Source: Candidatus Adlerbacteria bacterium RIFOXYC1_FULL_48_26 (GTDB taxonomy: Bacteria > Patescibacteriota > Minisyncoccia > Phycocordibacterales > SBAW01). Taken from it: DNA of 64,000 nucleotides. Positions 1 through 64,000 of the stretch are shown piece after piece. Where the stretch lies: positions 2,141 to 66,140 of the forward strand of contig MEXB01000008.1 in assembly GCA_001773575.1 (NCBI GenBank), written 5' to 3'. Below the pieces are notes generated by a model. It did no database searches. It was not told the DNA's origin and was given only the letters and a program-made list of their open reading frames with translations. Numbering within the stretch: position 1 is the stretch's first letter; every line of letters begins with the position of its first letter. A program made the translations under genes and the position numbers.

Positions 1-557
1 GCGTAAATAATTCTACGGCCGACTGCTCTCTTCTGCAGGCAATATGTGTTGTTGAGTCAGGTTGTAACCCACAGACCACTGGGTGCAATAGTGCCGGAGC
101 GTGCGGTCCGATGCAGATACAACCAGCAACAGCGTGTGAAGCAAACCCAAGTTTGAATGGATGCATGACATTGGGTAACCGAGGTGTCGTTCTCAATGAG
201 GATGCTGTAAAAGCATCTCTGCAGGGCATGTCAGCAAGTAGCGAAACTGCGGCAAAAATTCTCAACAATGCAACCGGTGCGTGCGGTGGGGACCTTACCT
301 GCGTTATGGCCTACTACAACGGAGGAGGTGGGGCGGTGCAGGCAAGCGCATGTTGCCCCTCAGGAACAGCTGCATGGCAATGTCAGTGGGACTGCGGCAC
401 AAGGGTAGCAGGGTCAGTCAACTGTACGGCCACCCCTCGACCCTCTTCGTGCGTGCAAAATACGGGCTATGTAGAGACCAGGAACTATGTTCCCAATATC
501 CAGGCTGCCCAAACCGCCCTCAAGACACCAACCCAAACCTCAGGCGGGGCGTTTTGA
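1..557 (+). CDS. Lytic transglycosylase (SLT-domain) family protein, C-terminal part; 5' end lies outside the window, Cys-rich
   Basis: The frame is open back to position 3. The translation contains the SLT catalytic motifs E-S (..VVESGCN..), GLMQ-like (GPMQIQP) and AYNAG-like (MAYYNGGGGAV). Confidence 0.5.
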   Translation, partial: VNNSTADCSLLQAICVVESGCNPQTTGCNSAGACGPMQIQPATACEANPSLNGCMTLGNRGVVLNEDAVKASLQGMSASSETAAKILNNATGACGGDLTCVMAYYNGGGGAVQASACCPSGTAAWQCQWDCGTRVAGSVNCTATPRPSSCVQNTGYVETRNYVPNIQAAQTALKTPTQTSGGAF

Positions 558-582
558 CCAAAGTCCCATGCTCTGCTATAGT
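554..582 (+). promoter_or_regulatory. Sigma70-like promoter: -35 TTGACC (554-559), 17-nt spacer, -10 TATAGT (577-582), upstream of rpmG
   Basis: Hexamers and spacing read directly from the sequence. Two short hairpins follow in the leader (601-618 and 620-639). Confidence 0.45.
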
Positions 583-656
583 ATCCCGCATGTCAGCAAA
601 GCCGACGCGCTGGTCGGCTCCCCGACTGAAACGTCGGGGGATAGGCACCAAAAACT

Positions 657-815
657 ATGTCTCAAGATAGATTGATCAAATTAGCCTGCAACAAGTGCAA
701 GCGCATAAACTACTGGTCCTCCAAGAATAAAAAGCTGGTGGAGCGTAAAATTGAACTCAAAAAGTACTGCAAATGGTGCCGTGCTCAAACAGTTCACAAA
801 GAGGTCAAGAAATAA
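657..815 (+). CDS. rpmG: 50S ribosomal protein L33 (52 aa, below the ORF-track cutoff)
   Basis: Manual translation gives MSQDRLIKLACNKCKRINYWSSKNKKLVERKIELKKYCKWCRAQTVHKEVKK. This has the L33 zinc-ribbon CxxC...CxxC pattern and the conserved NY..TKNK/LELKKYC segment. Confidence 0.85.
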   Translation: MSQDRLIKLACNKCKRINYWSSKNKKLVERKIELKKYCKWCRAQTVHKEVKK

Positions 816-818
816 CAA

Positions 819-843
819 AACGCTCCCACTCGGGAGCGTTTTA
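819..843 (+). terminator. Rho-independent terminator after rpmG
   Basis: Stem aacgctccc / gggagcgtt with a 4-nt loop, followed by TTTT. Confidence 0.55.
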
Positions 844-860
844 AGGTAAACTGCCGGTAA

Positions 861-934
861 GGGCGATTAGTTTAGTGGTAGAACAGCGGTCTCCAAAACC
901 GCTAGTGGGGGTTCGATTCCTCCATCGCCCGCCA
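861..934 (+). tRNA. tRNA-Trp (anticodon CCA), CCA end encoded
   Basis: Cloverleaf folded by hand. Acceptor stem gggcgat/atcgccc, anticodon loop cuCCAaa, T-loop gttcgattcc. Confidence 0.9.
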
Positions 935-950
935 AAAGAGTTTTTAAAGG

Positions 951-984
951 AAAAGGCCGCGACTTTTATGGTCGCGGCCTTGTT
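951..984 (-). terminator. 11-bp hairpin (aaggccgcgac/gtcgcggcctt) with a T-tract on the minus strand; terminator of the minus-strand gene 988-1623
   Basis: Perfect 11-bp stem. On the minus strand it is followed by TTTTCCTTT. Confidence 0.5.
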
Positions 985-987
985 CGG

Positions 988-1623
988 TCAAGGGAACTGA
1001 CCGGTATGTGCGACCTTCTTGTGGAAGATGCAGGATGCGCTGCAGTAGTCCATGACCAACCGCTCCGCATCGGCCGCGAGGGTCGACAGGAAGGAACGGC
1101 GCTGGACACCTGTCAGTTCGTTGTCCCGCACCTTGTTGAGATGGTGCAGGGTGTCGGGGAACTGGGCCGGGCTCACCAGCACGATACGTCCGCCCTTGGC
1201 AGCGGCGCGGAGCATGGTGGGGCCGCCGATGTCGGTCATCTTGATCACCGAGTCGAAGGTTGCGCCCTCCTTGCTGATTTCCTGCTGGAGGGGATACAGG
1301 TCGACGTAGACCAGGTTGATCGGGTTGATCTTGAGCCGTTCGAGTTCCTCGACCTCCTCAGGGTTGGTGAGGTCGGCGAGAATCGCCGCGTGGACTTCGC
1401 GCGACAAGGTGACAACCTTGTGTCCGAGGATGGGCGGCCCGACCATGGTCGCGACATCCGTCACTTGAATCTCCTCGACCTCTCTGAGGAACAGCGCCGT
1501 GCCACCGGAGGCCACGATATTCCATCCTTGGAAGTAGAGGGTCTTGGCGAATTCCTTCAGCTCCGGGGGTTTCGCGTACGACGAGAACAGGGCAGTCCTG
1601 GTTGCTGTGTCAGAAAGGTTCAA
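988..1623 (-). CDS. Stand-alone IMP cyclohydrolase-like protein (PurH N-terminal MGS-like domain only, no AICAR transformylase domain)
   Basis: The 211-aa product aligns by eye to the first ~200 aa of bifunctional PurH (..ALFSSYAKPP / NIVASGGTA..L.. / TLHPKV-like GHKV / VYVDLYP / DIGGPTMLRAAAKG). The gene is visibly GC-rich relative to its flanks. Confidence 0.55.
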   Translation of the reverse strand: MNLSDTATRTALFSSYAKPPELKEFAKTLYFQGWNIVASGGTALFLREVEEIQVTDVATMVGPPILGHKVVTLSREVHAAILADLTNPEEVEELERLKINPINLVYVDLYPLQQEISKEGATFDSVIKMTDIGGPTMLRAAAKGGRIVLVSPAQFPDTLHHLNKVRDNELTGVQRRSFLSTLAADAERLVMDYCSASCIFHKKVAHTGQFP

Positions 1624-1725
1624 AAGGGCCTCCTATAAGGGAACATTCCCAGAAGCGATACTAGATGATATGCACAAAAAAGCCAATATTATCGTTTTCT
1701 TATCATGGTGCGGTAAACTGTTGTG

Positions 1726-3102
1726 ATGACTCAGGACGAGGCGTTTCAAGTACTTAAAACAGGCGCCAATGTATTTCTGACGGGAGAGCCCGGCAGTGGT
1801 AAAACGCACACGGTAAACCGTTACGTTGCGTACTTACGCGAGCAGGGCATAGAGCCTGCCGTGTGCGCATCTACAGGCATTGCGGCAACGCACATTGGTG
1901 GATACACCATACACTCGTGGTGTGGCATTGGAGTTAAGTCGACGCTCACAGAATATGATCTCGATCTTATCGGACAGAAAGAAAAAGTAGTAAAGCGTGT
2001 GCGCAACGCAAAAGTTCTTATCATTGATGAGATATCTATGCTCTCAGCGCAGACGCTCGACTCTGTCGATGTTGTACTTCGCATGCTCAGAAATTCTGAC
2101 GAAGCCTTCGGTGGCTTACAGATGATTTTTGTCGGCGACTTCTTCCAGCTGCCACCTGTCGTAAAAATGCAGGAGGTAAAAAGCGATATGTTGGAAATTA
2201 ACTACGATGAGTCGCCAAATGGGCAACGCAGCTCAATGTCACCGTTTGCTTTTTATGCGCAGTCTTGGAAGCGTGCCAAGCCACTTGTGTGTTACTTGGA
2301 AGAACAGCATCGCCAAGAGGACACTAAATTTTTGGAAATTCTCTCAGGTCTCAGAAGGGGGTATCTTTCAGATTCTTTAAAGCAAACACTAAAATTGAGA
2401 ATCACTGAGCCGCCAAAGAAAAATACTCATACAAAACTTTTTCCTCATAATGCCAACGTAGATAGGCTCAATGATGCAGAGCTTGAAAAACTGCCCACAT
2501 TGCCGCGCCGTTATGATATGCGAAGCAAAGGTTCTATGCCGCTTGTCGAGGCGCTTAAACGCAGTTGCCTTTCGCCAGATGGGTTGATGCTCAAAGTTGG
2601 CGCCAAAGTTATGTTTACAAAAAACGACCCAGAGGGGGAATACTACAACGGAACACTCGGAACAGTTCTTGAATTTTCAAAATTAACAGGCCATCCAATT
2701 GTGAAATTAAATTCTGGCGGAGTGCTAGAAGTAGATACGGTTGAGTGGGCAGTGCAGGATGGTAATAAAAAACTAGCCAGCATAGAACAGCTACCACTTC
2801 GTTTAGCGTGGGCTATCACCGTGCACAAGAGCCAGGGTATGTCTCTGGACGCTGCAATTATCGACCTTTCAAACGCGTTTGAATATGGTCAAGGATACGT
2901 TGCCTTGTCGCGTGTACGCACGCTAGACGGGCTGTATTTGCTCGGGTTGAACGAGAGAGCGCTCGAGGTGCACCCAGAGGTTATGGAGCAAGATTCAATA
3001 TTCCGTGAACTCTCGGACTCTACCGCTGAAGCCTTCGGCGCAATGCCAGATACAGAACTAGCACAGATGCACGAACAATTTGTTCGTGCGGCTTTAGTGT
3101 AG
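1726..3102 (+). CDS. PIF1/RecD-like ATP-dependent DNA helicase (AAA_30 family)
   Basis: Walker A GEPGSGKT. Walker B / motif II LIIDEISM. Motifs FVGDFFQLPPV and a C-terminal ITVHKSQGMS..AL(S)RVR typical of the PIF1/RecD family. Confidence 0.75.
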   Translation: MTQDEAFQVLKTGANVFLTGEPGSGKTHTVNRYVAYLREQGIEPAVCASTGIAATHIGGYTIHSWCGIGVKSTLTEYDLDLIGQKEKVVKRVRNAKVLIIDEISMLSAQTLDSVDVVLRMLRNSDEAFGGLQMIFVGDFFQLPPVVKMQEVKSDMLEINYDESPNGQRSSMSPFAFYAQSWKRAKPLVCYLEEQHRQEDTKFLEILSGLRRGYLSDSLKQTLKLRITEPPKKNTHTKLFPHNANVDRLNDAELEKLPTLPRRYDMRSKGSMPLVEALKRSCLSPDGLMLKVGAKVMFTKNDPEGEYYNGTLGTVLEFSKLTGHPIVKLNSGGVLEVDTVEWAVQDGNKKLASIEQLPLRLAWAITVHKSQGMSLDAAIIDLSNAFEYGQGYVALSRVRTLDGLYLLGLNERALEVHPEVMEQDSIFRELSDSTAEAFGAMPDTELAQMHEQFVRAALV

Positions 3103-3972
3103 AAATGCTCGGACTTGGCGCAGTGCCTCAGTTTTGTTTTTAACCCAGCGGATATCTTCGCGACGTTTAAACCAGCGCATCTGGCGCTTTACGTATCCAA
3201 GCTCGCTACGCACGAGTTGTTCAACAAGTTCTGCCTTGGTAATTTTTTTATCCAAGTATGCGAGCAGGGGAATAAGTTCAAACCCTAATGCCGCGATATG
3301 TTTCTTTGAGAGTGATGTGCGAAGTTTTTTGGCTTCACGAAGCATCGCATTGAGACGATTTGTAACACCAGCGCGAATTGCTTTTTCATGTTTTGCCTCA
3401 GTGGGGCGGAGACCGAGCCATAGTACTTCGTAGGGAGAGTCTGAAATAAGTTCAGGTACGTTTCCGATAGCCTTTGCGATTTCTATTGCGCGAACGAGGC
3501 GTGCAGGATTTTTTGCATCAATACGTGCGGCTGTTTTCGCATCCAATTTTTTAAGCATAGAAAAGAGCTGGGCAGGAGTTTTCTTTGCCAGACTTGCTCG
3601 CAACTTTTTATTTGGCTCAACTTCAGGAAGGGAGAAACCACGAAGAAGTGAATCTGCGTAAAATCCAGTGCCCCCGACTACAATAGGCACATGCTTTTTC
3701 TTTCCAATGTCAGCAATGATTTTTTCTGCGTGTTTCTTAAACTCACCTGCGCTGTAGAGACGCTTTGGTGAGGCGAATTCTATAAGATGGTGGGGAATAC
3801 CGGCACGCTCTTTTTTATCCGGTACACGGGCAATTGCGGCCAATCCTTTGTAAATCTGCCGCGAGTCTGCGGAAATAACCTCGCCTTTCAGCTTTTGCGC
3901 AAGAAAAATCCCCAACGCCGTTTTCCCCGACGCGGTTGGGCCTACTACTGCAATAACCTTCGACTTATTCAC
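3094..3972 (-). CDS. miaA: tRNA dimethylallyltransferase
   Basis: N-terminal P-loop VIAVVGPTASGKTALG, ..ISADSRQIYKGL.., PHHLID-like motif (PHHLIE). Length 292 aa. Confidence 0.85.
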   Translation of the reverse strand: MNKSKVIAVVGPTASGKTALGIFLAQKLKGEVISADSRQIYKGLAAIARVPDKKERAGIPHHLIEFASPKRLYSAGEFKKHAEKIIADIGKKKHVPIVVGGTGFYADSLLRGFSLPEVEPNKKLRASLAKKTPAQLFSMLKKLDAKTAARIDAKNPARLVRAIEIAKAIGNVPELISDSPYEVLWLGLRPTEAKHEKAIRAGVTNRLNAMLREAKKLRTSLSKKHIAALGFELIPLLAYLDKKITKAELVEQLVRSELGYVKRQMRWFKRREDIRWVKNKTEALRQVRAFLH

Positions 3973-4005
3973 ACGCCCACTGTAGAGGAATTTTATAAAA
4001 AAGAA

Positions 4006-4030
4006 AACAGCGGCTTTTTAGGCCGCTGCG
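4006..4030 (-). terminator. Hairpin cagcggc/gccgctg with a T-tract on the minus strand, downstream of the pyrF-like gene
   Basis: Stem-loop read from the sequence. The minus strand shows TTTTCTTTTTT after the stem. Confidence 0.4.
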
Positions 4031-4036
4031 CGTTCA

Positions 4037-4750
4037 CTACAAATTACTTACCTCATCCACAATCTGCTTGTAGATTTTTTCAGGGGCACTGTCCGTCATA
4101 ATGCTTCTGCCGACGATGAGGCAGTCGGAGCCAAAGTCGACAGCTTCCTTGGGAGTCGCGGCCCATCGCTGGTCTGAAGGTTGTCCCTGGCTTGGCACGT
4201 AAATGCCAGGCGTCATAAATGGGACGCCCTTCACATACTCCTTCAGTGCGGGAACACCTGGAGCGCTGCATACAATACCCGCACGGATACCGCAGTCGAA
4301 CGCAATGCGTCCAAGATGCAGCTCCATTTCAGCGTGGGTCTTCGTATTACCGTGAATTTCCTGCAGGTCCTTCTCCTGCATGCTGGTTAGCGTAGTGACA
4401 GCAACAACAGCGTCGCCGAACTCCTTGGCCAATTCGGTTAAGGCCTCGCGTCCGCACATGGTGTGTACGGTGGTGAAACGAAAGCCCATCCGCAAATGGT
4501 TCTCGACAGCCTTAAGGACACGGCTGAGAATGTCATGTTCTTTATTGTCGAGCATCACTGTAGCCGATGTGCCTGGGTACATCGACGTGCGAAGGTAGTG
4601 TGCCGTGGCACGAAGGTCCATGCTCGGTAGAGGGTCATGGACTTTAAAGTGCGTGCACCGCTCTTTCTTAAGGCGATGGATCAGGTCGTACGGGGCCTGG
4701 GCCCAGCGGCGGTTCAGGTCGAGCGAAACCATGACGTCAGGACGTTTCAT
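4037..4750 (-). CDS. pyrF: Orotidine 5'-phosphate decarboxylase
   Basis: Catalytic D-x-K-x-x-D present as MLDNKEHD, the upstream Lys as FKVHDP, plus VTTLTSM and C-terminal LIVGRSI, matching the PyrF pattern. GC-rich relative to flanks. Confidence 0.7.
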   Translation of the reverse strand: MKRPDVMVSLDLNRRWAQAPYDLIHRLKKERCTHFKVHDPLPSMDLRATAHYLRTSMYPGTSATVMLDNKEHDILSRVLKAVENHLRMGFRFTTVHTMCGREALTELAKEFGDAVVAVTTLTSMQEKDLQEIHGNTKTHAEMELHLGRIAFDCGIRAGIVCSAPGVPALKEYVKGVPFMTPGIYVPSQGQPSDQRWAATPKEAVDFGSDCLIVGRSIMTDSAPEKIYKQIVDEVSNL

Positions 4751-4823
4751 TTTTATCCCCTTTGAGAACGTTGAAGAGCGATTCCGGCTAAGAATCGCAA
4801 AAAAATCTGTATTGTCAACTCTG

Positions 4824-4904
4824 TGCCGGAGGGGAGACTCGAACTCCCATCCCTTGCGAGACGCGATTTTGAGTCGCGCGCGTATACCATTCCGCCACTC
4901 CGGC
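4824..4904 (-). tRNA. tRNA-Leu (anticodon CAA), 81 nt with long variable arm
   Basis: The reverse complement folds with acceptor gccggag/ctccggc, anticodon loop cuCAAaa and T-loop gttcgagtc. Confidence 0.9.
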
Positions 4905-4929
4905 CTCTGTACATGCTAGAATATCTCCA

Positions 4930-5976
4930 ATGTCGGAGTTTTACAATAACGCCATCTTTTGGGTTGAGGTAGAGAAGATCAAACCAAACCCATACCAACC
5001 CCGCCGCGAGTTCGACCAAGCCAAGCTCGAAGACCTCGCAAAGTCTATCCGCCAGTACGGCGTTATCCAGCCTCTCACGGTTACTCGCCGCGAATTTGAG
5101 AAACAGGATGGTGGTATCGCAACAGAATATGAACTTATTGCAGGAGAGCGCCGTTTGCGCGCCTCACGTCTCGCAGGCATACAGCAAGTCCCAGTTATCA
5201 TCCGCGCAGACTACGACGATGACAAAACAAAACTCGAAGTAGCCATCATTGAGAACCTCCAGCGCGAGGACTTAAACCCAATGGACCGTGCAAACGCATT
5301 CGCACGTCTTGTAAACGAATTTGGTTTTAAACACAGCCAGGTTGCAGAGAAAGTAGGGAAGAGCCGTGAGTATGTGTCCAACACAATCCGCTTGCTCTCG
5401 CTCACTCCAGAAATGCAGCAAGCGCTTTCTGATGGAAAGATTGCAGAAGGCCACACACGCCCTCTCTTGATGCTTATAGACCGCCCACAGGAGCAAAGCG
5501 TGCTCTTCCGCGAGATTATGCTGAAGCGCCTCACCGTGCGCGATTCTGAATCTATTGCGCGCCGTATTGCATACGACAAAGTTCGCAAGAAAGAATATCT
5601 CTACGCGCCAGAAATATTGCAGATGGAACGAGAGCTTTCAGAAGCCCTTGGTACGCGCGTTGCTATTGAACCAAAAGAAAACGGTGGAAAGCTTTCTATC
5701 GACTTTATGAGCCAGGATGATCTCCAGACTCTCTTCGCCTCACTCGCACATAAAATTGCTCAGAACTCAGCTCCGGCATCCGCAGGACTTGCTGCTTTGG
5801 TTGCTGCAACTCCTCTAGTAGAAGTGCAGAAAACAGACATTCCGGGCGACTCTATTACTGCTTCGACTGTTGCTGAAGGTTCGGATGAATCTGTCTCTGA
5901 AGCACTTGATGACCGCTCTAAAGACGAAATTCAAAAAGACGAAAACACATTTGATCCAAATTCTTTTTCTTTATGA
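4930..5976 (+). CDS. parB: ParB/Spo0J-family partition / nucleoid-occlusion protein with an acidic C-terminal tail
   Basis: ParB box motifs: VEKIKPNPYQPRR, GVIQPLTV, GERRLRASRLAG, and the HTH region SQVAEKVGKSREYVSNTIRLL. Confidence 0.8.
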   Translation: MSEFYNNAIFWVEVEKIKPNPYQPRREFDQAKLEDLAKSIRQYGVIQPLTVTRREFEKQDGGIATEYELIAGERRLRASRLAGIQQVPVIIRADYDDDKTKLEVAIIENLQREDLNPMDRANAFARLVNEFGFKHSQVAEKVGKSREYVSNTIRLLSLTPEMQQALSDGKIAEGHTRPLLMLIDRPQEQSVLFREIMLKRLTVRDSESIARRIAYDKVRKKEYLYAPEILQMERELSEALGTRVAIEPKENGGKLSIDFMSQDDLQTLFASLAHKIAQNSAPASAGLAALVAATPLVEVQKTDIPGDSITASTVAEGSDESVSEALDDRSKDEIQKDENTFDPNSFSL

Positions 5977-6623
5977 AAAGGATCTATCTTGTTCGACATG
6001 GTGAAAGCCAGGCTAACGCTGAACGCAGACACGGTGGGGCAGAAACTCCATTAACAGAACATGGGCATCAACAAGCAGTTTTTATTGCTGAGCGTATTTC
6101 AAAACTGCCAGTCCAAAAAATTATCTCCAGCACTATGGTTCGGGCGCAACAGACCGCGCAGGCTATTTCTGAGAAAATAAACCAGCCAATACTCTCATCT
6201 GATTTATTTGTCGAAACAAGAGGCCCTGCGGAGTTTGAAGGCGCTTCATATGATGATCCAAAAACACTTGAAGCGTTCCACACACTAGGAATTAACTACG
6301 GTAAACCAGGTTTCCAATTAGACGGCGCTGAGGTATTCGAAGATCATACAAAGCGCGCTCAAGCCTGTTTGGCATTCTTAGCCGAGCAAGAAGAAGACCA
6401 CATTGTAGTAGTCACACACGGTCTATTCCTCCGTATACTAGTTGCTCATGTTTTACTCGGTCCTACTCCAAATTCAAAAGAAGTTCAAAGTATAATGAGC
6501 GCGTTAAAAACCAGAAATACTGGCCTTACTGTGTTCGACTACGGAGACACTCCGTTTGTTGATATCCCCTCAGAGCATCCTTGGAATATGTTTGTTTGGA
6601 ACGATCACGCACATCTAGGCTAG
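5973..6623 (+). CDS. Histidine phosphatase family protein (phosphoglycerate mutase-like)
   Basis: N-terminal catalytic motif LVRHGES..N (RHG signature), a His later in VVTHG. 216 aa. Confidence 0.7.
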   Translation: MKRIYLVRHGESQANAERRHGGAETPLTEHGHQQAVFIAERISKLPVQKIISSTMVRAQQTAQAISEKINQPILSSDLFVETRGPAEFEGASYDDPKTLEAFHTLGINYGKPGFQLDGAEVFEDHTKRAQACLAFLAEQEEDHIVVVTHGLFLRILVAHVLLGPTPNSKEVQSIMSALKTRNTGLTVFDYGDTPFVDIPSEHPWNMFVWNDHAHLG

Positions 6624-6624
6624 T

Positions 6625-8178
6625 TTATTTCCGTGCGACAGGAGAACCGTCTCTTTCAAGAGCGTTGCGGATATGACGGCGAGCAAGGGTAGTTTTAGCA
6701 AAGTCTAGCCATTTTTTTGAGGGCTTCGCATTTTTCTTTGTTTGGATTTCAACGATGTCGCCGTTGTTGAGTATTGTGTCGAGCGACACAAGCTTGCCGT
6801 TTACTTTCGCGCCAAAGACATGGTCGCCAATATCTGAATGGATTGCGTACGCAAAATCGAGTGGGCTTGAGCTGACAGGCAAGTCCACGACATCTCCCTT
6901 CGGAGTAAAGGCAAACACACGATGTGTAAAGATGTCTGTCTTGAGCGTCATTTCAAAATCCGGATCGCTGGTCTCATCCTCAAGTTCTGAGAGCCATGTA
7001 GGTGTTTCAGGTGCTCCATAGCGGGAGCGTGAACGGATCTCCTCTTTTTGTTCTGCGGGTGCAGTTGGGTTATTGCTTCTGCGGAAACTTGGCATCAGGC
7101 TACGGATCCAGTCAAAGCTTGTGCCACCTCGTGGAGCAGCTTTTTTAGGGCCATCTTTGTACATCACGTGCGCGGCAATACCGTACTGTGCTTCGTTATG
7201 CATAGCTTCTGTGCGGATCTGTATTTCAACAATGCCGCCGTCACCGGAAAAGATCGTCGTGTGTAAGCCCTGGTAACCGTTTGGTTTAGGGAAGGCAATA
7301 TAGTCTTTGATTTTATTTGGCAGTGGTTGCCAAAGGTTGTGTACGAGGCCAAGCACACGGTAGCAATCTGCAATATCGGGCACGATAATGCGGATAGCTG
7401 CGATGTCGAAGACATTTTCAATATCGCCACCTTTACGCTGCAGTTTCTGCCACAAACTCCACAGACCTTTTACTCGCTGCTCCACATGGAAGCGAATAAT
7501 GCCGTTGGTCGCCAACTCTTTTTTGAGTGTGCGAGACATCTTTTCCAGACGATCAGAGGTTTCCTTAGATCGTTCACTCAATAGCTTTCGTGCTTCTGCG
7601 TATTGTTCAGGATACGCGTGCTGAAATGAGAGATCCTCTAATTCACGACGAACGAGACCCATACCGAGACGGTGGGCGATTGCGGCATAAATTTCAAGTG
7701 TTTCAAGTGCGATGCGTTTACGTTTCTCTTCAGGTACATGTTCAAGCGTGCGCATATTATGCAGACGATCCATCAATTTAACGATGAGTACGCGAGCGTC
7801 TTTGCCTGTGGCGACAAGAAGTTTGCGGAGACTTTCGCGATGTCTCTCTGCGCCACGATATTTAAACTTACCGAGCTTGGTAACACCTTCTACTAAGAAA
7901 CGAACTTCTTTATCAAATTCTTTTTCGATTGTTTCAGGTTTGACCCCTACATCTTCAATAGAGTCGTGGAGTAACCCAGCGGCAATAGTCTTAGCGCTCA
8001 TGCCGATCTTGGCGAGGCTTTTCGCTGTCTCTACAAGGTGGATGATATATGGCTCGCCTGAAAGGCGTTTGTGGTCTTTGTGAGCCTCAGCGGCAAAGTT
8101 GTACGCTTTCTCAACCAGAGCCGCGTCTTTCTTCGACGGCCCGTTCATAAGGCTGAGTATGTTCTGTACATCAGGCAT
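6625..8178 (-). CDS. rel: Bifunctional (p)ppGpp synthetase/hydrolase Rel/SpoT homologue, short form ending after the TGS domain
   Basis: HD domain (HLVETA.., LHDSIEDV). Synthetase domain (YIAFPKPNGYQGLHTTI, EIQIRTEAMH). TGS domain (VFAFTPKGDVVDLP..GDIVEIQT). No ACT/RRM tail. Confidence 0.85.
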   Translation of the reverse strand: MPDVQNILSLMNGPSKKDAALVEKAYNFAAEAHKDHKRLSGEPYIIHLVETAKSLAKIGMSAKTIAAGLLHDSIEDVGVKPETIEKEFDKEVRFLVEGVTKLGKFKYRGAERHRESLRKLLVATGKDARVLIVKLMDRLHNMRTLEHVPEEKRKRIALETLEIYAAIAHRLGMGLVRRELEDLSFQHAYPEQYAEARKLLSERSKETSDRLEKMSRTLKKELATNGIIRFHVEQRVKGLWSLWQKLQRKGGDIENVFDIAAIRIIVPDIADCYRVLGLVHNLWQPLPNKIKDYIAFPKPNGYQGLHTTIFSGDGGIVEIQIRTEAMHNEAQYGIAAHVMYKDGPKKAAPRGGTSFDWIRSLMPSFRRSNNPTAPAEQKEEIRSRSRYGAPETPTWLSELEDETSDPDFEMTLKTDIFTHRVFAFTPKGDVVDLPVSSSPLDFAYAIHSDIGDHVFGAKVNGKLVSLDTILNNGDIVEIQTKKNAKPSKKWLDFAKTTLARRHIRNALERDGSPVARK

Positions 8179-8196
8179 TACTGCCAGTATATACTT

Positions 8197-10578
8197 TTAT
8201 TCCGTTTTTGCTTTAGCCCGGAATCCACGACGCTTCTTTTCTTCTTTGAGAATTTCCAGTGCTCGTTCAAAGGTAATGTCGTACGGACTTTCTTTTTTAA
8301 TCGAGCGGAAGTCAGCTTTCGGTTTAGTAAGGTGCGCAATGTATGGGCCGAAGCGGCCAGTATTCGCAACAATATCTATTCCAGTGTCAGGGTGTTGTCC
8401 GAGCAGGCGAGGAAGTGCCAAGTAATGAACAGCTTCTTCTACCGTAAGGGTTGCTGGATCTTTTTCTTTTGGAATTGAAGCGCGTTTTGGTTTTGCTTTT
8501 TTAGTCGAGCCTTTTCCTGTTGGCATTTCTCCCATCTGCACGTATGGACCGAAGCGGCCTGAAAGAATATAGATAGGCAGGCCAGTCTCTGGGTGCATAC
8601 CAATTGGTTTTGCTGGGTCGTTTGAAATGACCTCACCCAACTCTGTGCGTGCGCCCATACAGTCAGGGAAGCGCGAACAGCTCATAAACTTTCCTTGGCG
8701 GGAGAGTTTAAATACCATCGAAGAACTGCAGATAGGGCAGGTGAATTCTTCTGGAGCAGGGCCCAGGTCAGTAATCTTTCCAGCCTCTTTGTCTTTAATT
8801 TTTACTTCTTTAAGAAATGGCGTGTAGAAATCTTTAAGAGTTTTTACGTACTCGCGTTTACCTTGTGCGATATCGTCGAGCTCATCTTCCATCTCTGCAG
8901 TGAAGGTGTCGCTGATGTAGGTAGGGAAATTGTCTTCCAAAAACGTTGAGACAACATCGCCTGTGTCTGTTGGCGTAAGTGCGCGACCTTCTTTTGTTAC
9001 ATACCCGCGGACTTCAAGCGTTCGCATAATAGATGCGTATGTTGATGGGCGGCCGATACCACGTTTTTCAAGTTCTTTGATCAAACCTGCCTCGGTGTAG
9101 CGTTGAGGGGGAGTAGTCTGCTTCTCATCAGCGCGAACCTCTTTCACTTTGAGGGTCTCACCTTCTTTTACTTCGGGAAGTTCCACGTCTTCGCCGCGCG
9201 CTGCTGGGTCGGCGCGGAGCCACCCATCGAACATGACGCGTGAGCCATTGGCGACGAACAAAAAGGTCTGCGCAGAACCCTCTGCGTCGGTCTTCGGCTC
9301 CGCAGCCGGGTTCTGCTCCGACCCTCCAAACTTCAGTGCGTATGTTACAAAGTCTGACTGACCTTCAGTTTCCTGAACTTCGTCATCGCCCGTGTGCGAC
9401 TCTACGTGTGCTTTTTCGTACGCAACTATTGCAGTATCTGGTTTTGCAGTAATGCGAGTGCGTAGTATTTTTGCATCAGCCATTTGTGATGCGACTGTGC
9501 GTGCCCAGATAAGTTCATACAAACGCTTTTGTTCAGGAGTTGAGCCGAGCGATTCTTTTTCTACATGGGTAGGACGGACAGCTTCGTGTGCTTCCTGTGC
9601 GTTTTTAGATTTTGCAGTGAATACGTGCGGTACTGCATAGTCTGCTCCGTATTTCTTCTCGATCTGTTTAAGGATTGCTGCCTGTGCTGGCTTACCGAGG
9701 TTGGTCGAGTCTGTACGCATATAGGTAATATGGCCAGCTTCGTAGAGTTTCTGCGCAATACGCATAGTATTGGCAGGGGAGAAGCCAAGACGGGAGCTCG
9801 CCGCTTGTTGCAGAGTAGATGTTGTAAACGGTGCACGAGTTGAACGCTTTGCCTCAGTCTCTGTAACGCCTGCAACGGTAAGACCTTCTTTTGTGACAAG
9901 AGCAATAACCTTGTCGGCGTCTTCTTTGTCGCCAAGCTCGCGGTTTGCGGTAAGAGATAGTCCCTCTTTCTTTTTCGTGTCAGTGTCAGCGGAGACTACA
10001 TAGAACGTCTGAGGTATGAATTTTCTTATTTCGCGTTCGCGTTCCATCAGTATGCGGAGTGCGGGAGATTGCACACGGCCAGCTGAAAGGCCGTAACGGA
10101 CTTTTTTCCAAATAAGGCCGGAAAGATCGTAGCCTACGAGGCGGTCGAGTACGCGACGTGCTTCCTGTGCCTGGCGGAGGTTCTCATCTATAAGGCGTGG
10201 ATGTTCGAGCGCTTCCTGGATAGCCTCTTTGGTAATTTCATGGAACACAATACGCTCAGCTTTCTTAAGGCCCAGCTCTTCTTGTATGTGCCACGCAATA
10301 GCCTCTCCTTCACGGTCGGGGTCGGTTGCGAGAATCACCTCCTTAGCTTTTTTTGCGAGAGCCTTCAAGTCGCTGATAACTTCTTGTTTGCCCGGCACCA
10401 CTTCGTAGTGCGGAACGAAGCCCGCTTCAATATCAATAGCTTTCTTGTTGTTCTTGGGAAGGTCGCGTACGTGGCCGACAGATGCACGCACGACAAAGTC
10501 GCCAGCGGCATCTACCTCCTTTAAATACTTCTCAATCGTCTTTGCCTTTGCAGGGGACTCAACAATTACAAGCTTCAT
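8197..10578 (-). CDS. topA: DNA topoisomerase I
   Basis: MKLVIVESPAKAKTI Toprim start, GHVRDLP, and active-site Tyr region ITYMRTDS. One C4 zinc ribbon (CPICSSS...CSRFPDC). The ORF-track N-terminus is trimmed to the MKLVIV start. Confidence 0.9.
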   Translation of the reverse strand: MKLVIVESPAKAKTIEKYLKEVDAAGDFVVRASVGHVRDLPKNNKKAIDIEAGFVPHYEVVPGKQEVISDLKALAKKAKEVILATDPDREGEAIAWHIQEELGLKKAERIVFHEITKEAIQEALEHPRLIDENLRQAQEARRVLDRLVGYDLSGLIWKKVRYGLSAGRVQSPALRILMEREREIRKFIPQTFYVVSADTDTKKKEGLSLTANRELGDKEDADKVIALVTKEGLTVAGVTETEAKRSTRAPFTTSTLQQAASSRLGFSPANTMRIAQKLYEAGHITYMRTDSTNLGKPAQAAILKQIEKKYGADYAVPHVFTAKSKNAQEAHEAVRPTHVEKESLGSTPEQKRLYELIWARTVASQMADAKILRTRITAKPDTAIVAYEKAHVESHTGDDEVQETEGQSDFVTYALKFGGSEQNPAAEPKTDAEGSAQTFLFVANGSRVMFDGWLRADPAARGEDVELPEVKEGETLKVKEVRADEKQTTPPQRYTEAGLIKELEKRGIGRPSTYASIMRTLEVRGYVTKEGRALTPTDTGDVVSTFLEDNFPTYISDTFTAEMEDELDDIAQGKREYVKTLKDFYTPFLKEVKIKDKEAGKITDLGPAPEEFTCPICSSSMVFKLSRQGKFMSCSRFPDCMGARTELGEVISNDPAKPIGMHPETGLPIYILSGRFGPYVQMGEMPTGKGSTKKAKPKRASIPKEKDPATLTVEEAVHYLALPRLLGQHPDTGIDIVANTGRFGPYIAHLTKPKADFRSIKKESPYDITFERALEILKEEKKRRGFRAKAKTE

Positions 10579-10591
10579 GCAGTATCTTCTA

Positions 10592-11455
10592 TCATACACG
10601 TTCAATTTTTCCTAATCGTTCAATAATAAGTCCGCGAATTAATAGTGATGAAAGTGCGACATGTATATTGCGCGCAGACGTTCCAGATTTTTCTAAAATC
10701 TCATCATGGATTAGAGGTTCAGTAAGTATGCGAAGCACTGCCGTTTCTGCGTCCGTAAGGTCGGTGGGAATTGTTTGTTGTGTCGGTGTGTCATCGAGTT
10801 TGAATCCAAGTGCTCTCGCTACATCTGCGCTGTTTTGTACGAGCAGAGCGCCTTCGCGGATAAGACGGTTCACTCCAACTCCTGTGGGGCGTTCAAGTTC
10901 GTGCGGTACCGCAAGTACGTCGCTGTTGTATTCCAGTGCCATCTTTGCAGTGATAAGCGTCCCTGACCTCTCGCCGGCTTCTATAATAAGAGTTGCCTTA
11001 GACATTCCAGCCATCACACGGTTGCGTTCTGCAAAGGAGTGGAGCATAGCTTTAAACGGCGCCTCATTCTCACTAAGCAAACACCCTCCTTTTAAAAGAA
11101 TAGTACGAGCAAGAATTACGTTGTTGGCGGGGTAGATAGATGCTTCGTCGAGCGAAGAAGGAAGCACTGCAATGGTAGGAAGTCCGACATCAATAGCCGC
11201 TTTGTGTGCTTCGGTATCAATACCATGCGCGAGGCCTGAAACTATAGCGACAGGGTACTGTGCCAAGCCGGAGATAAGTTTGTGTGTAATTCTTCGTCCG
11301 TATGCAGTCGCGCTACGCGAACCAACGACGCACAGCAATATGCGTTCTTTGTCCGGCATCTCTCCTCTAATAAAGAGTCTCTCTGGCGCATCAGGTATTT
11401 CTCTAAGGGCCTCTGGAAAGGCCTCAAACGGAAGTTGTCCAATAGGGAAACGCAT
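10592..11455 (-). CDS. dprA: DNA-processing protein DprA (SMF family)
   Basis: Rossmann-like core VVGSRSATAYG..., GLAHGIDT, ..IIEAGERSGTLITA.. Lies immediately upstream of topA, the classic dprA-topA synteny. Confidence 0.85.
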   Translation of the reverse strand: MRFPIGQLPFEAFPEALREIPDAPERLFIRGEMPDKERILLCVVGSRSATAYGRRITHKLISGLAQYPVAIVSGLAHGIDTEAHKAAIDVGLPTIAVLPSSLDEASIYPANNVILARTILLKGGCLLSENEAPFKAMLHSFAERNRVMAGMSKATLIIEAGERSGTLITAKMALEYNSDVLAVPHELERPTGVGVNRLIREGALLVQNSADVARALGFKLDDTPTQQTIPTDLTDAETAVLRILTEPLIHDEILEKSGTSARNIHVALSSLLIRGLIIERLGKIERV

Positions 11456-11478
11456 TATAGTATTGTAGAGTCACCTTT

Positions 11479-12765
11479 ATGCTAGATATCGCTTTTATAC
11501 GGGAAAACCCAGATATTGTCCGTGCGGCAATCAAAAATAAAAACCGTGAAGGTATAGACCTGGACCGGATTTTAGTGCTTGCTGAAGAGCGCAAAAACAA
11601 CGCGAATGAAATTAGTGAAATCAACCGCCAGCGAAACGTAGCGCAAGAAGCTCGTGATGGTGAAGCAGGAAAGCGCTTAAAAGAAGAACTCAAGGCTGTT
11701 GAAGAGAAACATCAGGCGACAGAAAAAGAGCTTGTCTCTCTTTTAATAAAGATTCCAAATATTCCATCTGCCGATACTCCTATCGGTCCTGATGAATCTG
11801 GCAACGTGGTAATTCGCCAATGGGGAGAAAAACCACAGTTTCCATTTGCCCCCAAAGCTCATTGGGATTTGGGAAAAAATTTAGGAATAATTGATGGTGA
11901 AAAGGCTGCAGAAGTAAGCGGCGCTCGCTTCGTGTATTTGAAGGGCGATATGGCGTTGCTTGAAATGGCATTGATGCGTTTTGGCTTCGATACTCTTATT
12001 TCAGAAGAAACATTGAAGAAAATTATCGACGGCGCAGGACTCACAGTAAGCAGTAAACCTTTTACTCCCGTTATTCCACCGATCCTTATGCGTTCTCAGG
12101 TGATGAACCGTATGGCGCGCCTAGACCCTATAGACGAACGTTACTATTTTGAAAAAGACGACATGGTGTTTGTCGGAAGTGCAGAGCACACACTCGGACC
12201 ATTGCACATGGATGAAATTCTAAAAGAAGAAGATCTTCCTCTTCGCTATGCAGCCATGACTCCTGCATTCCGCCGTGAAGCAGGTGCGGCAGGGAAGGAT
12301 ACACGTGGCATCTTGCGTTTGCACCAGTTCGATAAGCTTGAAATGGAAACATTCTCTAAACCTGAAGATGGTTTGGCAGAACAAAACCTTATGGTCGCAA
12401 TCCAGGAATACCTCTTGCAACAGCTCAAGCTTCCATACCAAGTTGTTTCAATCTGCACAGGAGACATGGGCTTCCCAGACCAGCGACAGATCGACATCGA
12501 AACGTGGATGCCTGGCCAGGATGCCTATCGCGAAACAAATACATCAGACTATATTGGTGGCTTCCAAGCACGTCGCCTTAACTCGCGCGTACGCCGCACC
12601 GACGGAACGCTTGAACCAGTGCACATGAACGACGCAACGGCATTTTCACAGCGTCCGCTCGCAGCTATTCTTGAAAACAATCAACACGAAGACGGTACTA
12701 TCACTATCCCTGAAGTCCTTCGTCCATACATGGGTGGTCGCGAAAAAATCGAAGCAAAGAAATAG
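11479..12765 (+). CDS. serS: Serine--tRNA ligase
   Basis: N-terminal coiled-coil arm. Class II motifs (FRRE.. motif 2, GDMGF.., C-terminal DGTITIPEVLRPYMGG). Confidence 0.9.
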   Translation: MLDIAFIRENPDIVRAAIKNKNREGIDLDRILVLAEERKNNANEISEINRQRNVAQEARDGEAGKRLKEELKAVEEKHQATEKELVSLLIKIPNIPSADTPIGPDESGNVVIRQWGEKPQFPFAPKAHWDLGKNLGIIDGEKAAEVSGARFVYLKGDMALLEMALMRFGFDTLISEETLKKIIDGAGLTVSSKPFTPVIPPILMRSQVMNRMARLDPIDERYYFEKDDMVFVGSAEHTLGPLHMDEILKEEDLPLRYAAMTPAFRREAGAAGKDTRGILRLHQFDKLEMETFSKPEDGLAEQNLMVAIQEYLLQQLKLPYQVVSICTGDMGFPDQRQIDIETWMPGQDAYRETNTSDYIGGFQARRLNSRVRRTDGTLEPVHMNDATAFSQRPLAAILENNQHEDGTITIPEVLRPYMGGREKIEAKK

Positions 12766-12779
12766 GGTAAAATCAAAAG

Positions 12780-13595
12780 GTGGTTCGGATTTCATCCTCA
12801 AATTCGAGTATTAGACAGCGGCGGCGAAAGCGGTTGCTGGTGCTTCTTGGTGCCATATGTGCAGTCTTAGTACTTTTGTTTCTGCTAAGCCTGTGGTTTG
12901 CAAATACATCGTGGTTGAAAATAACGCATGTCTCTGTCTCGGGTGAAAACGTAGTTCCTCAGGCTTCAATAGAAGAAGTTGTTCAAGATGGTCTTGTGGG
13001 GAAGTACGCGGGATTATTTTCAAAAGCAAATATCTTTTTTTATCCTAAAAAGAGCATAGAGCAGGATCTGCATACGCTATATCCAACGCTTGGAACAATC
13101 AGCATTCGCGCGCTCGATTTCCATACTATTGCTGTCACGGTGTCCGAGCGCGAACCATCTGCACTCTGGTGCCCTGCCGCAGACTCAACCCAGTGTGTGC
13201 TACTTGATGAAAGCGGTTTTGCGTATGCGCATGCCCCAGAATATTCAGGCAATGTATACAAAACATATTTAGGCGCACTTCCGGACGGCCCACTGCCGAA
13301 GCAATTCTTAACGCCTGAACGCTTTCATTCACTGTCTGCATTGGTTGAAACATTCGCTAAAAAGATTGCCACTACTACTGTGACCACAGTTGCCGTTGAT
13401 GAAAATAATGACGTTCACATAGGAACTTCGGATGGTTATAAAATTTTATTTGCTCTCGAAGAAAACGGTGGCGACGTATTCCAGCATTTTGTACTTACGT
13501 TAACTGCCGCACCGTTCACAACACACGCGCTTTCTGAGTTTGAGTACATTGACCTGCGCTTTGGCGACAAGGTTTACTACAAGCTCAAAAATTAG
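12780..13595 (+). CDS. FtsQ/DivIB-like cell division protein (single N-terminal TM helix + POTRA-like domain); GTG start
   Basis: Arg/Lys-rich cytoplasmic N-terminus, one TM helix, then a region ITHVSVSGENVVPQASIEE... resembling the POTRA domain of FtsQ. Assignment by architecture only. Confidence 0.45.
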   Translation: MVRISSSNSSIRQRRRKRLLVLLGAICAVLVLLFLLSLWFANTSWLKITHVSVSGENVVPQASIEEVVQDGLVGKYAGLFSKANIFFYPKKSIEQDLHTLYPTLGTISIRALDFHTIAVTVSEREPSALWCPAADSTQCVLLDESGFAYAHAPEYSGNVYKTYLGALPDGPLPKQFLTPERFHSLSALVETFAKKIATTTVTTVAVDENNDVHIGTSDGYKILFALEENGGDVFQHFVLTLTAAPFTTHALSEFEYIDLRFGDKVYYKLKN

Positions 13596-13607
13596 TACGG
13601 TGTCTGT

Positions 13608-14573
13608 ATGAAAGGATTCTGGGCAACATTACCAAAGCCATTTTTCGTGCTTGCGCCGCTTGCAAACGTCACAGACGCGGCCTTTCGTAAACTGATAGCG
13701 AAATACGGCAAACCAGATGTGCTATGGACGGAATTCGTCTCGGCAGACGGTTTGATACTGGCGACCCCTGAGGGGAAAGAGAAACTCCTTCGCGATTTGG
13801 TATACAGCGAAGAAGAGCGCCCTATTGTTGCGCAGCTTTTTACCTCACGCCCTGAGACGATGGAACAGGCGGCTGCTCTGGCACAGGAGCTTGGCTTCGA
13901 TGGCATAGACATAAACATGGGCTGCCCCGATAAGTCTATTGAAAAGCAGGGAGCTGGTGCAAAACTTATAACAACACCAGAGCTGGCGGTTGAGCTTATC
14001 GCTGCAGCAAAACGAGGCGCACCAAACTTGCCTGTGTCAGTAAAAACACGCCTTGGGTACAACAAGGACGTTCTTGAAGAGTGGTTGCCGAAGATTCTTT
14101 CTGCAGAGCCGGTCGCGGTTACTGTCCACGCGCGTACGCGAAAAGAGATGTCTGCTGTGCCTGCGCGATGGGAGAGAGTGAAGCGTGCGGTTGAAATTCG
14201 TAATGAACTTGGCAGCAGCGCACTTATCATCGGCAACGGTGATGTGAAGGATATGGAAGACGCACGACAAAAGGTGGCAGAGACCGGCGCAGATGGTGCG
14301 ATGCTCGGCCGCGCGATCTTTGGCAACCCATGGTTATTCTCTGAAGAGAAACCTGGCCTGGAAACTCGTCTTCGTGTTGCCGCTGAACATTCGAAAATGT
14401 TTGAGACTATGCTTGGCGATATAAAAAACTTTGCCCTAATGAAAAAACATTTTAAAGCCTACGTTGAAGGGTTTACTGGTGCAAAAGAACTTCGTATGGA
14501 GTTGATGGAGACGACTAATGCACAGCAAATTGAGGAGATAATAGAAGCCTTTTTGAAAGGAGGAGTAGAATAG
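13608..14573 (+). CDS. dus: tRNA-dihydrouridine synthase
   Basis: LAPLANVTDAAFR, DINMGCP, and the K..VSVK.R.G TIM-barrel motifs of the Dus family. Confidence 0.8.
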   Translation: MKGFWATLPKPFFVLAPLANVTDAAFRKLIAKYGKPDVLWTEFVSADGLILATPEGKEKLLRDLVYSEEERPIVAQLFTSRPETMEQAAALAQELGFDGIDINMGCPDKSIEKQGAGAKLITTPELAVELIAAAKRGAPNLPVSVKTRLGYNKDVLEEWLPKILSAEPVAVTVHARTRKEMSAVPARWERVKRAVEIRNELGSSALIIGNGDVKDMEDARQKVAETGADGAMLGRAIFGNPWLFSEEKPGLETRLRVAAEHSKMFETMLGDIKNFALMKKHFKAYVEGFTGAKELRMELMETTNAQQIEEIIEAFLKGGVE

Positions 14574-14577
14574 ATGT

Positions 14578-14883
14578 ATGAATGATCTATTGCACGCGAA
14601 TATTTTCTTCTTTATTACCTCGGTAGCAACTGTTCTTATCGCGATGCTGGTATCTGTTGTACTTTTCTATATTGCACGCATTATGCGAGACATAAGCGGC
14701 ATCGTTCGTAAGATAAATAGTGTAAGTGATGACTTGGAACAGGATTTTCAGGATCTGCGCCGTGAAATAAAGAACGAAGGCACAAAAGTTCGCACTATTG
14801 TTGACGTCGCCCTCGGGTTCTTCCTCTCACGCGTACAAAAGCGCACAACTCGAAAACCTAAAACAGAAGAACCTCTTCAGTAA
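14578..14883 (+). CDS. Hypothetical small membrane protein
   Basis: One N-terminal TM helix followed by a charged tail. No recognisable domain. Confidence 0.35.
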   Translation: MNDLLHANIFFFITSVATVLIAMLVSVVLFYIARIMRDISGIVRKINSVSDDLEQDFQDLRREIKNEGTKVRTIVDVALGFFLSRVQKRTTRKPKTEEPLQ

Positions 14884-14914
14884 AATTTCACTATCTGGGG
14901 GTGTATACTTCAGT

Positions 14915-15289
14915 ATGGCTAAAAAACAAAACAATACAGGAGTGGCGCTCGGTGTCGGAGTGGCAGCAGCGGCCGCAGTTGCAGCAGCAGGAGCATACTG
15001 GTTTTACGGTTCTGACCACGCGTCTCAACATCGCAAACAAGTAAAGAGCTGGATGCTTAAAGCACGCGCTGAAGTAATGGAGGCAGTCGAAAAGGTGGAG
15101 GATATAGACAAGAAGAAATATCTTGCTATCGTCCAGCAGATTGTGTCTCGCTATTCTAAAACAGCAGGAGCTACGGTTGGTGAACTTGCACATATGAAAA
15201 AGGACCTTATTTCTACATGGGCACATATGGATGCTGGCGCAAAGAAAACTGTTAAAAAAGCAGTAAAAAAGGTTTCTAAGAAGAAATAA
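14915..15289 (+). CDS. Hypothetical membrane-anchored protein with an Ala-rich TM helix and a Lys-rich C-terminus
   Basis: ATG chosen 15 nt after a GGGGG run. MAKKQNNTGVALGVGVAAAAAVAAAGAYWFY... No recognisable domain. Confidence 0.4.
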   Translation: MAKKQNNTGVALGVGVAAAAAVAAAGAYWFYGSDHASQHRKQVKSWMLKARAEVMEAVEKVEDIDKKKYLAIVQQIVSRYSKTAGATVGELAHMKKDLISTWAHMDAGAKKTVKKAVKKVSKKK

Positions 15290-15304
15290 TATATACTGGT
15301 GTGG

Positions 15305-16360
15305 ATGGCCAAGACCTCTACACCACAGCGAACCCCGCTTGCTCTGTATCGTAAGTACAGGCCTGCGGGGTTTTCTGAATTCCGCGACCAAGATACTATC
15401 GTCGCGGTACTTACTGCTGCTGTAGAGCAAAAGAAAATTGCACACGCATATTTATTTGCGGGTGGCAGAGGAACAGGAAAGACTTCCATGGCCCGCGCCC
15501 TAGCGCACTCTGTTGATACAACGGACAACGATATTTATGAAATGGATGCAGCGAGCAACCGTGGCATTGATGAAATCCGCGAACTCCGTGAAGGCGTTGC
15601 GACGTTGCCGTTTGAATCAACATACAAGTTTTACATAATCGACGAAGCGCATGCACTTACAGGAGCTGCCTGGGGTGCGTTGCTTAAAACCCTTGAGGAG
15701 CCGCCAGAGCATGTTGTCTTTGTGTTGGCGACGACCGAACTTGATAAAGTGCCGGAAACTATCCGTTCACGTTGCCAGGTATTTCAATTTAAAAATCCAT
15801 CGCATGAAACGCTTAAGAAGTTGGTGCTTGATGTTGCAAAGAAAGAAGGCGGCTCAATAACTCCAGCGGGCGCAGAACTTGTTGCGTTGATGGGGGATGG
15901 CTCCTTCCGCGACACCCTTGGTATCCTGCAAAAAGTCCTGACTATCTCGGATGATAAAAAACTTTCAGAAGAGGAAGTTGCCCGTGTTGTCGGTGCTCCG
16001 TCATCGAAAACAGTAAATGAATTTTTAGAAGCGCTTGCTGAGAAAGATATGGCAAAAGCGCTCAAGACCTTCCATGCGGCAATTGCGGGAGGTACTGAAC
16101 CAAAAGTATTTACACTGCTTTCTCTCGCAAAAATACGCGCAGTGCTGCTCATCCGTTTTGCGCCTGATCTTAAGAAAGAGTTGGGGGAACAGTTTAGCGA
16201 AGATGATATCAAAACACTGTCTGAGTTTGCCGGCCCTAAAGGTGCGGCAATCAATGCGGCGTTGCTTTCAGAACTTATAACCGCACTTCTCGATATGAAT
16301 CGCGCACCCATACCTGCGATACCGCTGGAATTGGCACTCTACAGAGTGTTTGGAGCGTAA
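15305..16360 (+). CDS. dnaX: DNA polymerase III gamma/tau subunit, short form (domains I-III only)
   Basis: Clamp-loader AAA+ motifs: YRKYRP, Walker A GGRGTGKTS, DEAH-like IIDEAHAL, and the sensor region SRCQVFQF. Confidence 0.8.
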   Translation: MAKTSTPQRTPLALYRKYRPAGFSEFRDQDTIVAVLTAAVEQKKIAHAYLFAGGRGTGKTSMARALAHSVDTTDNDIYEMDAASNRGIDEIRELREGVATLPFESTYKFYIIDEAHALTGAAWGALLKTLEEPPEHVVFVLATTELDKVPETIRSRCQVFQFKNPSHETLKKLVLDVAKKEGGSITPAGAELVALMGDGSFRDTLGILQKVLTISDDKKLSEEEVARVVGAPSSKTVNEFLEALAEKDMAKALKTFHAAIAGGTEPKVFTLLSLAKIRAVLLIRFAPDLKKELGEQFSEDDIKTLSEFAGPKGAAINAALLSELITALLDMNRAPIPAIPLELALYRVFGA

Positions 16361-16375
16361 TGCTGGCCTGCGGGG

Positions 16376-16729
16376 TTACTGCGGACGAGTGAAAAGAGAA
16401 TAGAAAGATACACGCTTCCACCATGCAAGCAGCATGTACGGCAACACATCAAGCAGGAAGTGAAGCACAATAAGAGGGAAGAAGCGTGCGTGGTTTGCCA
16501 TGTCACGGTGGACGAGAACGTATTCGCCCTGGTCAACGCATTGGATATGTAAAAAGTAACCGTGTGAACGGAAGCTGCGGTCTGGGTGGAGAATATTAAA
16601 GTCCTTCATAAAGTAGATTTTCACTACTTCAAAATCCTCACGCTTAACCCACACCTGCTTACGGTTAAGAGGGGTAGAAAGAGAGACTTTTCTCTCTAAA
16701 AAGTAGTTCCACAACTGCTTTTGGTCCAT
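16376..16729 (-). CDS. Hypothetical protein (117 aa) downstream of the pilin gene
   Basis: ORF only; co-directional with and 24 nt downstream of the pilin gene. No recognisable domain. Confidence 0.3.
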   Translation of the reverse strand: MDQKQLWNYFLERKVSLSTPLNRKQVWVKREDFEVVKIYFMKDFNILHPDRSFRSHGYFLHIQCVDQGEYVLVHRDMANHARFFPLIVLHFLLDVLPYMLLAWWKRVSFYSLFTRPQ

Positions 16730-16753
16730 AAGATTTACTAAGTATAACCTATT

Positions 16754-17230
16754 TTAGTTTGAGACCTGGAAGTACTTTGTCGAGCCGTTCCAGCCCGCAG
16801 TAGGGGCTTGGAATACGCCTGTGCCGCCTCCGGGAGTTGGGGCTGCGATAGAGGGGAGGGTTACAGGTTCATCATTGTCTTGGAAGTTGGTATATATCGC
16901 ACAGCCTGTCGCTGTCACAACGTAACGGTAATTTGAAACACTATCCGAGCCTGTTGAGGGGTCTTTGATATTCGGAATCTGGGATGCGTACTGAGGATAC
17001 TTCGTTCGGAGTTCTTCAATAATAGGGTGGAGGTCGTAGTCGCCGACACCTGTTGTTGGTGTAAAACAGCTGGACTTCAAAAATTGCCCTATCTGAGAAA
17101 TTTCTGCTTTGCGTCTTGTGTCGAGCGCGTTTGTACGTGTGTTGCTAAGCGCAACAAACACAATTCCCGCTAGTACGCCGATAATAGCGATGACTACCAA
17201 GAGTTCAATAAGTGTGAAGCCTCGTTTCAT
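16754..17230 (-). CDS. Type IV pilin / pseudopilin (prepilin-type N-terminal cleavage/methylation domain)
   Basis: MKRGFTLIELLVVIAIIGVLA... is the canonical class III signal (G|FTLIEL) and hydrophobic alpha-helix. Confidence 0.8.
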   Translation of the reverse strand: MKRGFTLIELLVVIAIIGVLAGIVFVALSNTRTNALDTRRKAEISQIGQFLKSSCFTPTTGVGDYDLHPIIEELRTKYPQYASQIPNIKDPSTGSDSVSNYRYVVTATGCAIYTNFQDNDEPVTLPSIAAPTPGGGTGVFQAPTAGWNGSTKYFQVSN

Positions 17231-17364
17231 ACACTGATTCTTTCTCTATTTGTTTTTCTTCTTTTTAGAATCGAGAGCTTTCTTCTGGCTTCTGATCACC
17301 ATAGACTGCTTGCCTGCCGCTTTGTGCTTGTTTTCCATACTGTTAAGTATGACACGAAGTTAGG

Positions 17365-17649
17365 TTAGATAGCGGCTCCGTCGCCCAAGTTCATCTCCGC
17401 TTTGTAGCGTTCTATAACTTCTGGGTGCTTGCCTTCTTTGCATTCAGCAATAAATACCTCTGCGCTTGCAGCATCTGTGAAGGTCATATACGCAAGTGCG
17501 CCTCGGCACACAGTGTCAACGTTGATCTTTCCCTGTGCCCCTGGAGGAGTTGCTGCAGTTTTAGGATAAAAGAAAAAGTATCCTGCTAGTAAAATTACTA
17601 CTATTGCTGCCCCTATAGCCACATTCTTAGATGTCATGTGTTTTGTCAT
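17365..17649 (-). CDS. Hypothetical small membrane-anchored/secreted protein
   Basis: N-terminal TM/signal segment, two Cys, 94 aa. Confidence 0.35.
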   Translation of the reverse strand: MTKHMTSKNVAIGAAIVVILLAGYFFFYPKTAATPPGAQGKINVDTVCRGALAYMTFTDAASAEVFIAECKEGKHPEVIERYKAEMNLGDGAAI

Positions 17650-17721
17650 GTATTAAGTATATATCATCAAGACGGGAGCCTTCACGGTTTCTTACTATGT
17701 ATTGGTGCTAAAATAGTAGGC

Positions 17722-18198
17722 ATGATATCGAAAAACACCATCTGTCTTTGGTACGACAAAGACGCAGAAGAAGCAGCTAATTTTTACGCAGCTACATTTC
17801 CTGACAGCAAAGTAACTAATGTGTTTAAGGCGCCGAGTGATTTCCCGGGTGGTAAGGCGGGTGATGCACTAACAGTTGAATTCACTGTATGTGGAATCCC
17901 TTGCATAGGTCTTAATGGTGGCCCTGTGTTTAAACAAAGCGAGGCGTTTTCTTTCCAGATTTCAACGGACACTCAAGAAGAAACCGACCGTTATTGGAAT
18001 GCAATCGTCGAGAATGGTGGCCAGGAAAGCGAGTGTGGTTGGTGCAAAGATAAGTGGGGTCTCTCATGGCAGATCACACCACGCACCCTTACAGAGGCAC
18101 TTGCTGCGGGTGGGGAAGAAGGAAAGCGCGCCTTCGACGCAATGATGACAATGAAAAAGATCGACGTCGCTGCTATCGATGCAGCGCGTAAGGGTTAG
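17722..18198 (+). CDS. VOC-superfamily protein (PhnB / 3-demethylubiquinone-9 3-methyltransferase-domain family)
   Basis: ICLWYDKDAEEAANFYAATFPDS...VEF...GG.F.....SFQI..DTQEE.DRYW pattern typical of PhnB-like glyoxalase-fold proteins. Start trimmed to the internal ATG. Confidence 0.6.
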   Translation: MISKNTICLWYDKDAEEAANFYAATFPDSKVTNVFKAPSDFPGGKAGDALTVEFTVCGIPCIGLNGGPVFKQSEAFSFQISTDTQEETDRYWNAIVENGGQESECGWCKDKWGLSWQITPRTLTEALAAGGEEGKRAFDAMMTMKKIDVAAIDAARKG

Positions 18199-18210
18199 TT
18201 CGGAGCCTAG

Positions 18211-18624
18211 TTATACAAGGCGAGCCATCCGGTCTATAAACCAGAATTTTATCGTCATTACCAATAGTCCGGCTAGGATCATGGGGATCAAATTCTGTTC
18301 CCAGGCGAAATAGATAAACATAAAAAACACAGGCACGTTCAAAACATTTAGTAATGTTGGAAGATCTTTCTTAAATTTTTTTCCAGCTTTGTAATACACT
18401 TGTTCCCCGCGTACACCTCTACTCATCCAACTATCCACATTTTTCGGCTTTGGAAACAGCATAGGATTAACGATAAGCCAGATACCTGTTGCGCCAAGTA
18501 TCCACCAGTTATGTAGATATAACCCTGCGGCAAGTGCGGGCATGCTTAGAACGCGACTCCATCCGCTCCAAGGGTTTGCATGTCGTTCCCAAGTTTTTTC
18601 AGTAAGTATTGCCATATGTTTCAA
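18211..18624 (-). CDS. Hypothetical polytopic membrane protein
   Basis: Three to four predicted TM helices. No recognisable domain. Confidence 0.4.
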   Translation of the reverse strand: MKHMAILTEKTWERHANPWSGWSRVLSMPALAAGLYLHNWWILGATGIWLIVNPMLFPKPKNVDSWMSRGVRGEQVYYKAGKKFKKDLPTLLNVLNVPVFFMFIYFAWEQNLIPMILAGLLVMTIKFWFIDRMARLV

Positions 18625-18640
18625 CTTCCAGTTTCGTATA

Positions 18641-19195
18641 TTAAATACTACGAGCTAGTAATACTATGACCAGTATACCGAGAGAGTTAAGGACGAATGT
18701 AAGAGTTATAAATTGCCACAGCTTTATTCGAGACAGCCCCATAAGCGCTATACCTATCTCGTCTGGAAATGGAGACGCGATGATGATGGCTCCAATCACA
18801 GGAGCGAGCCACGCAAAGTACGGAGTTCCTAAAAGAGTAGTGATGTAGCCGCCCCCGTATCGACGGAACAGCGGTCGCAACTCTTCAAACACACCGTCTT
18901 TTAGAAAACGAAATATAAGTAAGTCTCCTATGACGGCCCCCATTCCTGCGCATATAGCTATAAGTCCGGGATTAAAATTTTGCGAAAGGTGAAACAACAC
19001 CACTGAAGCAGGTGCAACAGTAAATGTTGATACAAAAAATATTCCTGCTATCAATGCACCGAGATATCCGTAACTCCCAATTTCTTTTATAAGTGCGTGT
19101 GCTATGTCAGTATCTGAAACAAGAAAAAGAACGACGAGGCTCAGGATGAGCAGGCTCGTGTTTCTATACTTCCACTTGCGCGAAGTTTTTTTCAT
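18641..19195 (-). CDS. DedA / TVP38 (VTT-domain) family membrane protein
   Basis: Polytopic, with a G-x-x-x-G-rich re-entrant loop segment (AICAGMGAVIGDLLIF). Family-level guess. Confidence 0.45.
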   Translation of the reverse strand: MKKTSRKWKYRNTSLLILSLVVLFLVSDTDIAHALIKEIGSYGYLGALIAGIFFVSTFTVAPASVVLFHLSQNFNPGLIAICAGMGAVIGDLLIFRFLKDGVFEELRPLFRRYGGGYITTLLGTPYFAWLAPVIGAIIIASPFPDEIGIALMGLSRIKLWQFITLTFVLNSLGILVIVLLARSI

Positions 19196-19248
19196 CTCTT
19201 AAATTCTACCAGACCAAAACGAGCTGGGTGTGTGGTACGAAGTTGGAA

Positions 19249-19518
19249 CTAAGGACTTTCTAAGTAGTGTGTTAATTGCTTTTGTAAATATTTTCTACCC
19301 GAACCGCCTTTTAAAAATCTTTCTCTGCCTAGGGCGTCTTGTTTATTGAGATACGCCTCTGCATATATAAGTTTCCAAGAACCTTTTTCTTTAAGGGAAG
19401 TGGTACGCCCTCCTATTCCAGAATTATGTTCGAATAGGCGACGTTTAAGATTATTGGTTTGTCCTATGTACCAAGATTTATCATTTTGGTTTTCTAAAAG
19501 ATAAACGGTATGCATCAT
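19249..19518 (-). CDS. GIY-YIG nuclease-domain protein (stand-alone, ~89 aa)
   Basis: VYLLENQNDKSWYIGQTNNLKRRLFEHN contains GIY(-like VYL)..YIG and the R/E/N catalytic residues. The ORF-track N-terminal extension was rejected. Confidence 0.65.
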   Translation of the reverse strand: MMHTVYLLENQNDKSWYIGQTNNLKRRLFEHNSGIGGRTTSLKEKGSWKLIYAEAYLNKQDALGRERFLKGGSGRKYLQKQLTHYLESP

Positions 19519-19601
19519 GCATAAGGATACATATGTTAGATAGAGAAAAGATAAATTAGTGTGTGGCCCCGAAAAACTCGCTGCGCTCGTCTCGGGGCGC
19601 A

Positions 19602-19633
19602 CGAAAAACAAAAAGCCCTTCGGGGCTTTTTGT
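19602..19633. terminator. Bidirectional hairpin terminator (caaaaagccc ttcg gggctttttg)
   Basis: 10-bp stem with A/T tracts on both sides; lies between the GIY-YIG gene and tRNA-Gln. Confidence 0.55.
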
Positions 19634-19691
19634 GTCGTGACATGCCTATGTGGCCTGCCACGAGGAAAATAGCTTTGCTATTTTCTTTTCG

Positions 19692-19765
19692 TGGCTGCCC
19701 GACAGGGATTCGAACCCCAATTAACGGCTTCAAAGGCCGCTGTCCTACCATTAGACGATCGGGCA
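19692..19765 (-). tRNA. tRNA-Gln (anticodon TTG), CCA encoded, U1:A72, discriminator G
   Basis: The reverse complement folds with acceptor tgcccga/tcgggca, anticodon loop cuTTGaa and T-loop gttcgaatc. Confidence 0.9.
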
Positions 19766-19815
19766 ATACATCGCAAGGATAACAAATCTCTATAGTACGC
19801 GCTATACTTGAAGGT

Positions 19816-20520
19816 ATGAGTAGAACGCATTTTGAATCACACATAGGTGCTGGCTCTCGGCTCAATTGGCTACGCGCATCGGTGCTTGGCGCTCAAGACG
19901 GCGTAGTATCTGTTTCTTCTATTATTGTCGGTGTCGCTGGCGCCTCTGACTCTAGAGCTTTTATCTTAACTGCAGGTGCCGCAGGTCTTATCGCAGGCGC
20001 TCTCTCGATGGCGGCAGGGGAATATGTATCTGTTAGCACACAGCGCGACACAGAAAAAGCACTCCTTGAAAAGGAACGCGAAGAACTTGCAACACAACCA
20101 GAAGAAGAGCTCGAAGAACTCACAAAGATTTATGAATCAAAAGGTTTGAGTAGAGAAACTGCGCACAAGGTTGCAGAAGAATTAACCGCACACGATGCAT
20201 TTGCGGCGCACGTCGAAGCAGAGTTAAAAATAGATCAGCACGAGCTTGCTAACCCTCTACACGCAGCCTTTGCGTCTGCGGGCGCTTTCTTTGTGGGAGC
20301 AATCATCCCGCTTATCGTCGTGATATTCGCTCCTTCTGACTACCGCATCTCTTCTATGTTGGTGGCAGTATTCTTTGTCCTTATAATCACTGGCTTCTTG
20401 AGCGCGTATGCTGGCGGCGCCAATAAACTAAAGGCAATACTCCGTGTCTTGGCAGGAGGCGCGGTAGCGATGGCAGTTACCTTCATCGCAGGCAAGTTTT
20501 TGGGCGGACTTGGAATATAA
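19816..20520 (+). CDS. VIT1/CCC1-family iron/manganese transporter
   Basis: LRASVLGAQDGVVSVSSIIVGVAGA, a central acidic helix-rich loop (EELATQPEEELEEL) and C-terminal TM helices, as in the VIT family. Confidence 0.7.
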   Translation: MSRTHFESHIGAGSRLNWLRASVLGAQDGVVSVSSIIVGVAGASDSRAFILTAGAAGLIAGALSMAAGEYVSVSTQRDTEKALLEKEREELATQPEEELEELTKIYESKGLSRETAHKVAEELTAHDAFAAHVEAELKIDQHELANPLHAAFASAGAFFVGAIIPLIVVIFAPSDYRISSMLVAVFFVLIITGFLSAYAGGANKLKAILRVLAGGAVAMAVTFIAGKFLGGLGI

Positions 20521-20544
20521 GTTAAAGGCATTTATAATTGCGGT

Positions 20545-21120
20545 ATGGAAAACTCATTTAAAAAGTGGCTCACGTGGCCCGTCATTATTATTGTCGTCCT
20601 CGCACTCGTCCTCCTCTACGGATTGGCGAAATACAATGGTTTGGTTAAGGCAAATATTGCAGTAGACCAGCAGTGGGCGCAGGTAGAATCTCAATACCAA
20701 CGCCGCTTTGATCTTATCCCTAACCTCGTAAATTCAGTTAAGGGTGCGATGACACAAGAACAAACTGTGTTTAATGCAATAGCAGAGGCTCGCACTAAGT
20801 ATGCTGGCGCAACAACTCCAGAAGCACAGGCTCAAGCTGCTGGTCAGGTTGAAGGCTCATTGGCCCGCCTGCTTGTTGTGATGGAAAACTATCCTCAATT
20901 GAAATCTATTGATGCAGTACAGGGTTTGATGGCAGAACTTGCTGGTACAGAAAACCGCGTTGCAGTTGAGCGCATGCGTTACAACGATATGGTTGCAAGC
21001 TACAACATTGGCGTAAAGACCTTCCCAGGTTCGCTTATAGCGGGAATGTTCGGCTTCGATGCGCGTACACTCTTTGAAGCAACGGAAGGTTCAGAAACTC
21101 CTCCAACAGTAAACCTCTAA
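20545..21120 (+). CDS. LemA family protein
   Basis: N-terminal TM, YN.L......V...W..V..QY.RR.DLIPNLV, and the ENYP.LK.......L....EG.ENRI..AR..YN motif. Confidence 0.8.
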   Translation: MENSFKKWLTWPVIIIVVLALVLLYGLAKYNGLVKANIAVDQQWAQVESQYQRRFDLIPNLVNSVKGAMTQEQTVFNAIAEARTKYAGATTPEAQAQAAGQVEGSLARLLVVMENYPQLKSIDAVQGLMAELAGTENRVAVERMRYNDMVASYNIGVKTFPGSLIAGMFGFDARTLFEATEGSETPPTVNL

Positions 21121-21121
21121 T

Positions 21122-22003
21122 ATGAGAAACGGGCTCGCTATAGCGCTGGCACTAACCGCGGCGTTCTACGCTGGGCCCGTTTTTGCGTACTCGTCACCGG
21201 GTAACCCTACTGGCTATGTAAACGACTTCGCTCGTGTGCTTTCAGCAGACACGATCCAAAACCTCAATGCAGAACTGAGCGCGTTTGAAGCATCTACTTC
21301 GAACCAGATTGCTGTTGTCACCGTTCCAAATATGGGAGGCGACTATGTTGAGAACTATGCAGAAAAACTCTATCAAGAATGGGGTATAGGGCAAAAAGAT
21401 AGAGACAATGGCGTGCTTCTATTGCTCGCGATAGAAGAACATAAAATCCGAATTGAAGTCGGGTACGGCCTTGAAGGTGCACTGCCAGACAGCATTGCAC
21501 AAAGCATCATCAGTAATGATCTCACCCCAAATCTTAAAGAAGGGAAATTTGACGAAGGAGTAACGCAGGCGGTGCGCAATATCGAAGCCGCAACACAGAA
21601 TGAATATACGGCTGTAGAAAAAAAATCTAAATTTTCTTTTTCTGGTAATACAGTAGAAGTCATATTCTTCGTAGTCTTCTTTATGGTGCAGTGGATTGCT
21701 GCTGTCTTGGCTCGAAGCAAGTCATGGTGGGCCGGCGGCATTGTTGGTGGAGCTATTGCAGCGGGTATGTGGATTTTCTTCAGCATGATGCTGTTGTGGG
21801 GCGCACTATTGTTTGTTGGGCTCGCCGGCATTGGCTTCCTGCTCGACTACATAGTTTCGAAAAAATACACTGAAGCAAAAGATGCAGGTACTACCTTGCC
21901 ATGGTTTTTTGGCGGAGGAGGCGGTAGTGGAAATAGTGGCGGAGGCTTCGGAGGTTTTGGCGGCGGCTCGTCAGGTGGTGGTGGCTCATCCGGAGGTTGG
22001 TAA
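21122..22003 (+). CDS. TPM-domain protein (YgcG-like) with TM helices and a Gly-rich C-terminal tail
   Basis: Signal peptide, YV.D.A..L.........L......T..Q..VVTV, LL.....R..RIEVGYGLEG motifs of the TPM/TLP18.3 phosphatase domain. Gene pair with LemA. Confidence 0.75.
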   Translation: MRNGLAIALALTAAFYAGPVFAYSSPGNPTGYVNDFARVLSADTIQNLNAELSAFEASTSNQIAVVTVPNMGGDYVENYAEKLYQEWGIGQKDRDNGVLLLLAIEEHKIRIEVGYGLEGALPDSIAQSIISNDLTPNLKEGKFDEGVTQAVRNIEAATQNEYTAVEKKSKFSFSGNTVEVIFFVVFFMVQWIAAVLARSKSWWAGGIVGGAIAAGMWIFFSMMLLWGALLFVGLAGIGFLLDYIVSKKYTEAKDAGTTLPWFFGGGGGSGNSGGGFGGFGGGSSGGGGSSGGW

Positions 22004-22009
22004 AAAGAA

Positions 22010-22040
22010 AAGGCGATCCGAAGATCGCCTTTTGTATTTT
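22010..22040 (+). terminator. Rho-independent terminator after the LemA-TPM pair
   Basis: Stem aaggcgatc/gatcgcctt, loop cgaa, followed by TTGTATTTT. Confidence 0.55.
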
Positions 22041-22044
22041 GTCG

Positions 22045-22428
22045 TTACCGTATGGGTGAACCTGCCTGCCGCAGAACAGCTTCGTCGAGCGCCATCTTCA
22101 GCTGCAGTCTTCCCCAGGGCTTCAAAAGAAACAGGGCATTCAGTTTAAGCGTTTCTGCCTCGATGGCGCTGCCTGACTGGATGATGACAGGGATGTCCTG
22201 GATTTCTTTGTAGAAAGGATCCGTGCGGATCTTCCTTGCCACGTCCAGACCGCGCATGTCGGACCCGGTGTCGTTGTCGGTCAAAATCAGGTCGAAGGTG
22301 TTGCGACCCAATTCCACCAAAAGATCCTCTGCTTTGTCGACCGCCACCACTGTGTGGCCAAACTTGCCAAGCAGCGTAATCACTGCCTCGCGAATCTCCT
22401 GCTCGTCCTCTGCAAATAGCACGCGCAC
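22045..22428 (-). CDS. Orphan response-regulator receiver (CheY-like) domain protein
   Basis: Acidic pocket (EDE.., LILTD phospho-acceptor Asp), VIIQSG, and the conserved Lys in LLKP. No output domain and no kinase nearby. GC-rich. Confidence 0.65.
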   Translation of the reverse strand: MRVLFAEDEQEIREAVITLLGKFGHTVVAVDKAEDLLVELGRNTFDLILTDNDTGSDMRGLDVARKIRTDPFYKEIQDIPVIIQSGSAIEAETLKLNALFLLKPWGRLQLKMALDEAVLRQAGSPIR

Positions 22429-22525
22429 AGCTTTCTCCCATGTAAAGAACCGACGATAACTATCATAATAACATATTTTACTAGTTTAGTCCAGTGGTCA
22501 AAACCTTTGATATAATCGGAAACAT

Positions 22526-23170
22526 ATGTGGAAAGTTGTTTTAGGATTTTCGGGAGCAATTCTCGCACTTAGTGGTGGGTACTGGTATTTATCAGGAACA
22601 CCTCCCGTGCAACAGCCTGGCGCAGCGCAGGCAACAAGCACCGTGCGCGTCGCATCTACTACAGAGCCTAACGTTATTAAAGACCAACCTATGACTGTCA
22701 CACTACACACAAACAAGGGCAATATTTCAATAATGCTCTTCGCAACTATTGCACCTAATACTGTGGCGAACTTTACAAAACTCGCGGGCGAAGGCTTCTA
22801 TGATGGAGTAAAATTCCATCGCGTTATAGAAGGCTTTATGGACCAAGCTGGCGACCCTCTTACAAAAGATGATTCACAAAAGGCGCGATGGGGAACAGGC
22901 GGTCCTGGCTACACCATCCCTGACGAAATTTCAGCAAATATGGGTAACCTTGCAGGCACGATAGCAATGGCAAACACTGGTCAGCCAAATTCTGCTGGAA
23001 GCCAATTCTTTATCAACGTAGTCGACAACCACTTCCTTGATGGCAAATACACCGTGTTTGGCAAAGTTACAGAAGGTATGGACGTTGTTGAGGCAATCAA
23101 TAAAGTAAAGACAGCAAACGAGCGACCTTTGGAGCCTGTGATAATCAACAGTGTTAGCCTGACGCAATAG
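22526..23170 (+). CDS. Cyclophilin-type peptidyl-prolyl cis-trans isomerase with N-terminal membrane anchor
   Basis: FHRVIEGFM.QAGDP, GT.AMAN.G.PNS.GSQFFI, GKVTEGMDVV — cyclophilin signature blocks. Confidence 0.85.
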   Translation: MWKVVLGFSGAILALSGGYWYLSGTPPVQQPGAAQATSTVRVASTTEPNVIKDQPMTVTLHTNKGNISIMLFATIAPNTVANFTKLAGEGFYDGVKFHRVIEGFMDQAGDPLTKDDSQKARWGTGGPGYTIPDEISANMGNLAGTIAMANTGQPNSAGSQFFINVVDNHFLDGKYTVFGKVTEGMDVVEAINKVKTANERPLEPVIINSVSLTQ

Positions 23171-23172
23171 TT

Positions 23173-23904
23173 GTGAAGACTCTGTTTTTCGTCGTACTCA
23201 TCCTAATGCTTGCGGCAGCCCCGCTTACGTATTGGGGTTGTGTGTTTCTTCAGAAATACCAGATATCTCGTGCGTTGATAGCAAACACGACTCCGTATAC
23301 ACAGCTAAGCAATAACTACTCAAAAACACTGCTTGTCTTAGGCGACAGTACAGGGGTAGGAGTCGGTGCTATGCGCCCAGAAGACTCAGTTGCTGGCCGC
23401 CTCGCCGCTTCTGTGGGTGCAAGCTATGTAGAAAACCGGGCAGTGTCAGGCGCTGTCGTTGCAGATATAGCAGAACAATTTGCATCTGCGACATTAACGA
23501 AATACGACATTATCTTAATTCAGGTTGGAGGTAACGATATAGTGCGTTTTCATAATCCAAAAGCGATGGCTGAAAAATTATCGCCCAGTATCCATAAGGC
23601 GGTTGCGCACAGCGGTAAAACAATTTTAATGTCTGCAGGAAATGTGGGGGCTACGACAAATTTCCCAGAACCTATGCGTCCTTTCTATACAAAACTCACT
23701 TTAAAATTTCATGACGCCTTCAGTGCTATGGCAGACAAAGAGGGTGCTGTGTATGTCAATTTGTATGAATCACCCAAGAGTGATCCCTTCCGTGCCGATC
23801 CTGACACGTACCTAGCAATAGATGGTTTCCACCCCTCATCAGAAGGGTACGGGTTGTGGTTTGAGCGTCTAGAGGCTACAGTGCAAGAACATGAAGCAAA
23901 ATAA
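23173..23904 (+). CDS. SGNH/GDSL hydrolase family protein (GTG start)
   Basis: Block I LVLGDSTGVG. A block III GGND-like motif (QVGGNDI). A DGFHPS block V with catalytic His. Confidence 0.6.
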   Translation: MKTLFFVVLILMLAAAPLTYWGCVFLQKYQISRALIANTTPYTQLSNNYSKTLLVLGDSTGVGVGAMRPEDSVAGRLAASVGASYVENRAVSGAVVADIAEQFASATLTKYDIILIQVGGNDIVRFHNPKAMAEKLSPSIHKAVAHSGKTILMSAGNVGATTNFPEPMRPFYTKLTLKFHDAFSAMADKEGAVYVNLYESPKSDPFRADPDTYLAIDGFHPSSEGYGLWFERLEATVQEHEAK

Positions 23905-24616
23905 GATCTATATATATGGACGCCACGCGCTTACAGAGGCGCTTAGGAACGTTCCACTAGCTGTGCGTCACGTCTACTTTGCGAAGGAGATGAAAGACGG
24001 AACCCTAAGACGGCTTGCACAGCAAAGCGGTTTGCCTGTAGAGATACTCGACCCTCGCAAGGCAACATCATGGGTTGAACGCAATGCTCCGCATCAAGGT
24101 GCAGTGGCTCTTATCTCGCTTTCAAACATTTTGATTCCATATGAAAAATGGCAGCCTGCTGACACATCAAAACCTTTGGTGCTTCTCAATGAGGTTATAG
24201 ACCCACAAAACGTTGGGGCGGTTATTCGTTCAGCTGCTGCGTTTGGTGCAGGCGCTGTGCTTATGCCAACGGTAAAGCAAGCACCTATCAGTGGTGCGGT
24301 TATTAAAGCGTCCGCTGGTCTGGCGTTTACTGTACCGCTTGTGTCTATTTCAAACTTACAGCAAACAATTTCTGATCTAAAAAAGAAGGGCTACCGTGTC
24401 TACGGTTTGGCGGGCGAGGGTAAAAACCCACTCCACACAGAACCATTTGATAAACCAGTAGTGTTTATTATGGGTAATGAAGCTCAAGGGTTAGGAAAAG
24501 TTATGCAGCTTTGCGATAAAGTTATTTCTATTCCGATTGAACCAAACGCAGAGTCTCTCAATGTTGCAGCTGCGGCAGCTATTACGCTCTACCAATGGCA
24601 CACGAAGAATCGCTAA
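23891..24616 (+). CDS. SpoU/TrmH-family RNA 2'-O-methyltransferase (RlmB-like)
   Basis: LNEVIDPQNVGAVIRSAAAFGA, FIMGNEAQGL and the SLNVAAAAAI SPOUT knot motifs. Confidence 0.75.
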   Translation: MKQNKIYIYGRHALTEALRNVPLAVRHVYFAKEMKDGTLRRLAQQSGLPVEILDPRKATSWVERNAPHQGAVALISLSNILIPYEKWQPADTSKPLVLLNEVIDPQNVGAVIRSAAAFGAGAVLMPTVKQAPISGAVIKASAGLAFTVPLVSISNLQQTISDLKKKGYRVYGLAGEGKNPLHTEPFDKPVVFIMGNEAQGLGKVMQLCDKVISIPIEPNAESLNVAAAAAITLYQWHTKNR

Positions 24617-25263
24617 AGGTTTTAAAAAAAGATAAACGCTTTGCTGGGCTTATAAAAAAGCACGGCGCGCCGGTTTTGAATGAGAGGGGAAATCCTTTTC
24701 AATCTCTTGTGCGTTCTATTATCTATCAGCAAGTGACTGGGAAGGCTGCTGCAACCATACTTGCTCGTTTCGAGGCGCTGTTTGCAGGCCCCGCAAAAAA
24801 GAGCGGGGTAAACAAAAAATTTCCTACACCTGAGGAGGTGCTTGCCATGCCGCTACAGAAGATGCGCGATGCAGGGCTTTCGTCACAGAAGTCTTCGTAT
24901 ATAAAAGACTTGGCCGAGAAATTTGTAGACGGCACTGTCCAACACAAGAAATTTAAAAAGATGACCAACGAGGAGGTGATAGTGCATGTCACCGCCGTAA
25001 AAGGGATAGGGGTTTGGACTGCACATATGTTTTTAATGTTCACGCTCGGACGTCTCGATGTGCTTCCAACGGGAGACTTGGGCATTCAAAAAGGATTCCA
25101 AGTTCTCTATGGTCTTAAAAAACTTCCAACCCATGAACAGATGGAAAAGCTCGCTAAAGAGTGGCGACCTCATGCATCTGTTGCGTCATGGTATCTATGG
25201 CGTGTAGCTGATGAAGCAAAACCTCAAAAGAAAATTACGAAGAAGAAAAAGCTTTCAAAATAA
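24595..25263 (+). CDS. HhH-GPD family DNA glycosylase (AlkA-like 3-methyladenine glycosylase II)
   Basis: LVRSIIYQQV....A, the helix-hairpin-helix region VKGIGVWTA.MFL with the following Asp (LPTGD). Confidence 0.65.
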   Translation: MAHEESLKVLKKDKRFAGLIKKHGAPVLNERGNPFQSLVRSIIYQQVTGKAAATILARFEALFAGPAKKSGVNKKFPTPEEVLAMPLQKMRDAGLSSQKSSYIKDLAEKFVDGTVQHKKFKKMTNEEVIVHVTAVKGIGVWTAHMFLMFTLGRLDVLPTGDLGIQKGFQVLYGLKKLPTHEQMEKLAKEWRPHASVASWYLWRVADEAKPQKKITKKKKLSK

Positions 25264-25287
25264 GCAAAAATACGCTACCTTATAGCG

Positions 25288-26757
25288 ATGGCTAAGGGCG
25301 ATACTATAGTTCGGTTCGAGGAGGTGTCTTTTGACTTCGGACCAAAAAAGAAAATCCTTGATGAGGTGTCTTTCAACGTACGTCGTGGAGGCAAGATTAC
25401 ACTCATGGGGCAGAACGGTGCAGGTAAGAGCACCTTGTTCAAATTGCTTACAGGCGAACTTGATTTGGATTCATCAGATACAGCTGAAGGAGACATTATC
25501 GTCGAAGAGGGAATGAGCGTGGCAACAGCTCGCCAAGTTATCCCTCGCCCCGACCTGGAACTCACCATCCGTGATTTTTTCCAGAATATGTTTTCAGAGA
25601 AAAAGTACGATATCGACCCACGTATCGACAAGGTGCTTGATGCAGTAAATCTGAGCATTCCAGACCATGACCGTATCGTTAAATCATTCTCAGGTGGACA
25701 GCAGGCGCGCCTCCTTTTGGCATCTGCGCTTATTCAGGATCCAGACCTTCTGCTTTTGGACGAACCGACAAACAATCTCGACAAGGCTGGTATCGACCAC
25801 CTCAAGAAATTCCTCCAGGAATACAAGAAGACAGTTATTGTCATTTCTCACGATGCAGAATTCCTAAACTCATTTACACAGGGAGTTCTTTACTTGGACG
25901 TACATACACACAAGGTGGAGCAGTACGTCGGTAACTACTTTGACGTAGTGAAGGAAATCACAATACGTATTGAAAAAGAAAATCGCGCTAACGCCCTTCT
26001 TGCGAAGCAAATTCAAGATAATAAAGACAAAGCAAACTTCTTTGCAAACAAGGGAGGTCAGATGCGTATGGTGGCAAAGCGCATGCGCGAGAAAGCAGAA
26101 GAACTTGAAGAGGAAATTGTTGATGTTCGTAAAGAAGATCGCACCATTGCTCCCTTTGTCATTCCATCACAGCCAGACTTGATCGGCGACATTCTCACCG
26201 TCACCAGCTTCAAGACAATAAAGAATGGTAAGGAAACAAAGCGTAAGGCGGAGATAAAACTTAAGAGAAACCAGCACCTGCTTCTCCGAGGCCCTAACGG
26301 TATTGGTAAAACGACGCTACTTGAAAGTATTGTTAACGGCACCGCAGAAGGAACAACTATTCTTGAGGGCACTCGTGTGGGCTATTACCGCCAAGACTTT
26401 TCTAACTTGGATTTTGATAAAACTGTCTACCAAGAGCTCGGTGCAGTAATGGAGAAACTTATTGAAGAAGATCTGCGCCGTATGGCTGCACGGTTCTTAA
26501 TAACCGGCGACCTTGTCTATGCAAAGATCGGAAATCTCTCAGAAGGACAGAAGGGTCTTGTTGCCTTTGCGCGCTTGATGTTGCTCCGCCCGGGTCTTCT
26601 TATCCTCGACGAACCAACCAACCATATAAACTTCCGCCACATTCCTGTTATTGCTGAAGCTCTCAATAAATACGAGGGTGCAATGGTGCTCGTCTCCCAC
26701 GTCCCAGAATTCGTAGAGAAAATTCGTATGGACGAAGTTCTAGATTTGGATAAATAG
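25288..26757 (+). CDS. ABC-F family ATPase (two tandem ABC domains, no TM domain)
   Basis: Two Walker A motifs (GQNGAGKST; GPNGIGKTT), two signature motifs (SFSGGQQ; LSEGQKG), two Walker B motifs (LLLDEPTN; LILDEPTN) and a linker. Confidence 0.8.
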   Translation: MAKGDTIVRFEEVSFDFGPKKKILDEVSFNVRRGGKITLMGQNGAGKSTLFKLLTGELDLDSSDTAEGDIIVEEGMSVATARQVIPRPDLELTIRDFFQNMFSEKKYDIDPRIDKVLDAVNLSIPDHDRIVKSFSGGQQARLLLASALIQDPDLLLLDEPTNNLDKAGIDHLKKFLQEYKKTVIVISHDAEFLNSFTQGVLYLDVHTHKVEQYVGNYFDVVKEITIRIEKENRANALLAKQIQDNKDKANFFANKGGQMRMVAKRMREKAEELEEEIVDVRKEDRTIAPFVIPSQPDLIGDILTVTSFKTIKNGKETKRKAEIKLKRNQHLLLRGPNGIGKTTLLESIVNGTAEGTTILEGTRVGYYRQDFSNLDFDKTVYQELGAVMEKLIEEDLRRMAARFLITGDLVYAKIGNLSEGQKGLVAFARLMLLRPGLLILDEPTNHINFRHIPVIAEALNKYEGAMVLVSHVPEFVEKIRMDEVLDLDK

Positions 26758-26758
26758 A

Positions 26759-28015
26759 TTACTTCGCTGCGTGTGTGCCAGCTACGTGGCCTGTGGTCCA
26801 ACATAGTTGCAGGCTGTAGCCGCCTGAAGGTCTGTTCACGTTCAATATATCTCCTATGAGATAGAGGTTAGGGAAAAGGCGCGACTGCATCGTTTTAAAA
26901 TCTACTTCTTCGAGTACAACGCCGCCCGAGGTGATGACCGCTTTGTCCATTCCTTGTAACTTGGTTACTTCCATAGAAGCATGTTTGAGTACTTTCATAA
27001 GCAAAAGACGTACCTCGCGAGTAACGCTGTTGCATGGCGTTTCGCCGTCTATCTCTACTTCGGCCAAGAGTACGGGAACAGCGGCTGTTGGTAGTATGTC
27101 AGCCAAACTATTTTTAAGTTTCTTCTTATCGTTTGCTACAAAAATTTCTTGGAGCTTGGTGTTGAGTGCGTCGTAGGCAAGAGTTGGGCAAAAATCAATT
27201 TCCAGTACAACTTCTCCATACTTCAAAAGCTCGCCTATATCGCGGCTCATATTTAAAATAGCAGGACCACTAACGCCAACGTGGGTGAAGAGCAATTTTC
27301 CAACTTTAGAATCTTGCTTTACGTCGTTTTGGAATACACTGATTTTTACTTCTGGAACGCTCACGCCTGCGAGTTTTTTTACCCAGGCATCTTTAACTTC
27401 TACTGGCACCAGAGCAGCATTTGTTCCAGTAATGCTATGGCCGATAGCTTTGAGCCACTCATACCCATCGCCGGTTGAACCTGTTTCCGGACGCGACTTG
27501 CCTCCTGTTGCCAGGATAAACTTCTTTGCTTGGACTTCTTTTTTATTTTTAAGTATTACAGAAAGAATCTGCCCGTCTTTTGTTGTAACGCCTACGACAG
27601 GGGAATTTGAAAGTACCGTTACAGAATATTTTTTAAGGTCTGATACCAATACATCCCATACCGACTGCGCTGTATTGCTTGCTGGAAATACACGCAGAAG
27701 AGCTTCCTCTTTTGTATCCATGCCGTGGGAGTAGAAAAAGTTAAGAGTTTCTTTAGTGGCCCACTGAGAAAAGGCTGAGAAAAGGAACTTGTCACTGCCT
27801 TTGAATTTGGCTAGGAGTTTCCGCACATCCTCTTCTGCGTTGCAGACATTGCAGCGCCCGCCACCGGTTATAAGGAGCTTTTTGCCAAGGGTGGGGTTCT
27901 TCTCAATAAGAATAACCTTGGCGCCAAGTTCGGCTGCACGAATAGCTGCCATCATGCCGGCGGGGCCGCCTCCTATAACGCACACGTCCCATATCTGTTC
28001 GGCCGGGCTTTTCAT
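26759..28015 (-). CDS. HI0933-family FAD-dependent flavoprotein (BaiN / aminoacetone-oxidase-like)
   Basis: Dinucleotide-binding GGGPAG; GGGRCNV; C-terminal ..LYLIGDILNVNRPSGGYSL.. typical of the family. Confidence 0.75.
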   Translation of the reverse strand: MKSPAEQIWDVCVIGGGPAGMMAAIRAAELGAKVILIEKNPTLGKKLLITGGGRCNVCNAEEDVRKLLAKFKGSDKFLFSAFSQWATKETLNFFYSHGMDTKEEALLRVFPASNTAQSVWDVLVSDLKKYSVTVLSNSPVVGVTTKDGQILSVILKNKKEVQAKKFILATGGKSRPETGSTGDGYEWLKAIGHSITGTNAALVPVEVKDAWVKKLAGVSVPEVKISVFQNDVKQDSKVGKLLFTHVGVSGPAILNMSRDIGELLKYGEVVLEIDFCPTLAYDALNTKLQEIFVANDKKKLKNSLADILPTAAVPVLLAEVEIDGETPCNSVTREVRLLLMKVLKHASMEVTKLQGMDKAVITSGGVVLEEVDFKTMQSRLFPNLYLIGDILNVNRPSGGYSLQLCWTTGHVAGTHAAK

Positions 28016-28060
28016 GAACGCATGCTAGCACGTTAGCCTCTGACTTTATATACTCTATGA

Positions 28061-28357
28061 ATGCATATCCAAGTACCACACAAATTTGGGGCACAAGCAG
28101 CCGTAGAGCGTGTTAAACAAGCGCTTGAACAAGTTAAAGTAAATCCTCAGGTTAAAGACCAGCTCGTTATCGAAAAAGAGGAGTGGGAAGGCAACACCCT
28201 CAACTTTGCATTTACCGGCCAAGGCCAGCACATCAAGGGCACGCTTGTGGTTGAAGAGAAAGAATTTATCGTTGACGCAAAGCTCCCCCTTATGCTCCGC
28301 ATGTTCGAAGGCCGCATTGAAAAGATGATAGGGGAACAGGTAAAACAGATGTTGTAA
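28061..28357 (+). CDS. Small protein resembling the polyhydroxyalkanoic-acid-system (PHA_gran_rgn) family
   Basis: ~98 aa, with a similar hydrophobic/charged periodicity and the ..G.L.V.....V..KL..ML..F...I...I...L pattern. Weak, by-eye only. Confidence 0.35.
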   Translation: MHIQVPHKFGAQAAVERVKQALEQVKVNPQVKDQLVIEKEEWEGNTLNFAFTGQGQHIKGTLVVEEKEFIVDAKLPLMLRMFEGRIEKMIGEQVKQML

Positions 28358-28433
28358 AAACCAGTTTTTCTGGTATTATATGTGAAATCGCGGGAATCGC
28401 CCGCCTTTTTCATTAAAAAAGAGAAGTAAATTT

Positions 28434-30239
28434 ATGGAAATCCGAAACATCGCAATTATCGCTCACGTGGACCACGGCAAGACTACCTTGACCGACGCTT
28501 TGATGCGTCAGACTGGTGTTGCGGAGGAAGGAGTTTCCATGGACTCAAACGACCTCGAGCGCGAGCGCGGCATTACCATCTACTCAAAGCCTGCCGCAAT
28601 TTTCTATAAAGACGTAAAGATCAACATCGTAGACACACCGGGCCACGCAGACTTCGGTTCTGAAGTGGAGCGCGTGCTCCGCTCTATCGACTCAGTGCTT
28701 CTCGTTGTAGACGCACAGGAAGGCCCAATGCCACAGACTCGTTTCGTATTGAAGAAGTCTCTTGAGCTTGGGTTGAAGCCTATCGTTGTTATCAACAAGA
28801 TCGACAAGCCAGCTGCAGACCCTGCACGTGCAGAAGAGCAGGTACTCGAACTCTTTTTGGAACTTGGTGCCTCAGATGAACAATCTGATTTTCCAGTTAT
28901 GTACGCTATCGGCCGCCAAGGTATCGCAAAGCGCAAATTGACTGATGAGTCGAGCGACCTTACACCACTTTTGGATATGATCTTGGAGAAAGTTCCTGCA
29001 GCAGGAAAGGGCTTGGAAGATAAACCTCTCCGCGCTCAGCCATTTAACCTCGGCTACGACAACTTCCTCGGCCGTTTGGCTGTCGCTCGTGTGTACGAAG
29101 GCAAAATTAAAACAGGTCAGACAGTTACCATCAAAAAACCAACCGGCGAAGTCCGCAGTGGCAAGGTTATAAAGATGTTCAGCTTCAAAGGCTTGCAGAA
29201 AGTTGAAGCAACTGAGGCACAGGCAGGGGATATTGTCCTTATTGCAGGTCTTACTGACATTTTCATCGGAGAAACAATCTGCGACTCAGCAGAGGCTGTG
29301 CCATTGCCAGCAATTGCAATCGACGAGCCTACAATCACCCTTAACTTTTTGGTTAACAACTCACCATTCGCAGGCCGTGAAGGTAAGTTTGTTACAACTC
29401 GTCAGATCCGTGAACGTCTTGAACGCGAACTCGAAGTAAACGTTGGTTTGAAAGTTGATTTCGGCAATGAAGCAGGCGGCGCACAAGGTGGCGGCGATGT
29501 ATTTAAAGTATCTGGCCGCGGCGAATTGCACATCGCAATTCTTTTGGAAAATATGCGCCGTGAAGGGTACGAAATGCAGGTATCTCAACCTCAGGTTATC
29601 TTCCGCGAAATAGATGGGGAGAAACAAGAGCCGTTTGAAGAAGTCGTTATCGACACTCCAAGCGCATACCAAGGTGCAATTATCGAACGTTTGGGTACAC
29701 GCAAGTTCATCATGAAAGATATCAAGATGCACAGCGATACCGTGCGCCTTACGTTCGAAGGCCCAACTCGCGGTTTGCTCGGATACCGCTCTCAATTCGT
29801 TCTTGATACTAAAGGCGAAGGCATTCTCTCGTCTCGTTTCCTTGAATTCCGTCCACACGCAGGTGAAATCGTGAAGCGTGTCGTTGGTTCAATGATCTCA
29901 ATGGCATCAGGCAAAACCCTCGGCTTCTCATTGTGGAGCTTGCAGGACCGCGGCGTGCTTTACATCAAACCAGCTACTGAGGTGTATGAAGGCATGGTTA
30001 TCGGTAACACCTCAAAGGGTGAAGAAATGACCGTAAACCCAACCAAGGGTAAGGCGCTCACAAACATGAGAGCTTCAGGTACTGACGAAGCCATGAACTT
30101 GGTTCCTCCATATGAAATAACGATCGAACGCGGCTTGGAAGTTATGGTTGAAGACGAATATTTGGAAATAACTCCGCTCTCTGTACGTCTACGTAAACAA
30201 GGGCTGACGGAAATGGATCGTACGAAGGCCCGCAGATAA
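28434..30239 (+). CDS. typA: Translational GTPase TypA/BipA
   Basis: G1 [11 protein letters not shown]3 DTPGHADF, G4 NKID, followed by EF-G-like domains. 601 aa. Confidence 0.9.
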
Positions 30240-30259
30240 AGTTTGCTATAATAAAATAT

Positions 30260-31708
30260 ATGAAGTTCACAAAAGCGTTTACGCTCGCTCTATTCGTTTT
30301 CTTGTGTGTTCCAGGCCTTGCTTCTGCGCGCACGCTCATTGTTGGTACATCAGGAGATGATGTTACAAACCTTCAGAACGTTCTTATTTCACAAAAATAC
30401 CTCGCTGAAGGAAACAACATAGGATATTTTGGTCCTGCGACACTAGCTGCAGTCAAAAAATTTCAATGCGAGAAAAAAATCGTATGCTCAGGTTCTAGCT
30501 ACGGAGTTGCCGGCCCTCAGACACAAGCCGCCCTCCGCATTCAAAATATAGATACTCCAATTGCTTCGCCACCTAACACCAAGCCGTTGGAATTTGGCGG
30601 ATGGATGCCGTACTGGAGTGAAGACAAAAGCGTTGCTGATGTAACTCCGCACCTCGACCAACTGACAGTAGTTAACCCTTTCACCTACACGATGAAGTCC
30701 GACGGCACCGTTAACGATGCTGCTGGTATGGACAAAGAGCCATGGACTTCGTTTATGGCGGCAGCAAAAGCAAAAGGTGTGCGCGTTATCCCAACAATTA
30801 TGTGGGGTGATGGCGATACCCAACATGCCATTTTGAGCGATGCAAAAAAACGCGTAGCGCTTGAAGATGAAATAGCCAAGTTGGTTAAAGACAATGGGTT
30901 TGATGGAATTGACATCGACTTTGAAGCGCGAAAAGCAGAAACACGAGAATATTTTTCAACCTTTTTGAAAGGACTCTACCAGCGCATGGGAAACAAATGG
31001 GTGTACTGTTCCATCGAGACACGCATGACGCTCGACCATCGCTACGGCATAGGTGTGAAGCCTCCTCCAGAATCGACCGAATATGCTAACGACTTTGTCG
31101 CTATAAACAAATACTGTGACCGCGTTCAAATTATGGCCTACGACCAAGGTTCCATTGACGCGATTTTGAACACGTCACGAGCTCAGCCGTATGTGCCACT
31201 GGCCGACCCGTCGTGGGTGGAAAATGTTGTTACCTTGGCGGCACAAACTATCGATAGAAAGAAAATTATTATCGGCGTGCCAACCTATGGTTATGAATAT
31301 AAGGTTACGTCGTCCGGTTCTGGGTATCAATACAAACTCCAGTGGGCGTTCAACCGAAACTATGCAACACAACTCGCATCGCTTCTTGGTATAACGCCGT
31401 CTCGAAATAGTGCTAACGAGTTGTCGTTTATATACAAATCGACCGCTCAGACTCAAGCACTCTCAGACCAGGCTAGTGTTCCAGGTACTGTTGCTGCAAG
31501 TGGTAACACAGTGCTACCTCCGACCGATGTATACACACAGTTAGCTCTCGCAACGTCAATTCAACCGCCGTTCAACATCGTATGGTGGAGCGACGCTCAA
31601 GCTATTGCCGACAAAGTTGCACTCGCAAAGAAACTTGGCGTCCGCGGCATCGCAGTATTCAAACTGGATGGGTCCGAAGATCCAAACATCTGGAACGTGC
31701 TGAAGTAA
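30260..31708 (+). CDS. Secreted glycoside-hydrolase family 18 (chitinase-like) protein with N-terminal peptidoglycan-binding (PG_binding_1) domain
   Basis: Signal peptide. PG-binding repeat (GDDVTNLQNVL....GYFGPATLAAVKKFQ). GH18 catalytic motif FDGIDIDFE. Confidence 0.7.
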   Translation: MKFTKAFTLALFVFLCVPGLASARTLIVGTSGDDVTNLQNVLISQKYLAEGNNIGYFGPATLAAVKKFQCEKKIVCSGSSYGVAGPQTQAALRIQNIDTPIASPPNTKPLEFGGWMPYWSEDKSVADVTPHLDQLTVVNPFTYTMKSDGTVNDAAGMDKEPWTSFMAAAKAKGVRVIPTIMWGDGDTQHAILSDAKKRVALEDEIAKLVKDNGFDGIDIDFEARKAETREYFSTFLKGLYQRMGNKWVYCSIETRMTLDHRYGIGVKPPPESTEYANDFVAINKYCDRVQIMAYDQGSIDAILNTSRAQPYVPLADPSWVENVVTLAAQTIDRKKIIIGVPTYGYEYKVTSSGSGYQYKLQWAFNRNYATQLASLLGITPSRNSANELSFIYKSTAQTQALSDQASVPGTVAASGNTVLPPTDVYTQLALATSIQPPFNIVWWSDAQAIADKVALAKKLGVRGIAVFKLDGSEDPNIWNVLK

Positions 31709-31713
31709 TTGTT

Positions 31714-31761
31714 GGGGTCAGACCCCGCAATAACCTAAAATCCGTGTCCTAATATTTTAGG
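31714..31761 (+). repeat. REP-like element copy R1: GGGGTCAGACCCC + 7 nt + cctaaaat..attttagg hairpin module
   Basis: Perfect 13-nt palindrome plus an 8-bp inverted repeat, read directly. Shares the consensus with the copies at 32417, 33002 and 52321. Confidence 0.6.
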
Positions 31762-31816
31762 AAAAATTTGCAGTCTCTTGAACGATCTCATATGTGGTGA
31801 GTGCCATACTTCCTAA

Positions 31817-32410
31817 ATGGCACGAATGCATCGCATCGATCTCGGAGGATATATCTATCACGTAATTAACCGAGCAAACGCTCGGATACGTATATTTCAT
31901 AACGATTCGGATTACAAAGAATTCGAATATCTACTTACAGAAATTAAAGAAACGTATAACGTACGTATTCTTGCGTATGCATTGATGCCAAATCACTGGC
32001 ATCTTTTACTGTATCCACGGAATGATGGCGATATGTCTAAAGCTCTTCATTGGTTAACTACGTCTCATGCGCGTCGGCATCATATTAAAAACAAAACAAT
32101 TGGAAACGGCCATCTTTACCAAGGACGTTACAAGTCGTTCATTATCAAGGGAGACAAGCATCTTTTAACAGTGCTCAAATATATCGAGAGAAATCCAGCA
32201 CGAGCAAGATTGTGTAATGTTGCAGAGGCGTGGCGATGGGGAAGCGCGTTTAGAAGGGTGTGTGGAACAACTGCAGAGCAGCAGTTGCTTGCAGGATTGC
32301 CCCTTGATCTACCGAAAAATTACCTTGAATGGATTAATACCCCCGAACCTTCCGAAGAATTGAAAGCCATTCGTCATTCTGTAAATATGGGCGTACCATA
32401 TGGTGGGTGA
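31817..32410 (+). CDS. REP-associated tyrosine transposase (RAYT; IS200/IS605-like Y1 HUH transposase)
   Basis: HUH motif in PNHWHLLL, catalytic Tyr region GHLYQGRYKS, N-terminal YHVINR. 197 aa, which fits Y1 transposases. Confidence 0.75.
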   Translation: MARMHRIDLGGYIYHVINRANARIRIFHNDSDYKEFEYLLTEIKETYNVRILAYALMPNHWHLLLYPRNDGDMSKALHWLTTSHARRHHIKNKTIGNGHLYQGRYKSFIIKGDKHLLTVLKYIERNPARARLCNVAEAWRWGSAFRRVCGTTAEQQLLAGLPLDLPKNYLEWINTPEPSEELKAIRHSVNMGVPYGG

Positions 32411-32416
32411 GTTTCT

Positions 32417-32464
32417 GGTAAAATACTAGAACACAGTTTATTTGTTTTTATGGGGTCTGACCCC
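32417..32464 (-). repeat. REP-like element copy R2 (inverted orientation relative to R1/R3/R4)
   Basis: The reverse complement reads GGGGTCAGACCCC-ataaaaa-caaataaaCTGTGTTCtagtATTTTAcc. It shares ggaattGGGGTCAG and CTGTGTTC-agt-TTTTAC with R3. Confidence 0.55.
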
Positions 32465-32514
32465 AATTCCCCCGGCTGTTCAGAGTGTAATATCTGCCTT
32501 TACTAAGAAATAGG

Positions 32515-32988
32515 TTGTATATGAAAAATAGATTTTATTTTGATCGTTCTCTCACAAATGGAGCTATTATAATTTTAGCCATTGCTTTTACTGCAATGGC
32601 GGGACTCTCTCTTCTTGGAGGTTTTTCAGAACGACCATTCGTGTTTCTGGGAGTTGTTTATTCTATTCTCATTCTCATTTGGTTTGGATTTGCTTACGGG
32701 ATATATATAAATATTGAAGGAAACAGTCTTCAGGTCACACGTTTTTTTATAAAATGCAAGAAAGTTGATTTAGCGAAAGCAATTTCAATACAGCAAAAGC
32801 CAAAATTCGGAGGTTTAATTTATGAAGTCTCCCTGCAATTCCAAGACAATAATGGAAAAATTGATAGTACTGGTCTAATAAACAAACCCGCTCTAAAAGT
32901 AGAGGAATACGAACGACTCGTTAAACTTGTCATTGAAATAAATAAAGATGTAAGTATTGATCCTGATTTACTTAAGAAAGTTTTTTAA
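32515..32988 (+). CDS. Hypothetical membrane protein, possibly YdbS-like bacterial PH-domain (bPH_2) protein; markedly AT-rich
   Basis: Two N-terminal TM helices followed by a beta-rich ~90-aa domain. Lies between inverted REP copies R2 and R3. Confidence 0.35.
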   Translation: MYMKNRFYFDRSLTNGAIIILAIAFTAMAGLSLLGGFSERPFVFLGVVYSILILIWFGFAYGIYINIEGNSLQVTRFFIKCKKVDLAKAISIQQKPKFGGLIYEVSLQFQDNNGKIDSTGLINKPALKVEEYERLVKLVIEINKDVSIDPDLLKKVF

Positions 32989-33001
32989 TAGAATTGGAAT
33001 T

Positions 33002-33049
33002 GGGGTCAGGCACCTCAATACTCTAAAATCTGTGTTCGAGTTTTTACAG
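33002..33049 (+). repeat. REP-like element copy R3 (degenerate palindrome GGGGTCAGGCACC)
   Basis: The second module is conserved (tctaaaatCTGTGTTCgagtTTTTACag). Confidence 0.5.
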
Positions 33050-33068
33050 CACTGTATAATAACCTCAT

Positions 33069-34745
33069 ATGTCCCTCGGCAGTGACCTGCGGAAGCTTGT
33101 GCGTGGAGAAGTTGAAGACTCAAGCGAGGTGCTTGAGCGCTATTCACGCGACGCCAGCCTTTTTTATGTAAAACCGGGTGCGGTGTTTAAAGCAAAAGAC
33201 GCAACAGATCTTGGTATTGCCGTGCGCTATGCGGTGCATCAGAAAGAAATAAGCCCTGACAGCAGGGTTTCTATTACTGCACGCTCTGCCGGTACTGACA
33301 TGTCCGGTGGGCCGCTCAATACATCCATTATCGTGGATATGATGGCGCACTTTGATAAGTTGATTGAGCTTAGTGAATCACCAGACGGCGGATATGCAGT
33401 GGTTGAGCCGGGGATGTACTTCCGCGACTTCGATAAAGAAACTCAAAAGAAAAATCTAGAGCTTCCAAGCTATACAGCCTCACGGCAGATCAACACTGTG
33501 GGCGGTATGGTTGCCAACAACTCAGGCGGAGAGAAGAACCTTAAGTACGGCAAAACCGCACGCTATGTTGAGGAGCTTGATGTGGTGCTTGCCGATGGAC
33601 AGACGCACACACTTAAAAACCTTGAAGGCGATTCATTAAAGCTCAAGCTGCGCGAAGCGGGGCTTGAAGGAGATATATATCGCGGTGTTGCACGAATACT
33701 GTTGTCCCATAAAGATGTTATAGAGAAACATAAACCCACTGTAGAGAAGAATTCTTCAGGATACGCGCTATGGGATATAGGGGATGGTGTTAATTCGCTT
33801 AATCTCGCTCGGCTTATGGTTGGTTCACAGGGCACGCTTGGCATTGTGACAAAAATTAAATTCAAGCTTGTGCGGCCTAAACCATATGCCGCCATGACGG
33901 TCGCATTTCTAGACTCACTTTCAGAGCTTGGAAAGATCGTACCGGAGGTGCTTGAGAAAAAGCCGGACAGCTTTGAGTCTTACGACGACAATACATTTAA
34001 ACTTGCAGTTAAATACTTCCCAGAATTTGCGACGCAGATGAAGGCGGGGATTATTTCGCTTGGTATTTCTTTTTTGCCTGAGCTCTGGATGCTTATAACA
34101 GGCGGTGTTCCAAAGTTGGTACTTATGATTGAGTTCCATGCGGATACTCAAGAAGAGGCACTCAAGAAAGCAGAAGAGCTGGGAGAAGAAATCAAAAAGA
34201 ATAACCCTAAGGTAGGTACTCGTGTGGCTAAAGATGAGAAAGCTGCCCGAAAGTATTGGACTATCCGCCGAGAGAGTTTTAACCTGCTACGCCAGAAAGT
34301 GCGAGGGAAAAGAACCGCGCCTTTTATTGATGACTTTGTTGTGCCACCAAGTACATTGCCTGAATTTTTACCTAAGCTTGAAGCGATTCTAAAACCATAC
34401 GAAAAGAACATGATGTACACGGTTGCGGGCCACGTAGGTGACGGCAATTTCCATATCATTCCATTGGTTGACCCAACGCGTACTGAAACCGCACGCATCA
34501 TTGATGAGCTCTCACACAAAGTGTATGACCTGGTGCTGGAGTATAAGGGCTCTATAAGCGGGGAACACAACGATGGCTTTATCCGTACCCCATACGTCAA
34601 AAAGATGTTCGGTACAGACATGTACGCACTCTTCCTAGAAGTGAAGAAAATCTTCGACCCGCACAACATATTTAACCCAGGTAAAAAGGTAGGCTCTACC
34701 TTCAGCGATGCGCTCTCACACTTAGACCTTCCAAAAGGTAAGTAA
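33069..34745 (+). CDS. FAD-linked oxidase (PCMH-type FAD-binding domain; GlcD / D-lactate dehydrogenase-like)
   Basis: FAD-binding segment ITARSAGTDMSGGP, ..NTVGGMVANNSGG.., C-terminal GGSISGEHNDG. Confidence 0.75.
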   Translation: MSLGSDLRKLVRGEVEDSSEVLERYSRDASLFYVKPGAVFKAKDATDLGIAVRYAVHQKEISPDSRVSITARSAGTDMSGGPLNTSIIVDMMAHFDKLIELSESPDGGYAVVEPGMYFRDFDKETQKKNLELPSYTASRQINTVGGMVANNSGGEKNLKYGKTARYVEELDVVLADGQTHTLKNLEGDSLKLKLREAGLEGDIYRGVARILLSHKDVIEKHKPTVEKNSSGYALWDIGDGVNSLNLARLMVGSQGTLGIVTKIKFKLVRPKPYAAMTVAFLDSLSELGKIVPEVLEKKPDSFESYDDNTFKLAVKYFPEFATQMKAGIISLGISFLPELWMLITGGVPKLVLMIEFHADTQEEALKKAEELGEEIKKNNPKVGTRVAKDEKAARKYWTIRRESFNLLRQKVRGKRTAPFIDDFVVPPSTLPEFLPKLEAILKPYEKNMMYTVAGHVGDGNFHIIPLVDPTRTETARIIDELSHKVYDLVLEYKGSISGEHNDGFIRTPYVKKMFGTDMYALFLEVKKIFDPHNIFNPGKKVGSTFSDALSHLDLPKGK

Positions 34746-34752
34746 AAGAATT

Positions 34753-36234
34753 TTAGACAAACCCAGGGAAGAAGTCGATCTTGATATTGCGGCGATGGAC
34801 GCCAAGTTCGCGGAGTGTCTTTTCAAACGCGACAACCATGCCGTGTGGGCCTGAGAGATAGAAAAGTCGGTCTTTGTAGTCAGGAACTTCGCGTATAAGT
34901 TCCTCTGTCGTTATACGGTCATCGTAGTAGGTTTTTAAACCGATCTTCGCCCCCGCTTCTGCAAACACATCTTTGTACGCCAGCTCATTTTCTGACTTAG
35001 TTGAGTAGAGCAATATCGCATCACGATTTTGATTTGTATCGACCATATATTGGATCATTGAACGGAACGGTGTAACACCAATACCTCCTGCGATAAATGC
35101 CACTTTTTGTTGAGGGTTTTTTGGAAGAGTGAATTCTCCCGCAAGCTGGCCGACGGTAATCTCTTGCCCAGGCTTCATTGCAAGCAGCGCCTTTTTGAAG
35201 GTGCTCGAAGGCTCATATACTTTTATGCCAAGGCGTATATCTTCTTCTGTTGGGGAAGACCCAATCGTGAAATAGCGTCTATTTCCTCGCTGGTCTGGCT
35301 TCTCGTGCCCGAGGGTCCACTCCACATATTGTCCTGCTTTAAATGGAATTGGTTTATTGGTTGCGAATACAAATTCATACACACCCTCTGCTATTTGTTT
35401 GTATTCTTTAAGTGTAAGAACGCGGCGGATTTTTGGGCTCACGATGTATGCGTACACAGTGCCCACAAGAAGTGCTGTTTCAGGAGCGAAATAGAATGGT
35501 CCAATTTGTGTACCAGGGATAAATAAGAATGCGACGATTGCTGCATAGACCATGCGGTGCACACGCGTTACGGGAGAGGTGAGTGGCTCTGTCAGCATAA
35601 TGCTTACAAAGAAGAACAATGAAGAGTGGAGAAGCGTGTCCCACATAGAATCAAGCGGATTGTTCGGCAAGAATTTTATAGCAACCCCAGCAAGCACAAT
35701 AATAGAGAACACCCAGAATTGGTCGAAGCGTTGTACTTTGCGTATGACGAGTAACCCTCCAATAAGTACAAAAGGCAGAAGCGACAGTGTGCCGCCGACC
35801 CACCAGCTGGCATAGGTTCCAAATACAATACCTGTCACCGCTACTGCGAGTGCTGCAGGGTTAAAGATATGTTTTTTATCAATGGCAAGAATGTATTTTG
35901 ATGCCATAGCCAGAACGCCCGCAATAACCAACATTCCTGCGCCCATAAAATCAGTAAACGAGACGGGGTTGAGAATCAGCGTCAAGATAAATGACGTAAT
36001 ATAGACCGACTCTGTGTTTGGCGTAACTTTAAAAATCCATGCAAATGCCTCATTGCTTGCCCAACATGCGGCGACCATCACGAAAAACGAGAATAGAAGT
36101 GCCCAAGGGGTAAAGGAGAAGAAGCCAAAGAAGCTTAAGAAAAATGCAACGGCGATAAGTACTACGAGATGCCACAGCACGAGGCGATACATCGTTATGC
36201 GGTTTAAGAAACTGTCTACAAAAGGGATGTTCAT
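34753..36234 (-). CDS. Fusion protein: N-terminal polytopic membrane domain (~260 aa) + C-terminal FNR-like FAD/NAD(P)-binding oxidoreductase domain
   Basis: C-terminal domain shows RRYFTIGS (R-x-Y-S/T FAD motif) and GGIGVTPF (NAD(P) Gly-rich motif). The N-terminal half has ~7-8 TM helices without an obvious bis-His heme pattern. Confidence 0.6.
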   Translation of the reverse strand: MNIPFVDSFLNRITMYRLVLWHLVVLIAVAFFLSFFGFFSFTPWALLFSFFVMVAACWASNEAFAWIFKVTPNTESVYITSFILTLILNPVSFTDFMGAGMLVIAGVLAMASKYILAIDKKHIFNPAALAVAVTGIVFGTYASWWVGGTLSLLPFVLIGGLLVIRKVQRFDQFWVFSIIVLAGVAIKFLPNNPLDSMWDTLLHSSLFFFVSIMLTEPLTSPVTRVHRMVYAAIVAFLFIPGTQIGPFYFAPETALLVGTVYAYIVSPKIRRVLTLKEYKQIAEGVYEFVFATNKPIPFKAGQYVEWTLGHEKPDQRGNRRYFTIGSSPTEEDIRLGIKVYEPSSTFKKALLAMKPGQEITVGQLAGEFTLPKNPQQKVAFIAGGIGVTPFRSMIQYMVDTNQNRDAILLYSTKSENELAYKDVFAEAGAKIGLKTYYDDRITTEELIREVPDYKDRLFYLSGPHGMVVAFEKTLRELGVHRRNIKIDFFPGFV

Positions 36235-36956
36235 ATATGAGTTAATTCTCCAAAATTACTGGTCATTGTTGCGATGCCGTTCTTATCTATTGAGTATGCC
36301 TCAAAACCGGCTAGGGATTCAATAAATTCTACCCCTTTCTGTCCCATGGCAAATGCGGCGGTTGCGAACCTGTCGGCTTCCAACACGTCTGGGCCTATAA
36401 CGGTAATGCTCACGATCTCGTCCAGGGCTTTGTCGGGGGTGAGGGGATTGTAGATATGGTCGCCACGCTCGTAGGAGCCCGATGTAGCCACACCGCGCCC
36501 GCGCGGATATATAACTTTTATAATTTCTGCTTTGTTGAAGGGGTTACGAATACCTACACTCCATTCTTTGCCTTCAGCGTTTGTGCCACCTGTTTGAATA
36601 TCGCCACCGGCATCAATAAAAAAATTCTGGACACCTTTTTCTTGTAAGAGATCTGCCGCATTTTTAATTGCCCATCCCTTAACGATGCCTGATGGGTCAA
36701 TGGAACCGTCGGGTTTTCTGATATCAAAATAGCCGTTTGTTTCTTCTTTTGTTTTTTCGGCGAGCTCCAGAACTTCTTTCATGTCTTGAGATAAGGCCTC
36801 CGGCATCCGCGACACTTCGCTTTCAGGTTTGTAGGGGCTAAAGCGTTCGTCTACAGAAACGAAATATGAAAACACCGCCTCAAGGATTTCTGGTGAGACG
36901 GTGTCCACTATCTCGACCGTTATGGGAAGACCCATGATCAATCGAGTGTCTTTCAT
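36231..36956 (-). CDS. apbE: FAD:protein FMN transferase (ApbE family)
   Basis: GY.D.......GSIDPSGIVKGWA...A, FFIDAGGD, ATSGSYERG motifs of ApbE. Confidence 0.75.
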   Translation of the reverse strand: MKDTRLIMGLPITVEIVDTVSPEILEAVFSYFVSVDERFSPYKPESEVSRMPEALSQDMKEVLELAEKTKEETNGYFDIRKPDGSIDPSGIVKGWAIKNAADLLQEKGVQNFFIDAGGDIQTGGTNAEGKEWSVGIRNPFNKAEIIKVIYPRGRGVATSGSYERGDHIYNPLTPDKALDEIVSITVIGPDVLEADRFATAAFAMGQKGVEFIESLAGFEAYSIDKNGIATMTSNFGELTHI

Positions 36957-36960
36957 TAGA

Positions 36961-37470
36961 CTATATCTGCGCTTGCTGAAGCGCTGAAGAGAGTGAGGTA
37001 TTGAAACCTTCGGTGTTCTGAGTTGCGCCAGAAATTATATCAACGTGTGAGCCTTGCTTTGCAATAGCCTCTTTGATCATGACAGGGTACGAGCTTGCGC
37101 CGAGCTCGTCAGTAGTTCCAGGGCCTTCTGGCTTTTGTATTACATCTATCGCAGTTATTTTGCCGCTCGAGATAGTAACTTTTACCTGGACCTGTCCGTA
37201 TGGTGCAGCAGAACCAAGACTGCCTGTGTAGGTGCCGTTTTTGTATTGGCCAGGATCTACATCGCTAGGGGAAGAAGAATCTCCTATACCTGTATCCGTA
37301 CCTGTAGCGCTAGGGTTGTTAGTTGTTTGAGTCGAAGTTGCTTGACCTGTTTGGTCAGTAGGAACAGTCGGTTGTGTTGAGCGTGATGCAGCCCAAAGCG
37401 CGTAACCTCCCAAGAGCACAATAATAATGCCTCCAATAGCAAGTTTCTTCATATCGAGAAATTGTATCAT
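36961..37470 (-). CDS. Membrane-anchored FMN-binding domain protein (FMN_bind, NqrC/RnfG-like) with a flavinylation motif
   Basis: N-terminal TM anchor, Ser/Thr-rich linker, YKNGTYTG...FMN_bind fold, and D-I-I-S-G-A-T matching the D-x-x-(S/T)-G-A-T ApbE target motif. Confidence 0.65.
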   Translation of the reverse strand: MIQFLDMKKLAIGGIIIVLLGGYALWAASRSTQPTVPTDQTGQATSTQTTNNPSATGTDTGIGDSSSPSDVDPGQYKNGTYTGSLGSAAPYGQVQVKVTISSGKITAIDVIQKPEGPGTTDELGASSYPVMIKEAIAKQGSHVDIISGATQNTEGFNTSLSSALQQAQI

Positions 37471-38616
37471 ACTGACGGTATGGAACCGCTCGCCTCAAAA
37501 ATTCGACCCCAAGCTCTAGACGGTTTCTTTGGCCAAGAGCATTTGGTGGGTAAGGGCAAACCCTTACGCGAAGCTATTGAAGGTAAGCACCTCTTCTCCT
37601 TTCTTTTGTGGGGTCCGCCAGGCAGTGGCAAAACAACACTCGCGCGCATCTACGCGAACGCGCTTGATGCAGAGTTCTTTGAACTCTCGGCGGTTGATTC
37701 AGGAAAAGAAGACATTAAACGCGTGCTTGAATCTGGCAAGATAAATTTTTCTGGGAAGCCAAAGGTTTTGTTTATAGATGAAATTCATCGCTTCAATAAA
37801 GCACAGCAGGATTTTCTTCTGCCCTTTGTTGAGCGTGGCGACATTACCTTTATAGGTGCAACAACAGAAAACCCGTCGTTTGAAGTTATACCTGCGCTCC
37901 TTTCTCGCTCTCGTGTCTTTGTATTGAATGAGCATGGAGAGGATGATATGGAGAAGATCATCAAGAGCACAAAACTCAAAGTTCCTAAAGATGCAAAAGA
38001 TTGGCTGGTACAACTTGCGGCAGGGGATGCTAGACAGGCCATAGGAGTGCTTGAGAATACACAGAAACTATACGGAAAGATTACCGTCGAAACTCTAAAA
38101 GAAACGGTTCAGTCAAAACATCTACGCTACGACAAAAAAGGCGAGGAGCATTACAACACCATCTCGGCGTTTATAAAATCTATGCGCGCAAGCCAGGGTG
38201 ACGCCGCGCTCTACTACTTGGCGCGTATGGTAGATGCAGGAGAAGATCCACTTTTTATTGCGCGACGCATGGTTATCTTTGCCAGCGAAGATATTGGGCT
38301 GGCACAACCAACAGCGCTTGTGGTAGCAAACGAAGTATTTCGTGCCTGCGAAACTATTGGGTACCCAGAATGTCAGATTAACTTGGCGCACGGTGTCGCA
38401 TATTTAGCAGAATCTAAAAAGAGCCGTAAGAGCTACGATGCTTATTTCGAAGCGCTTGCTGATGTAAAGAAACACGGCAACCTACCTGTTCCGCTCAAAA
38501 TACGAAACGCTCCAACCAAGCTGATGAAAGACTTGGACTACCACAAGGGGTACAAACTCTACGATAAAGAGAGCTACCTACCCGAAAAACTAAAAGGGAA
38601 GAAGTATTTAAAATAA
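37462..38616 (+). CDS. rarA: Replication-associated recombination protein A (MgsA/RarA AAA+ ATPase)
   Basis: [23 protein letters not shown], Walker [12 protein letters not shown], Walker [14 protein letters not shown], sensor TTENP. Confidence 0.85.
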
Positions 38617-38624
38617 AAAGAAAA

Positions 38625-38645
38625 GCCAGCACACAAGGTGCTGGC
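38625..38645 (+). terminator. Hairpin gccagcac/gtgctggc after rarA (A-tract upstream, no T-tract downstream)
   Basis: 8-bp stem read from the sequence. Weak as an intrinsic terminator on the + strand. Confidence 0.3.
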
Positions 38646-38850
38646 TGAAGGAAATCCGGTTGCTGGTAAGAGAATATTGATCGGTCGCAAAAACCTTTGA
38701 TTGGGCGGCCATATGAGAGCCATTGCCGAAGCTACACCATTCGCAGATTTTTTTGAGTAAAATCCTTCCTCTCTTCAAGATCCGATGGATCTTCTCTCAC
38801 CGAAGAAGAACCAGCTTCCAGAAAAACGATAATAAGATATTTGGTGTAAA

Positions 38851-39390
38851 ATGCAAGATGTGGATACTGAAACAATAGTGTTTGGCGGCGGATGCTTTTG
38901 GTGCACAGAGGCAGTCTTCAAAATGCTCAAAGGTGTTCAGTCTGTGGAGCCTGGCTATGCAGGTGGCAAAGTTGCTAACCCAACGTACGAACAAGTCTCT
39001 GGCGGCAACACTGGGCACATTGAAGTTATCAAAGTTGTATACAACCCAGACGAGATTGCATTTGAAGAATTACTCCGCGTATTCTTTTCGACACACGACG
39101 CGACGACGGTAGATAGGCAGGGGAATGACGTTGGTCCTCAGTACAACTCAGCTATTTTCTACACAACCCCACGCCAGCAGGAGAAAGGGCAGCACTACAT
39201 AGACGTCATCAATAAGGCGGGGCACGTCCAACCTATAGTTACTCAAGTGAGACCTCTTGAGGCTTTTTACCCAGCAGAGGATTATCATAAAAACTATTAC
39301 GAACGAAATAAATCGGCCGGGTACTGCCAGTTGGTTATTGAACCTAAGATTGATAAAGTAGAAAAGAAGTTTAAAGATTTATTGAAATGA
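38851..39390 (+). CDS. msrA: Peptide methionine sulfoxide reductase A
   Basis: Active-site GGCFWC near the N-terminus. 179 aa. Confidence 0.9.
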   Translation: MQDVDTETIVFGGGCFWCTEAVFKMLKGVQSVEPGYAGGKVANPTYEQVSGGNTGHIEVIKVVYNPDEIAFEELLRVFFSTHDATTVDRQGNDVGPQYNSAIFYTTPRQQEKGQHYIDVINKAGHVQPIVTQVRPLEAFYPAEDYHKNYYERNKSAGYCQLVIEPKIDKVEKKFKDLLK

Positions 39391-39950
39391 AACCCACAAA
39401 AACAAAATCTAGAATCTACCTAGCCATAGCCTCAGCCGTTGTCCTTCTCTGGGCAGGGTCTCTTGTGTTTGGATTGATATTCGCCTTCTCTTATAAGTCG
39501 GATTCTCTGAACTTCAAGTCAGAAGAGATTGGGTTAGAATTTTCATATCCAAAAATCTACACGCTCACTGAGCGCCACGACTCCTATGCGGGTGCAGAAA
39601 TCCATGTATTAACACTGATTAATGCGTCGACTACTGTCCCTGACATGAGCGAAGGGCCGACAGCAATTTCTATTATTGAAATTCCAGTCGTAGATGACAT
39701 TGATGTAGAACAGTGGCTCCGCAACGCAACGATCTCTAACTTCAATCTCTCTCCTGACAAAACCTTCACTCCAAAAATTATAGATAGGGAAGACGGTTTA
39801 GCGTATCGTTACAGCGGATTATATGAGTCAGACGCTGTCGCTGTAGAACATGATGGAAAGATATTCTTGTTTGCTGTGTCGTGGATGGATCAAAACGACC
39901 CAATGCGTCATGATTTCCAGGAGCTTCTGGACAGTGTAGAATTTAAATAA
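39387..39950 (+). CDS. Hypothetical N-terminally anchored extracytoplasmic protein
   Basis: Single TM then a soluble domain. Translationally coupled to msrA and to the VKOR-like gene. Confidence 0.4.
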   Translation: MKPTKTKSRIYLAIASAVVLLWAGSLVFGLIFAFSYKSDSLNFKSEEIGLEFSYPKIYTLTERHDSYAGAEIHVLTLINASTTVPDMSEGPTAISIIEIPVVDDIDVEQWLRNATISNFNLSPDKTFTPKIIDREDGLAYRYSGLYESDAVAVEHDGKIFLFAVSWMDQNDPMRHDFQELLDSVEFK

Positions 39951-40363
39951 TGAAACTCACACCGTATTGGCTTATAGCCGCATCGTTTATTGGTATTGGT
40001 GACACGCTCTACCTTGCGTACTACCACTTCCTTGGAATTGTCCCAACCTGCGCAATTGGTGGTTGTGAAATTGTGCTTAACAGTCAGTACGCTTCAGTGC
40101 TAGGAATACCGCTTTCATACCTGGGCCTTGTCTACTATGTGTATTTCCTCGCTCTTGCGATATTGCTGGCTATAGACCCAGAGTCAAAAGGCCTTCGTTT
40201 TGGAATGCTTGCCTATGCTGCGATAGGTGTACTTTTCTCAATCGGTTTTGAACTCCTCCAGTTCTTTGTGATCGGCGCACTCTGCCTGTACTGCGGTATC
40301 TCAGCTGCCACAGCACTTCTGTTGTTTGGCCTTGCCGTGTGGCACTGGAAGATAACAAAATAG
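39950..40363 (+). CDS. Vitamin K epoxide reductase (VKOR)-like membrane thiol oxidoreductase
   Basis: Four TM helices, a loop Cys pair (CAIGGC) and C-x-x-C (CLYC) in the last helix, the VKOR arrangement. Confidence 0.55.
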   Translation: MKLTPYWLIAASFIGIGDTLYLAYYHFLGIVPTCAIGGCEIVLNSQYASVLGIPLSYLGLVYYVYFLALAILLAIDPESKGLRFGMLAYAAIGVLFSIGFELLQFFVIGALCLYCGISAATALLLFGLAVWHWKITK

Positions 40364-41155
40364 TTAGTAGCCTCGGCGATATTTACGCCACAGTCTCCAT
40401 AGAGTGTAGAGAAACCCTATTGCAAGAATAGGGTAGAAGACCCCAACGTTTGTGACTATATAGAGAAGTATTGTTACTACATAGAGCGCAACGGTTGCGA
40501 GTATTCTCCACGCTGTTTGCATAAGAGAACCTTTCTCCTCCTCCGTAGCGCCTATGCTTGCAGCCGCTTTGGATGATGTTGCTACCTGTGACTTTGACCA
40601 GTTGAGTGCGGTGTTTAGTTTTTCAGCAACAAATGTACGGCCAGAATCAATTACCTCTAATACAGGAGATGAGTATTCAGCAATTGCTGGAGAGACACTC
40701 TGAATTGATTCTTGTATGGGGGTTGATGGTTGCACATCGCCTATTTGAGCGTTTGAAACTCCAAAAGGGTTTGCCGATGAAGCCGCTGTTGCTGATGGTG
40801 CCGCTGCGATGATAAATGCTTCTTTGTCTTCTTCTATTGATTTGCCATTTGCATCTTGTAAATCAGCAACAATAGTGTGCGAACCCGCTGTCGGTTTCCA
40901 CGAGACAGATGCAGTGTCAGCTCCTCCGGCTTTCAGTGATACTGGTACGCTACCAATTTCAGATGCACCATCTTTTATAACAAGTGTTCCGTTAAAGGTC
41001 GTGGTTGCAGGGTTAGAAACTGATGCGTAAATCGTTACGGTCTGACCTTCCACTGGCGCGGAGGTTGAAAGAAAAATACTCTGCTTCGCAAACCCTACAG
41101 CCGATACAGACAAGGGGAGAGCAAAGAGTATTGCAGCAAATAACATTCGCTTCAT
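40364..41155 (-). CDS. Hypothetical secreted protein with C-terminal TM anchor (start trimmed to the MKRML signal peptide)
   Basis: Signal peptide MKRMLFAAILFALPLSVSA, Ser/Thr/Ala-rich body, C-terminal TM + basic tail. Confidence 0.4.
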   Translation of the reverse strand: MKRMLFAAILFALPLSVSAVGFAKQSIFLSTSAPVEGQTVTIYASVSNPATTTFNGTLVIKDGASEIGSVPVSLKAGGADTASVSWKPTAGSHTIVADLQDANGKSIEEDKEAFIIAAAPSATAASSANPFGVSNAQIGDVQPSTPIQESIQSVSPAIAEYSSPVLEVIDSGRTFVAEKLNTALNWSKSQVATSSKAAASIGATEEEKGSLMQTAWRILATVALYVVTILLYIVTNVGVFYPILAIGFLYTLWRLWRKYRRGY

Positions 41156-41199
41156 TGGTAAAAGTATAGCAAGGAAAAACCATGTGTTAAAATTTATGC

Positions 41200-41646
41200 A
41201 TGTCTGTTCATACGCATCTCCACCGACATTTTTTGCCGTCGCATCATAACGCCTATCGTCCACATATTTTGCGCAAAGGATGGCTACTCTTTTTTGTCGC
41301 GGTGATTATGGCAAGCGAGGGCCTGTTTGTATCAGGGCTGTATGTCCAGCAAGCAGCTCCTTCTGTGGCTGTAATTCAAGATTCACAGACTGCCTCAGTT
41401 GGTAGCGCGGCTTCGTCATTCTTAAACAGTTTTGGTAAAGACCTCGCTCGTATTGCCGTAGAGTCTGAGCCCTATATCCCATGGATTCTTGGAATGCTTG
41501 GGGCTATGCTAGTTATCGCGGTCATGTTTGCGTTCTTCGTCCATATACAGATACAGCAGTCCGAGATGTTGTTTAGCGGGGCGCTGGTTGCCATGTTTGC
41601 CTTTTCTTTGATGATTACTAACATTCATATTTTGGGTATACTGTAA
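41200..41646 (+). CDS. Hypothetical membrane protein
   Basis: Three predicted TM helices. No recognisable domain. Confidence 0.35.
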   Translation: MSVHTHLHRHFLPSHHNAYRPHILRKGWLLFFVAVIMASEGLFVSGLYVQQAAPSVAVIQDSQTASVGSAASSFLNSFGKDLARIAVESEPYIPWILGMLGAMLVIAVMFAFFVHIQIQQSEMLFSGALVAMFAFSLMITNIHILGIL

Positions 41647-41650
41647 GCAT

Positions 41651-42139
41651 ATGACTCGTAAACAATTAACGACTGGCATAGCGGTCACTACCTCGCTTGT
41701 CGTCGTCGCATTTTTCTTCGCATTACTTAATCCTTTAATGCTTGCGCGACAAGAAGCGCAGCAAACAGCAACAGCATCTATGTCAGATCAAAAACTCGTA
41801 GCCCAAGATGAAATGGTAGGTACTGGCGATGTCGCACAGGCCGGAGATTTCGTTAGTGTCCACTACACCGGCAAACTAGAAAACGGCGTAGTATTCGATT
41901 CTTCCACTGGAAGAGATCCTATCCAGTTCACTCTCGGTACAGGACGAGTTATCCAAGGATGGGACCAGGGTATCCAGGGTATGAAGGTTGGTGGTAAGCG
42001 TTTGCTTATCATCCCACCAATGCTTGCGTACGGTATGCAAGACTACGGCCCAATTCCAGGTGGCTCAACGCTTATCTTCGAAGTAACTCTTGTTGGGGTA
42101 CAGCAAACGCCTCCAACTGACGATTCGAGCGCGCAATAA
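41651..42139 (+). CDS. FKBP-type peptidyl-prolyl cis-trans isomerase with N-terminal membrane anchor
   Basis: GDFVSVHYTGKLENG.VFDSS..R..P..F.LG.G.VI.GWD.G..GMKVGG.R.L.IP. Canonical FKBP domain. Confidence 0.8.
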   Translation: MTRKQLTTGIAVTTSLVVVAFFFALLNPLMLARQEAQQTATASMSDQKLVAQDEMVGTGDVAQAGDFVSVHYTGKLENGVVFDSSTGRDPIQFTLGTGRVIQGWDQGIQGMKVGGKRLLIIPPMLAYGMQDYGPIPGGSTLIFEVTLVGVQQTPPTDDSSAQ

Positions 42140-43353
42140 TGCGACCGGTACACCTCACTATTGAAGCGAAGCACTCGTCCGCAAGGGCGGGTGTTTTGCA
42201 TACACCCCATGGTGATATTTTGACGCCTGCCTTTGTCCCGGTTGCTACCAAGGCAGACATAAAGGGAATAGAGTCAGCAAAATTCCCCGCACTCGGCGTT
42301 CAAACACTTATTGCAAATACGTACCATCTGTATCTTTCAGGACTAGAAGCGGTAGAGAAAGGTGGCGGCGTTGCCAAGTTTATGAATTGGAATGGTCCCA
42401 CGATGACGGACTCTGGCGGCTTCCAAGTCTTCTCATTAGGTAGCGGGTTCGGCAAAAAAGTTTCAAAATTTTCTGGCGAAGTTTCCCCTGAAGAAGCAGT
42501 TAGTGTTTTTGATGAGGATTTAGCGACTGCTCACGGTAAATTAGCCATCATAGATGACGAAGGGGTTTCGTTTACGTCGCACCTCGACGGCTCGCTCCAT
42601 CGTTTTACTCCAGAGCGCTCAGTGGAAATTCAACACCGCCTTGGTGCAGATATTTTCTTTGCGTTTGACCAGTGCACTGCGCCAACAGACACGTACGAAT
42701 TTCAAAAAGATGCGATGGAGAGAACTCACGCATGGGCAAAGCGTTCTTTGAGTGCACACCGACAAAACTTTGATGCCAACACAAAGCAGGGTATTTACGG
42801 TATAGGGCAGGGCGGGCAATTTGATGACCTTCGCCGCGAAAGCGCACGCACTATTGGCGACATGGGCTTTGATGGCTTCGGCCTTGGTGGTTCATTCAGT
42901 CGCAAATACGGCGACCATTCTCTGCAGTCCGCACTTGCGATGCTTACAGAGCTGCCAGAGGGTATGCCAGTGCATGGTTTGGGAGTAGGAGAGCCTGAAG
43001 ATATTTTGCTTGGCGCTGAACACGGCGTTGATACGTTTGACTGCGTTACTCCAACTCGTAATGGCCGTAATGGTGGTTTGTATACAAAGAAAGGAAAGAT
43101 TCAAATTCCGAATGCTGAGCATCAATATGATTACTCTCCAATAGATGAGGGTTGTGAATGCCCAACGTGCCAAAACCATACTCGTGCATATGTGCACCAT
43201 CTCTTCCGCACTCGTGAAATTCTTGGACCCATTCTCGCTAGCATGCACAATGTCTATTTCCTCACGAAACTTTGTAGTGATATCCGTGAATCAATTTTGA
43301 ACGGTCAATTTGAGCAATTTAAGGAGGGCTTTTTAAATAAGTATCAAGGTTAA
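42139..43353 (+). CDS. tgt: Queuine tRNA-ribosyltransferase (tRNA-guanine transglycosylase)
   Basis: TPAF.PV.T, DSGGFQ, catalytic Asp region, C-terminal zinc site CECPTC..H.RAY..HL. Confidence 0.9.
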   Translation: MRPVHLTIEAKHSSARAGVLHTPHGDILTPAFVPVATKADIKGIESAKFPALGVQTLIANTYHLYLSGLEAVEKGGGVAKFMNWNGPTMTDSGGFQVFSLGSGFGKKVSKFSGEVSPEEAVSVFDEDLATAHGKLAIIDDEGVSFTSHLDGSLHRFTPERSVEIQHRLGADIFFAFDQCTAPTDTYEFQKDAMERTHAWAKRSLSAHRQNFDANTKQGIYGIGQGGQFDDLRRESARTIGDMGFDGFGLGGSFSRKYGDHSLQSALAMLTELPEGMPVHGLGVGEPEDILLGAEHGVDTFDCVTPTRNGRNGGLYTKKGKIQIPNAEHQYDYSPIDEGCECPTCQNHTRAYVHHLFRTREILGPILASMHNVYFLTKLCSDIRESILNGQFEQFKEGFLNKYQG

Positions 43354-43364
43354 ACCTTGCTGCT

Positions 43365-43391
43365 AGTCTAAAGGCGTCGCCTTTAGACTTT
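43365..43391 (+). terminator. Hairpin agtctaaaggc/gcctttagact after tgt
   Basis: 11-bp stem; only a short T run follows. Confidence 0.4.
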
Positions 43392-43435
43392 AGGTACCGG
43401 AATAAGAATAATTATGCTATACTGTCAAGTCCGTT

Positions 43436-45475
43436 ATGGCGAAGTTTTCCCTCAAATCTGAATATAAACCAGCCGGGGACCAACCTAAGGCTATTGAAGC
43501 GTTGGTCAAAGGCATTAAGGCTGGCACTCGCGACCAGACGCTTTTGGGCGTAACTGGATCAGGCAAGACATTTACTGCTGCCAATGTCATCCAACAGATT
43601 GGTAAACCAACGCTTGTTATCGCACACAATAAAACGCTTGCGGCACAGCTGGCACAAGAGTATCGAGAATTCTTTCCAGACAATGCCGTGCACTACTTTG
43701 TTTCCTACTACGACTACTACCAACCAGAAGCCTACGTTCCGCACTCTGATACATATATAGAGAAGGAAGCGCAGATTAACGAAGAGATTGACCGTCTCCG
43801 CCATGCGTCTACTCAGGCACTGCTTACGCGCGATGATGTGATTATTGTTGCGTCAGTTTCGTGTATTTACTCACTTGGTTCTCCAGAAGAGTATCGCAAG
43901 GTTCACTTGGAGCTTGCGCCGGGAATGCAAAAGAACCGTGCAGAACTTATTCGTGAACTTATTGCAATTTACTTTGAACGCACAACAGCAGATCTAAGCC
44001 CTGGTAAATTCCGCGCACTTGGAAACAGTGTTGAGATTATGCCAACGGGCGAGCGCGTACTCTACCGTGTTGAATTTGAAGGAGAAACTATCGTAAAAGT
44101 ACGTGTGATTGATGCAATTAGCCGTGCAGAGCGCGAATCTCTCGAATCACTCTTCCTCTTTCCTGCAAAACACTATGTTACTCCAAAGGATGAACGTGAC
44201 CGCGCCATTGCAGAAATTAAACTTGAACTTAAAGAGCGTCTCGCAGTACTCGAGCGCTCAGGCAAAGTACTTGAAGCGGAGCGTTTGAAGCGCCGCACCA
44301 ACCACGACATCGCACTTATCCGCGAGATTGGTGTATGCCCAGGTATTGAAAACTACTCACGTCACTTCGATGGCCGCAAACCTGGCGAGCCGCCATTTAC
44401 CTTGCTCGACTACTTCCCACATAAAAAAGACGGCACCCCAGATTTTCTTACTATTATTGATGAAAGCCACGTTACTGTCTCACAAATTGGCGGTATGTAC
44501 GCCGGAGACCGTGCCCGCAAAGAAAATCTTATTGAATTTGGTTTCCGTCTTCCGTCGGCAGTCGACAACCGCCCGCTTCAGTTCGAAGAATTTGAAGGGG
44601 ATATCGGCCAGCGAATTTATACATCAGCAACGCCGGGAGTATACGAGAAAGAAAAATCTGGAAAGAATGTAGTTGAGCAGATTATCCGCCCAACTGGCCT
44701 TATCGACCCTGAAATTATCGTCAGACCTGTCACTGGCATCGATAAAAAGAAAGGACAGGTGCAGGATTTCTTGGACGAAGCAGAAAAAGTTATTACACAT
44801 GGTGGTCGTGTGCTCGTTACAACGCTTACCAAGAAAATGGCTGAAGATCTTTCTGAGTATTTGAAAGACAGACAATTCAAAGCGGCCTACATCCACAGTG
44901 AAGTGCTGACGCTGGACCGCATTACTATTTTGACCGACTTCAGAAAAGGTCTGTATGACGTATTGGTGGGTGTGAACCTTCTCCGCGAAGGTCTCGACCT
45001 TCCAGAAGTAGAGCTGGTGGCAATCCTCGATGCCGACAAAGAAGGCTTCCTTCGTTCTGAAACCTCTCTTATTCAAACCATTGGCCGCGCAGCACGTAAC
45101 GTACATGGCCGCGTGATTATGTATGCCGACCAGATGACAGGCTCTCTCGAGAAAGCTATGAGCGAAACAAAACGCCGCCGCGAAATTCAGCTCGCATACA
45201 ATACAAAACACGGTATCACTCCCAAGACGGTGCTCAAGGCAATTAAAGACATCACTGAACAGCTTCGTACAGAGCATGGTAAGGCGGTAGGCGTTCTTCT
45301 CGACATCGACAGAGACTTGTACAAAAAGAATCCACGTCGCTTTATTGCAGATAAAAAGAAACAGATGGCAGATGCAGTGAAAGAGCTCGACTTCGAAACT
45401 GCAGCTATCATTCGTGATGAAATTGCGGTATTGATGGGGAAACAGCCGAAAGCAAAGTTGTCGAATAAAAAATAG
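43436..45475 (+). CDS. uvrB: Excinuclease ABC subunit B
   Basis: GDQP.AI..L, Walker A GVTGSGKT, YFVSYYDYYQPEAY beta-hairpin region, helicase motifs and C-terminal UVR domain. Confidence 0.95.
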   Translation: MAKFSLKSEYKPAGDQPKAIEALVKGIKAGTRDQTLLGVTGSGKTFTAANVIQQIGKPTLVIAHNKTLAAQLAQEYREFFPDNAVHYFVSYYDYYQPEAYVPHSDTYIEKEAQINEEIDRLRHASTQALLTRDDVIIVASVSCIYSLGSPEEYRKVHLELAPGMQKNRAELIRELIAIYFERTTADLSPGKFRALGNSVEIMPTGERVLYRVEFEGETIVKVRVIDAISRAERESLESLFLFPAKHYVTPKDERDRAIAEIKLELKERLAVLERSGKVLEAERLKRRTNHDIALIREIGVCPGIENYSRHFDGRKPGEPPFTLLDYFPHKKDGTPDFLTIIDESHVTVSQIGGMYAGDRARKENLIEFGFRLPSAVDNRPLQFEEFEGDIGQRIYTSATPGVYEKEKSGKNVVEQIIRPTGLIDPEIIVRPVTGIDKKKGQVQDFLDEAEKVITHGGRVLVTTLTKKMAEDLSEYLKDRQFKAAYIHSEVLTLDRITILTDFRKGLYDVLVGVNLLREGLDLPEVELVAILDADKEGFLRSETSLIQTIGRAARNVHGRVIMYADQMTGSLEKAMSETKRRREIQLAYNTKHGITPKTVLKAIKDITEQLRTEHGKAVGVLLDIDRDLYKKNPRRFIADKKKQMADAVKELDFETAAIIRDEIAVLMGKQPKAKLSNKK

Positions 45476-45477
45476 AT

Positions 45478-48147
45478 ATGGAAGATAAAATCACAATAAA
45501 GGGCGCAAAGACACACAACTTGAAGAATGTTTCGTTGAGTATTCCGCGAAACAAGATGGTTGTATTTACGGGCTTGTCTGGGTCGGGCAAGTCGTCTTTG
45601 GCATTCGATACAATCTTTGCTGAAGGCCAGCGCCGTTATATAGAATCTCTTTCTGCCTATGCGCGCCAATTCTTGCGACAGATGCAGAAGCCCGATGTTG
45701 AAGAAATCACAGGCCTCTCGCCAGCTATTTCTATTGACCAGAAGAGCCGCTCAAACAACCCACGCTCAACGGTTGCGACTATTACTGAAATTTATGACTA
45801 CCAGCGTATTTTGTTTGCCCGTGTCGGCAAACCACACTGCCTTACCTGCGGACGTGAAATCAAAAAACTTTCTAACGAAGAAATCATCCACAGCATTGTA
45901 GATAGTGTTACCAAAGCTACACCAAAGAAGACTCGCACCGTCATGGGTGTGAATATTAATGAAGATGTGGTTCGTATCTATGCGCCAGTAGTTGTCGGCC
46001 GAAAGGGCGAGTACTACCAGCTTCTGTACGATCTACTTGGTAAGGGCTACGAACGAGTCCTTGTTGATGGCGAGCTTAAGAGCCTTCGTGAACAAATCCT
46101 TCTCGCAAAACACAAAAAGCACGATATTTCTGTGCTTGTTGATGAAATTCTCGTTTCTGAATTTGCTCGCTCAAAAGCAGCGGCTCTTGAACGTCTTTCT
46201 GAAGCAGTAGAGCGCGCTCTTGAAGAGACCGATGGGTTGGTCCAAGTAGAAGAACCAGGACCTTCTAAAGAAGAGGGAACAAAGATGCGTATGATCTCGG
46301 CAAAATTTATGTGCCCATACGACGGCTTCTCTTTCCCAGAAATTGAACCTCGTCTTTTCTCTTTCAACTCACCATACGGTGCATGTCCTGCATGTAATGG
46401 TTTGGGAACAAAGCATTTCTTTAGCGATGAGAAGTGCCCTGTCTGCCACGGTATGCGTCTGCGCCCTGAGGCACTCAATGTATTTCTTTACAAAAACTCC
46501 GTTTCTTCACCTGCAGGTCGGAGAGGGGACGGTTCAGAAACGGAAGTTTTCGTTCCGAAAGATGCAAAAAACATCGTTCAGCTCACTGATATGTCTATTC
46601 AGGATGCGTACACCTTCTTTGAAGAACTAGAGCTGTCGAAAAAAGATCAGGAAATCTCCAAAACCATCATTAAAGAAATCACAGCGCGCCTAAAGTTTAT
46701 GTTGAACGTAGGCTTGGACTACCTAACGCTCGACCGCCGTGCCAACACACTCTCTGGCGGGGAAGCACAGCGTATTCGCCTCGCCTCACAGCTTGGTTCT
46801 GGCCTTGTGGGTGCGCTCTATGTGCTCGACGAGCCGACCATCGGTCTGCACCAGCGCGACAACGAACGTTTGATCAAAACTCTTGTTGACCTTCGTGACC
46901 TTGGAAACACCATCATTGTTGTTGAACACGACGAGGATACTATTTATGCCAGCGACTACTTGGTAGACATTGGCCCTGGTGCGGGTGTGCACGGCGGCAA
47001 TGTCGTTGTTGCGGGTGACTTGGAAAAACTTCTTACTGCGAAGAAAAACGAAAGCGGTTCACTGACTCTCGCATACCTGCGTGGAGAAAAGGCAATTGAA
47101 GTTCCAGAAGAACGTCGCGAAAAAGATAAGGGTTGGATCAAAATAAAGGGAGGTAAGGCATTTAACATCCACAACCTTTCTGCAGAACTTCCGCTTGGAA
47201 AACTCGTAACGGTTACAGGAGTTTCTGGCTCAGGTAAATCAACATTTCTCTACGAAATTTTGTACGAAAACCTTCGTGCACGTTTCGACAAGCGCTATCG
47301 CACAAACAAACTCTTCAATGTCGCAAGCTTTGAAGGTGCAGAGAATCTTTCTCGTGCAATTATGATCGACCAATCACCGATTGGCCGTACTCCACGTTCA
47401 AACCCTTCAACATACACAGGCGCATTCACATTTATTCGCGATATGTTTGCTTCAACCACTGAAGCTCGTGCTCGTGGATGGAAGGCAAACCGCTTCTCCT
47501 TTAACGTACAAACTGCAAAGGGAGGTGGACGCTGTGAGGCCTGCGAAGGTAACGGCACTATCGCCGTTGAAATGTCTTTCTTGCCGACGGTGTATGTAAC
47601 CTGCGATGTCTGCGATGGTAAGCGCTTTATGAAAGAGACGCTTGAGGTGAAATACAAAAAGAAGAGCATCTACGATGTGCTTGAAATGACAGTTGAAGAG
47701 GCGCTCGAATTCTTCAACGACATTCCTGCAATCTATGACCGCCTTAAAACTCTTGGCGAAGTAGGTTTGGGATATCTCCGCCTTGGACAATCAGCAACAA
47801 CACTTTCCGGTGGTGAAGCGCAGCGTGTAAAAATCTCTGCAGAACTGTATCGCCCTCACTTGCAGAAAACTATCTATCTTCTCGATGAACCGACAGTTGG
47901 TCTCCACTACGAAGACGTGCAAAAACTTATTGATATCTTGAACCGCCTTGTTCAAGCAGGGAACTCGGTTGTTCTTATTGAACACAATATGGATATCATC
48001 AAAAGCTCTGACTACTTGTTGGACTTTGGTCCTGAAGGTGGTGTTGGTGGCGGCAAACTTATTGCAAAGGGCACGCCAGAAGATGTGGCAAACAATAAAA
48101 ATTCTCACACAGGTAAATACCTTAAGAGGGTGTTGAAGGGCCGCTAG
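45478..48147 (+). CDS. uvrA: Excinuclease ABC subunit A
   Basis: Two ABC ATPase modules (GLSGSGKSSLAFDT; GVSGSGKSTF), zinc fingers, signature LSGGEAQR twice. Confidence 0.95.
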   Translation: MEDKITIKGAKTHNLKNVSLSIPRNKMVVFTGLSGSGKSSLAFDTIFAEGQRRYIESLSAYARQFLRQMQKPDVEEITGLSPAISIDQKSRSNNPRSTVATITEIYDYQRILFARVGKPHCLTCGREIKKLSNEEIIHSIVDSVTKATPKKTRTVMGVNINEDVVRIYAPVVVGRKGEYYQLLYDLLGKGYERVLVDGELKSLREQILLAKHKKHDISVLVDEILVSEFARSKAAALERLSEAVERALEETDGLVQVEEPGPSKEEGTKMRMISAKFMCPYDGFSFPEIEPRLFSFNSPYGACPACNGLGTKHFFSDEKCPVCHGMRLRPEALNVFLYKNSVSSPAGRRGDGSETEVFVPKDAKNIVQLTDMSIQDAYTFFEELELSKKDQEISKTIIKEITARLKFMLNVGLDYLTLDRRANTLSGGEAQRIRLASQLGSGLVGALYVLDEPTIGLHQRDNERLIKTLVDLRDLGNTIIVVEHDEDTIYASDYLVDIGPGAGVHGGNVVVAGDLEKLLTAKKNESGSLTLAYLRGEKAIEVPEERREKDKGWIKIKGGKAFNIHNLSAELPLGKLVTVTGVSGSGKSTFLYEILYENLRARFDKRYRTNKLFNVASFEGAENLSRAIMIDQSPIGRTPRSNPSTYTGAFTFIRDMFASTTEARARGWKANRFSFNVQTAKGGGRCEACEGNGTIAVEMSFLPTVYVTCDVCDGKRFMKETLEVKYKKKSIYDVLEMTVEEALEFFNDIPAIYDRLKTLGEVGLGYLRLGQSATTLSGGEAQRVKISAELYRPHLQKTIYLLDEPTVGLHYEDVQKLIDILNRLVQAGNSVVLIEHNMDIIKSSDYLLDFGPEGGVGGGKLIAKGTPEDVANNKNSHTGKYLKRVLKGR

Positions 48148-48231
48148 GCCGGTTTGGAACGCATGGTATGCTTAGGCTTTAGAGCCTCTAGTACAGTGCT
48201 CAGCCCCATTTAAAACCCCTAGGAGGGTGTC

Positions 48232-48726
48232 TTGGATAAAGAAGAAATTCTCGCTATCTCGCGTTGGGCTTCTCAGCCCAGAGAAAACGTGTGGCGCAAT
48301 TGGCTTAAACTTTTGCGCGGCAAGCCGGGAGTGACAGAGCAACAATTGCTCGAGTTCAAACCGAATATTTCTTTGGTGTGTGAGCCGCTCTTCGGCCGTC
48401 GCGTCAAAGGAAGTCTTGGAATGGTAAGCGTCCGTCCATCGCTTACGCGCCGCGTCAAAATCTATCTGGAAGCTCTCGACATTGTTCGCGAGTTCAACCA
48501 ACTGGATGACCTTATGCGGCTCGGTGTCTTTCGGCGAGAAGTAACATCCATCGCTGGCCTGAAGGAAATCGACCAACCGTTCTACAGCTTGGTCGAGAGG
48601 GAATTTCATCGCCTGTCCGCGTGCCAGCTCAAGAAATTGGCGGAGCGGATGCCCCTTGGTTCTGCTATCCAACAAGCCCTATACAGGCTTGAGGAAAGCA
48701 AGACCCTCCTTTTGGCTGCAGAGTAG
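48232..48726 (+). CDS. Hypothetical protein (164 aa) inserted between uvrA and uvrC; TTG start
   Basis: AGGAGG RBS 5 nt upstream of TTG, and its own intrinsic terminator downstream. Modestly GC-rich versus uvrA. The mirror ORF on the minus strand lacks an RBS. Confidence 0.45.
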   Translation: MDKEEILAISRWASQPRENVWRNWLKLLRGKPGVTEQQLLEFKPNISLVCEPLFGRRVKGSLGMVSVRPSLTRRVKIYLEALDIVREFNQLDDLMRLGVFRREVTSIAGLKEIDQPFYSLVEREFHRLSACQLKKLAERMPLGSAIQQALYRLEESKTLLLAAE

Positions 48727-48728
48727 TG

Positions 48729-48762
48729 AACTCCGGTCTCATACCGGAGTTTTTCTTTTTTT
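48729..48762 (+). terminator. Rho-independent terminator (aactccggt/accggagtt + TTTTCTTTTTTT)
   Basis: 9-bp stem, 5-nt loop, long T-tract. Read directly. Confidence 0.6.
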
Positions 48763-48793
48763 GTTTGTAATGCTAGCTCTCAGATGATAGCGT

Positions 48794-50032
48794 TTGAATA
48801 TGACCCTCGAGCAGTTCAAAAAGAAGATGAAGAAAATCCCCGATGGGCCGGGGGTGTACTTCTTTTTGGGTGCAAAGAAAGAGGTTCTCTATATAGGCAA
48901 AGCCACTTCGCTACGCAGCCGTGTGCGAAGCTATTTTTCTCCTGACTTGGCGAAGGCTCGCGGCCCTTTGCTTGTAAAAATGCTTGAGAAAGCAACGACG
49001 ATAGATTGGCGCGAGACGGACTCCGTTCTTGAAGCTCTGTTGCTTGAGGCTAACCTTATCAAGAGCCACAAACCTAAACACAATACGGATCTTAAAGACG
49101 ATAAGAGCTGGAACTACATCGTTATTACAAAAGAAGATTTTCCAATAATCCGCTATGTTCGCGGTCGCGAGTTAGCTATGCAGGATCCAGACGACTACCT
49201 GCATACCTTTGGCCCATTTCCTCATGGGTTGCAGTTGAAGGCGGCGATGAAAATAATCCGCAAAATTTTTCCGTACCGCGACGATAAGTGCGTACCTAAT
49301 TCCGGCAAGCCCTGCTTTAACCGCCACATTGGGTTGTGTCCCGGTGTCTGCACAGGCGAAATTTCAAAAACTGACTACAGAAAAATCATTCGCCGCATTA
49401 CATTGCTGTTCCAAGGCAAAAAACTCGAACTGATTAAGAGCTTGGAGAAAGATATGAAAGTTGCAGCAAAGACAGAAGACTTTGAAGAGGCTGCGCGTTT
49501 GCGTGGGCAGATATTTGCGCTCCAGCACATTCAAGATGTTTCTTTAATCAAAGATGAATACCGTTCAACTGGCAGCGCAGTGGGGAATACACGCATCGAG
49601 GCATACGACATTGCCCACATGGGCGGCACGGCTGTGGTTGGTGTGATGGTTGTTGTTGAAGACGGCCATCCAAATAAAGATCAGTACAGAAAATTCAAAA
49701 TCAAAACAGCAAAGGGTGGCGATGATGCAGGCTCGCTCAAAGAAGTGCTTACGCGCCGCCTGAGCCATGATGAATGGCCTATGCCTCGCGTGATTGCGGT
49801 AGACGGCAGTACGGCACAAATAAATGCTGCAACCAAGGTGCTTGAAGAGCACGGCATACAAATTCCTGTGATTGGTGTAGTAAAAGATGAAAAACACCGT
49901 CCGCGTTCTATCCAAGGCAAGCGGGAAGTGATAGCTGGGCGCGAACGCGACATTCTTTTGGCTAATGCCGAGGCTCACCGCTTTGCTATTACCTATCACA
50001 AAAAACTTCGAAACCCTTTGCGCGGATTGTAG
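48794..50032 (+). CDS. uvrC: Excinuclease ABC subunit C, short form (GIY-YIG + RNase H-like endonuclease domain; no C-terminal HhH domain)
   Basis: GIY-YIG: PGVYFF..KEVLYIGKA. Endonuclease domain: IEAYDIAHMGGTAVVGVMVVVEDG.PNK.QYRKFKIK. 412 aa versus ~600 typical. Confidence 0.8.
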   Translation: MNMTLEQFKKKMKKIPDGPGVYFFLGAKKEVLYIGKATSLRSRVRSYFSPDLAKARGPLLVKMLEKATTIDWRETDSVLEALLLEANLIKSHKPKHNTDLKDDKSWNYIVITKEDFPIIRYVRGRELAMQDPDDYLHTFGPFPHGLQLKAAMKIIRKIFPYRDDKCVPNSGKPCFNRHIGLCPGVCTGEISKTDYRKIIRRITLLFQGKKLELIKSLEKDMKVAAKTEDFEEAARLRGQIFALQHIQDVSLIKDEYRSTGSAVGNTRIEAYDIAHMGGTAVVGVMVVVEDGHPNKDQYRKFKIKTAKGGDDAGSLKEVLTRRLSHDEWPMPRVIAVDGSTAQINAATKVLEEHGIQIPVIGVVKDEKHRPRSIQGKREVIAGRERDILLANAEAHRFAITYHKKLRNPLRGL

Positions 50033-50046
50033 GTTAGAATAGGGGT

Positions 50047-51045
50047 ATGAGAACCGTAGTCGGAGTACTTCGAGGCGGACCGTCGAGCGAATATGACGTA
50101 TCGCTCAAGAGCGGTGCAGCTATTCTTGAAGCGCTTGATAAAAATAAATACGAAGCGCGCGATCTTTTTATTGGCCGCGATGGTCAATGGCATTTACACG
50201 GCGCCCCAGTGCTGCCTGAAAAGGCTCTACGAGGCATTGATGTGGCCTTTAACGTTATCCACGGAGAATATGGGGAGGATGGCCAGCTACAGCGCATTCT
50301 AGACGCTGTGGCGGTGCCGTATACAGGCTCTGATGCCTTTGCATCATCTCTCGCGTTCAACAAACACAGCACAAAAGAACTGGTATCAAAGCTTGGCATC
50401 AAAACTGCGCATGCAGTGCTGCTTGATAAAGAGATGATGGGTGATGTAGAGAAGACAGCGTTCGAGCTGTTCCGAAGCTTTCCACACCCAGCCATAGTAA
50501 AACCTGCTATCGGCGGTTCATCGGTTGGCGCAACTATTGTTCATACCTTTCACGACCTAGAGCCAGCACTCCATAAAGCATTTACTATTTCTCCAAAGAT
50601 TCTTATTGAAGAATTTATCCGCGGCAAAGAAGCCACTGTTGGAGTTATAGAAAATTTCCGTGATGAGAAAACGTATGCGCTTCTCCCAGTTGAAATCGTT
50701 CCACCTAAGAAACATGGCTTCTTTTCCTACGATGCAAAATATAGTGGGGAAACTATAGAGCGTGTGCCGGGCAACTTTACCTCTGATGAGAAAGATCAGT
50801 TGATGCAACATGCTCGCGAGGTGCATGAAGCGATGGGTCTTTCGCACTATTCCCGTTCCGACTTTATCGTAAGCAAACGTGGCGTGTACTTCTTGGAGGT
50901 AAACAATGCAGCGGGTGTAGGCATGACGCAAGAATCGCTATTTCCAAAAGCTGTAGCAGCCGTCGGTTCAACCCTTACTGACTTTCTCACTCATATTGTT
51001 GAGCTTGCCCGCAGAGGCCAGAGAGGATATTCTGCATCTCTATGA
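50047..51045 (+). CDS. ddl: D-alanine--D-alanine ligase
   Basis: V.VL.GG.S.E..VSL.SG, HG..GEDG.LQ..L, ATP-grasp motifs, ..EVN...GM. at the C-terminus. Confidence 0.85.
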   Translation: MRTVVGVLRGGPSSEYDVSLKSGAAILEALDKNKYEARDLFIGRDGQWHLHGAPVLPEKALRGIDVAFNVIHGEYGEDGQLQRILDAVAVPYTGSDAFASSLAFNKHSTKELVSKLGIKTAHAVLLDKEMMGDVEKTAFELFRSFPHPAIVKPAIGGSSVGATIVHTFHDLEPALHKAFTISPKILIEEFIRGKEATVGVIENFRDEKTYALLPVEIVPPKKHGFFSYDAKYSGETIERVPGNFTSDEKDQLMQHAREVHEAMGLSHYSRSDFIVSKRGVYFLEVNNAAGVGMTQESLFPKAVAAVGSTLTDFLTHIVELARRGQRGYSASL

Positions 51046-51449
51046 TCCAATCTGAATCTTTTGAAGAACAAGACGCTTCTGAAAATTGCGACGACATTGT
51101 AACCGACAATGAAAGCCTTCCGCTTGCCCGCAAGCGCTGTATTCCATGCGAAGGGGGAGTAGACCCTCTTACAAAAGAGCAGGCAGAGGAGCTTCTCAAG
51201 CAGCTCAACCCAGAATGGACTCTCGTTGAAGGCGCCGGCCTTCTTGCACGCAGCTTCTCGTTCCCTAACTACAAAAAAACTATCATCTTTGTAAACAAAG
51301 TTGCCGCTATTGCTGAAGGGGAAAACCATCACCCAGATATGACTGTTTCCTACGACAATGTGGGCGTCGAACTCTCCACCCACGCCATAGACGGCCTCTC
51401 CGAAAACGACTTCATAGTGGCAGCGAAGATAGACGAGCTCGAGGCGTAA
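51042..51449 (+). CDS. Pterin-4a-carbinolamine dehydratase (PCD/DCoH) family protein with acidic N-terminal extension
   Basis: Signature E-G-E-N-H-H-P (EGENHHPDM) and the flanking FVNKVAAIAE. Confidence 0.75.
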   Translation: MIQSESFEEQDASENCDDIVTDNESLPLARKRCIPCEGGVDPLTKEQAEELLKQLNPEWTLVEGAGLLARSFSFPNYKKTIIFVNKVAAIAEGENHHPDMTVSYDNVGVELSTHAIDGLSENDFIVAAKIDELEA

Positions 51450-51494
51450 TCTTTCACGATTTTAGAATAATTTTATCTGCCCAAATGCTATACT

Positions 51495-51731
51495 TTGTGG
51501 CATATGAACAAGGCTTTCGAAATATTTCTGAAAGAATTTGCTGAATTTCGTAAAGAAATCTACCAACGATTTGATGGTGTTAGTCATCGCCTTGATGGCA
51601 TTGACCAGAGACTCGATGCCATTGATAGCACTTTAAAACCCTTGGCCAAGGCAGTGGATAAAGACGCAGAAACTATAATCAGTCATGGGCGCCGGATAGG
51701 CCGTATGGAGAAGCGTTTGGGTTTCAAATAG
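51495..51731 (+). CDS. Hypothetical small coiled-coil protein
   Basis: 78 aa, heptad-like R/D/L periodicity. No domain recognised. Confidence 0.3.
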   Translation: MWHMNKAFEIFLKEFAEFRKEIYQRFDGVSHRLDGIDQRLDAIDSTLKPLAKAVDKDAETIISHGRRIGRMEKRLGFK

Positions 51732-51810
51732 CCACATATCTGGACTATGATTTTTTGGGTTTCTAGTATATATTATTGACGTTCGGGACTTGTTTAGCAG
51801 AACAGAAATT

Positions 51811-51883
51811 GGGCCCTTAGCTCATTTGGTAGAGCGCCTCATTTGCAATGAGGAGGTGACCGGTTCGATCCCGGTAGGGTCCA
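51811..51883 (+). tRNA. tRNA-Ala (anticodon TGC) with the G3:U70 identity pair; CCA not encoded
   Basis: Acceptor gggccct/agggtcc (G3:U70 wobble), anticodon loop uuTGCaa, T-loop ggttcgatc. Confidence 0.9.
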
Positions 51884-51890
51884 CAAACAC

Positions 51891-51925
51891 TTGACAAAAG
51901 AACTATATATGTGTATAGTTCTTTT
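51891..51925 (+). promoter_or_regulatory. Consensus promoter (-35 TTGACA 51891-51896; 17-nt spacer; -10 TATAGT 51914-51919) overlapping a perfect 12-bp inverted repeat (aaaagaactata-N6-tatagttctttt, 51896-51925)
   Basis: Hexamers, spacer length and the palindrome read directly. The right palindrome arm contains the -10 element. Starts 8 nt after the tRNA-Ala 3' end. Confidence 0.5.
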
Positions 51926-51956
51926 GTGTTTTAGGATAGTTCCCAAGGAGGCAGTA

Positions 51957-52220
51957 ATGCAGACGAGTCAGCAAGTTATCGAGCAAGCCCTTCGCAATGC
52001 GGAGACTGCGGAACCGGGCATTCAGCCCGCGATTCTGATGAACCTGAACATCGACCACACCAAGGTCGCCGAGTACCAGCGCACGTATCTGAACGATGCC
52101 TGGGCGCCGAAGACCAAGGAGCTGATGGACAGCGGCTTCATCATCTTCCGCATCCAGACCGAGCTCGGCCTCAACGGCCACATCACCTACATCTACATGG
52201 CGAAGATGAAGGCCAACTAA
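51957..52220 (+). CDS. Hypothetical protein (87 aa), GC-rich
   Basis: AGGAGG RBS 6 nt upstream of ATG. Driven by the promoter/operator above and followed by a strong terminator. The ORF-track N-terminal extension overlaps the promoter and was rejected. Confidence 0.5.
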   Translation: MQTSQQVIEQALRNAETAEPGIQPAILMNLNIDHTKVAEYQRTYLNDAWAPKTKELMDSGFIIFRIQTELGLNGHITYIYMAKMKAN

Positions 52221-52237
52221 CGCCGAACGACGGCGAC

Positions 52238-52290
52238 AAGCCCTACGGAAGAAGCACTACGCTTCTACAACGTAGGGCTTCTTTCTTTTT
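52238..52290 (+). terminator. Rho-independent terminator (aagccctacg...cgtagggctt + CTTTCTTTTT)
   Basis: 10-bp outer stem with an internal sub-hairpin, followed by a T-tract. Confidence 0.55.
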
Positions 52291-52320
52291 CACCAGTTCA
52301 ATACTCCTATGACCAGAATC

Positions 52321-52369
52321 GGGGTCAGACCCCACAAAATCCTAAATAATGTTTTGTAATTCAGTTTGG
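52321..52369 (+). repeat. REP-like element copy R4 (GGGGTCAGACCCC-acaaaat-cctaaataatgttttgtaattcagtttgg)
   Basis: Perfect 13-nt palindrome identical to R1/R2. The second module is degenerate. Confidence 0.55.
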
Positions 52370-52428
52370 ATTTATCTAAAACAAAAAGAAAAGAGCCGCT
52401 TGTGGGCGGCTCTTGGAGAGAGGGTCTT

Positions 52429-52683
52429 TTACTCAGATTTCTCTGATTTGCTGTGGAAGCTTTCCCATCCGGCGGGGAAGCAGTACAGGTGCGCGTGTTC
52501 GATGGCGTTGCCCTGGACGTGGGCTGCGCTGACGGCAGGCCTGGGTTTGGGGCAGTGGCCGGCGGCGACGCCCATCTGGTACGTGCGCACGAGAGGCTCG
52601 TCTTTTGGGAGAAACCCTTTAGGAACACCATCGCATGCGGACAGCAGACACGCAGCGCCTGCGAGAAGAAGGATCTTGTACAA
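52429..52683 (-). CDS. Small lipoprotein (84 aa; lipobox LLSAC), TTG start, GC-rich
   Basis: Signal peptide MYKILLLAGAACLLSAC. AGGGAG RBS 6 nt upstream of TTG. Conflicting overlapping ORFs on both strands were rejected. Confidence 0.45.
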   Translation of the reverse strand: MYKILLLAGAACLLSACDGVPKGFLPKDEPLVRTYQMGVAAGHCPKPRPAVSAAHVQGNAIEHAHLYCFPAGWESFHSKSEKSE

Positions 52684-52785
52684 AAAGAACTCCCTGAGTT
52701 GGAACTAGAACTAAGAAATTGGGAACGAAGGACACCTTAACATACATCAAAAATCTGTCATACTAGTGGCAGAAAGGAGGTTCAG

Positions 52786-52974
52786 ATGAGATTTCTCATT
52801 ACATGTGTTGCTCTAGGGCTGCTGTTGAGTGCGTGTGAAAACACGCCATTCCAATCTGTTTACCCTGAGGATGAGCGGTACCAAGCTTCATGCAGGGCTC
52901 CTGGTCTGTTCGACATCATGAGTCTTCGCATGAAGGCGACCTATTGCACCAAAGGCTACACACCTCCACGCTGA
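52786..52974 (+). CDS. Small lipoprotein (62 aa; lipobox LLLSAC)
   Basis: Signal peptide MRFLITCVALGLLLSAC. AGGAGG RBS 8 nt upstream. Divergent from the 52429-52683 lipoprotein. Confidence 0.45.
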   Translation: MRFLITCVALGLLLSACENTPFQSVYPEDERYQASCRAPGLFDIMSLRMKATYCTKGYTPPR

Positions 52975-52978
52975 GTGA

Positions 52979-53161
52979 TCAGTTGGAGGTGTTTTCTTTT
53001 GAGCAGGGAAGATGAACGCTGCACAGCGCTGAGGCTACATTGTCTGTAACTCCTACCTTAAATGCATGGAGAGGGGAGCCTGGCTCTGCGCTTTCTGCCA
53101 GGCTTGCAGCAACGCCTCCCATCAAGGCAACAATTAGTAGAGAGAAGAAAATCTTTTTCAT
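52979..53161 (-). CDS. Small secreted protein (start trimmed to the MKKIFF signal peptide), low confidence
   Basis: Signal peptide MKKIFFSLLIVALMGGVAASLA. No clear RBS. Confidence 0.3.
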   Translation of the reverse strand: MKKIFFSLLIVALMGGVAASLAESAEPGSPLHAFKVGVTDNVASALCSVHLPCSKENTSN

Positions 53162-53208
53162 AACTTTTCTGTGGGTTTCCTCTATGTTATCATGCCAACT
53201 AACGATAT

Positions 53209-53991
53209 ATGGAGGAACATGCTGGTTTACACATAGCTCTCTCGGCAGAGCGTTTGGGCACATTTTTAGGTCTGCCTATCACCAACACCCTTCTTTCCGC
53301 ATGGCTGGTTATGTCAGTCCTTATTATCATCGCAATTGTTGTTGGCCGTAAACCAACGCTTATTCCTGGCAAAGTACAGAACTTCTTTGAGCTTATATTC
53401 GAGTTCGTTATCGGCTATATGAGCGATATCTTCGGCAACCGCAAGCGCGCCCTTACGTTTTTCCCATTTATCGCAACGATCTTCCTGTTTATCGCCACTT
53501 CCAACCTTTTCGACTTTATGCCTTTCGTTGGAAGCATCACCTTTACACACGAAGGGGAGACTATGTCCCTGTTCCGCCCAGTTAACACAGACTTAAACGT
53601 CACCCTCGCGCTCGCAATCATTTCTGTGATTACTATTGAAGTCGCAGGCATCGTAGCGCTCGGCTTCTGGAAATACATGAACAAGTTCTTTACCTTCAGC
53701 GGAAAGACCATCGGCCAGCGTTTCCTTAACCTTACAGTCGGCCTTATCGAGTTTGTATCTGAAATGTCGCGCTTTATCTCGTTCTCATTCCGTCTCTTCG
53801 GAAACATCTTCGCAGGCGAAGTATTGCTCGCGGTAGTGGCGTACTTTATGCCCTACCTCCTCCCAGTTCCCCTTATGGGCTTTGAAACCTTCGTCGGCGT
53901 TGTGCAAGCCGCTGTGTTTGCCATGCTCACCCTCTTTTTCCTCAAGCTCGCAATGACCCCGGCCCACGGCTCGGGCGAGGCGCACCACTAA
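53209..53991 (+). CDS. atpB: F0F1 ATP synthase subunit a
   Basis: Five TM helices with the essential Arg in SFSFRLFGNIFAGE. Confidence 0.85.
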   Translation: MEEHAGLHIALSAERLGTFLGLPITNTLLSAWLVMSVLIIIAIVVGRKPTLIPGKVQNFFELIFEFVIGYMSDIFGNRKRALTFFPFIATIFLFIATSNLFDFMPFVGSITFTHEGETMSLFRPVNTDLNVTLALAIISVITIEVAGIVALGFWKYMNKFFTFSGKTIGQRFLNLTVGLIEFVSEMSRFISFSFRLFGNIFAGEVLLAVVAYFMPYLLPVPLMGFETFVGVVQAAVFAMLTLFFLKLAMTPAHGSGEAHH

Positions 53992-54072
53992 ACGTGGAAA
54001 AAGGGGAGGTTTCGTGCTAGTGTAAGGGCATAAATTATTTAGCAGGGCGCTTAAAATATAGATAAAAGGTAT

Positions 54073-54303
54073 ATGGATGTTGAATCAACACGTTTGATAG
54101 CTATGGCAATCGCTGCAGGTTTCGGAGTTTTGGGCCCAAGTATCGGTATCGGTCTTATCGGTGGTCGCGCAATGGATGCAATCGGCCGCAATCCAGAGGC
54201 TTCTGACAAAATCGTCTCAAACATGATCTTGGCGATCGTCTTTACCGAAGCTCTCGGTATCTTGGCACTCGTTGTTTCATTTATTATCAAGTTCGTCGGC
54301 TAA
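54073..54303 (+). CDS. atpE: F0F1 ATP synthase subunit c
   Basis: Hairpin of two TM helices, GxGxGxG packing motif (GIGLIGG), loop RNPE, carboxylate E in helix 2 (FTEAL). Confidence 0.9.
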   Translation: MDVESTRLIAMAIAAGFGVLGPSIGIGLIGGRAMDAIGRNPEASDKIVSNMILAIVFTEALGILALVVSFIIKFVG

Positions 54304-54318
54304 TTCTTCGCAACAGGG

Positions 54319-54759
54319 ATGAGCGAACTATTTTCGGCATTTGGAATTGATGGGCGTTTGTTGTTGATTAACTGTATCAACTTCGGCCTTTTGCTTGCCG
54401 TACTCTGGTACTTCCTCTACGGCCCACTCACAAAGATGCTTGAAGCGCGCCGCCAGAAGATTGCGCAAGGCATGCAGGATGCAGAAGAAGCAGAAACGAA
54501 GCTTAAGGAAATCCACGGTGCTCGCGCATCTATGATCGCTGAAGCAGGTAAAGAAGCAGACACGCTTGTTGCTGATGCACGTGCCGCGGCTGCTGCAAAA
54601 GCCCGTGACCTTGTTGCCTCAGGAGAAACTGCTGCTGCAAACCTTTTGAAGCAGGCAGAAGCACAGGCACAGGAAATGAAGGCCCAGTCTATTGCAGAAA
54701 GCAAACAAGAAGTTGCTAAGTTGATCGTTCTTGGTATGGAACGCCTCGCAAAGAAATAA
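54319..54759 (+). CDS. atpF: F0F1 ATP synthase subunit b
   Basis: N-terminal TM helix then a long Ala/Glu/Lys-rich coiled coil. Operon position. Confidence 0.8.
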   Translation: MSELFSAFGIDGRLLLINCINFGLLLAVLWYFLYGPLTKMLEARRQKIAQGMQDAEEAETKLKEIHGARASMIAEAGKEADTLVADARAAAAAKARDLVASGETAAANLLKQAEAQAQEMKAQSIAESKQEVAKLIVLGMERLAKK

Positions 54760-54760
54760 T

Positions 54761-55024
54761 ATGAAGATTGCTGCTACATATGCACGGGCATTGTTTGACC
54801 TCATAGAGAATGATGGGTCAAAAAAGGCAGCAACGTATCTAAGCAACTTAGACGGCGTGCTGAAACGCCGGGGGCATCAACGGTTGCTCCCTCAAATCTT
54901 CAACCAATACCAACGCTTAGAACTTTCAAAACAGCGATCAGAGAAACAGCAGGAGGTAACACCAGAACAAGAACGAACCAGACATTTGCTTGAGCTCTAC
55001 AGGAAACTAACACAAACGGTATGA
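54761..55024 (+). CDS. atpH: F0F1 ATP synthase subunit delta, unusually short (87 aa, N-terminal domain only)
   Basis: [14 protein letters not shown] matches the delta/OSCP N-terminus. Translationally coupled (taaTAATATG after atpF; ATGA overlap with atpA). The ORF-track upstream extension was rejected. Confidence 0.55.
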
Positions 55025-56577
55025 ACAACTTCATCGAACAATTTAAAAAAGAAATAGAACACTTCACCCCAAGCCCACGCGCAAAGAACGTAGGACGGGT
55101 TATTCAAGTTGGCGACGGCGTTGCTGAAGTTGAAGGTTTGGACAAGGCGGTGATGTCTGAAATGGTCCGTTTTGTTACAACCGGTAAAAAGAAGCTCGAA
55201 GATGCGATTGAAACTCCAGATGTATTCGGTCTCGTGCTCAACCTTGAAGAAGAGTCGGTCCGCGTAATTATCTTGGGCGATGCAGGTGCCGTTTCTGAAG
55301 GTATGACGGTTGAATCAACCGGCCAGGTACTTTCTATCCCAGTCGGTGAAGGGTTGCTCGGCCGCGTGGTAAACCCACTCGGCGAAGCTGTTGATGGCCA
55401 GGGCGCTATCATTGCTCACCAGAACAATCCTATTGAACGCGAAGCCTACGGTGTTATGGATCGCTCATCTGTTAACCAGCCACTCCACACTGGTATCAAA
55501 GCTATCGACTCAATGATCCCCGTAGGTCGCGGACAGCGCGAACTTATCATCGGCGACCGCTACACCGGCAAGACCACAGTTGCGATGGATACAATTTTGA
55601 ACCAGAAGAGCGAGCCAAAAGAATCTCGCCCAATCTGTATCTACGTTTCTATTGGCCAGAAGGAATCAAAGACCGCACGCTTGGTGCAGATGCTCCGCGA
55701 ACGCGGCGCACTTGAATACACCATCATCGTTGATGCAGGTGCTTCAGCTCCAGCAGCGCTCCAGTACCTCGCACCATTTGCAGGTGCAGCTATTGGCGAA
55801 TATTTTATGGATAAAGGTCAGGATGCCCTTATCATCTACGACGATCTTTCTAAGCATGCTGTTGCATACCGTTCGCTCTCACTCTTGCTCCGCCGCCCAC
55901 CAGGCCGTGAAGCATATCCTGGCGACGTCTTCTACTTGCACTCACGCTTACTTGAACGCGCAGCAAAACTTTCTAAAGAGAAAGGCGGCGGCTCACTTAC
56001 AGCGCTTCCAATCATCGAAACTCAGGAAGGCGACGTGTCTGGATACATCCCAACCAACGTTATCTCTATCACTGACGGTCAGATCTTTTTGGAAACTGAC
56101 TTGTTCAACAAAGGTATCCGCCCAGCTATCAACGCAGGAATCTCCGTGTCTCGCGTAGGTTCATCTGCGCAGACAAAGGCAATGAAGAAAGTGTCTGGCC
56201 GCATCAAGCTTGAACTTGCACAGTTCCGCGAACTTGAGGCCTTTATGCAGTTCTCTTCAGACTTGGATGCAGAAACAAAGAAGCGCATCGACAATGGTCA
56301 GCGCCTTATGGGTGTCTTGCGCCAGAAGAATGCATCTCCACTGCCATTCCAAAACCAGGCCGTGGTTATCTACTCGGCAGTCAACGGCTACCTCTCAAAG
56401 GTTTCAGTAGAGCGCGTACCAGAGTTTGAAGAAAAGCTTATTACGTTCTTGAACTCATCGTACAAAAATCTTTTGCCAGGCATTGAAAAGGCCCGCGAGA
56501 TTACCGCTGAATTCGAAGAAGAATTGAAGAAAGCTTTGGAGAAGTTCCAGGACACTCACGCCGACTTGTTCGCATAG
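55021..56577 (+). CDS. atpA: F0F1 ATP synthase subunit alpha
   Basis: Walker [46 protein letters not shown]. 518 aa. Confidence 0.95.
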
Positions 56578-56605
56578 TTCGATCTGACTCACCACAAGTA
56601 ACCAC

Positions 56606-58882
<2,277 letters not shown>

Positions 58883-58883
<1 letters not shown>

Positions 58884-59119
58884 TGAAACTAATAATCGCA
58901 AAAGTTGATGAACGTGTGTTCGACGGCGACGCCGTCTCTGTTACTGTGCCAGGGAGCCAGGGAGAGATGACTGTGCTTGGAAGCCACGAACCTCTTATCA
59001 CTACGCTTAAAGCGGGGACTATTGTTATTAAACAACTCGCCGACGTAGAACCTATCCAGATTCCAATCCAGGGCGGCATGCTCGAGGTCCGCACGGACGG
59101 CACCACCATCCTTTTGTAG
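58883..59119 (+). CDS. atpC: F0F1 ATP synthase subunit epsilon, short form (beta-sandwich domain only, 78 aa)
   Basis: Operon position (ATGA overlap with atpD) and N-terminal beta-sandwich pattern V.V.G..GE.TVL..H.P.IT.L..G. No C-terminal helical hairpin. Confidence 0.7.
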
Positions 59120-59236
59120 GAAAACCTCCATTCCACGCTATACACAGGTTGCGCTCACGCGCATCTTTGTTATAAAGAAAAAGTAAGTATTCCTAGCGTG
59201 ATGTTTCCTAGATTTTTGTAAAAATGAAGGAGTAGC

Positions 59237-59470
59237 GTGGCGATGAGTAGGATGAGGTCTTTTTGGGAAATGCGGTTCGGTTGGAATAAGCCAGCGTGCG
59301 ACAAGTGTGGGGGAAGCTTCGGCCTTTCTCGCAGACAGGTCGGCAGTAAACAATTCTGCAGACTTGCATGCGTTGCTGCGAACACAAATGGTTCGACAGC
59401 AACTATCTCCACTTCACCTTTGAGAAAGACGGGTGAAGCGGCGATGGAAGTTTCCAACGCGGCCGACTGA
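59237..59470 (+). CDS. Hypothetical small zinc-ribbon-like protein (C-x2-C ... C-x3-C), GTG start
   Basis: AAGGAG RBS 5 nt upstream of GTG. CDKCGG...CRLAC. Confidence 0.3.
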   Translation: MAMSRMRSFWEMRFGWNKPACDKCGGSFGLSRRQVGSKQFCRLACVAANTNGSTATISTSPLRKTGEAAMEVSNAAD

Positions 59471-59528
59471 ATAATCGAAAGGGCGTTTGCGAAAGCAGAT
59501 GCCCTTTTTCTTATGTTAAAATTTTTGC

Positions 59529-60422
59529 ATGACCTTTGCGATTTTAATGTCGCTCATTACTCTCGGGTTGTACTGCGTACAACAACTGGGTGTCACTTTT
59601 GCTGTCGGTGCTGAGACAGTAATGCTTGTTGCATATCTCCAATCAGTTCGTGATGGTGTTGTTGATGAAGAAGAAAAAGGATTTGCTCGTGCCGTACGAA
59701 GCGTTAAGGATTTCGGTTTGTTTTTCATCATCCTCTCTGGAGGCGCTATTTTTGCCAATCAATTTTTTACTGGACAACTTACTGAGTTCCTTTCTATCAC
59801 AGTGCTTTTCAAATGGAGCTTGATAGGCATCGTGCTTTTTATGTCGCTTATTGTGCGCGGACCGTCTCTTGTGGCGGGATTGTTGCAAGGACTTTCTGCA
59901 GCAACGTGGTATGCGCTGTTCGCGGTGCACATTTTGGCACCTGAAGCGCCGTGGGAACAGCTCGTTACGTTCTACGCAGTATGGTTGGTTGGATTCTCTC
60001 TATGTTGGACCATTATTGTGTTTGCACTGAAAGGTAAAAAGCCTGCCTATGTTGCAAGCCCGATAAACGCTGTATCAAAAGCTGCTGTGGTCATTACTCC
60101 TGATAGGGTAAAGCCTGTATTTAAACCTGCACCTCAACCTGTTGTTGCTCCGGCACCCGTGGTGGCATTTGTTCCGCCGGTGACAGTTACTATGCCAAAG
60201 CAGGAAATACCTGTTGCGCCGAAACCTTCAATACCAACTCCTCCTGTGCCACAACCAGCACCTGTGGCAGCAACAATGCCTCCGCCACCTCCTGTGCCAC
60301 CACCACCGCCGCCAAAAGTTTCAGTACCGGCCCCCGCAGCACCTCCGCCACCAGCTTCATGGTTGCATGTAATGCCACGCACACCTCAAGAGCTCGCGGA
60401 ACGAAAAACACAAACGCCTTAA
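59529..60422 (+). CDS. Polytopic membrane protein with a ~110-aa proline-rich C-terminal tail
   Basis: Six or more TM helices, then PAPQPVVAPAPVV...PPPPPVPPPPPPKVSVPAPAAPPPP low-complexity tail. Confidence 0.5.
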   Translation: MTFAILMSLITLGLYCVQQLGVTFAVGAETVMLVAYLQSVRDGVVDEEEKGFARAVRSVKDFGLFFIILSGGAIFANQFFTGQLTEFLSITVLFKWSLIGIVLFMSLIVRGPSLVAGLLQGLSAATWYALFAVHILAPEAPWEQLVTFYAVWLVGFSLCWTIIVFALKGKKPAYVASPINAVSKAAVVITPDRVKPVFKPAPQPVVAPAPVVAFVPPVTVTMPKQEIPVAPKPSIPTPPVPQPAPVAATMPPPPPVPPPPPPKVSVPAPAAPPPPASWLHVMPRTPQELAERKTQTP

Positions 60423-60423
60423 T

Positions 60424-61038
60424 ATGTATTTCTTCAAAGACTCGCCAAAAAAGAAGATAGTTATCTTGCTCGGCCATCCCGACACGTCACAAACGCTGTG
60501 TGGCGAACTCGCGTTGTTATACGAGAGCGCTGCAAAGAAAGCTGGTCACGAAGTGCGACGCTTTAGCATTGGTGATATGAACTTTGATCCAATTTTGCAC
60601 AAAGGATATAAAGCTATTCAACAACTTGAGCCGGATCTTATAAAATTTCAAGACGCTGTTCGTTGGAGTAACCACTTTGTCGTTATCTATCCTAACTGGT
60701 GGTGCACCATGCCAGCCTTACTCAAAGGGTTGTTCGACCGTGTCTGGATGCCAGGTTTTTGTTTTCATATGATTAAGAATGCAGAAGGGAAACAAACAAT
60801 GGGTTGGCATAAATTACTGAAGGGCAGGACAGCTCGAGTGATTGTTACCTCCGGCACCCACCCAGTTCTTATCTATTTATTTTTCGGTGACTATACAAAC
60901 GAGATAAAGAGAGGGATTTTATGGTTTGCTGGGTTTAAAACCAAGCTCACTAAGTTCGGCCCTGCAGAGCATGCGCCAGAATGGAAGCTTAATGAGTGGC
61001 GACGTAAGGTCGTGCGGCTAGGGAAGTTGGGGGAATAG
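60424..61038 (+). CDS. Flavodoxin-like fold NAD(P)H-dependent oxidoreductase (Flavodoxin_2 / NQO-like, cf. KefF/MdaB family)
   Basis: KIVILLGHP....T, ..YPNWW..MPALLKG.FDRV. pattern typical of the family. Confidence 0.65.
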   Translation: MYFFKDSPKKKIVILLGHPDTSQTLCGELALLYESAAKKAGHEVRRFSIGDMNFDPILHKGYKAIQQLEPDLIKFQDAVRWSNHFVVIYPNWWCTMPALLKGLFDRVWMPGFCFHMIKNAEGKQTMGWHKLLKGRTARVIVTSGTHPVLIYLFFGDYTNEIKRGILWFAGFKTKLTKFGPAEHAPEWKLNEWRRKVVRLGKLGE

Positions 61039-61145
61039 CCACTCGACAAATCTCTTTTTCGTGTAATACTTGCCCTCGTTGTGCTCTTTCACATGTGCGC
61101 AGCGTCTGTTAACTTTTCAAAACTATTTCCCCTGAGGAGATGCTC

Positions 61146-61880
61146 ATGATTAGGGTATTAGGCGTAGCTGCCTTTGTTCTGCTGTTCTTGGCAGGATGTG
61201 TCAGCGATGGTGGTGGTCCTGTAACAAGCTCCGCCTACGGACCAGCCGTCGTGGAATCCTGCGGTGGCGATGATGAATGCGCTGTGATGGTCGCCGACCG
61301 TCCCAACGAGGTGCTCTACTTCGCGCCCGGTGCGTCGTGGGCCGCCGGCCCGCTCTACACCGTTCCGTGGGAGCCAACCTACATGCTTCCGTACCGCGTC
61401 CGCTACTACAATGGCTGGGGCGGTACTGTCGTGACCAACACGGTCTGGCGCGATGTCGCCGTTCGTCGGGGCTGGAATCGCTCCGTCGTCGTCGCGCATA
61501 ATGCTCCGAGGGGTGTCATGCCGTTCCGCGGCAACCCCTCGATACGTTTGTCGGACGGTCGTTCGATCGCCTACAACAATCGTCACAGCGCCGTCCACCA
61601 GGTTCGTTTGAACCAGGGTCGCAATTTCACGCCGCGTCCTCCGGTTCACGCTGGTGTGACGCCGCGGCACACAGCTCCGCCGCAGCACACGCGGCCGCCG
61701 CAGCATACGACCCCGTCTCGGCCGCCGACGCGTACGACGGCTCCGCCTTCGCGGCCTCCGCCGCGTGCAACGCCTCCACAACGTCCGCCGCAGCACGTCA
61801 CCACGCCACGTCCTGCTCCTCGGCCGGCCCCGCCGCCTCAGCGTCGCAACTGCGGTGGGCACAACCAGCCCAAGTGCTGA
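61146..61880 (+). CDS. Lipoprotein (lipobox LAGC) with Pro/Thr/Arg-rich repetitive C-terminal half; very GC-rich
   Basis: GAGGAG RBS 6 nt upstream of the second ATG. MIRVLGVAAFVLLFLAGC. The Arg-rich antisense ORF 61158-61862 was rejected as a GC artefact. Confidence 0.45.
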   Translation: MIRVLGVAAFVLLFLAGCVSDGGGPVTSSAYGPAVVESCGGDDECAVMVADRPNEVLYFAPGASWAAGPLYTVPWEPTYMLPYRVRYYNGWGGTVVTNTVWRDVAVRRGWNRSVVVAHNAPRGVMPFRGNPSIRLSDGRSIAYNNRHSAVHQVRLNQGRNFTPRPPVHAGVTPRHTAPPQHTRPPQHTTPSRPPTRTTAPPSRPPPRATPPQRPPQHVTTPRPAPRPAPPPQRRNCGGHNQPKC

Positions 61881-61991
61881 GCAGGCAATCTAACATCCGC
61901 TACAAAGCGCGCTCCAAAAGGGTGCGCTTTTTCTTTTCATAGACTCAACATTATCGGTATTGTATAGTGTGGCCGGAAAGGAGTTCGTCTC

Positions 61992-62264
61992 ATGAATCTC
62001 AAATCGTGTATCGCTATTGCGACTGCTGCGCTGTCTGTTGCTGCGTGCGAGGTACGGCCTCTCTACCAGCCGCCGATAGTCGAAGTCCCCGGCGACTACT
62101 ACTATCCGTACAACTGCTACGAGTTCGGGTGCGCGCGTCGTGTCGTCGTGGTCAGTGGTCGCCGAGGCTACTACATCGGACCGAGGTTCTACCCGTATGT
62201 CGGGCCGGTCTACTATCACGGCTACGGCCCCTGGCGCCGGCCCGTGCGTATCTACTACGGCTGA
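61992..62264 (+). CDS. Small lipoprotein (lipobox LSVAAC), Tyr/Pro/Gly-rich; GC-rich
   Basis: AAGGAG RBS 9 nt upstream. MNLKSCIAIATAALSVAAC... rich in YY/PY. Confidence 0.45.
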   Translation: MNLKSCIAIATAALSVAACEVRPLYQPPIVEVPGDYYYPYNCYEFGCARRVVVVSGRRGYYIGPRFYPYVGPVYYHGYGPWRRPVRIYYG

Positions 62265-62335
62265 AGTTCACTAACCGCCTGAGCCATGTGTTCGGGCGGT
62301 TTTCCTTTTGTTACATAGCTTGTTATAGTCTCTCA

Positions 62336-63436
62336 ATGGGTTTATCTATAGGAATCGTAGGGCTCCCCAACGTGGGGAAGTCCACTCTCTTTAATGCACT
62401 TACTAAGAAGAGTGTCTTGGCAGCTAACTATCCGTTTGCAACTATTGATCCTTCAGTTGGGGTTGTGTCCGTTCCTGACGAACGCGTAGACAAGCTTGCT
62501 GAATTCTCAAACTCTGAAAAGAAAGTTCCTGCTGCTATTGAGTTCGTCGATATTGCAGGGTTGGTAAAGGGCGCCTCAGAAGGTGAAGGTTTGGGTAACA
62601 AATTCCTTTCACATATCCGTGAAGTTGATGCCATCGCCCATGTGGTGCGTATTTTCGATAACACCAATATCATGCACGTAGATGGGGAAGTGAACCCTCT
62701 TCGCGATATTGAAACCATCAACCTCGAACTTATTTTGGCCGACTTGGAAACTGTACAGAAGCGCCTTGAGTCTGTGACGCGTGATGTTAAGCAGGGCAAG
62801 AAAGAGGCGATACTTGAAGAGGGGGCTATACAAAAAGCATTTGCGCTCCTCCAAGAAAGCAGAATGGCAAGTGAGGGTGAATATACACAGGAAGAGCGCA
62901 ATGCTTTGAAAGGTTTGCACTTGCTCACAATGAAGCCAATGCTCTATGTGCTAAACAAAGAAGCGGGTGGGCATAACCTCGATGAATTGAATGACGGCCG
63001 TTTCGAACGCCTCCAAGAATTTATCGACACAAGTGCCGCGTCATATGTTGTTGTTGATGCGAATGTTGAAAGCGAGCTTCGTGAACTCCACGCTGATGAC
63101 AAAACTTCGTTCCGTCAGGAATACGGAGTGTTTGATGATGGCGTAGATGCACTTATTAAAGCGGGGTACCAGTTGCTCGGTCTTATGAGCTTCTTTACTA
63201 CCGGCCCTGGCGAAACTCATGCATGGACTATTCCTGTTGGCTCCACCGCACCAGAAGCAGGGGCTGCTATCCATACAGACTTTTTCAATAAGTTTATTCG
63301 TGCAGAAGTAATCGGCTGGGATACGCTGATTGAGGCCGGTTCTTACCCCAAAGCACGCGAAAAGGGTCTTGTTCGTACAGAAGGCAAAGAATACATAGTT
63401 AAAAACGGAGACATTATCGAATTCTTACATAGCTAA
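62336..63436 (+). CDS. ychF: Ribosome-binding ATPase YchF (Obg-family GTPase-like)
   Basis: G1 GIVGLPNVGKSTLFNALT, G3 DIAGLV.GAS.GEGLGN.FL..IR, C-terminal TGS domain. The ORF-track upstream extension through the GC-rich islet was rejected. Confidence 0.9.
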   Translation: MGLSIGIVGLPNVGKSTLFNALTKKSVLAANYPFATIDPSVGVVSVPDERVDKLAEFSNSEKKVPAAIEFVDIAGLVKGASEGEGLGNKFLSHIREVDAIAHVVRIFDNTNIMHVDGEVNPLRDIETINLELILADLETVQKRLESVTRDVKQGKKEAILEEGAIQKAFALLQESRMASEGEYTQEERNALKGLHLLTMKPMLYVLNKEAGGHNLDELNDGRFERLQEFIDTSAASYVVVDANVESELRELHADDKTSFRQEYGVFDDGVDALIKAGYQLLGLMSFFTTGPGETHAWTIPVGSTAPEAGAAIHTDFFNKFIRAEVIGWDTLIEAGSYPKAREKGLVRTEGKEYIVKNGDIIEFLHS

Positions 63437-63455
63437 AAAGTGGTAGAATCTACCT

Positions 63456-64000
63456 ATGAATAAAACAACCCCAAAAGACTTCTTTCTCTGGGCGGGCGCA
63501 ATGGTCGCCCTCTTCGCAAGCATCGGTGCGTTTATAGGATTGGTGTTTGATTACATAAACTACGCCTTTCCAGATCCTCTCGCATATTACGCAAGCAACC
63601 CATATCAAAGCGGCGTGGCGTACGAAATGTCATCGCTTATTATTCTCGGCGCAGTGTGCATTATATTGATGCGCGTCATCCACAGCACTATCCAGAAAGA
63701 TCCAACTCGTGCAGACATCTGGGTTCGTCGCTGGGCACTGTTCCTTACGCTCTTCGTAGCCGGTGCAGCTATCGCAATTGACCTTATCGTTCTCCTCACT
63801 ACATTCTTGAATGGTGAAGAGCTCTCAGTTCGTTTCCTCTTAAAGGTTGCTGTTGTATTACTTGTCGCAGCGGCAGGCTTTATGCATTTCTGGGCAGACC
63901 TTCGTGGCTACTGGACCGCAAATCCAAAACTCTCAATGCGCGTAAGTATTGCTGTCGGCGTACTCGTTGTTGCAACTATCGTTTCAGGATTCTTTATCCT
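63456..64000 (+). CDS. Hypothetical polytopic membrane protein, 3' end beyond the window
   Basis: ATG at 63456 after ychF. Five or more TM helices. No stop before the window end. Confidence 0.4.
   Translation, partial: MNKTTPKDFFLWAGAMVALFASIGAFIGLVFDYINYAFPDPLAYYASNPYQSGVAYEMSSLIILGAVCIILMRVIHSTIQKDPTRADIWVRRWALFLTLFVAGAAIAIDLIVLLTTFLNGEELSVRFLLKVAVVLLVAAAGFMHFWADLRGYWTANPKLSMRVSIAVGVLVVATIVSGFFI

Follow-up and report, generated by a model that had tools for sequence, protein, structure and literature searches.

The locus considered here raises a simple question: how does a short GC-rich stretch come to lie between two genes of much lower GC content, and what does it encode? It was found in a 64,000-nucleotide segment (hereafter the window) from Candidatus Adlerbacteria RIFOXYC1_FULL_48_26, a member of the CPR/Patescibacteria, and an earlier note had read it as a laterally acquired surface-protein cassette. 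Our analyses suggest that the stretch is probably what now fills a small slot for surface lipoproteins, variable between strains, in a Candidatus Adlerbacteria clade, an explanation that we consider reasonably likely when taken as a whole. The locus is of an ordinary kind, strain-variable and built from orphan proteins; it is not fresh foreign DNA, and current views are not overturned by it.

The variable slot (61039-62324, assigned to neither strand) comprises all of the DNA missing from relatives in which the site is empty. Its limits were set by aligning an occupied lineage (B) with an empty one (E), where identity ends at the stop codon of the upstream flavodoxin-like gene and restarts at ATATTCAT, some 11 nt 5' of the ychF ATG. 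The slot is thus about 1.3 kb long, and its cargo in the window is two small predicted lipoprotein genes. To the left, outside the islet, lies a Flavodoxin_2/NAD(P)H oxidoreductase gene of 204 codons (60424-61038, forward strand; Pfam PF02525, E 5e-27), which was found in all nine lineages compared and whose stop codon is directly followed by the slot. To the right, also outside, lies ychF (62336-63436, forward strand; Pfam MMR_HSR1 and YchF-GTPase_C), whose 366-aa product, read from 62336, matches GenBank OGC88492.1 in every residue. A 489-aa frame with a GTG start (61967-63436) would join part of the islet to ychF as an N-terminal extension; it is a real open reading frame and an artefact as a gene, as the earlier note had held, since it overlaps the second lipoprotein gene out of frame and since ychF in empty-site relatives begins 40-45 nt past the upstream gene, which speaks against any such extension.

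The first gene, ORF1 (61146-61880, forward strand), encodes a predicted lipoprotein of 244 aa with orthologues in lineages B, C and D. It is preceded by a promoter-like site (61043-61070, forward strand; TCGACA, a 16-nt spacer and TG-AATACT) found by consensus scan and of putative function, in which lineages B and D retain a cGACAAA...TGTGTAATACTTG block although the spacer around it varies, and by a Shine-Dalgarno sequence read directly from the DNA (GAGGAG, 61134-61139, forward strand), 6 nt 5' of the ATG at 61146. A further ATG at 61140 would give 246 aa; conservation in lineages B and D places the start at 61146 instead. A signal peptide (61146-61199, forward strand) of host-like GC content ends in the lipobox L-A-G-C, with Cys18 encoded at 61197-61199, and all five members of the ORF1 family satisfy the lipobox rule. 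There follows a conserved core domain (61242-61628, forward strand), which includes the motif ECAVMVADRPNEVLYF and an invariant C39-x5-C45 pair (61260-61280). Beyond the core, a Pro/Thr/Arg-rich low-complexity linker of 74 aa (61629-61850, forward strand; 27 prolines, 36%) differs in length and sequence among lineages and contains an 18-nt tandem repeat (61660-61709, forward strand; 2.8 copies by TRF) encoding PPQHT[RA] units. A co-occurring strain (L009) lacks exactly one such unit (61677-61694), in frame; over 3013 nt this and a single substitution, both in ORF1, are its only differences from the window. The protein closes with the nonapeptide CGGHNQPKC (61851-61877, forward strand; C-x7-C), directly followed by the stop codon, and the pattern C-G-G-x-x-[QE]-P-[KR]-C recurs at the C-terminal end of all five ORF1 homologues. 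As the protein ends at the second Cys of this nonapeptide, it carries no C-terminal sorting signal of the LPXTG, PEP-CTERM, GlyGly-CTERM or MYXO-CTERM types. Past the gene, a scan identified an intrinsic terminator-like hairpin (61904-61930, forward strand; 11 pairs and a T-run) that is conserved in lineage B.

The second gene, ORF2 (61992-62264, forward strand), encodes a predicted lipoprotein of 90 aa with lipobox V-A-A-C and Cys19 at 62046-62048. Its own promoter-like site (61940-61968, forward strand; TAGACT, a 17-nt spacer and TATAGT), likewise from the scan and putative in function, has a -10-like element retained in lineages A, B and C as TGTATAGT, TGTATAAC and TGGTATAAT, and a Shine-Dalgarno sequence (AAGGAG, 61978-61983, forward strand) lies 8 nt 5' of the ATG at 61992. 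In the mature protein Tyr makes up 21%, Pro 14%, and Gly and Arg 13% each, and there is one C-x4-C pair. Orthologues in lineages B and D are 71-80% identical (pN/pS 0.24-0.38), and at least 16 contigs, drawn from several samples, encode exactly this protein. A second terminator-like hairpin (62273-62301, forward strand; 12 pairs and a T-run by scan) follows, its stem CCGCC...GGGCGG being retained in lineages B and D. The earlier description of two co-directional lipoprotein genes is therefore borne out, as predicted genes with their own expression signals; its good ribosome-binding sites, the repetitive Pro/Thr/Arg-rich tail of the first protein (repetitive also at the DNA level) and the Tyr/Pro/Gly-rich composition of the second were all recovered. 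The canonical lipoboxes that it named agree with the general form of bacterial lipoprotein signals, in which a basic n-region and a hydrophobic h-region precede a lipobox of the form [LVI..][AST..][GAS]-C whose Cys falls between positions 15 and 35. By a PROSITE PS51257-type rule, Cys18 of ORF1 and Cys19 of ORF2 qualify, as do 10 of the 11 slot proteins over all lineages. A crude motif scan for Lgt and LspA, covering the 64-kb window, matched nothing. The arrangement suggests that the two genes in the slot are transcribed independently of each other, each from a unit with a predicted promoter-like site, Shine-Dalgarno sequence, lipobox and terminator-like hairpin, whose products would both be lipid-anchored through the N-terminal Cys at the outer face of the cell membrane.

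In searches for relatives of these proteins, neither ORF1 nor ORF2 matched Pfam or NCBIfam at E values up to 1, PHROGs gave nothing, and the sole match in a PDB sequence search was of low complexity (E 0.038). Structure prediction (AF2) on three ORF1 sequences gave a pLDDT of 48 and was unusable; adding a fourth, P0026, raised it to a moderate 70, with a core predicted to be mostly beta-strands with some helices, for which fold searches returned no match. ORF1 is thus without a known family or fold among the profile and fold searches run. The only homologue found outside the clade, the hypothetical lipoprotein P0026 of JGI metagenome 3300079169, came from an exhaustive profile search of 1.84 billion representatives (profile E 2.5e-12); P0027 and P0028, from the same search, were rejected as repeat-protein noise. 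Like ORF1, P0026 meets the lipobox rule (LLAGC) and has the same core, a low-complexity spacer and a letter-identical CGGHNQPKC; unlike ORF1, to which it is 28-36% identical, it has a Gln-rich rather than Pro-rich spacer and one extra Ser past the last Cys, and its GC content of 0.60 is native to its contig (0.61), which cannot be said of ORF1 in its host. Other homologue searches used a word index of 5.8 billion sequences with single-sequence and profile queries. The GTDB species genomes yielded one new locus, JGI metagenome contigs searched with peptide patterns gave no match, a degenerate DNA pattern for CGGHNQPKC matched only the same organism, and a search of the literature on CPR lipoproteins found nothing relevant.

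That the stretch is a variable slot is indicated by its state among relatives, the presence-or-absence check between the oxidoreductase gene and ychF that had been proposed earlier; the unit proved to be accessory and is absent from three related lineages. Both ORF1 and ORF2 occupy the site in lineages A (the window), B (L014) and D (L015). In lineage C (L002), ORF1 is accompanied by an unrelated Tyr/Pro/Gly-rich lipoprotein (type b), which also occurs, without ORF1 or ORF2, in lineages G (L023) and H (L024); most loci are on short metagenomic contigs, and that of H stops just past its lipoprotein gene. The type b protein of C is homologous to those of G and H (z 7.5 and 5.9). As a candidate ORF2 orthologue it was rejected, there being no detectable similarity (z below 2), and it was assigned to a second family common to G and H; ORF2 and type b do have in common their position, a lipobox, their composition and a terminal G-x-WRR motif. 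The slot is empty in lineages E (L016-18), F (L019-20) and I (L025-26), with spacers of 40-45 nt. In a tree of the flank, empty E is sister to occupied B (support 0.95), the flanking-gene DNA of the two being about 91% identical and locus-wide windows mostly 80-100%, and G, of type b, nests among the ORF1-ORF2 lineages (ABDEG support 0.94); this tree was built on one 615-nt gene and resolves the relationships of A, D, G and B/E weakly (0.3-0.54). Between the empty spacers of F and I homology is clear. An empty allele common to E and F/I was considered and set aside, the E spacer not being significantly similar to that of F or I (p ~0.6; an earlier global test of E against F/I gave p ~0.07), and because of this lack of demonstrable homology lineage E may simply have deleted the cassette.

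These patterns could in part be produced by a purely vertical history, in which an ancestor carried ORF1 and one small lipoprotein gene, types a and b being that one gene, and differential loss together with very fast divergence, with no exchange, generated the present states. Consistent with such a history, divergence at 4-fold sites in the islet is similar to that of the flanks for most lineage pairs; derived ORF1 residues common to A and B fit an (A,B) grouping, for which the flank tree, being weakly resolved, leaves room; and the features in common to ORF2 and type b are those expected of one gene. It would, however, require at least four independent losses of ORF1 (in F/I, H, G and E), it leaves a type-b lineage inside the type-a clade, and it makes one gene of two proteins with no similarity beyond composition. 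We regard it as unlikely, while still the most viable of the alternatives. Evidence for exchange was also sought in the ORF1 core, where synonymous divergence between A and B is low (pS 0.34). This is no proof of recent exchange by itself, because neighbouring genes vary in synonymous divergence (atpD 0.33, flav 0.80), atpD and atpC nearby being equally low, and analysis of 4-fold sites gives only a modest difference. In the slot reading that we prefer, homologous recombination in the conserved genes on either side would bring about the gain, loss and exchange of cassettes.

The compositional contrast that drew attention to the stretch was confirmed by windowed GC. The window as a whole has a GC content of 0.475, and 400-nt windows outside the islet average 0.473 (sd 0.035), against an islet peak of 0.68, about 6 sd higher; the flavodoxin-like gene and ychF stand at 0.449 and 0.465. 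ORF1 is at 0.653 (0.67, 0.61 and 0.68 at codon positions 1, 2 and 3) and ORF2 at 0.604 (GC3 0.725). It is the two coding bodies that are GC-rich, rather than one uniform block as the earlier description implied, for the intergenic DNA between them (61881-61991), which holds a terminator and a promoter-like site, is host-like at 0.47. As a separate observation, the window contains a second compositional outlier (988-1623, reverse strand), whose GC3 excess is stronger than that of the islet.

Could these genes be a recent import from a high-GC donor, their composition being the donor's signature? The elevation of GC and GC3 far above the host, the over-use of CCG, ACG, GTC and GCC, the patchy distribution among relatives and the location of the sole outside homologue on a contig of 0.61 GC, adjoining a Zincin_1 gene of 0.65 GC, would all agree with this. 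Against it, the same site is occupied in four lineages, and 4-fold-site divergence there tracks that of the flanks, up to near saturation. All four ORF1 orthologues have a GC content of 0.65-0.75 at 4-fold sites, pairs involving lineage C being nearly saturated at these sites, and polarised third-position changes are balanced, with 35 from GC to AT (S>W) and 33 from AT to GC (W>S), where amelioration would predict 3.2:1 (p = 1e-5). Parsimony polarisation is biased at highly diverged sites, which makes this a rough test; the balanced result is nevertheless conservative, because that bias should inflate S>W in the islet. Since third-position changes are balanced, the GC content of the islet is maintained and not decaying. 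Furthermore, the promoter-like sites and terminators are conserved and host-like in GC, and no close donor was found among the 5.8 billion cluster sequences or the 1.84 billion representatives. Of the features that characterise mobile islands, the slot has atypical composition and variable presence; the islet contains two small lipoprotein genes only and no integrase or other mobility gene, no tRNA lies within 58000-64000, no significant border repeats were found in A, B or D, nor was a deletion scar found (the best local matches being at chance level), and the borders have no Rfam match to a structured RNA. A role as a DGR target gene was likewise discarded, as none of the window's direct or inverted repeats of at least 25 nt involves the islet and no TR/VR-like repeat was found. 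Recent import is therefore improbable, and of the proposal of a laterally acquired surface-protein cassette it is the accessory status and the atypical composition and codon usage that hold, composition as a sign of recent arrival that does not. Given the contig on which the sole outside homologue lies, the ORF1 family may be of ancient origin in a lineage of high GC and have reached the clade at an early date, its present composition perhaps being held by selection or by GC-biased gene conversion at a recombination-prone site.

A still less probable explanation attributes the GC-richness to amino-acid composition alone, with no evolutionary signal. Composition does contribute much: GC2 of ORF1 (0.607) is the highest in the window, and its residues encoded with host codons would already give a GC content of 0.584 against 0.475 for the host. 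The observed value is 0.656, and GC3 exceeds expectation in both genes (0.68 against 0.465, z 7.1, in ORF1; 0.73 against 0.467, z 5.1, in ORF2), the 4-fold-site excess being present in every lineage. About 60% of the GC excess stems from protein composition rich in Pro, Arg, Gly and Ala and about 40% from the choice of GC-ending codons, so that composition accounts for much of the excess and not the whole, a division that also counts against recent import.

ORF1 and ORF2 are genuine genes under purifying selection, and an absence of coding conservation in relatives, named beforehand as the observation that would tell against them, was not what we found. In the ORF1 core, 120 codons compared between the window and lineage B differ at codon positions 1, 2 and 3 in 4, 1 and 30 cases (pS 0.338, pN 0.018 in the sense frame; pN/pS 0.05), while the whole of ORF1 gives a pN/pS of 0.19; across lineages the two genes range from 0.19 to 0.71 against 0.06 to 0.20 for the flanks. 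Antisense frame 0 stays open across the core, and all remaining alternative frames carry stop codons. A 234-aa antisense ORF (61158-61862, reverse strand) was rejected as a gene, its pN of 0.124 and pS of 0.026 being the reverse of a coding signature. That the stretch might hold no genes, but chance open frames in GC-rich non-coding or selfish DNA, is effectively refuted: long shadow ORFs such as this one do occur, and ORF1 is uncalled in the NCBI annotation of GCA_019749995.1, but a strong 3-periodicity of substitutions is confined to the sense frame, homologues 28-87% identical retain the lipoboxes, the Cys pairs and the C-terminal motif, indels are in frame, and Rfam gives no match.

What the proteins might do can be approached through their architecture. 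In ORF1, a globular domain braced by a disulfide may be followed by a low-complexity spacer, flexible or extended, and by a conserved 9-residue, Cys-closed loop serving as a tethered binding tip, and ORF2 may be a short Tyr/Arg/Pro-rich surface peptide, probably sticky. CPR/Patescibacteria presumably live attached to other cells, and to our knowledge almost nothing is known about their surface proteins; turnover of the slot could reflect pressure to diversify the cell surface, exerted by attachment to a host or by phage. Taken further, ORF1 would found a family of tethered-tip lipoproteins with an anchored domain, a spacer of free composition (Pro- or Gln-rich) and the almost invariant C-G-G-x-x-[QE]-P-[KR]-C disulfide loop as ligand or adhesin tip; loop and Tyr-rich partner would attach episymbiotic Adlerbacteria to their host, cassette swaps would change partner specificity, and the swapping recombination would keep GC high by biased gene conversion in a 47%-GC genome. 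We offer this extended scheme as a speculation that is unlikely as a whole.

Several known systems offer partial parallels. The Vlp/Vsp/Vsa-type loci of Mollicutes are multigene families with invertible promoters or homopolymer switches that phase-switch within a clone. The Mycoplasma proteins resemble those of the slot in being small, fast-evolving and strain-variable lipoproteins, in which a low-complexity repeat region comes after a prolipoprotein signal peptide, in changing repeat number in frame between strains, and in belonging to wall-poor or reduced-genome bacteria living on host cells. In contrast to them, the slot is a single site with one or two genes and no sequence or fold similarity, its variation is presence, absence or replacement between lineages, and ORF1 combines a globular core with a C-terminal Cys loop, both of them conserved. 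Another parallel is found in flexible genomic islands or replacement islets, alternative cassettes at one site between core genes that typically encode surface structures: here too the site is fixed, cargo differs or is missing where flanks are 80-99% identical, the cargo encodes envelope proteins, composition is atypical and mobility genes are absent. The slot differs in being tiny (1.3 kb, one or two genes), in that its exchange by homologous recombination is inferred, and in that its atypical composition is at a steady state and does not point to recent import. For the linker alone, Pro-rich spacer proteins of the bacterial envelope offer an analogy: the Pro-rich segments of TonB are thought to work as extended spacers, and the ORF1 linker is likewise long, X-Pro-rich (36% Pro) and variable in length, joining a membrane-proximal part to a conserved terminal element. 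ORF1 nonetheless has no TonB domains or Pfam match and would be anchored by a predicted lipid-modified Cys and not a transmembrane helix, and its family includes the Gln-rich spacer of P0026 and a terminal element of 9 residues only.

The coexistence of occupied, alternative and empty alleles in near-identical backgrounds offers a handle for the population genomics of surface diversification in uncultured bacteria. Furthermore, a GC-rich patch in a mid-GC genome that represents a maintained state, and not decaying foreign DNA, is a caution for composition-based calls of HGT, and could make the locus useful for testing biased gene conversion in bacterial genomes. At the level of annotation, ORF1 is a real gene that NCBI annotation has skipped in at least one MAG.

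The GC-rich site at 61039-62324, between a flavodoxin-like gene (60424-61038, + strand) and ychF, was read in the earlier note as a laterally acquired surface-protein cassette. It is an accessory surface-protein cassette of atypical composition, but that composition carries no sign of a recent arrival; a variable lipoprotein slot, long resident in the clade, describes the locus better. The slot holds two expressed-looking genes under selection, with lipoprotein signals, variable slot contents and a stationary GC. Mean GC of the window is 47.5%, and 400-nt windows outside the islet average 0.473 (sd 0.035), compared with 0.65-0.70 over about 61200-61900 and about 0.61 over 62000-62300. The marked rise described over 61100-62280 is therefore real, but it comprises two separate bodies rather than a single block, divided by a 111-nt spacer (61881-61991) at a host-like 0.47, in which a terminator-like hairpin (61904-61930) is followed by a promoter-like site (61940-61968). 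The GC-rich parts are two co-directional + strand genes, ORF1 (244 aa; 61140/61146-61880) and ORF2 (90 aa; 61992-62264), with a second terminator-like hairpin (62273-62301) 3' of ORF2. Both carry the good ribosome-binding sites previously credited to them: AAGGAG lies 8 nt 5' of the ORF2 ATG, and the ORF1 start is corrected to the conserved ATG at 61146, common to relatives and 6 nt downstream of GAGGAG. The 489-aa ORF from GTG 61967 to 63436 is an artefact that overlaps ORF2 out of frame, and the N-terminal extension of ychF is, as suspected, spurious; the 366-aa YchF, whose start is 62336, matches GenBank OGC88492.1 exactly, a protein recorded from Candidatus Adlerbacteria bacterium RIFOXYC1_FULL_48_26, which is a MAG of the CPR/Patescibacteria obtained from Rifle groundwater.

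ORF1 orthologues were found in three lineages besides that of the window (A), namely B (loci L014, from GCA_019749995.1, and L001), C (L002) and D (L015, JAIEMM010000007.1), which share the order flavodoxin-like gene, ORF1, small lipoprotein gene, ychF. Conservation of coding, whose absence in relatives the earlier note would have taken as refutation, is evident in the ORF1 core, where 120 codons compared between the window and B differ at 4/1/30 first, second and third positions (pN 0.018, pS 0.338). Stop codons occur in every frame of this core except the sense frame and antisense frame 0; in the latter, the sole other open frame, pN is well above pS, and the 234-aa shadow ORF that it contains (61158-61862) was rejected as a gene on that ground. 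Over the whole genes, pN/pS lies between 0.19 and 0.54 in ORF1 and between 0.24 and 0.71 in ORF2, compared with 0.06-0.20 in the flanking genes, and thus ORF1 and ORF2 are genuine genes evolving rapidly under constraint. The public annotation of L014 lists no gene over the 970-nt stretch containing the ORF1 orthologue, which is an intact 251-aa gene (2951-3706 of L014; GCA_019749995.1, JAIEPB010000083.1) missed by the gene calls of that assembly.

The lipoboxes seen in both proteins satisfy the PROSITE-type rule used for the lipoprotein call, as do those of 10 of the 11 slot-encoded proteins across lineages, and both products are predicted, with moderate confidence, to be lipid-anchored on the outer face of the membrane. 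Neither has a match in Pfam, NCBIfam, PHROGs or Rfam. Four parts make up ORF1: a signal peptide whose lipobox is LAGC; a conserved core, at about 61242-61628, in which the C-x5-C pair is invariant and the motif ECAVMVADRPNEVLYF occurs; a spacer of 74 residues; and, directly before the stop codon, a C-terminal CGGHNQPKC. The spacer, 36% Pro with an 18-nt tandem repeat, is the repetitive Pro-rich tail previously described. Only two differences in 3013 nt separate the window from L009, a co-occurring strain, and both fall inside ORF1: the in-frame loss of a single repeat unit (61677-61694) and a substitution at 61870 that turns the otherwise invariant loop Pro into His (QPKC to QHKC), which may be either genuine polymorphism or an error of assembly. 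When 1.84 billion representatives were searched exhaustively with a profile, the sole homologue found beyond the clade was P0026 (a hypothetical lipoprotein from JGI metagenome 3300079169; E 2.5e-12), which has a lipobox, the same core, a Gln-rich instead of a Pro-rich spacer and, despite an overall identity of just 28-36%, a letter-identical CGGHNQPKC terminus. This comparison points to an anchor, a globular domain, a spacer of free composition and a terminal Cys-closed loop as the conserved design of ORF1, which might, tentatively, be a tethered-tip binding protein with the terminal disulfide loop as its functional end. Mature ORF2, Tyr/Pro/Gly-rich as reported, has 71 residues (21% Tyr, with plentiful Pro, Gly and Arg) and a C-x4-C pair, and could conceivably act as a Tyr-rich adhesive partner.

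The proposed search for presence or absence of the islet in relatives was extended, via contigs recovered through further members of the flavodoxin-gene cluster, to nine lineages (A-I), in which the slot is occupied, alternatively filled or empty. ORF1 and ORF2 follow the flavodoxin-like gene in A, B and D; C carries ORF1 together with another Tyr/Pro/Gly lipoprotein of 108 aa, type b; G (L023) and H (L024) have type b alone (137 and 125 aa); and in E (L016-18), F (L019-20) and I (L025-26) the slot is empty, with ychF 40-45 nt further on. Type b of C is homologous to that of G (Smith-Waterman z 7.5) and to that of H (z 5.9), the scores being reached by 0 of 300 shuffles, and shows no detectable relation to ORF2 (z below 2; no BLASTP match). 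A bootstrapped neighbour-joining tree of the flavodoxin-like gene, rooted on C and leaving out lineage I, which pairs with F by identity (94% aa), gave (C,(F,(H,((B,E),(A,(G,D)))))), with support of 0.95 for B+E, 0.94 for ABDEG and 0.96 for ABDEGH. Since G, with type b only, nests among the ORF1+ORF2 lineages, any history of the slot requires several losses or replacements. Between B and E, whose flanking-gene DNA is about 91% identical (locus-wide windows mostly 80-100%), the entire 1.3 kb of slot DNA is cleanly missing from E, from the stop codon of the flavodoxin-like gene to about 11 nt 5' of the ychF ATG. The slot contains neither an integrase nor a tRNA, and no border or DGR-type repeats; cassette turnover probably proceeds by homologous recombination in the conserved flanks. 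For E, plain deletion would be equally possible, as homology of its spacer to the empty spacers of F and I was not demonstrable.

With host codon frequencies taken from 62 other ORFs in the window, the amino acids of ORF1 predict a GC of 0.584, against 0.656 observed and 0.475 in the host, so that roughly 60% of the excess is due to the residues encoded (Pro, Arg, Gly, Ala) and 40% to the choice of codons. ORF1 has a GC3 of 0.68 versus 0.465 expected (z 7.1), and ORF2 one of 0.73 versus 0.467 (z 5.1), with CCG, ACG, GTC and GCC in excess use. GC at 4-fold sites is 0.65-0.75 in all four ORF1 orthologues versus 0.32-0.49 in the flanks, and the excess is still present in pairs with C, which are near 4-fold saturation (identity 0.38-0.42 vs 0.31-0.34 expected); synonymous divergence of the cassette roughly follows that of the flanks. 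Third-position changes in the cassette, polarised among A, B and D by parsimony, number 35 GC-to-AT and 33 AT-to-GC, where decay from 0.70 towards the host value predicts about 3.2:1 (binomial p = 1e-5); the balance is conservative, because the known bias of parsimony should inflate GC-to-AT counts. High GC3 is therefore being maintained and does not represent the fading signature of a donor. Candidates for its maintenance would be selection on the ORF1 and ORF2 mRNAs, or GC-biased gene conversion, a process described in bacteria, at a recombination-prone site. The GC of P0026 (0.60) is native to its 0.61-GC contig, and an ancient origin of the ORF1 family in a high-GC lineage is thus possible.

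The islet, atypical as it is, is not the sole compositional outlier in the window. The strongest is a 211-aa ORF with an MGS-like domain (988-1623, - strand; Pfam E 1.4e-11), whose GC of 0.605 accompanies a GC3 of 0.81 versus 0.456 expected (z 10.7), exceeding the islet. GC-ending codons are also significantly favoured (z 5-5.8) in a response-regulator receiver (22045-22428, -), a 109-aa ORF of unknown function (51891-52220, +), OMP decarboxylase (4037-4750, -) and the ATP synthase a subunit (53209-53991, +); these four additional genes indicate that GC3 heterogeneity is widespread in the genome.

As a kind of locus the slot is already familiar, from variable surface lipoproteins and flexible islets, but the protein families within it are orphans. 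On the searches made, the ORF1 family has five known members and the ORF2 type is confined to this clade. Host attachment or phage pressure may, speculatively, have driven diversification of the slot.

Several further observations concern the surrounding genes. There is no Shine-Dalgarno sequence before ychF (62324-62338 in the window; about 4170-4197 in L014 and 5060-5080 in L016), and a -10-like hexamer ends 6-7 nt 5' of its ATG (TATAGT in the window, TATATT in B, GATATT in E), which together suggest that the ychF mRNA is leaderless; this hexamer, or a position just 5' of it, marks the right edge of the slot. A membrane protein encoded 5' of the flavodoxin-like gene (59529-60422, +), for which Pfam gave no match, has a long Pro-rich end (...PPPPPVPPPPPPKV...) that lifts local GC to 0.57, and is 68-76% identical between lineages whose neighbouring genes are about 90% identical. 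Between A and B, pS in atpD and atpC (57468-59120) is 0.33-0.38, about half the 0.67-0.80 seen a few kb away in the membrane-protein gene, the flavodoxin-like gene and ychF (59529-63436), and the identity of B to E, 96-100% over the atp genes, falls to 84-93% further on; either constraint on codon usage or a recombination mosaic could account for the contrast.

Elsewhere, copies of a palindromic GGGGTCAGACCCC-containing repeat occur as inverted pairs (31712-33045 and 52316-52358), flanking a 197-aa ORF (31817-32410) that by eye resembles a tyrosine transposase of the REP-associated or IS200 type (...HWHLLL...), as well as a very AT-rich, membrane-like ORF of 157 aa (32515-32988; GC 0.325). A 62-aa ORF at 52786 (+) has a lipobox-type signal peptide (MRFLITCVALGLLLSAC...), and a Cys-rich 148-aa ORF (111-557, +) of raised GC (0.546) gives an SLT-domain match too weak for the Pfam cut-off (E 0.0097). 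Immediately beyond the downstream end of the window, its contig encodes a 937-aa leucyl-tRNA synthetase (L003 10254-13067) with a precomputed NUDIX (PF00293) match between its tRNA-synt_1 segments, present in every locus copy among those listed.
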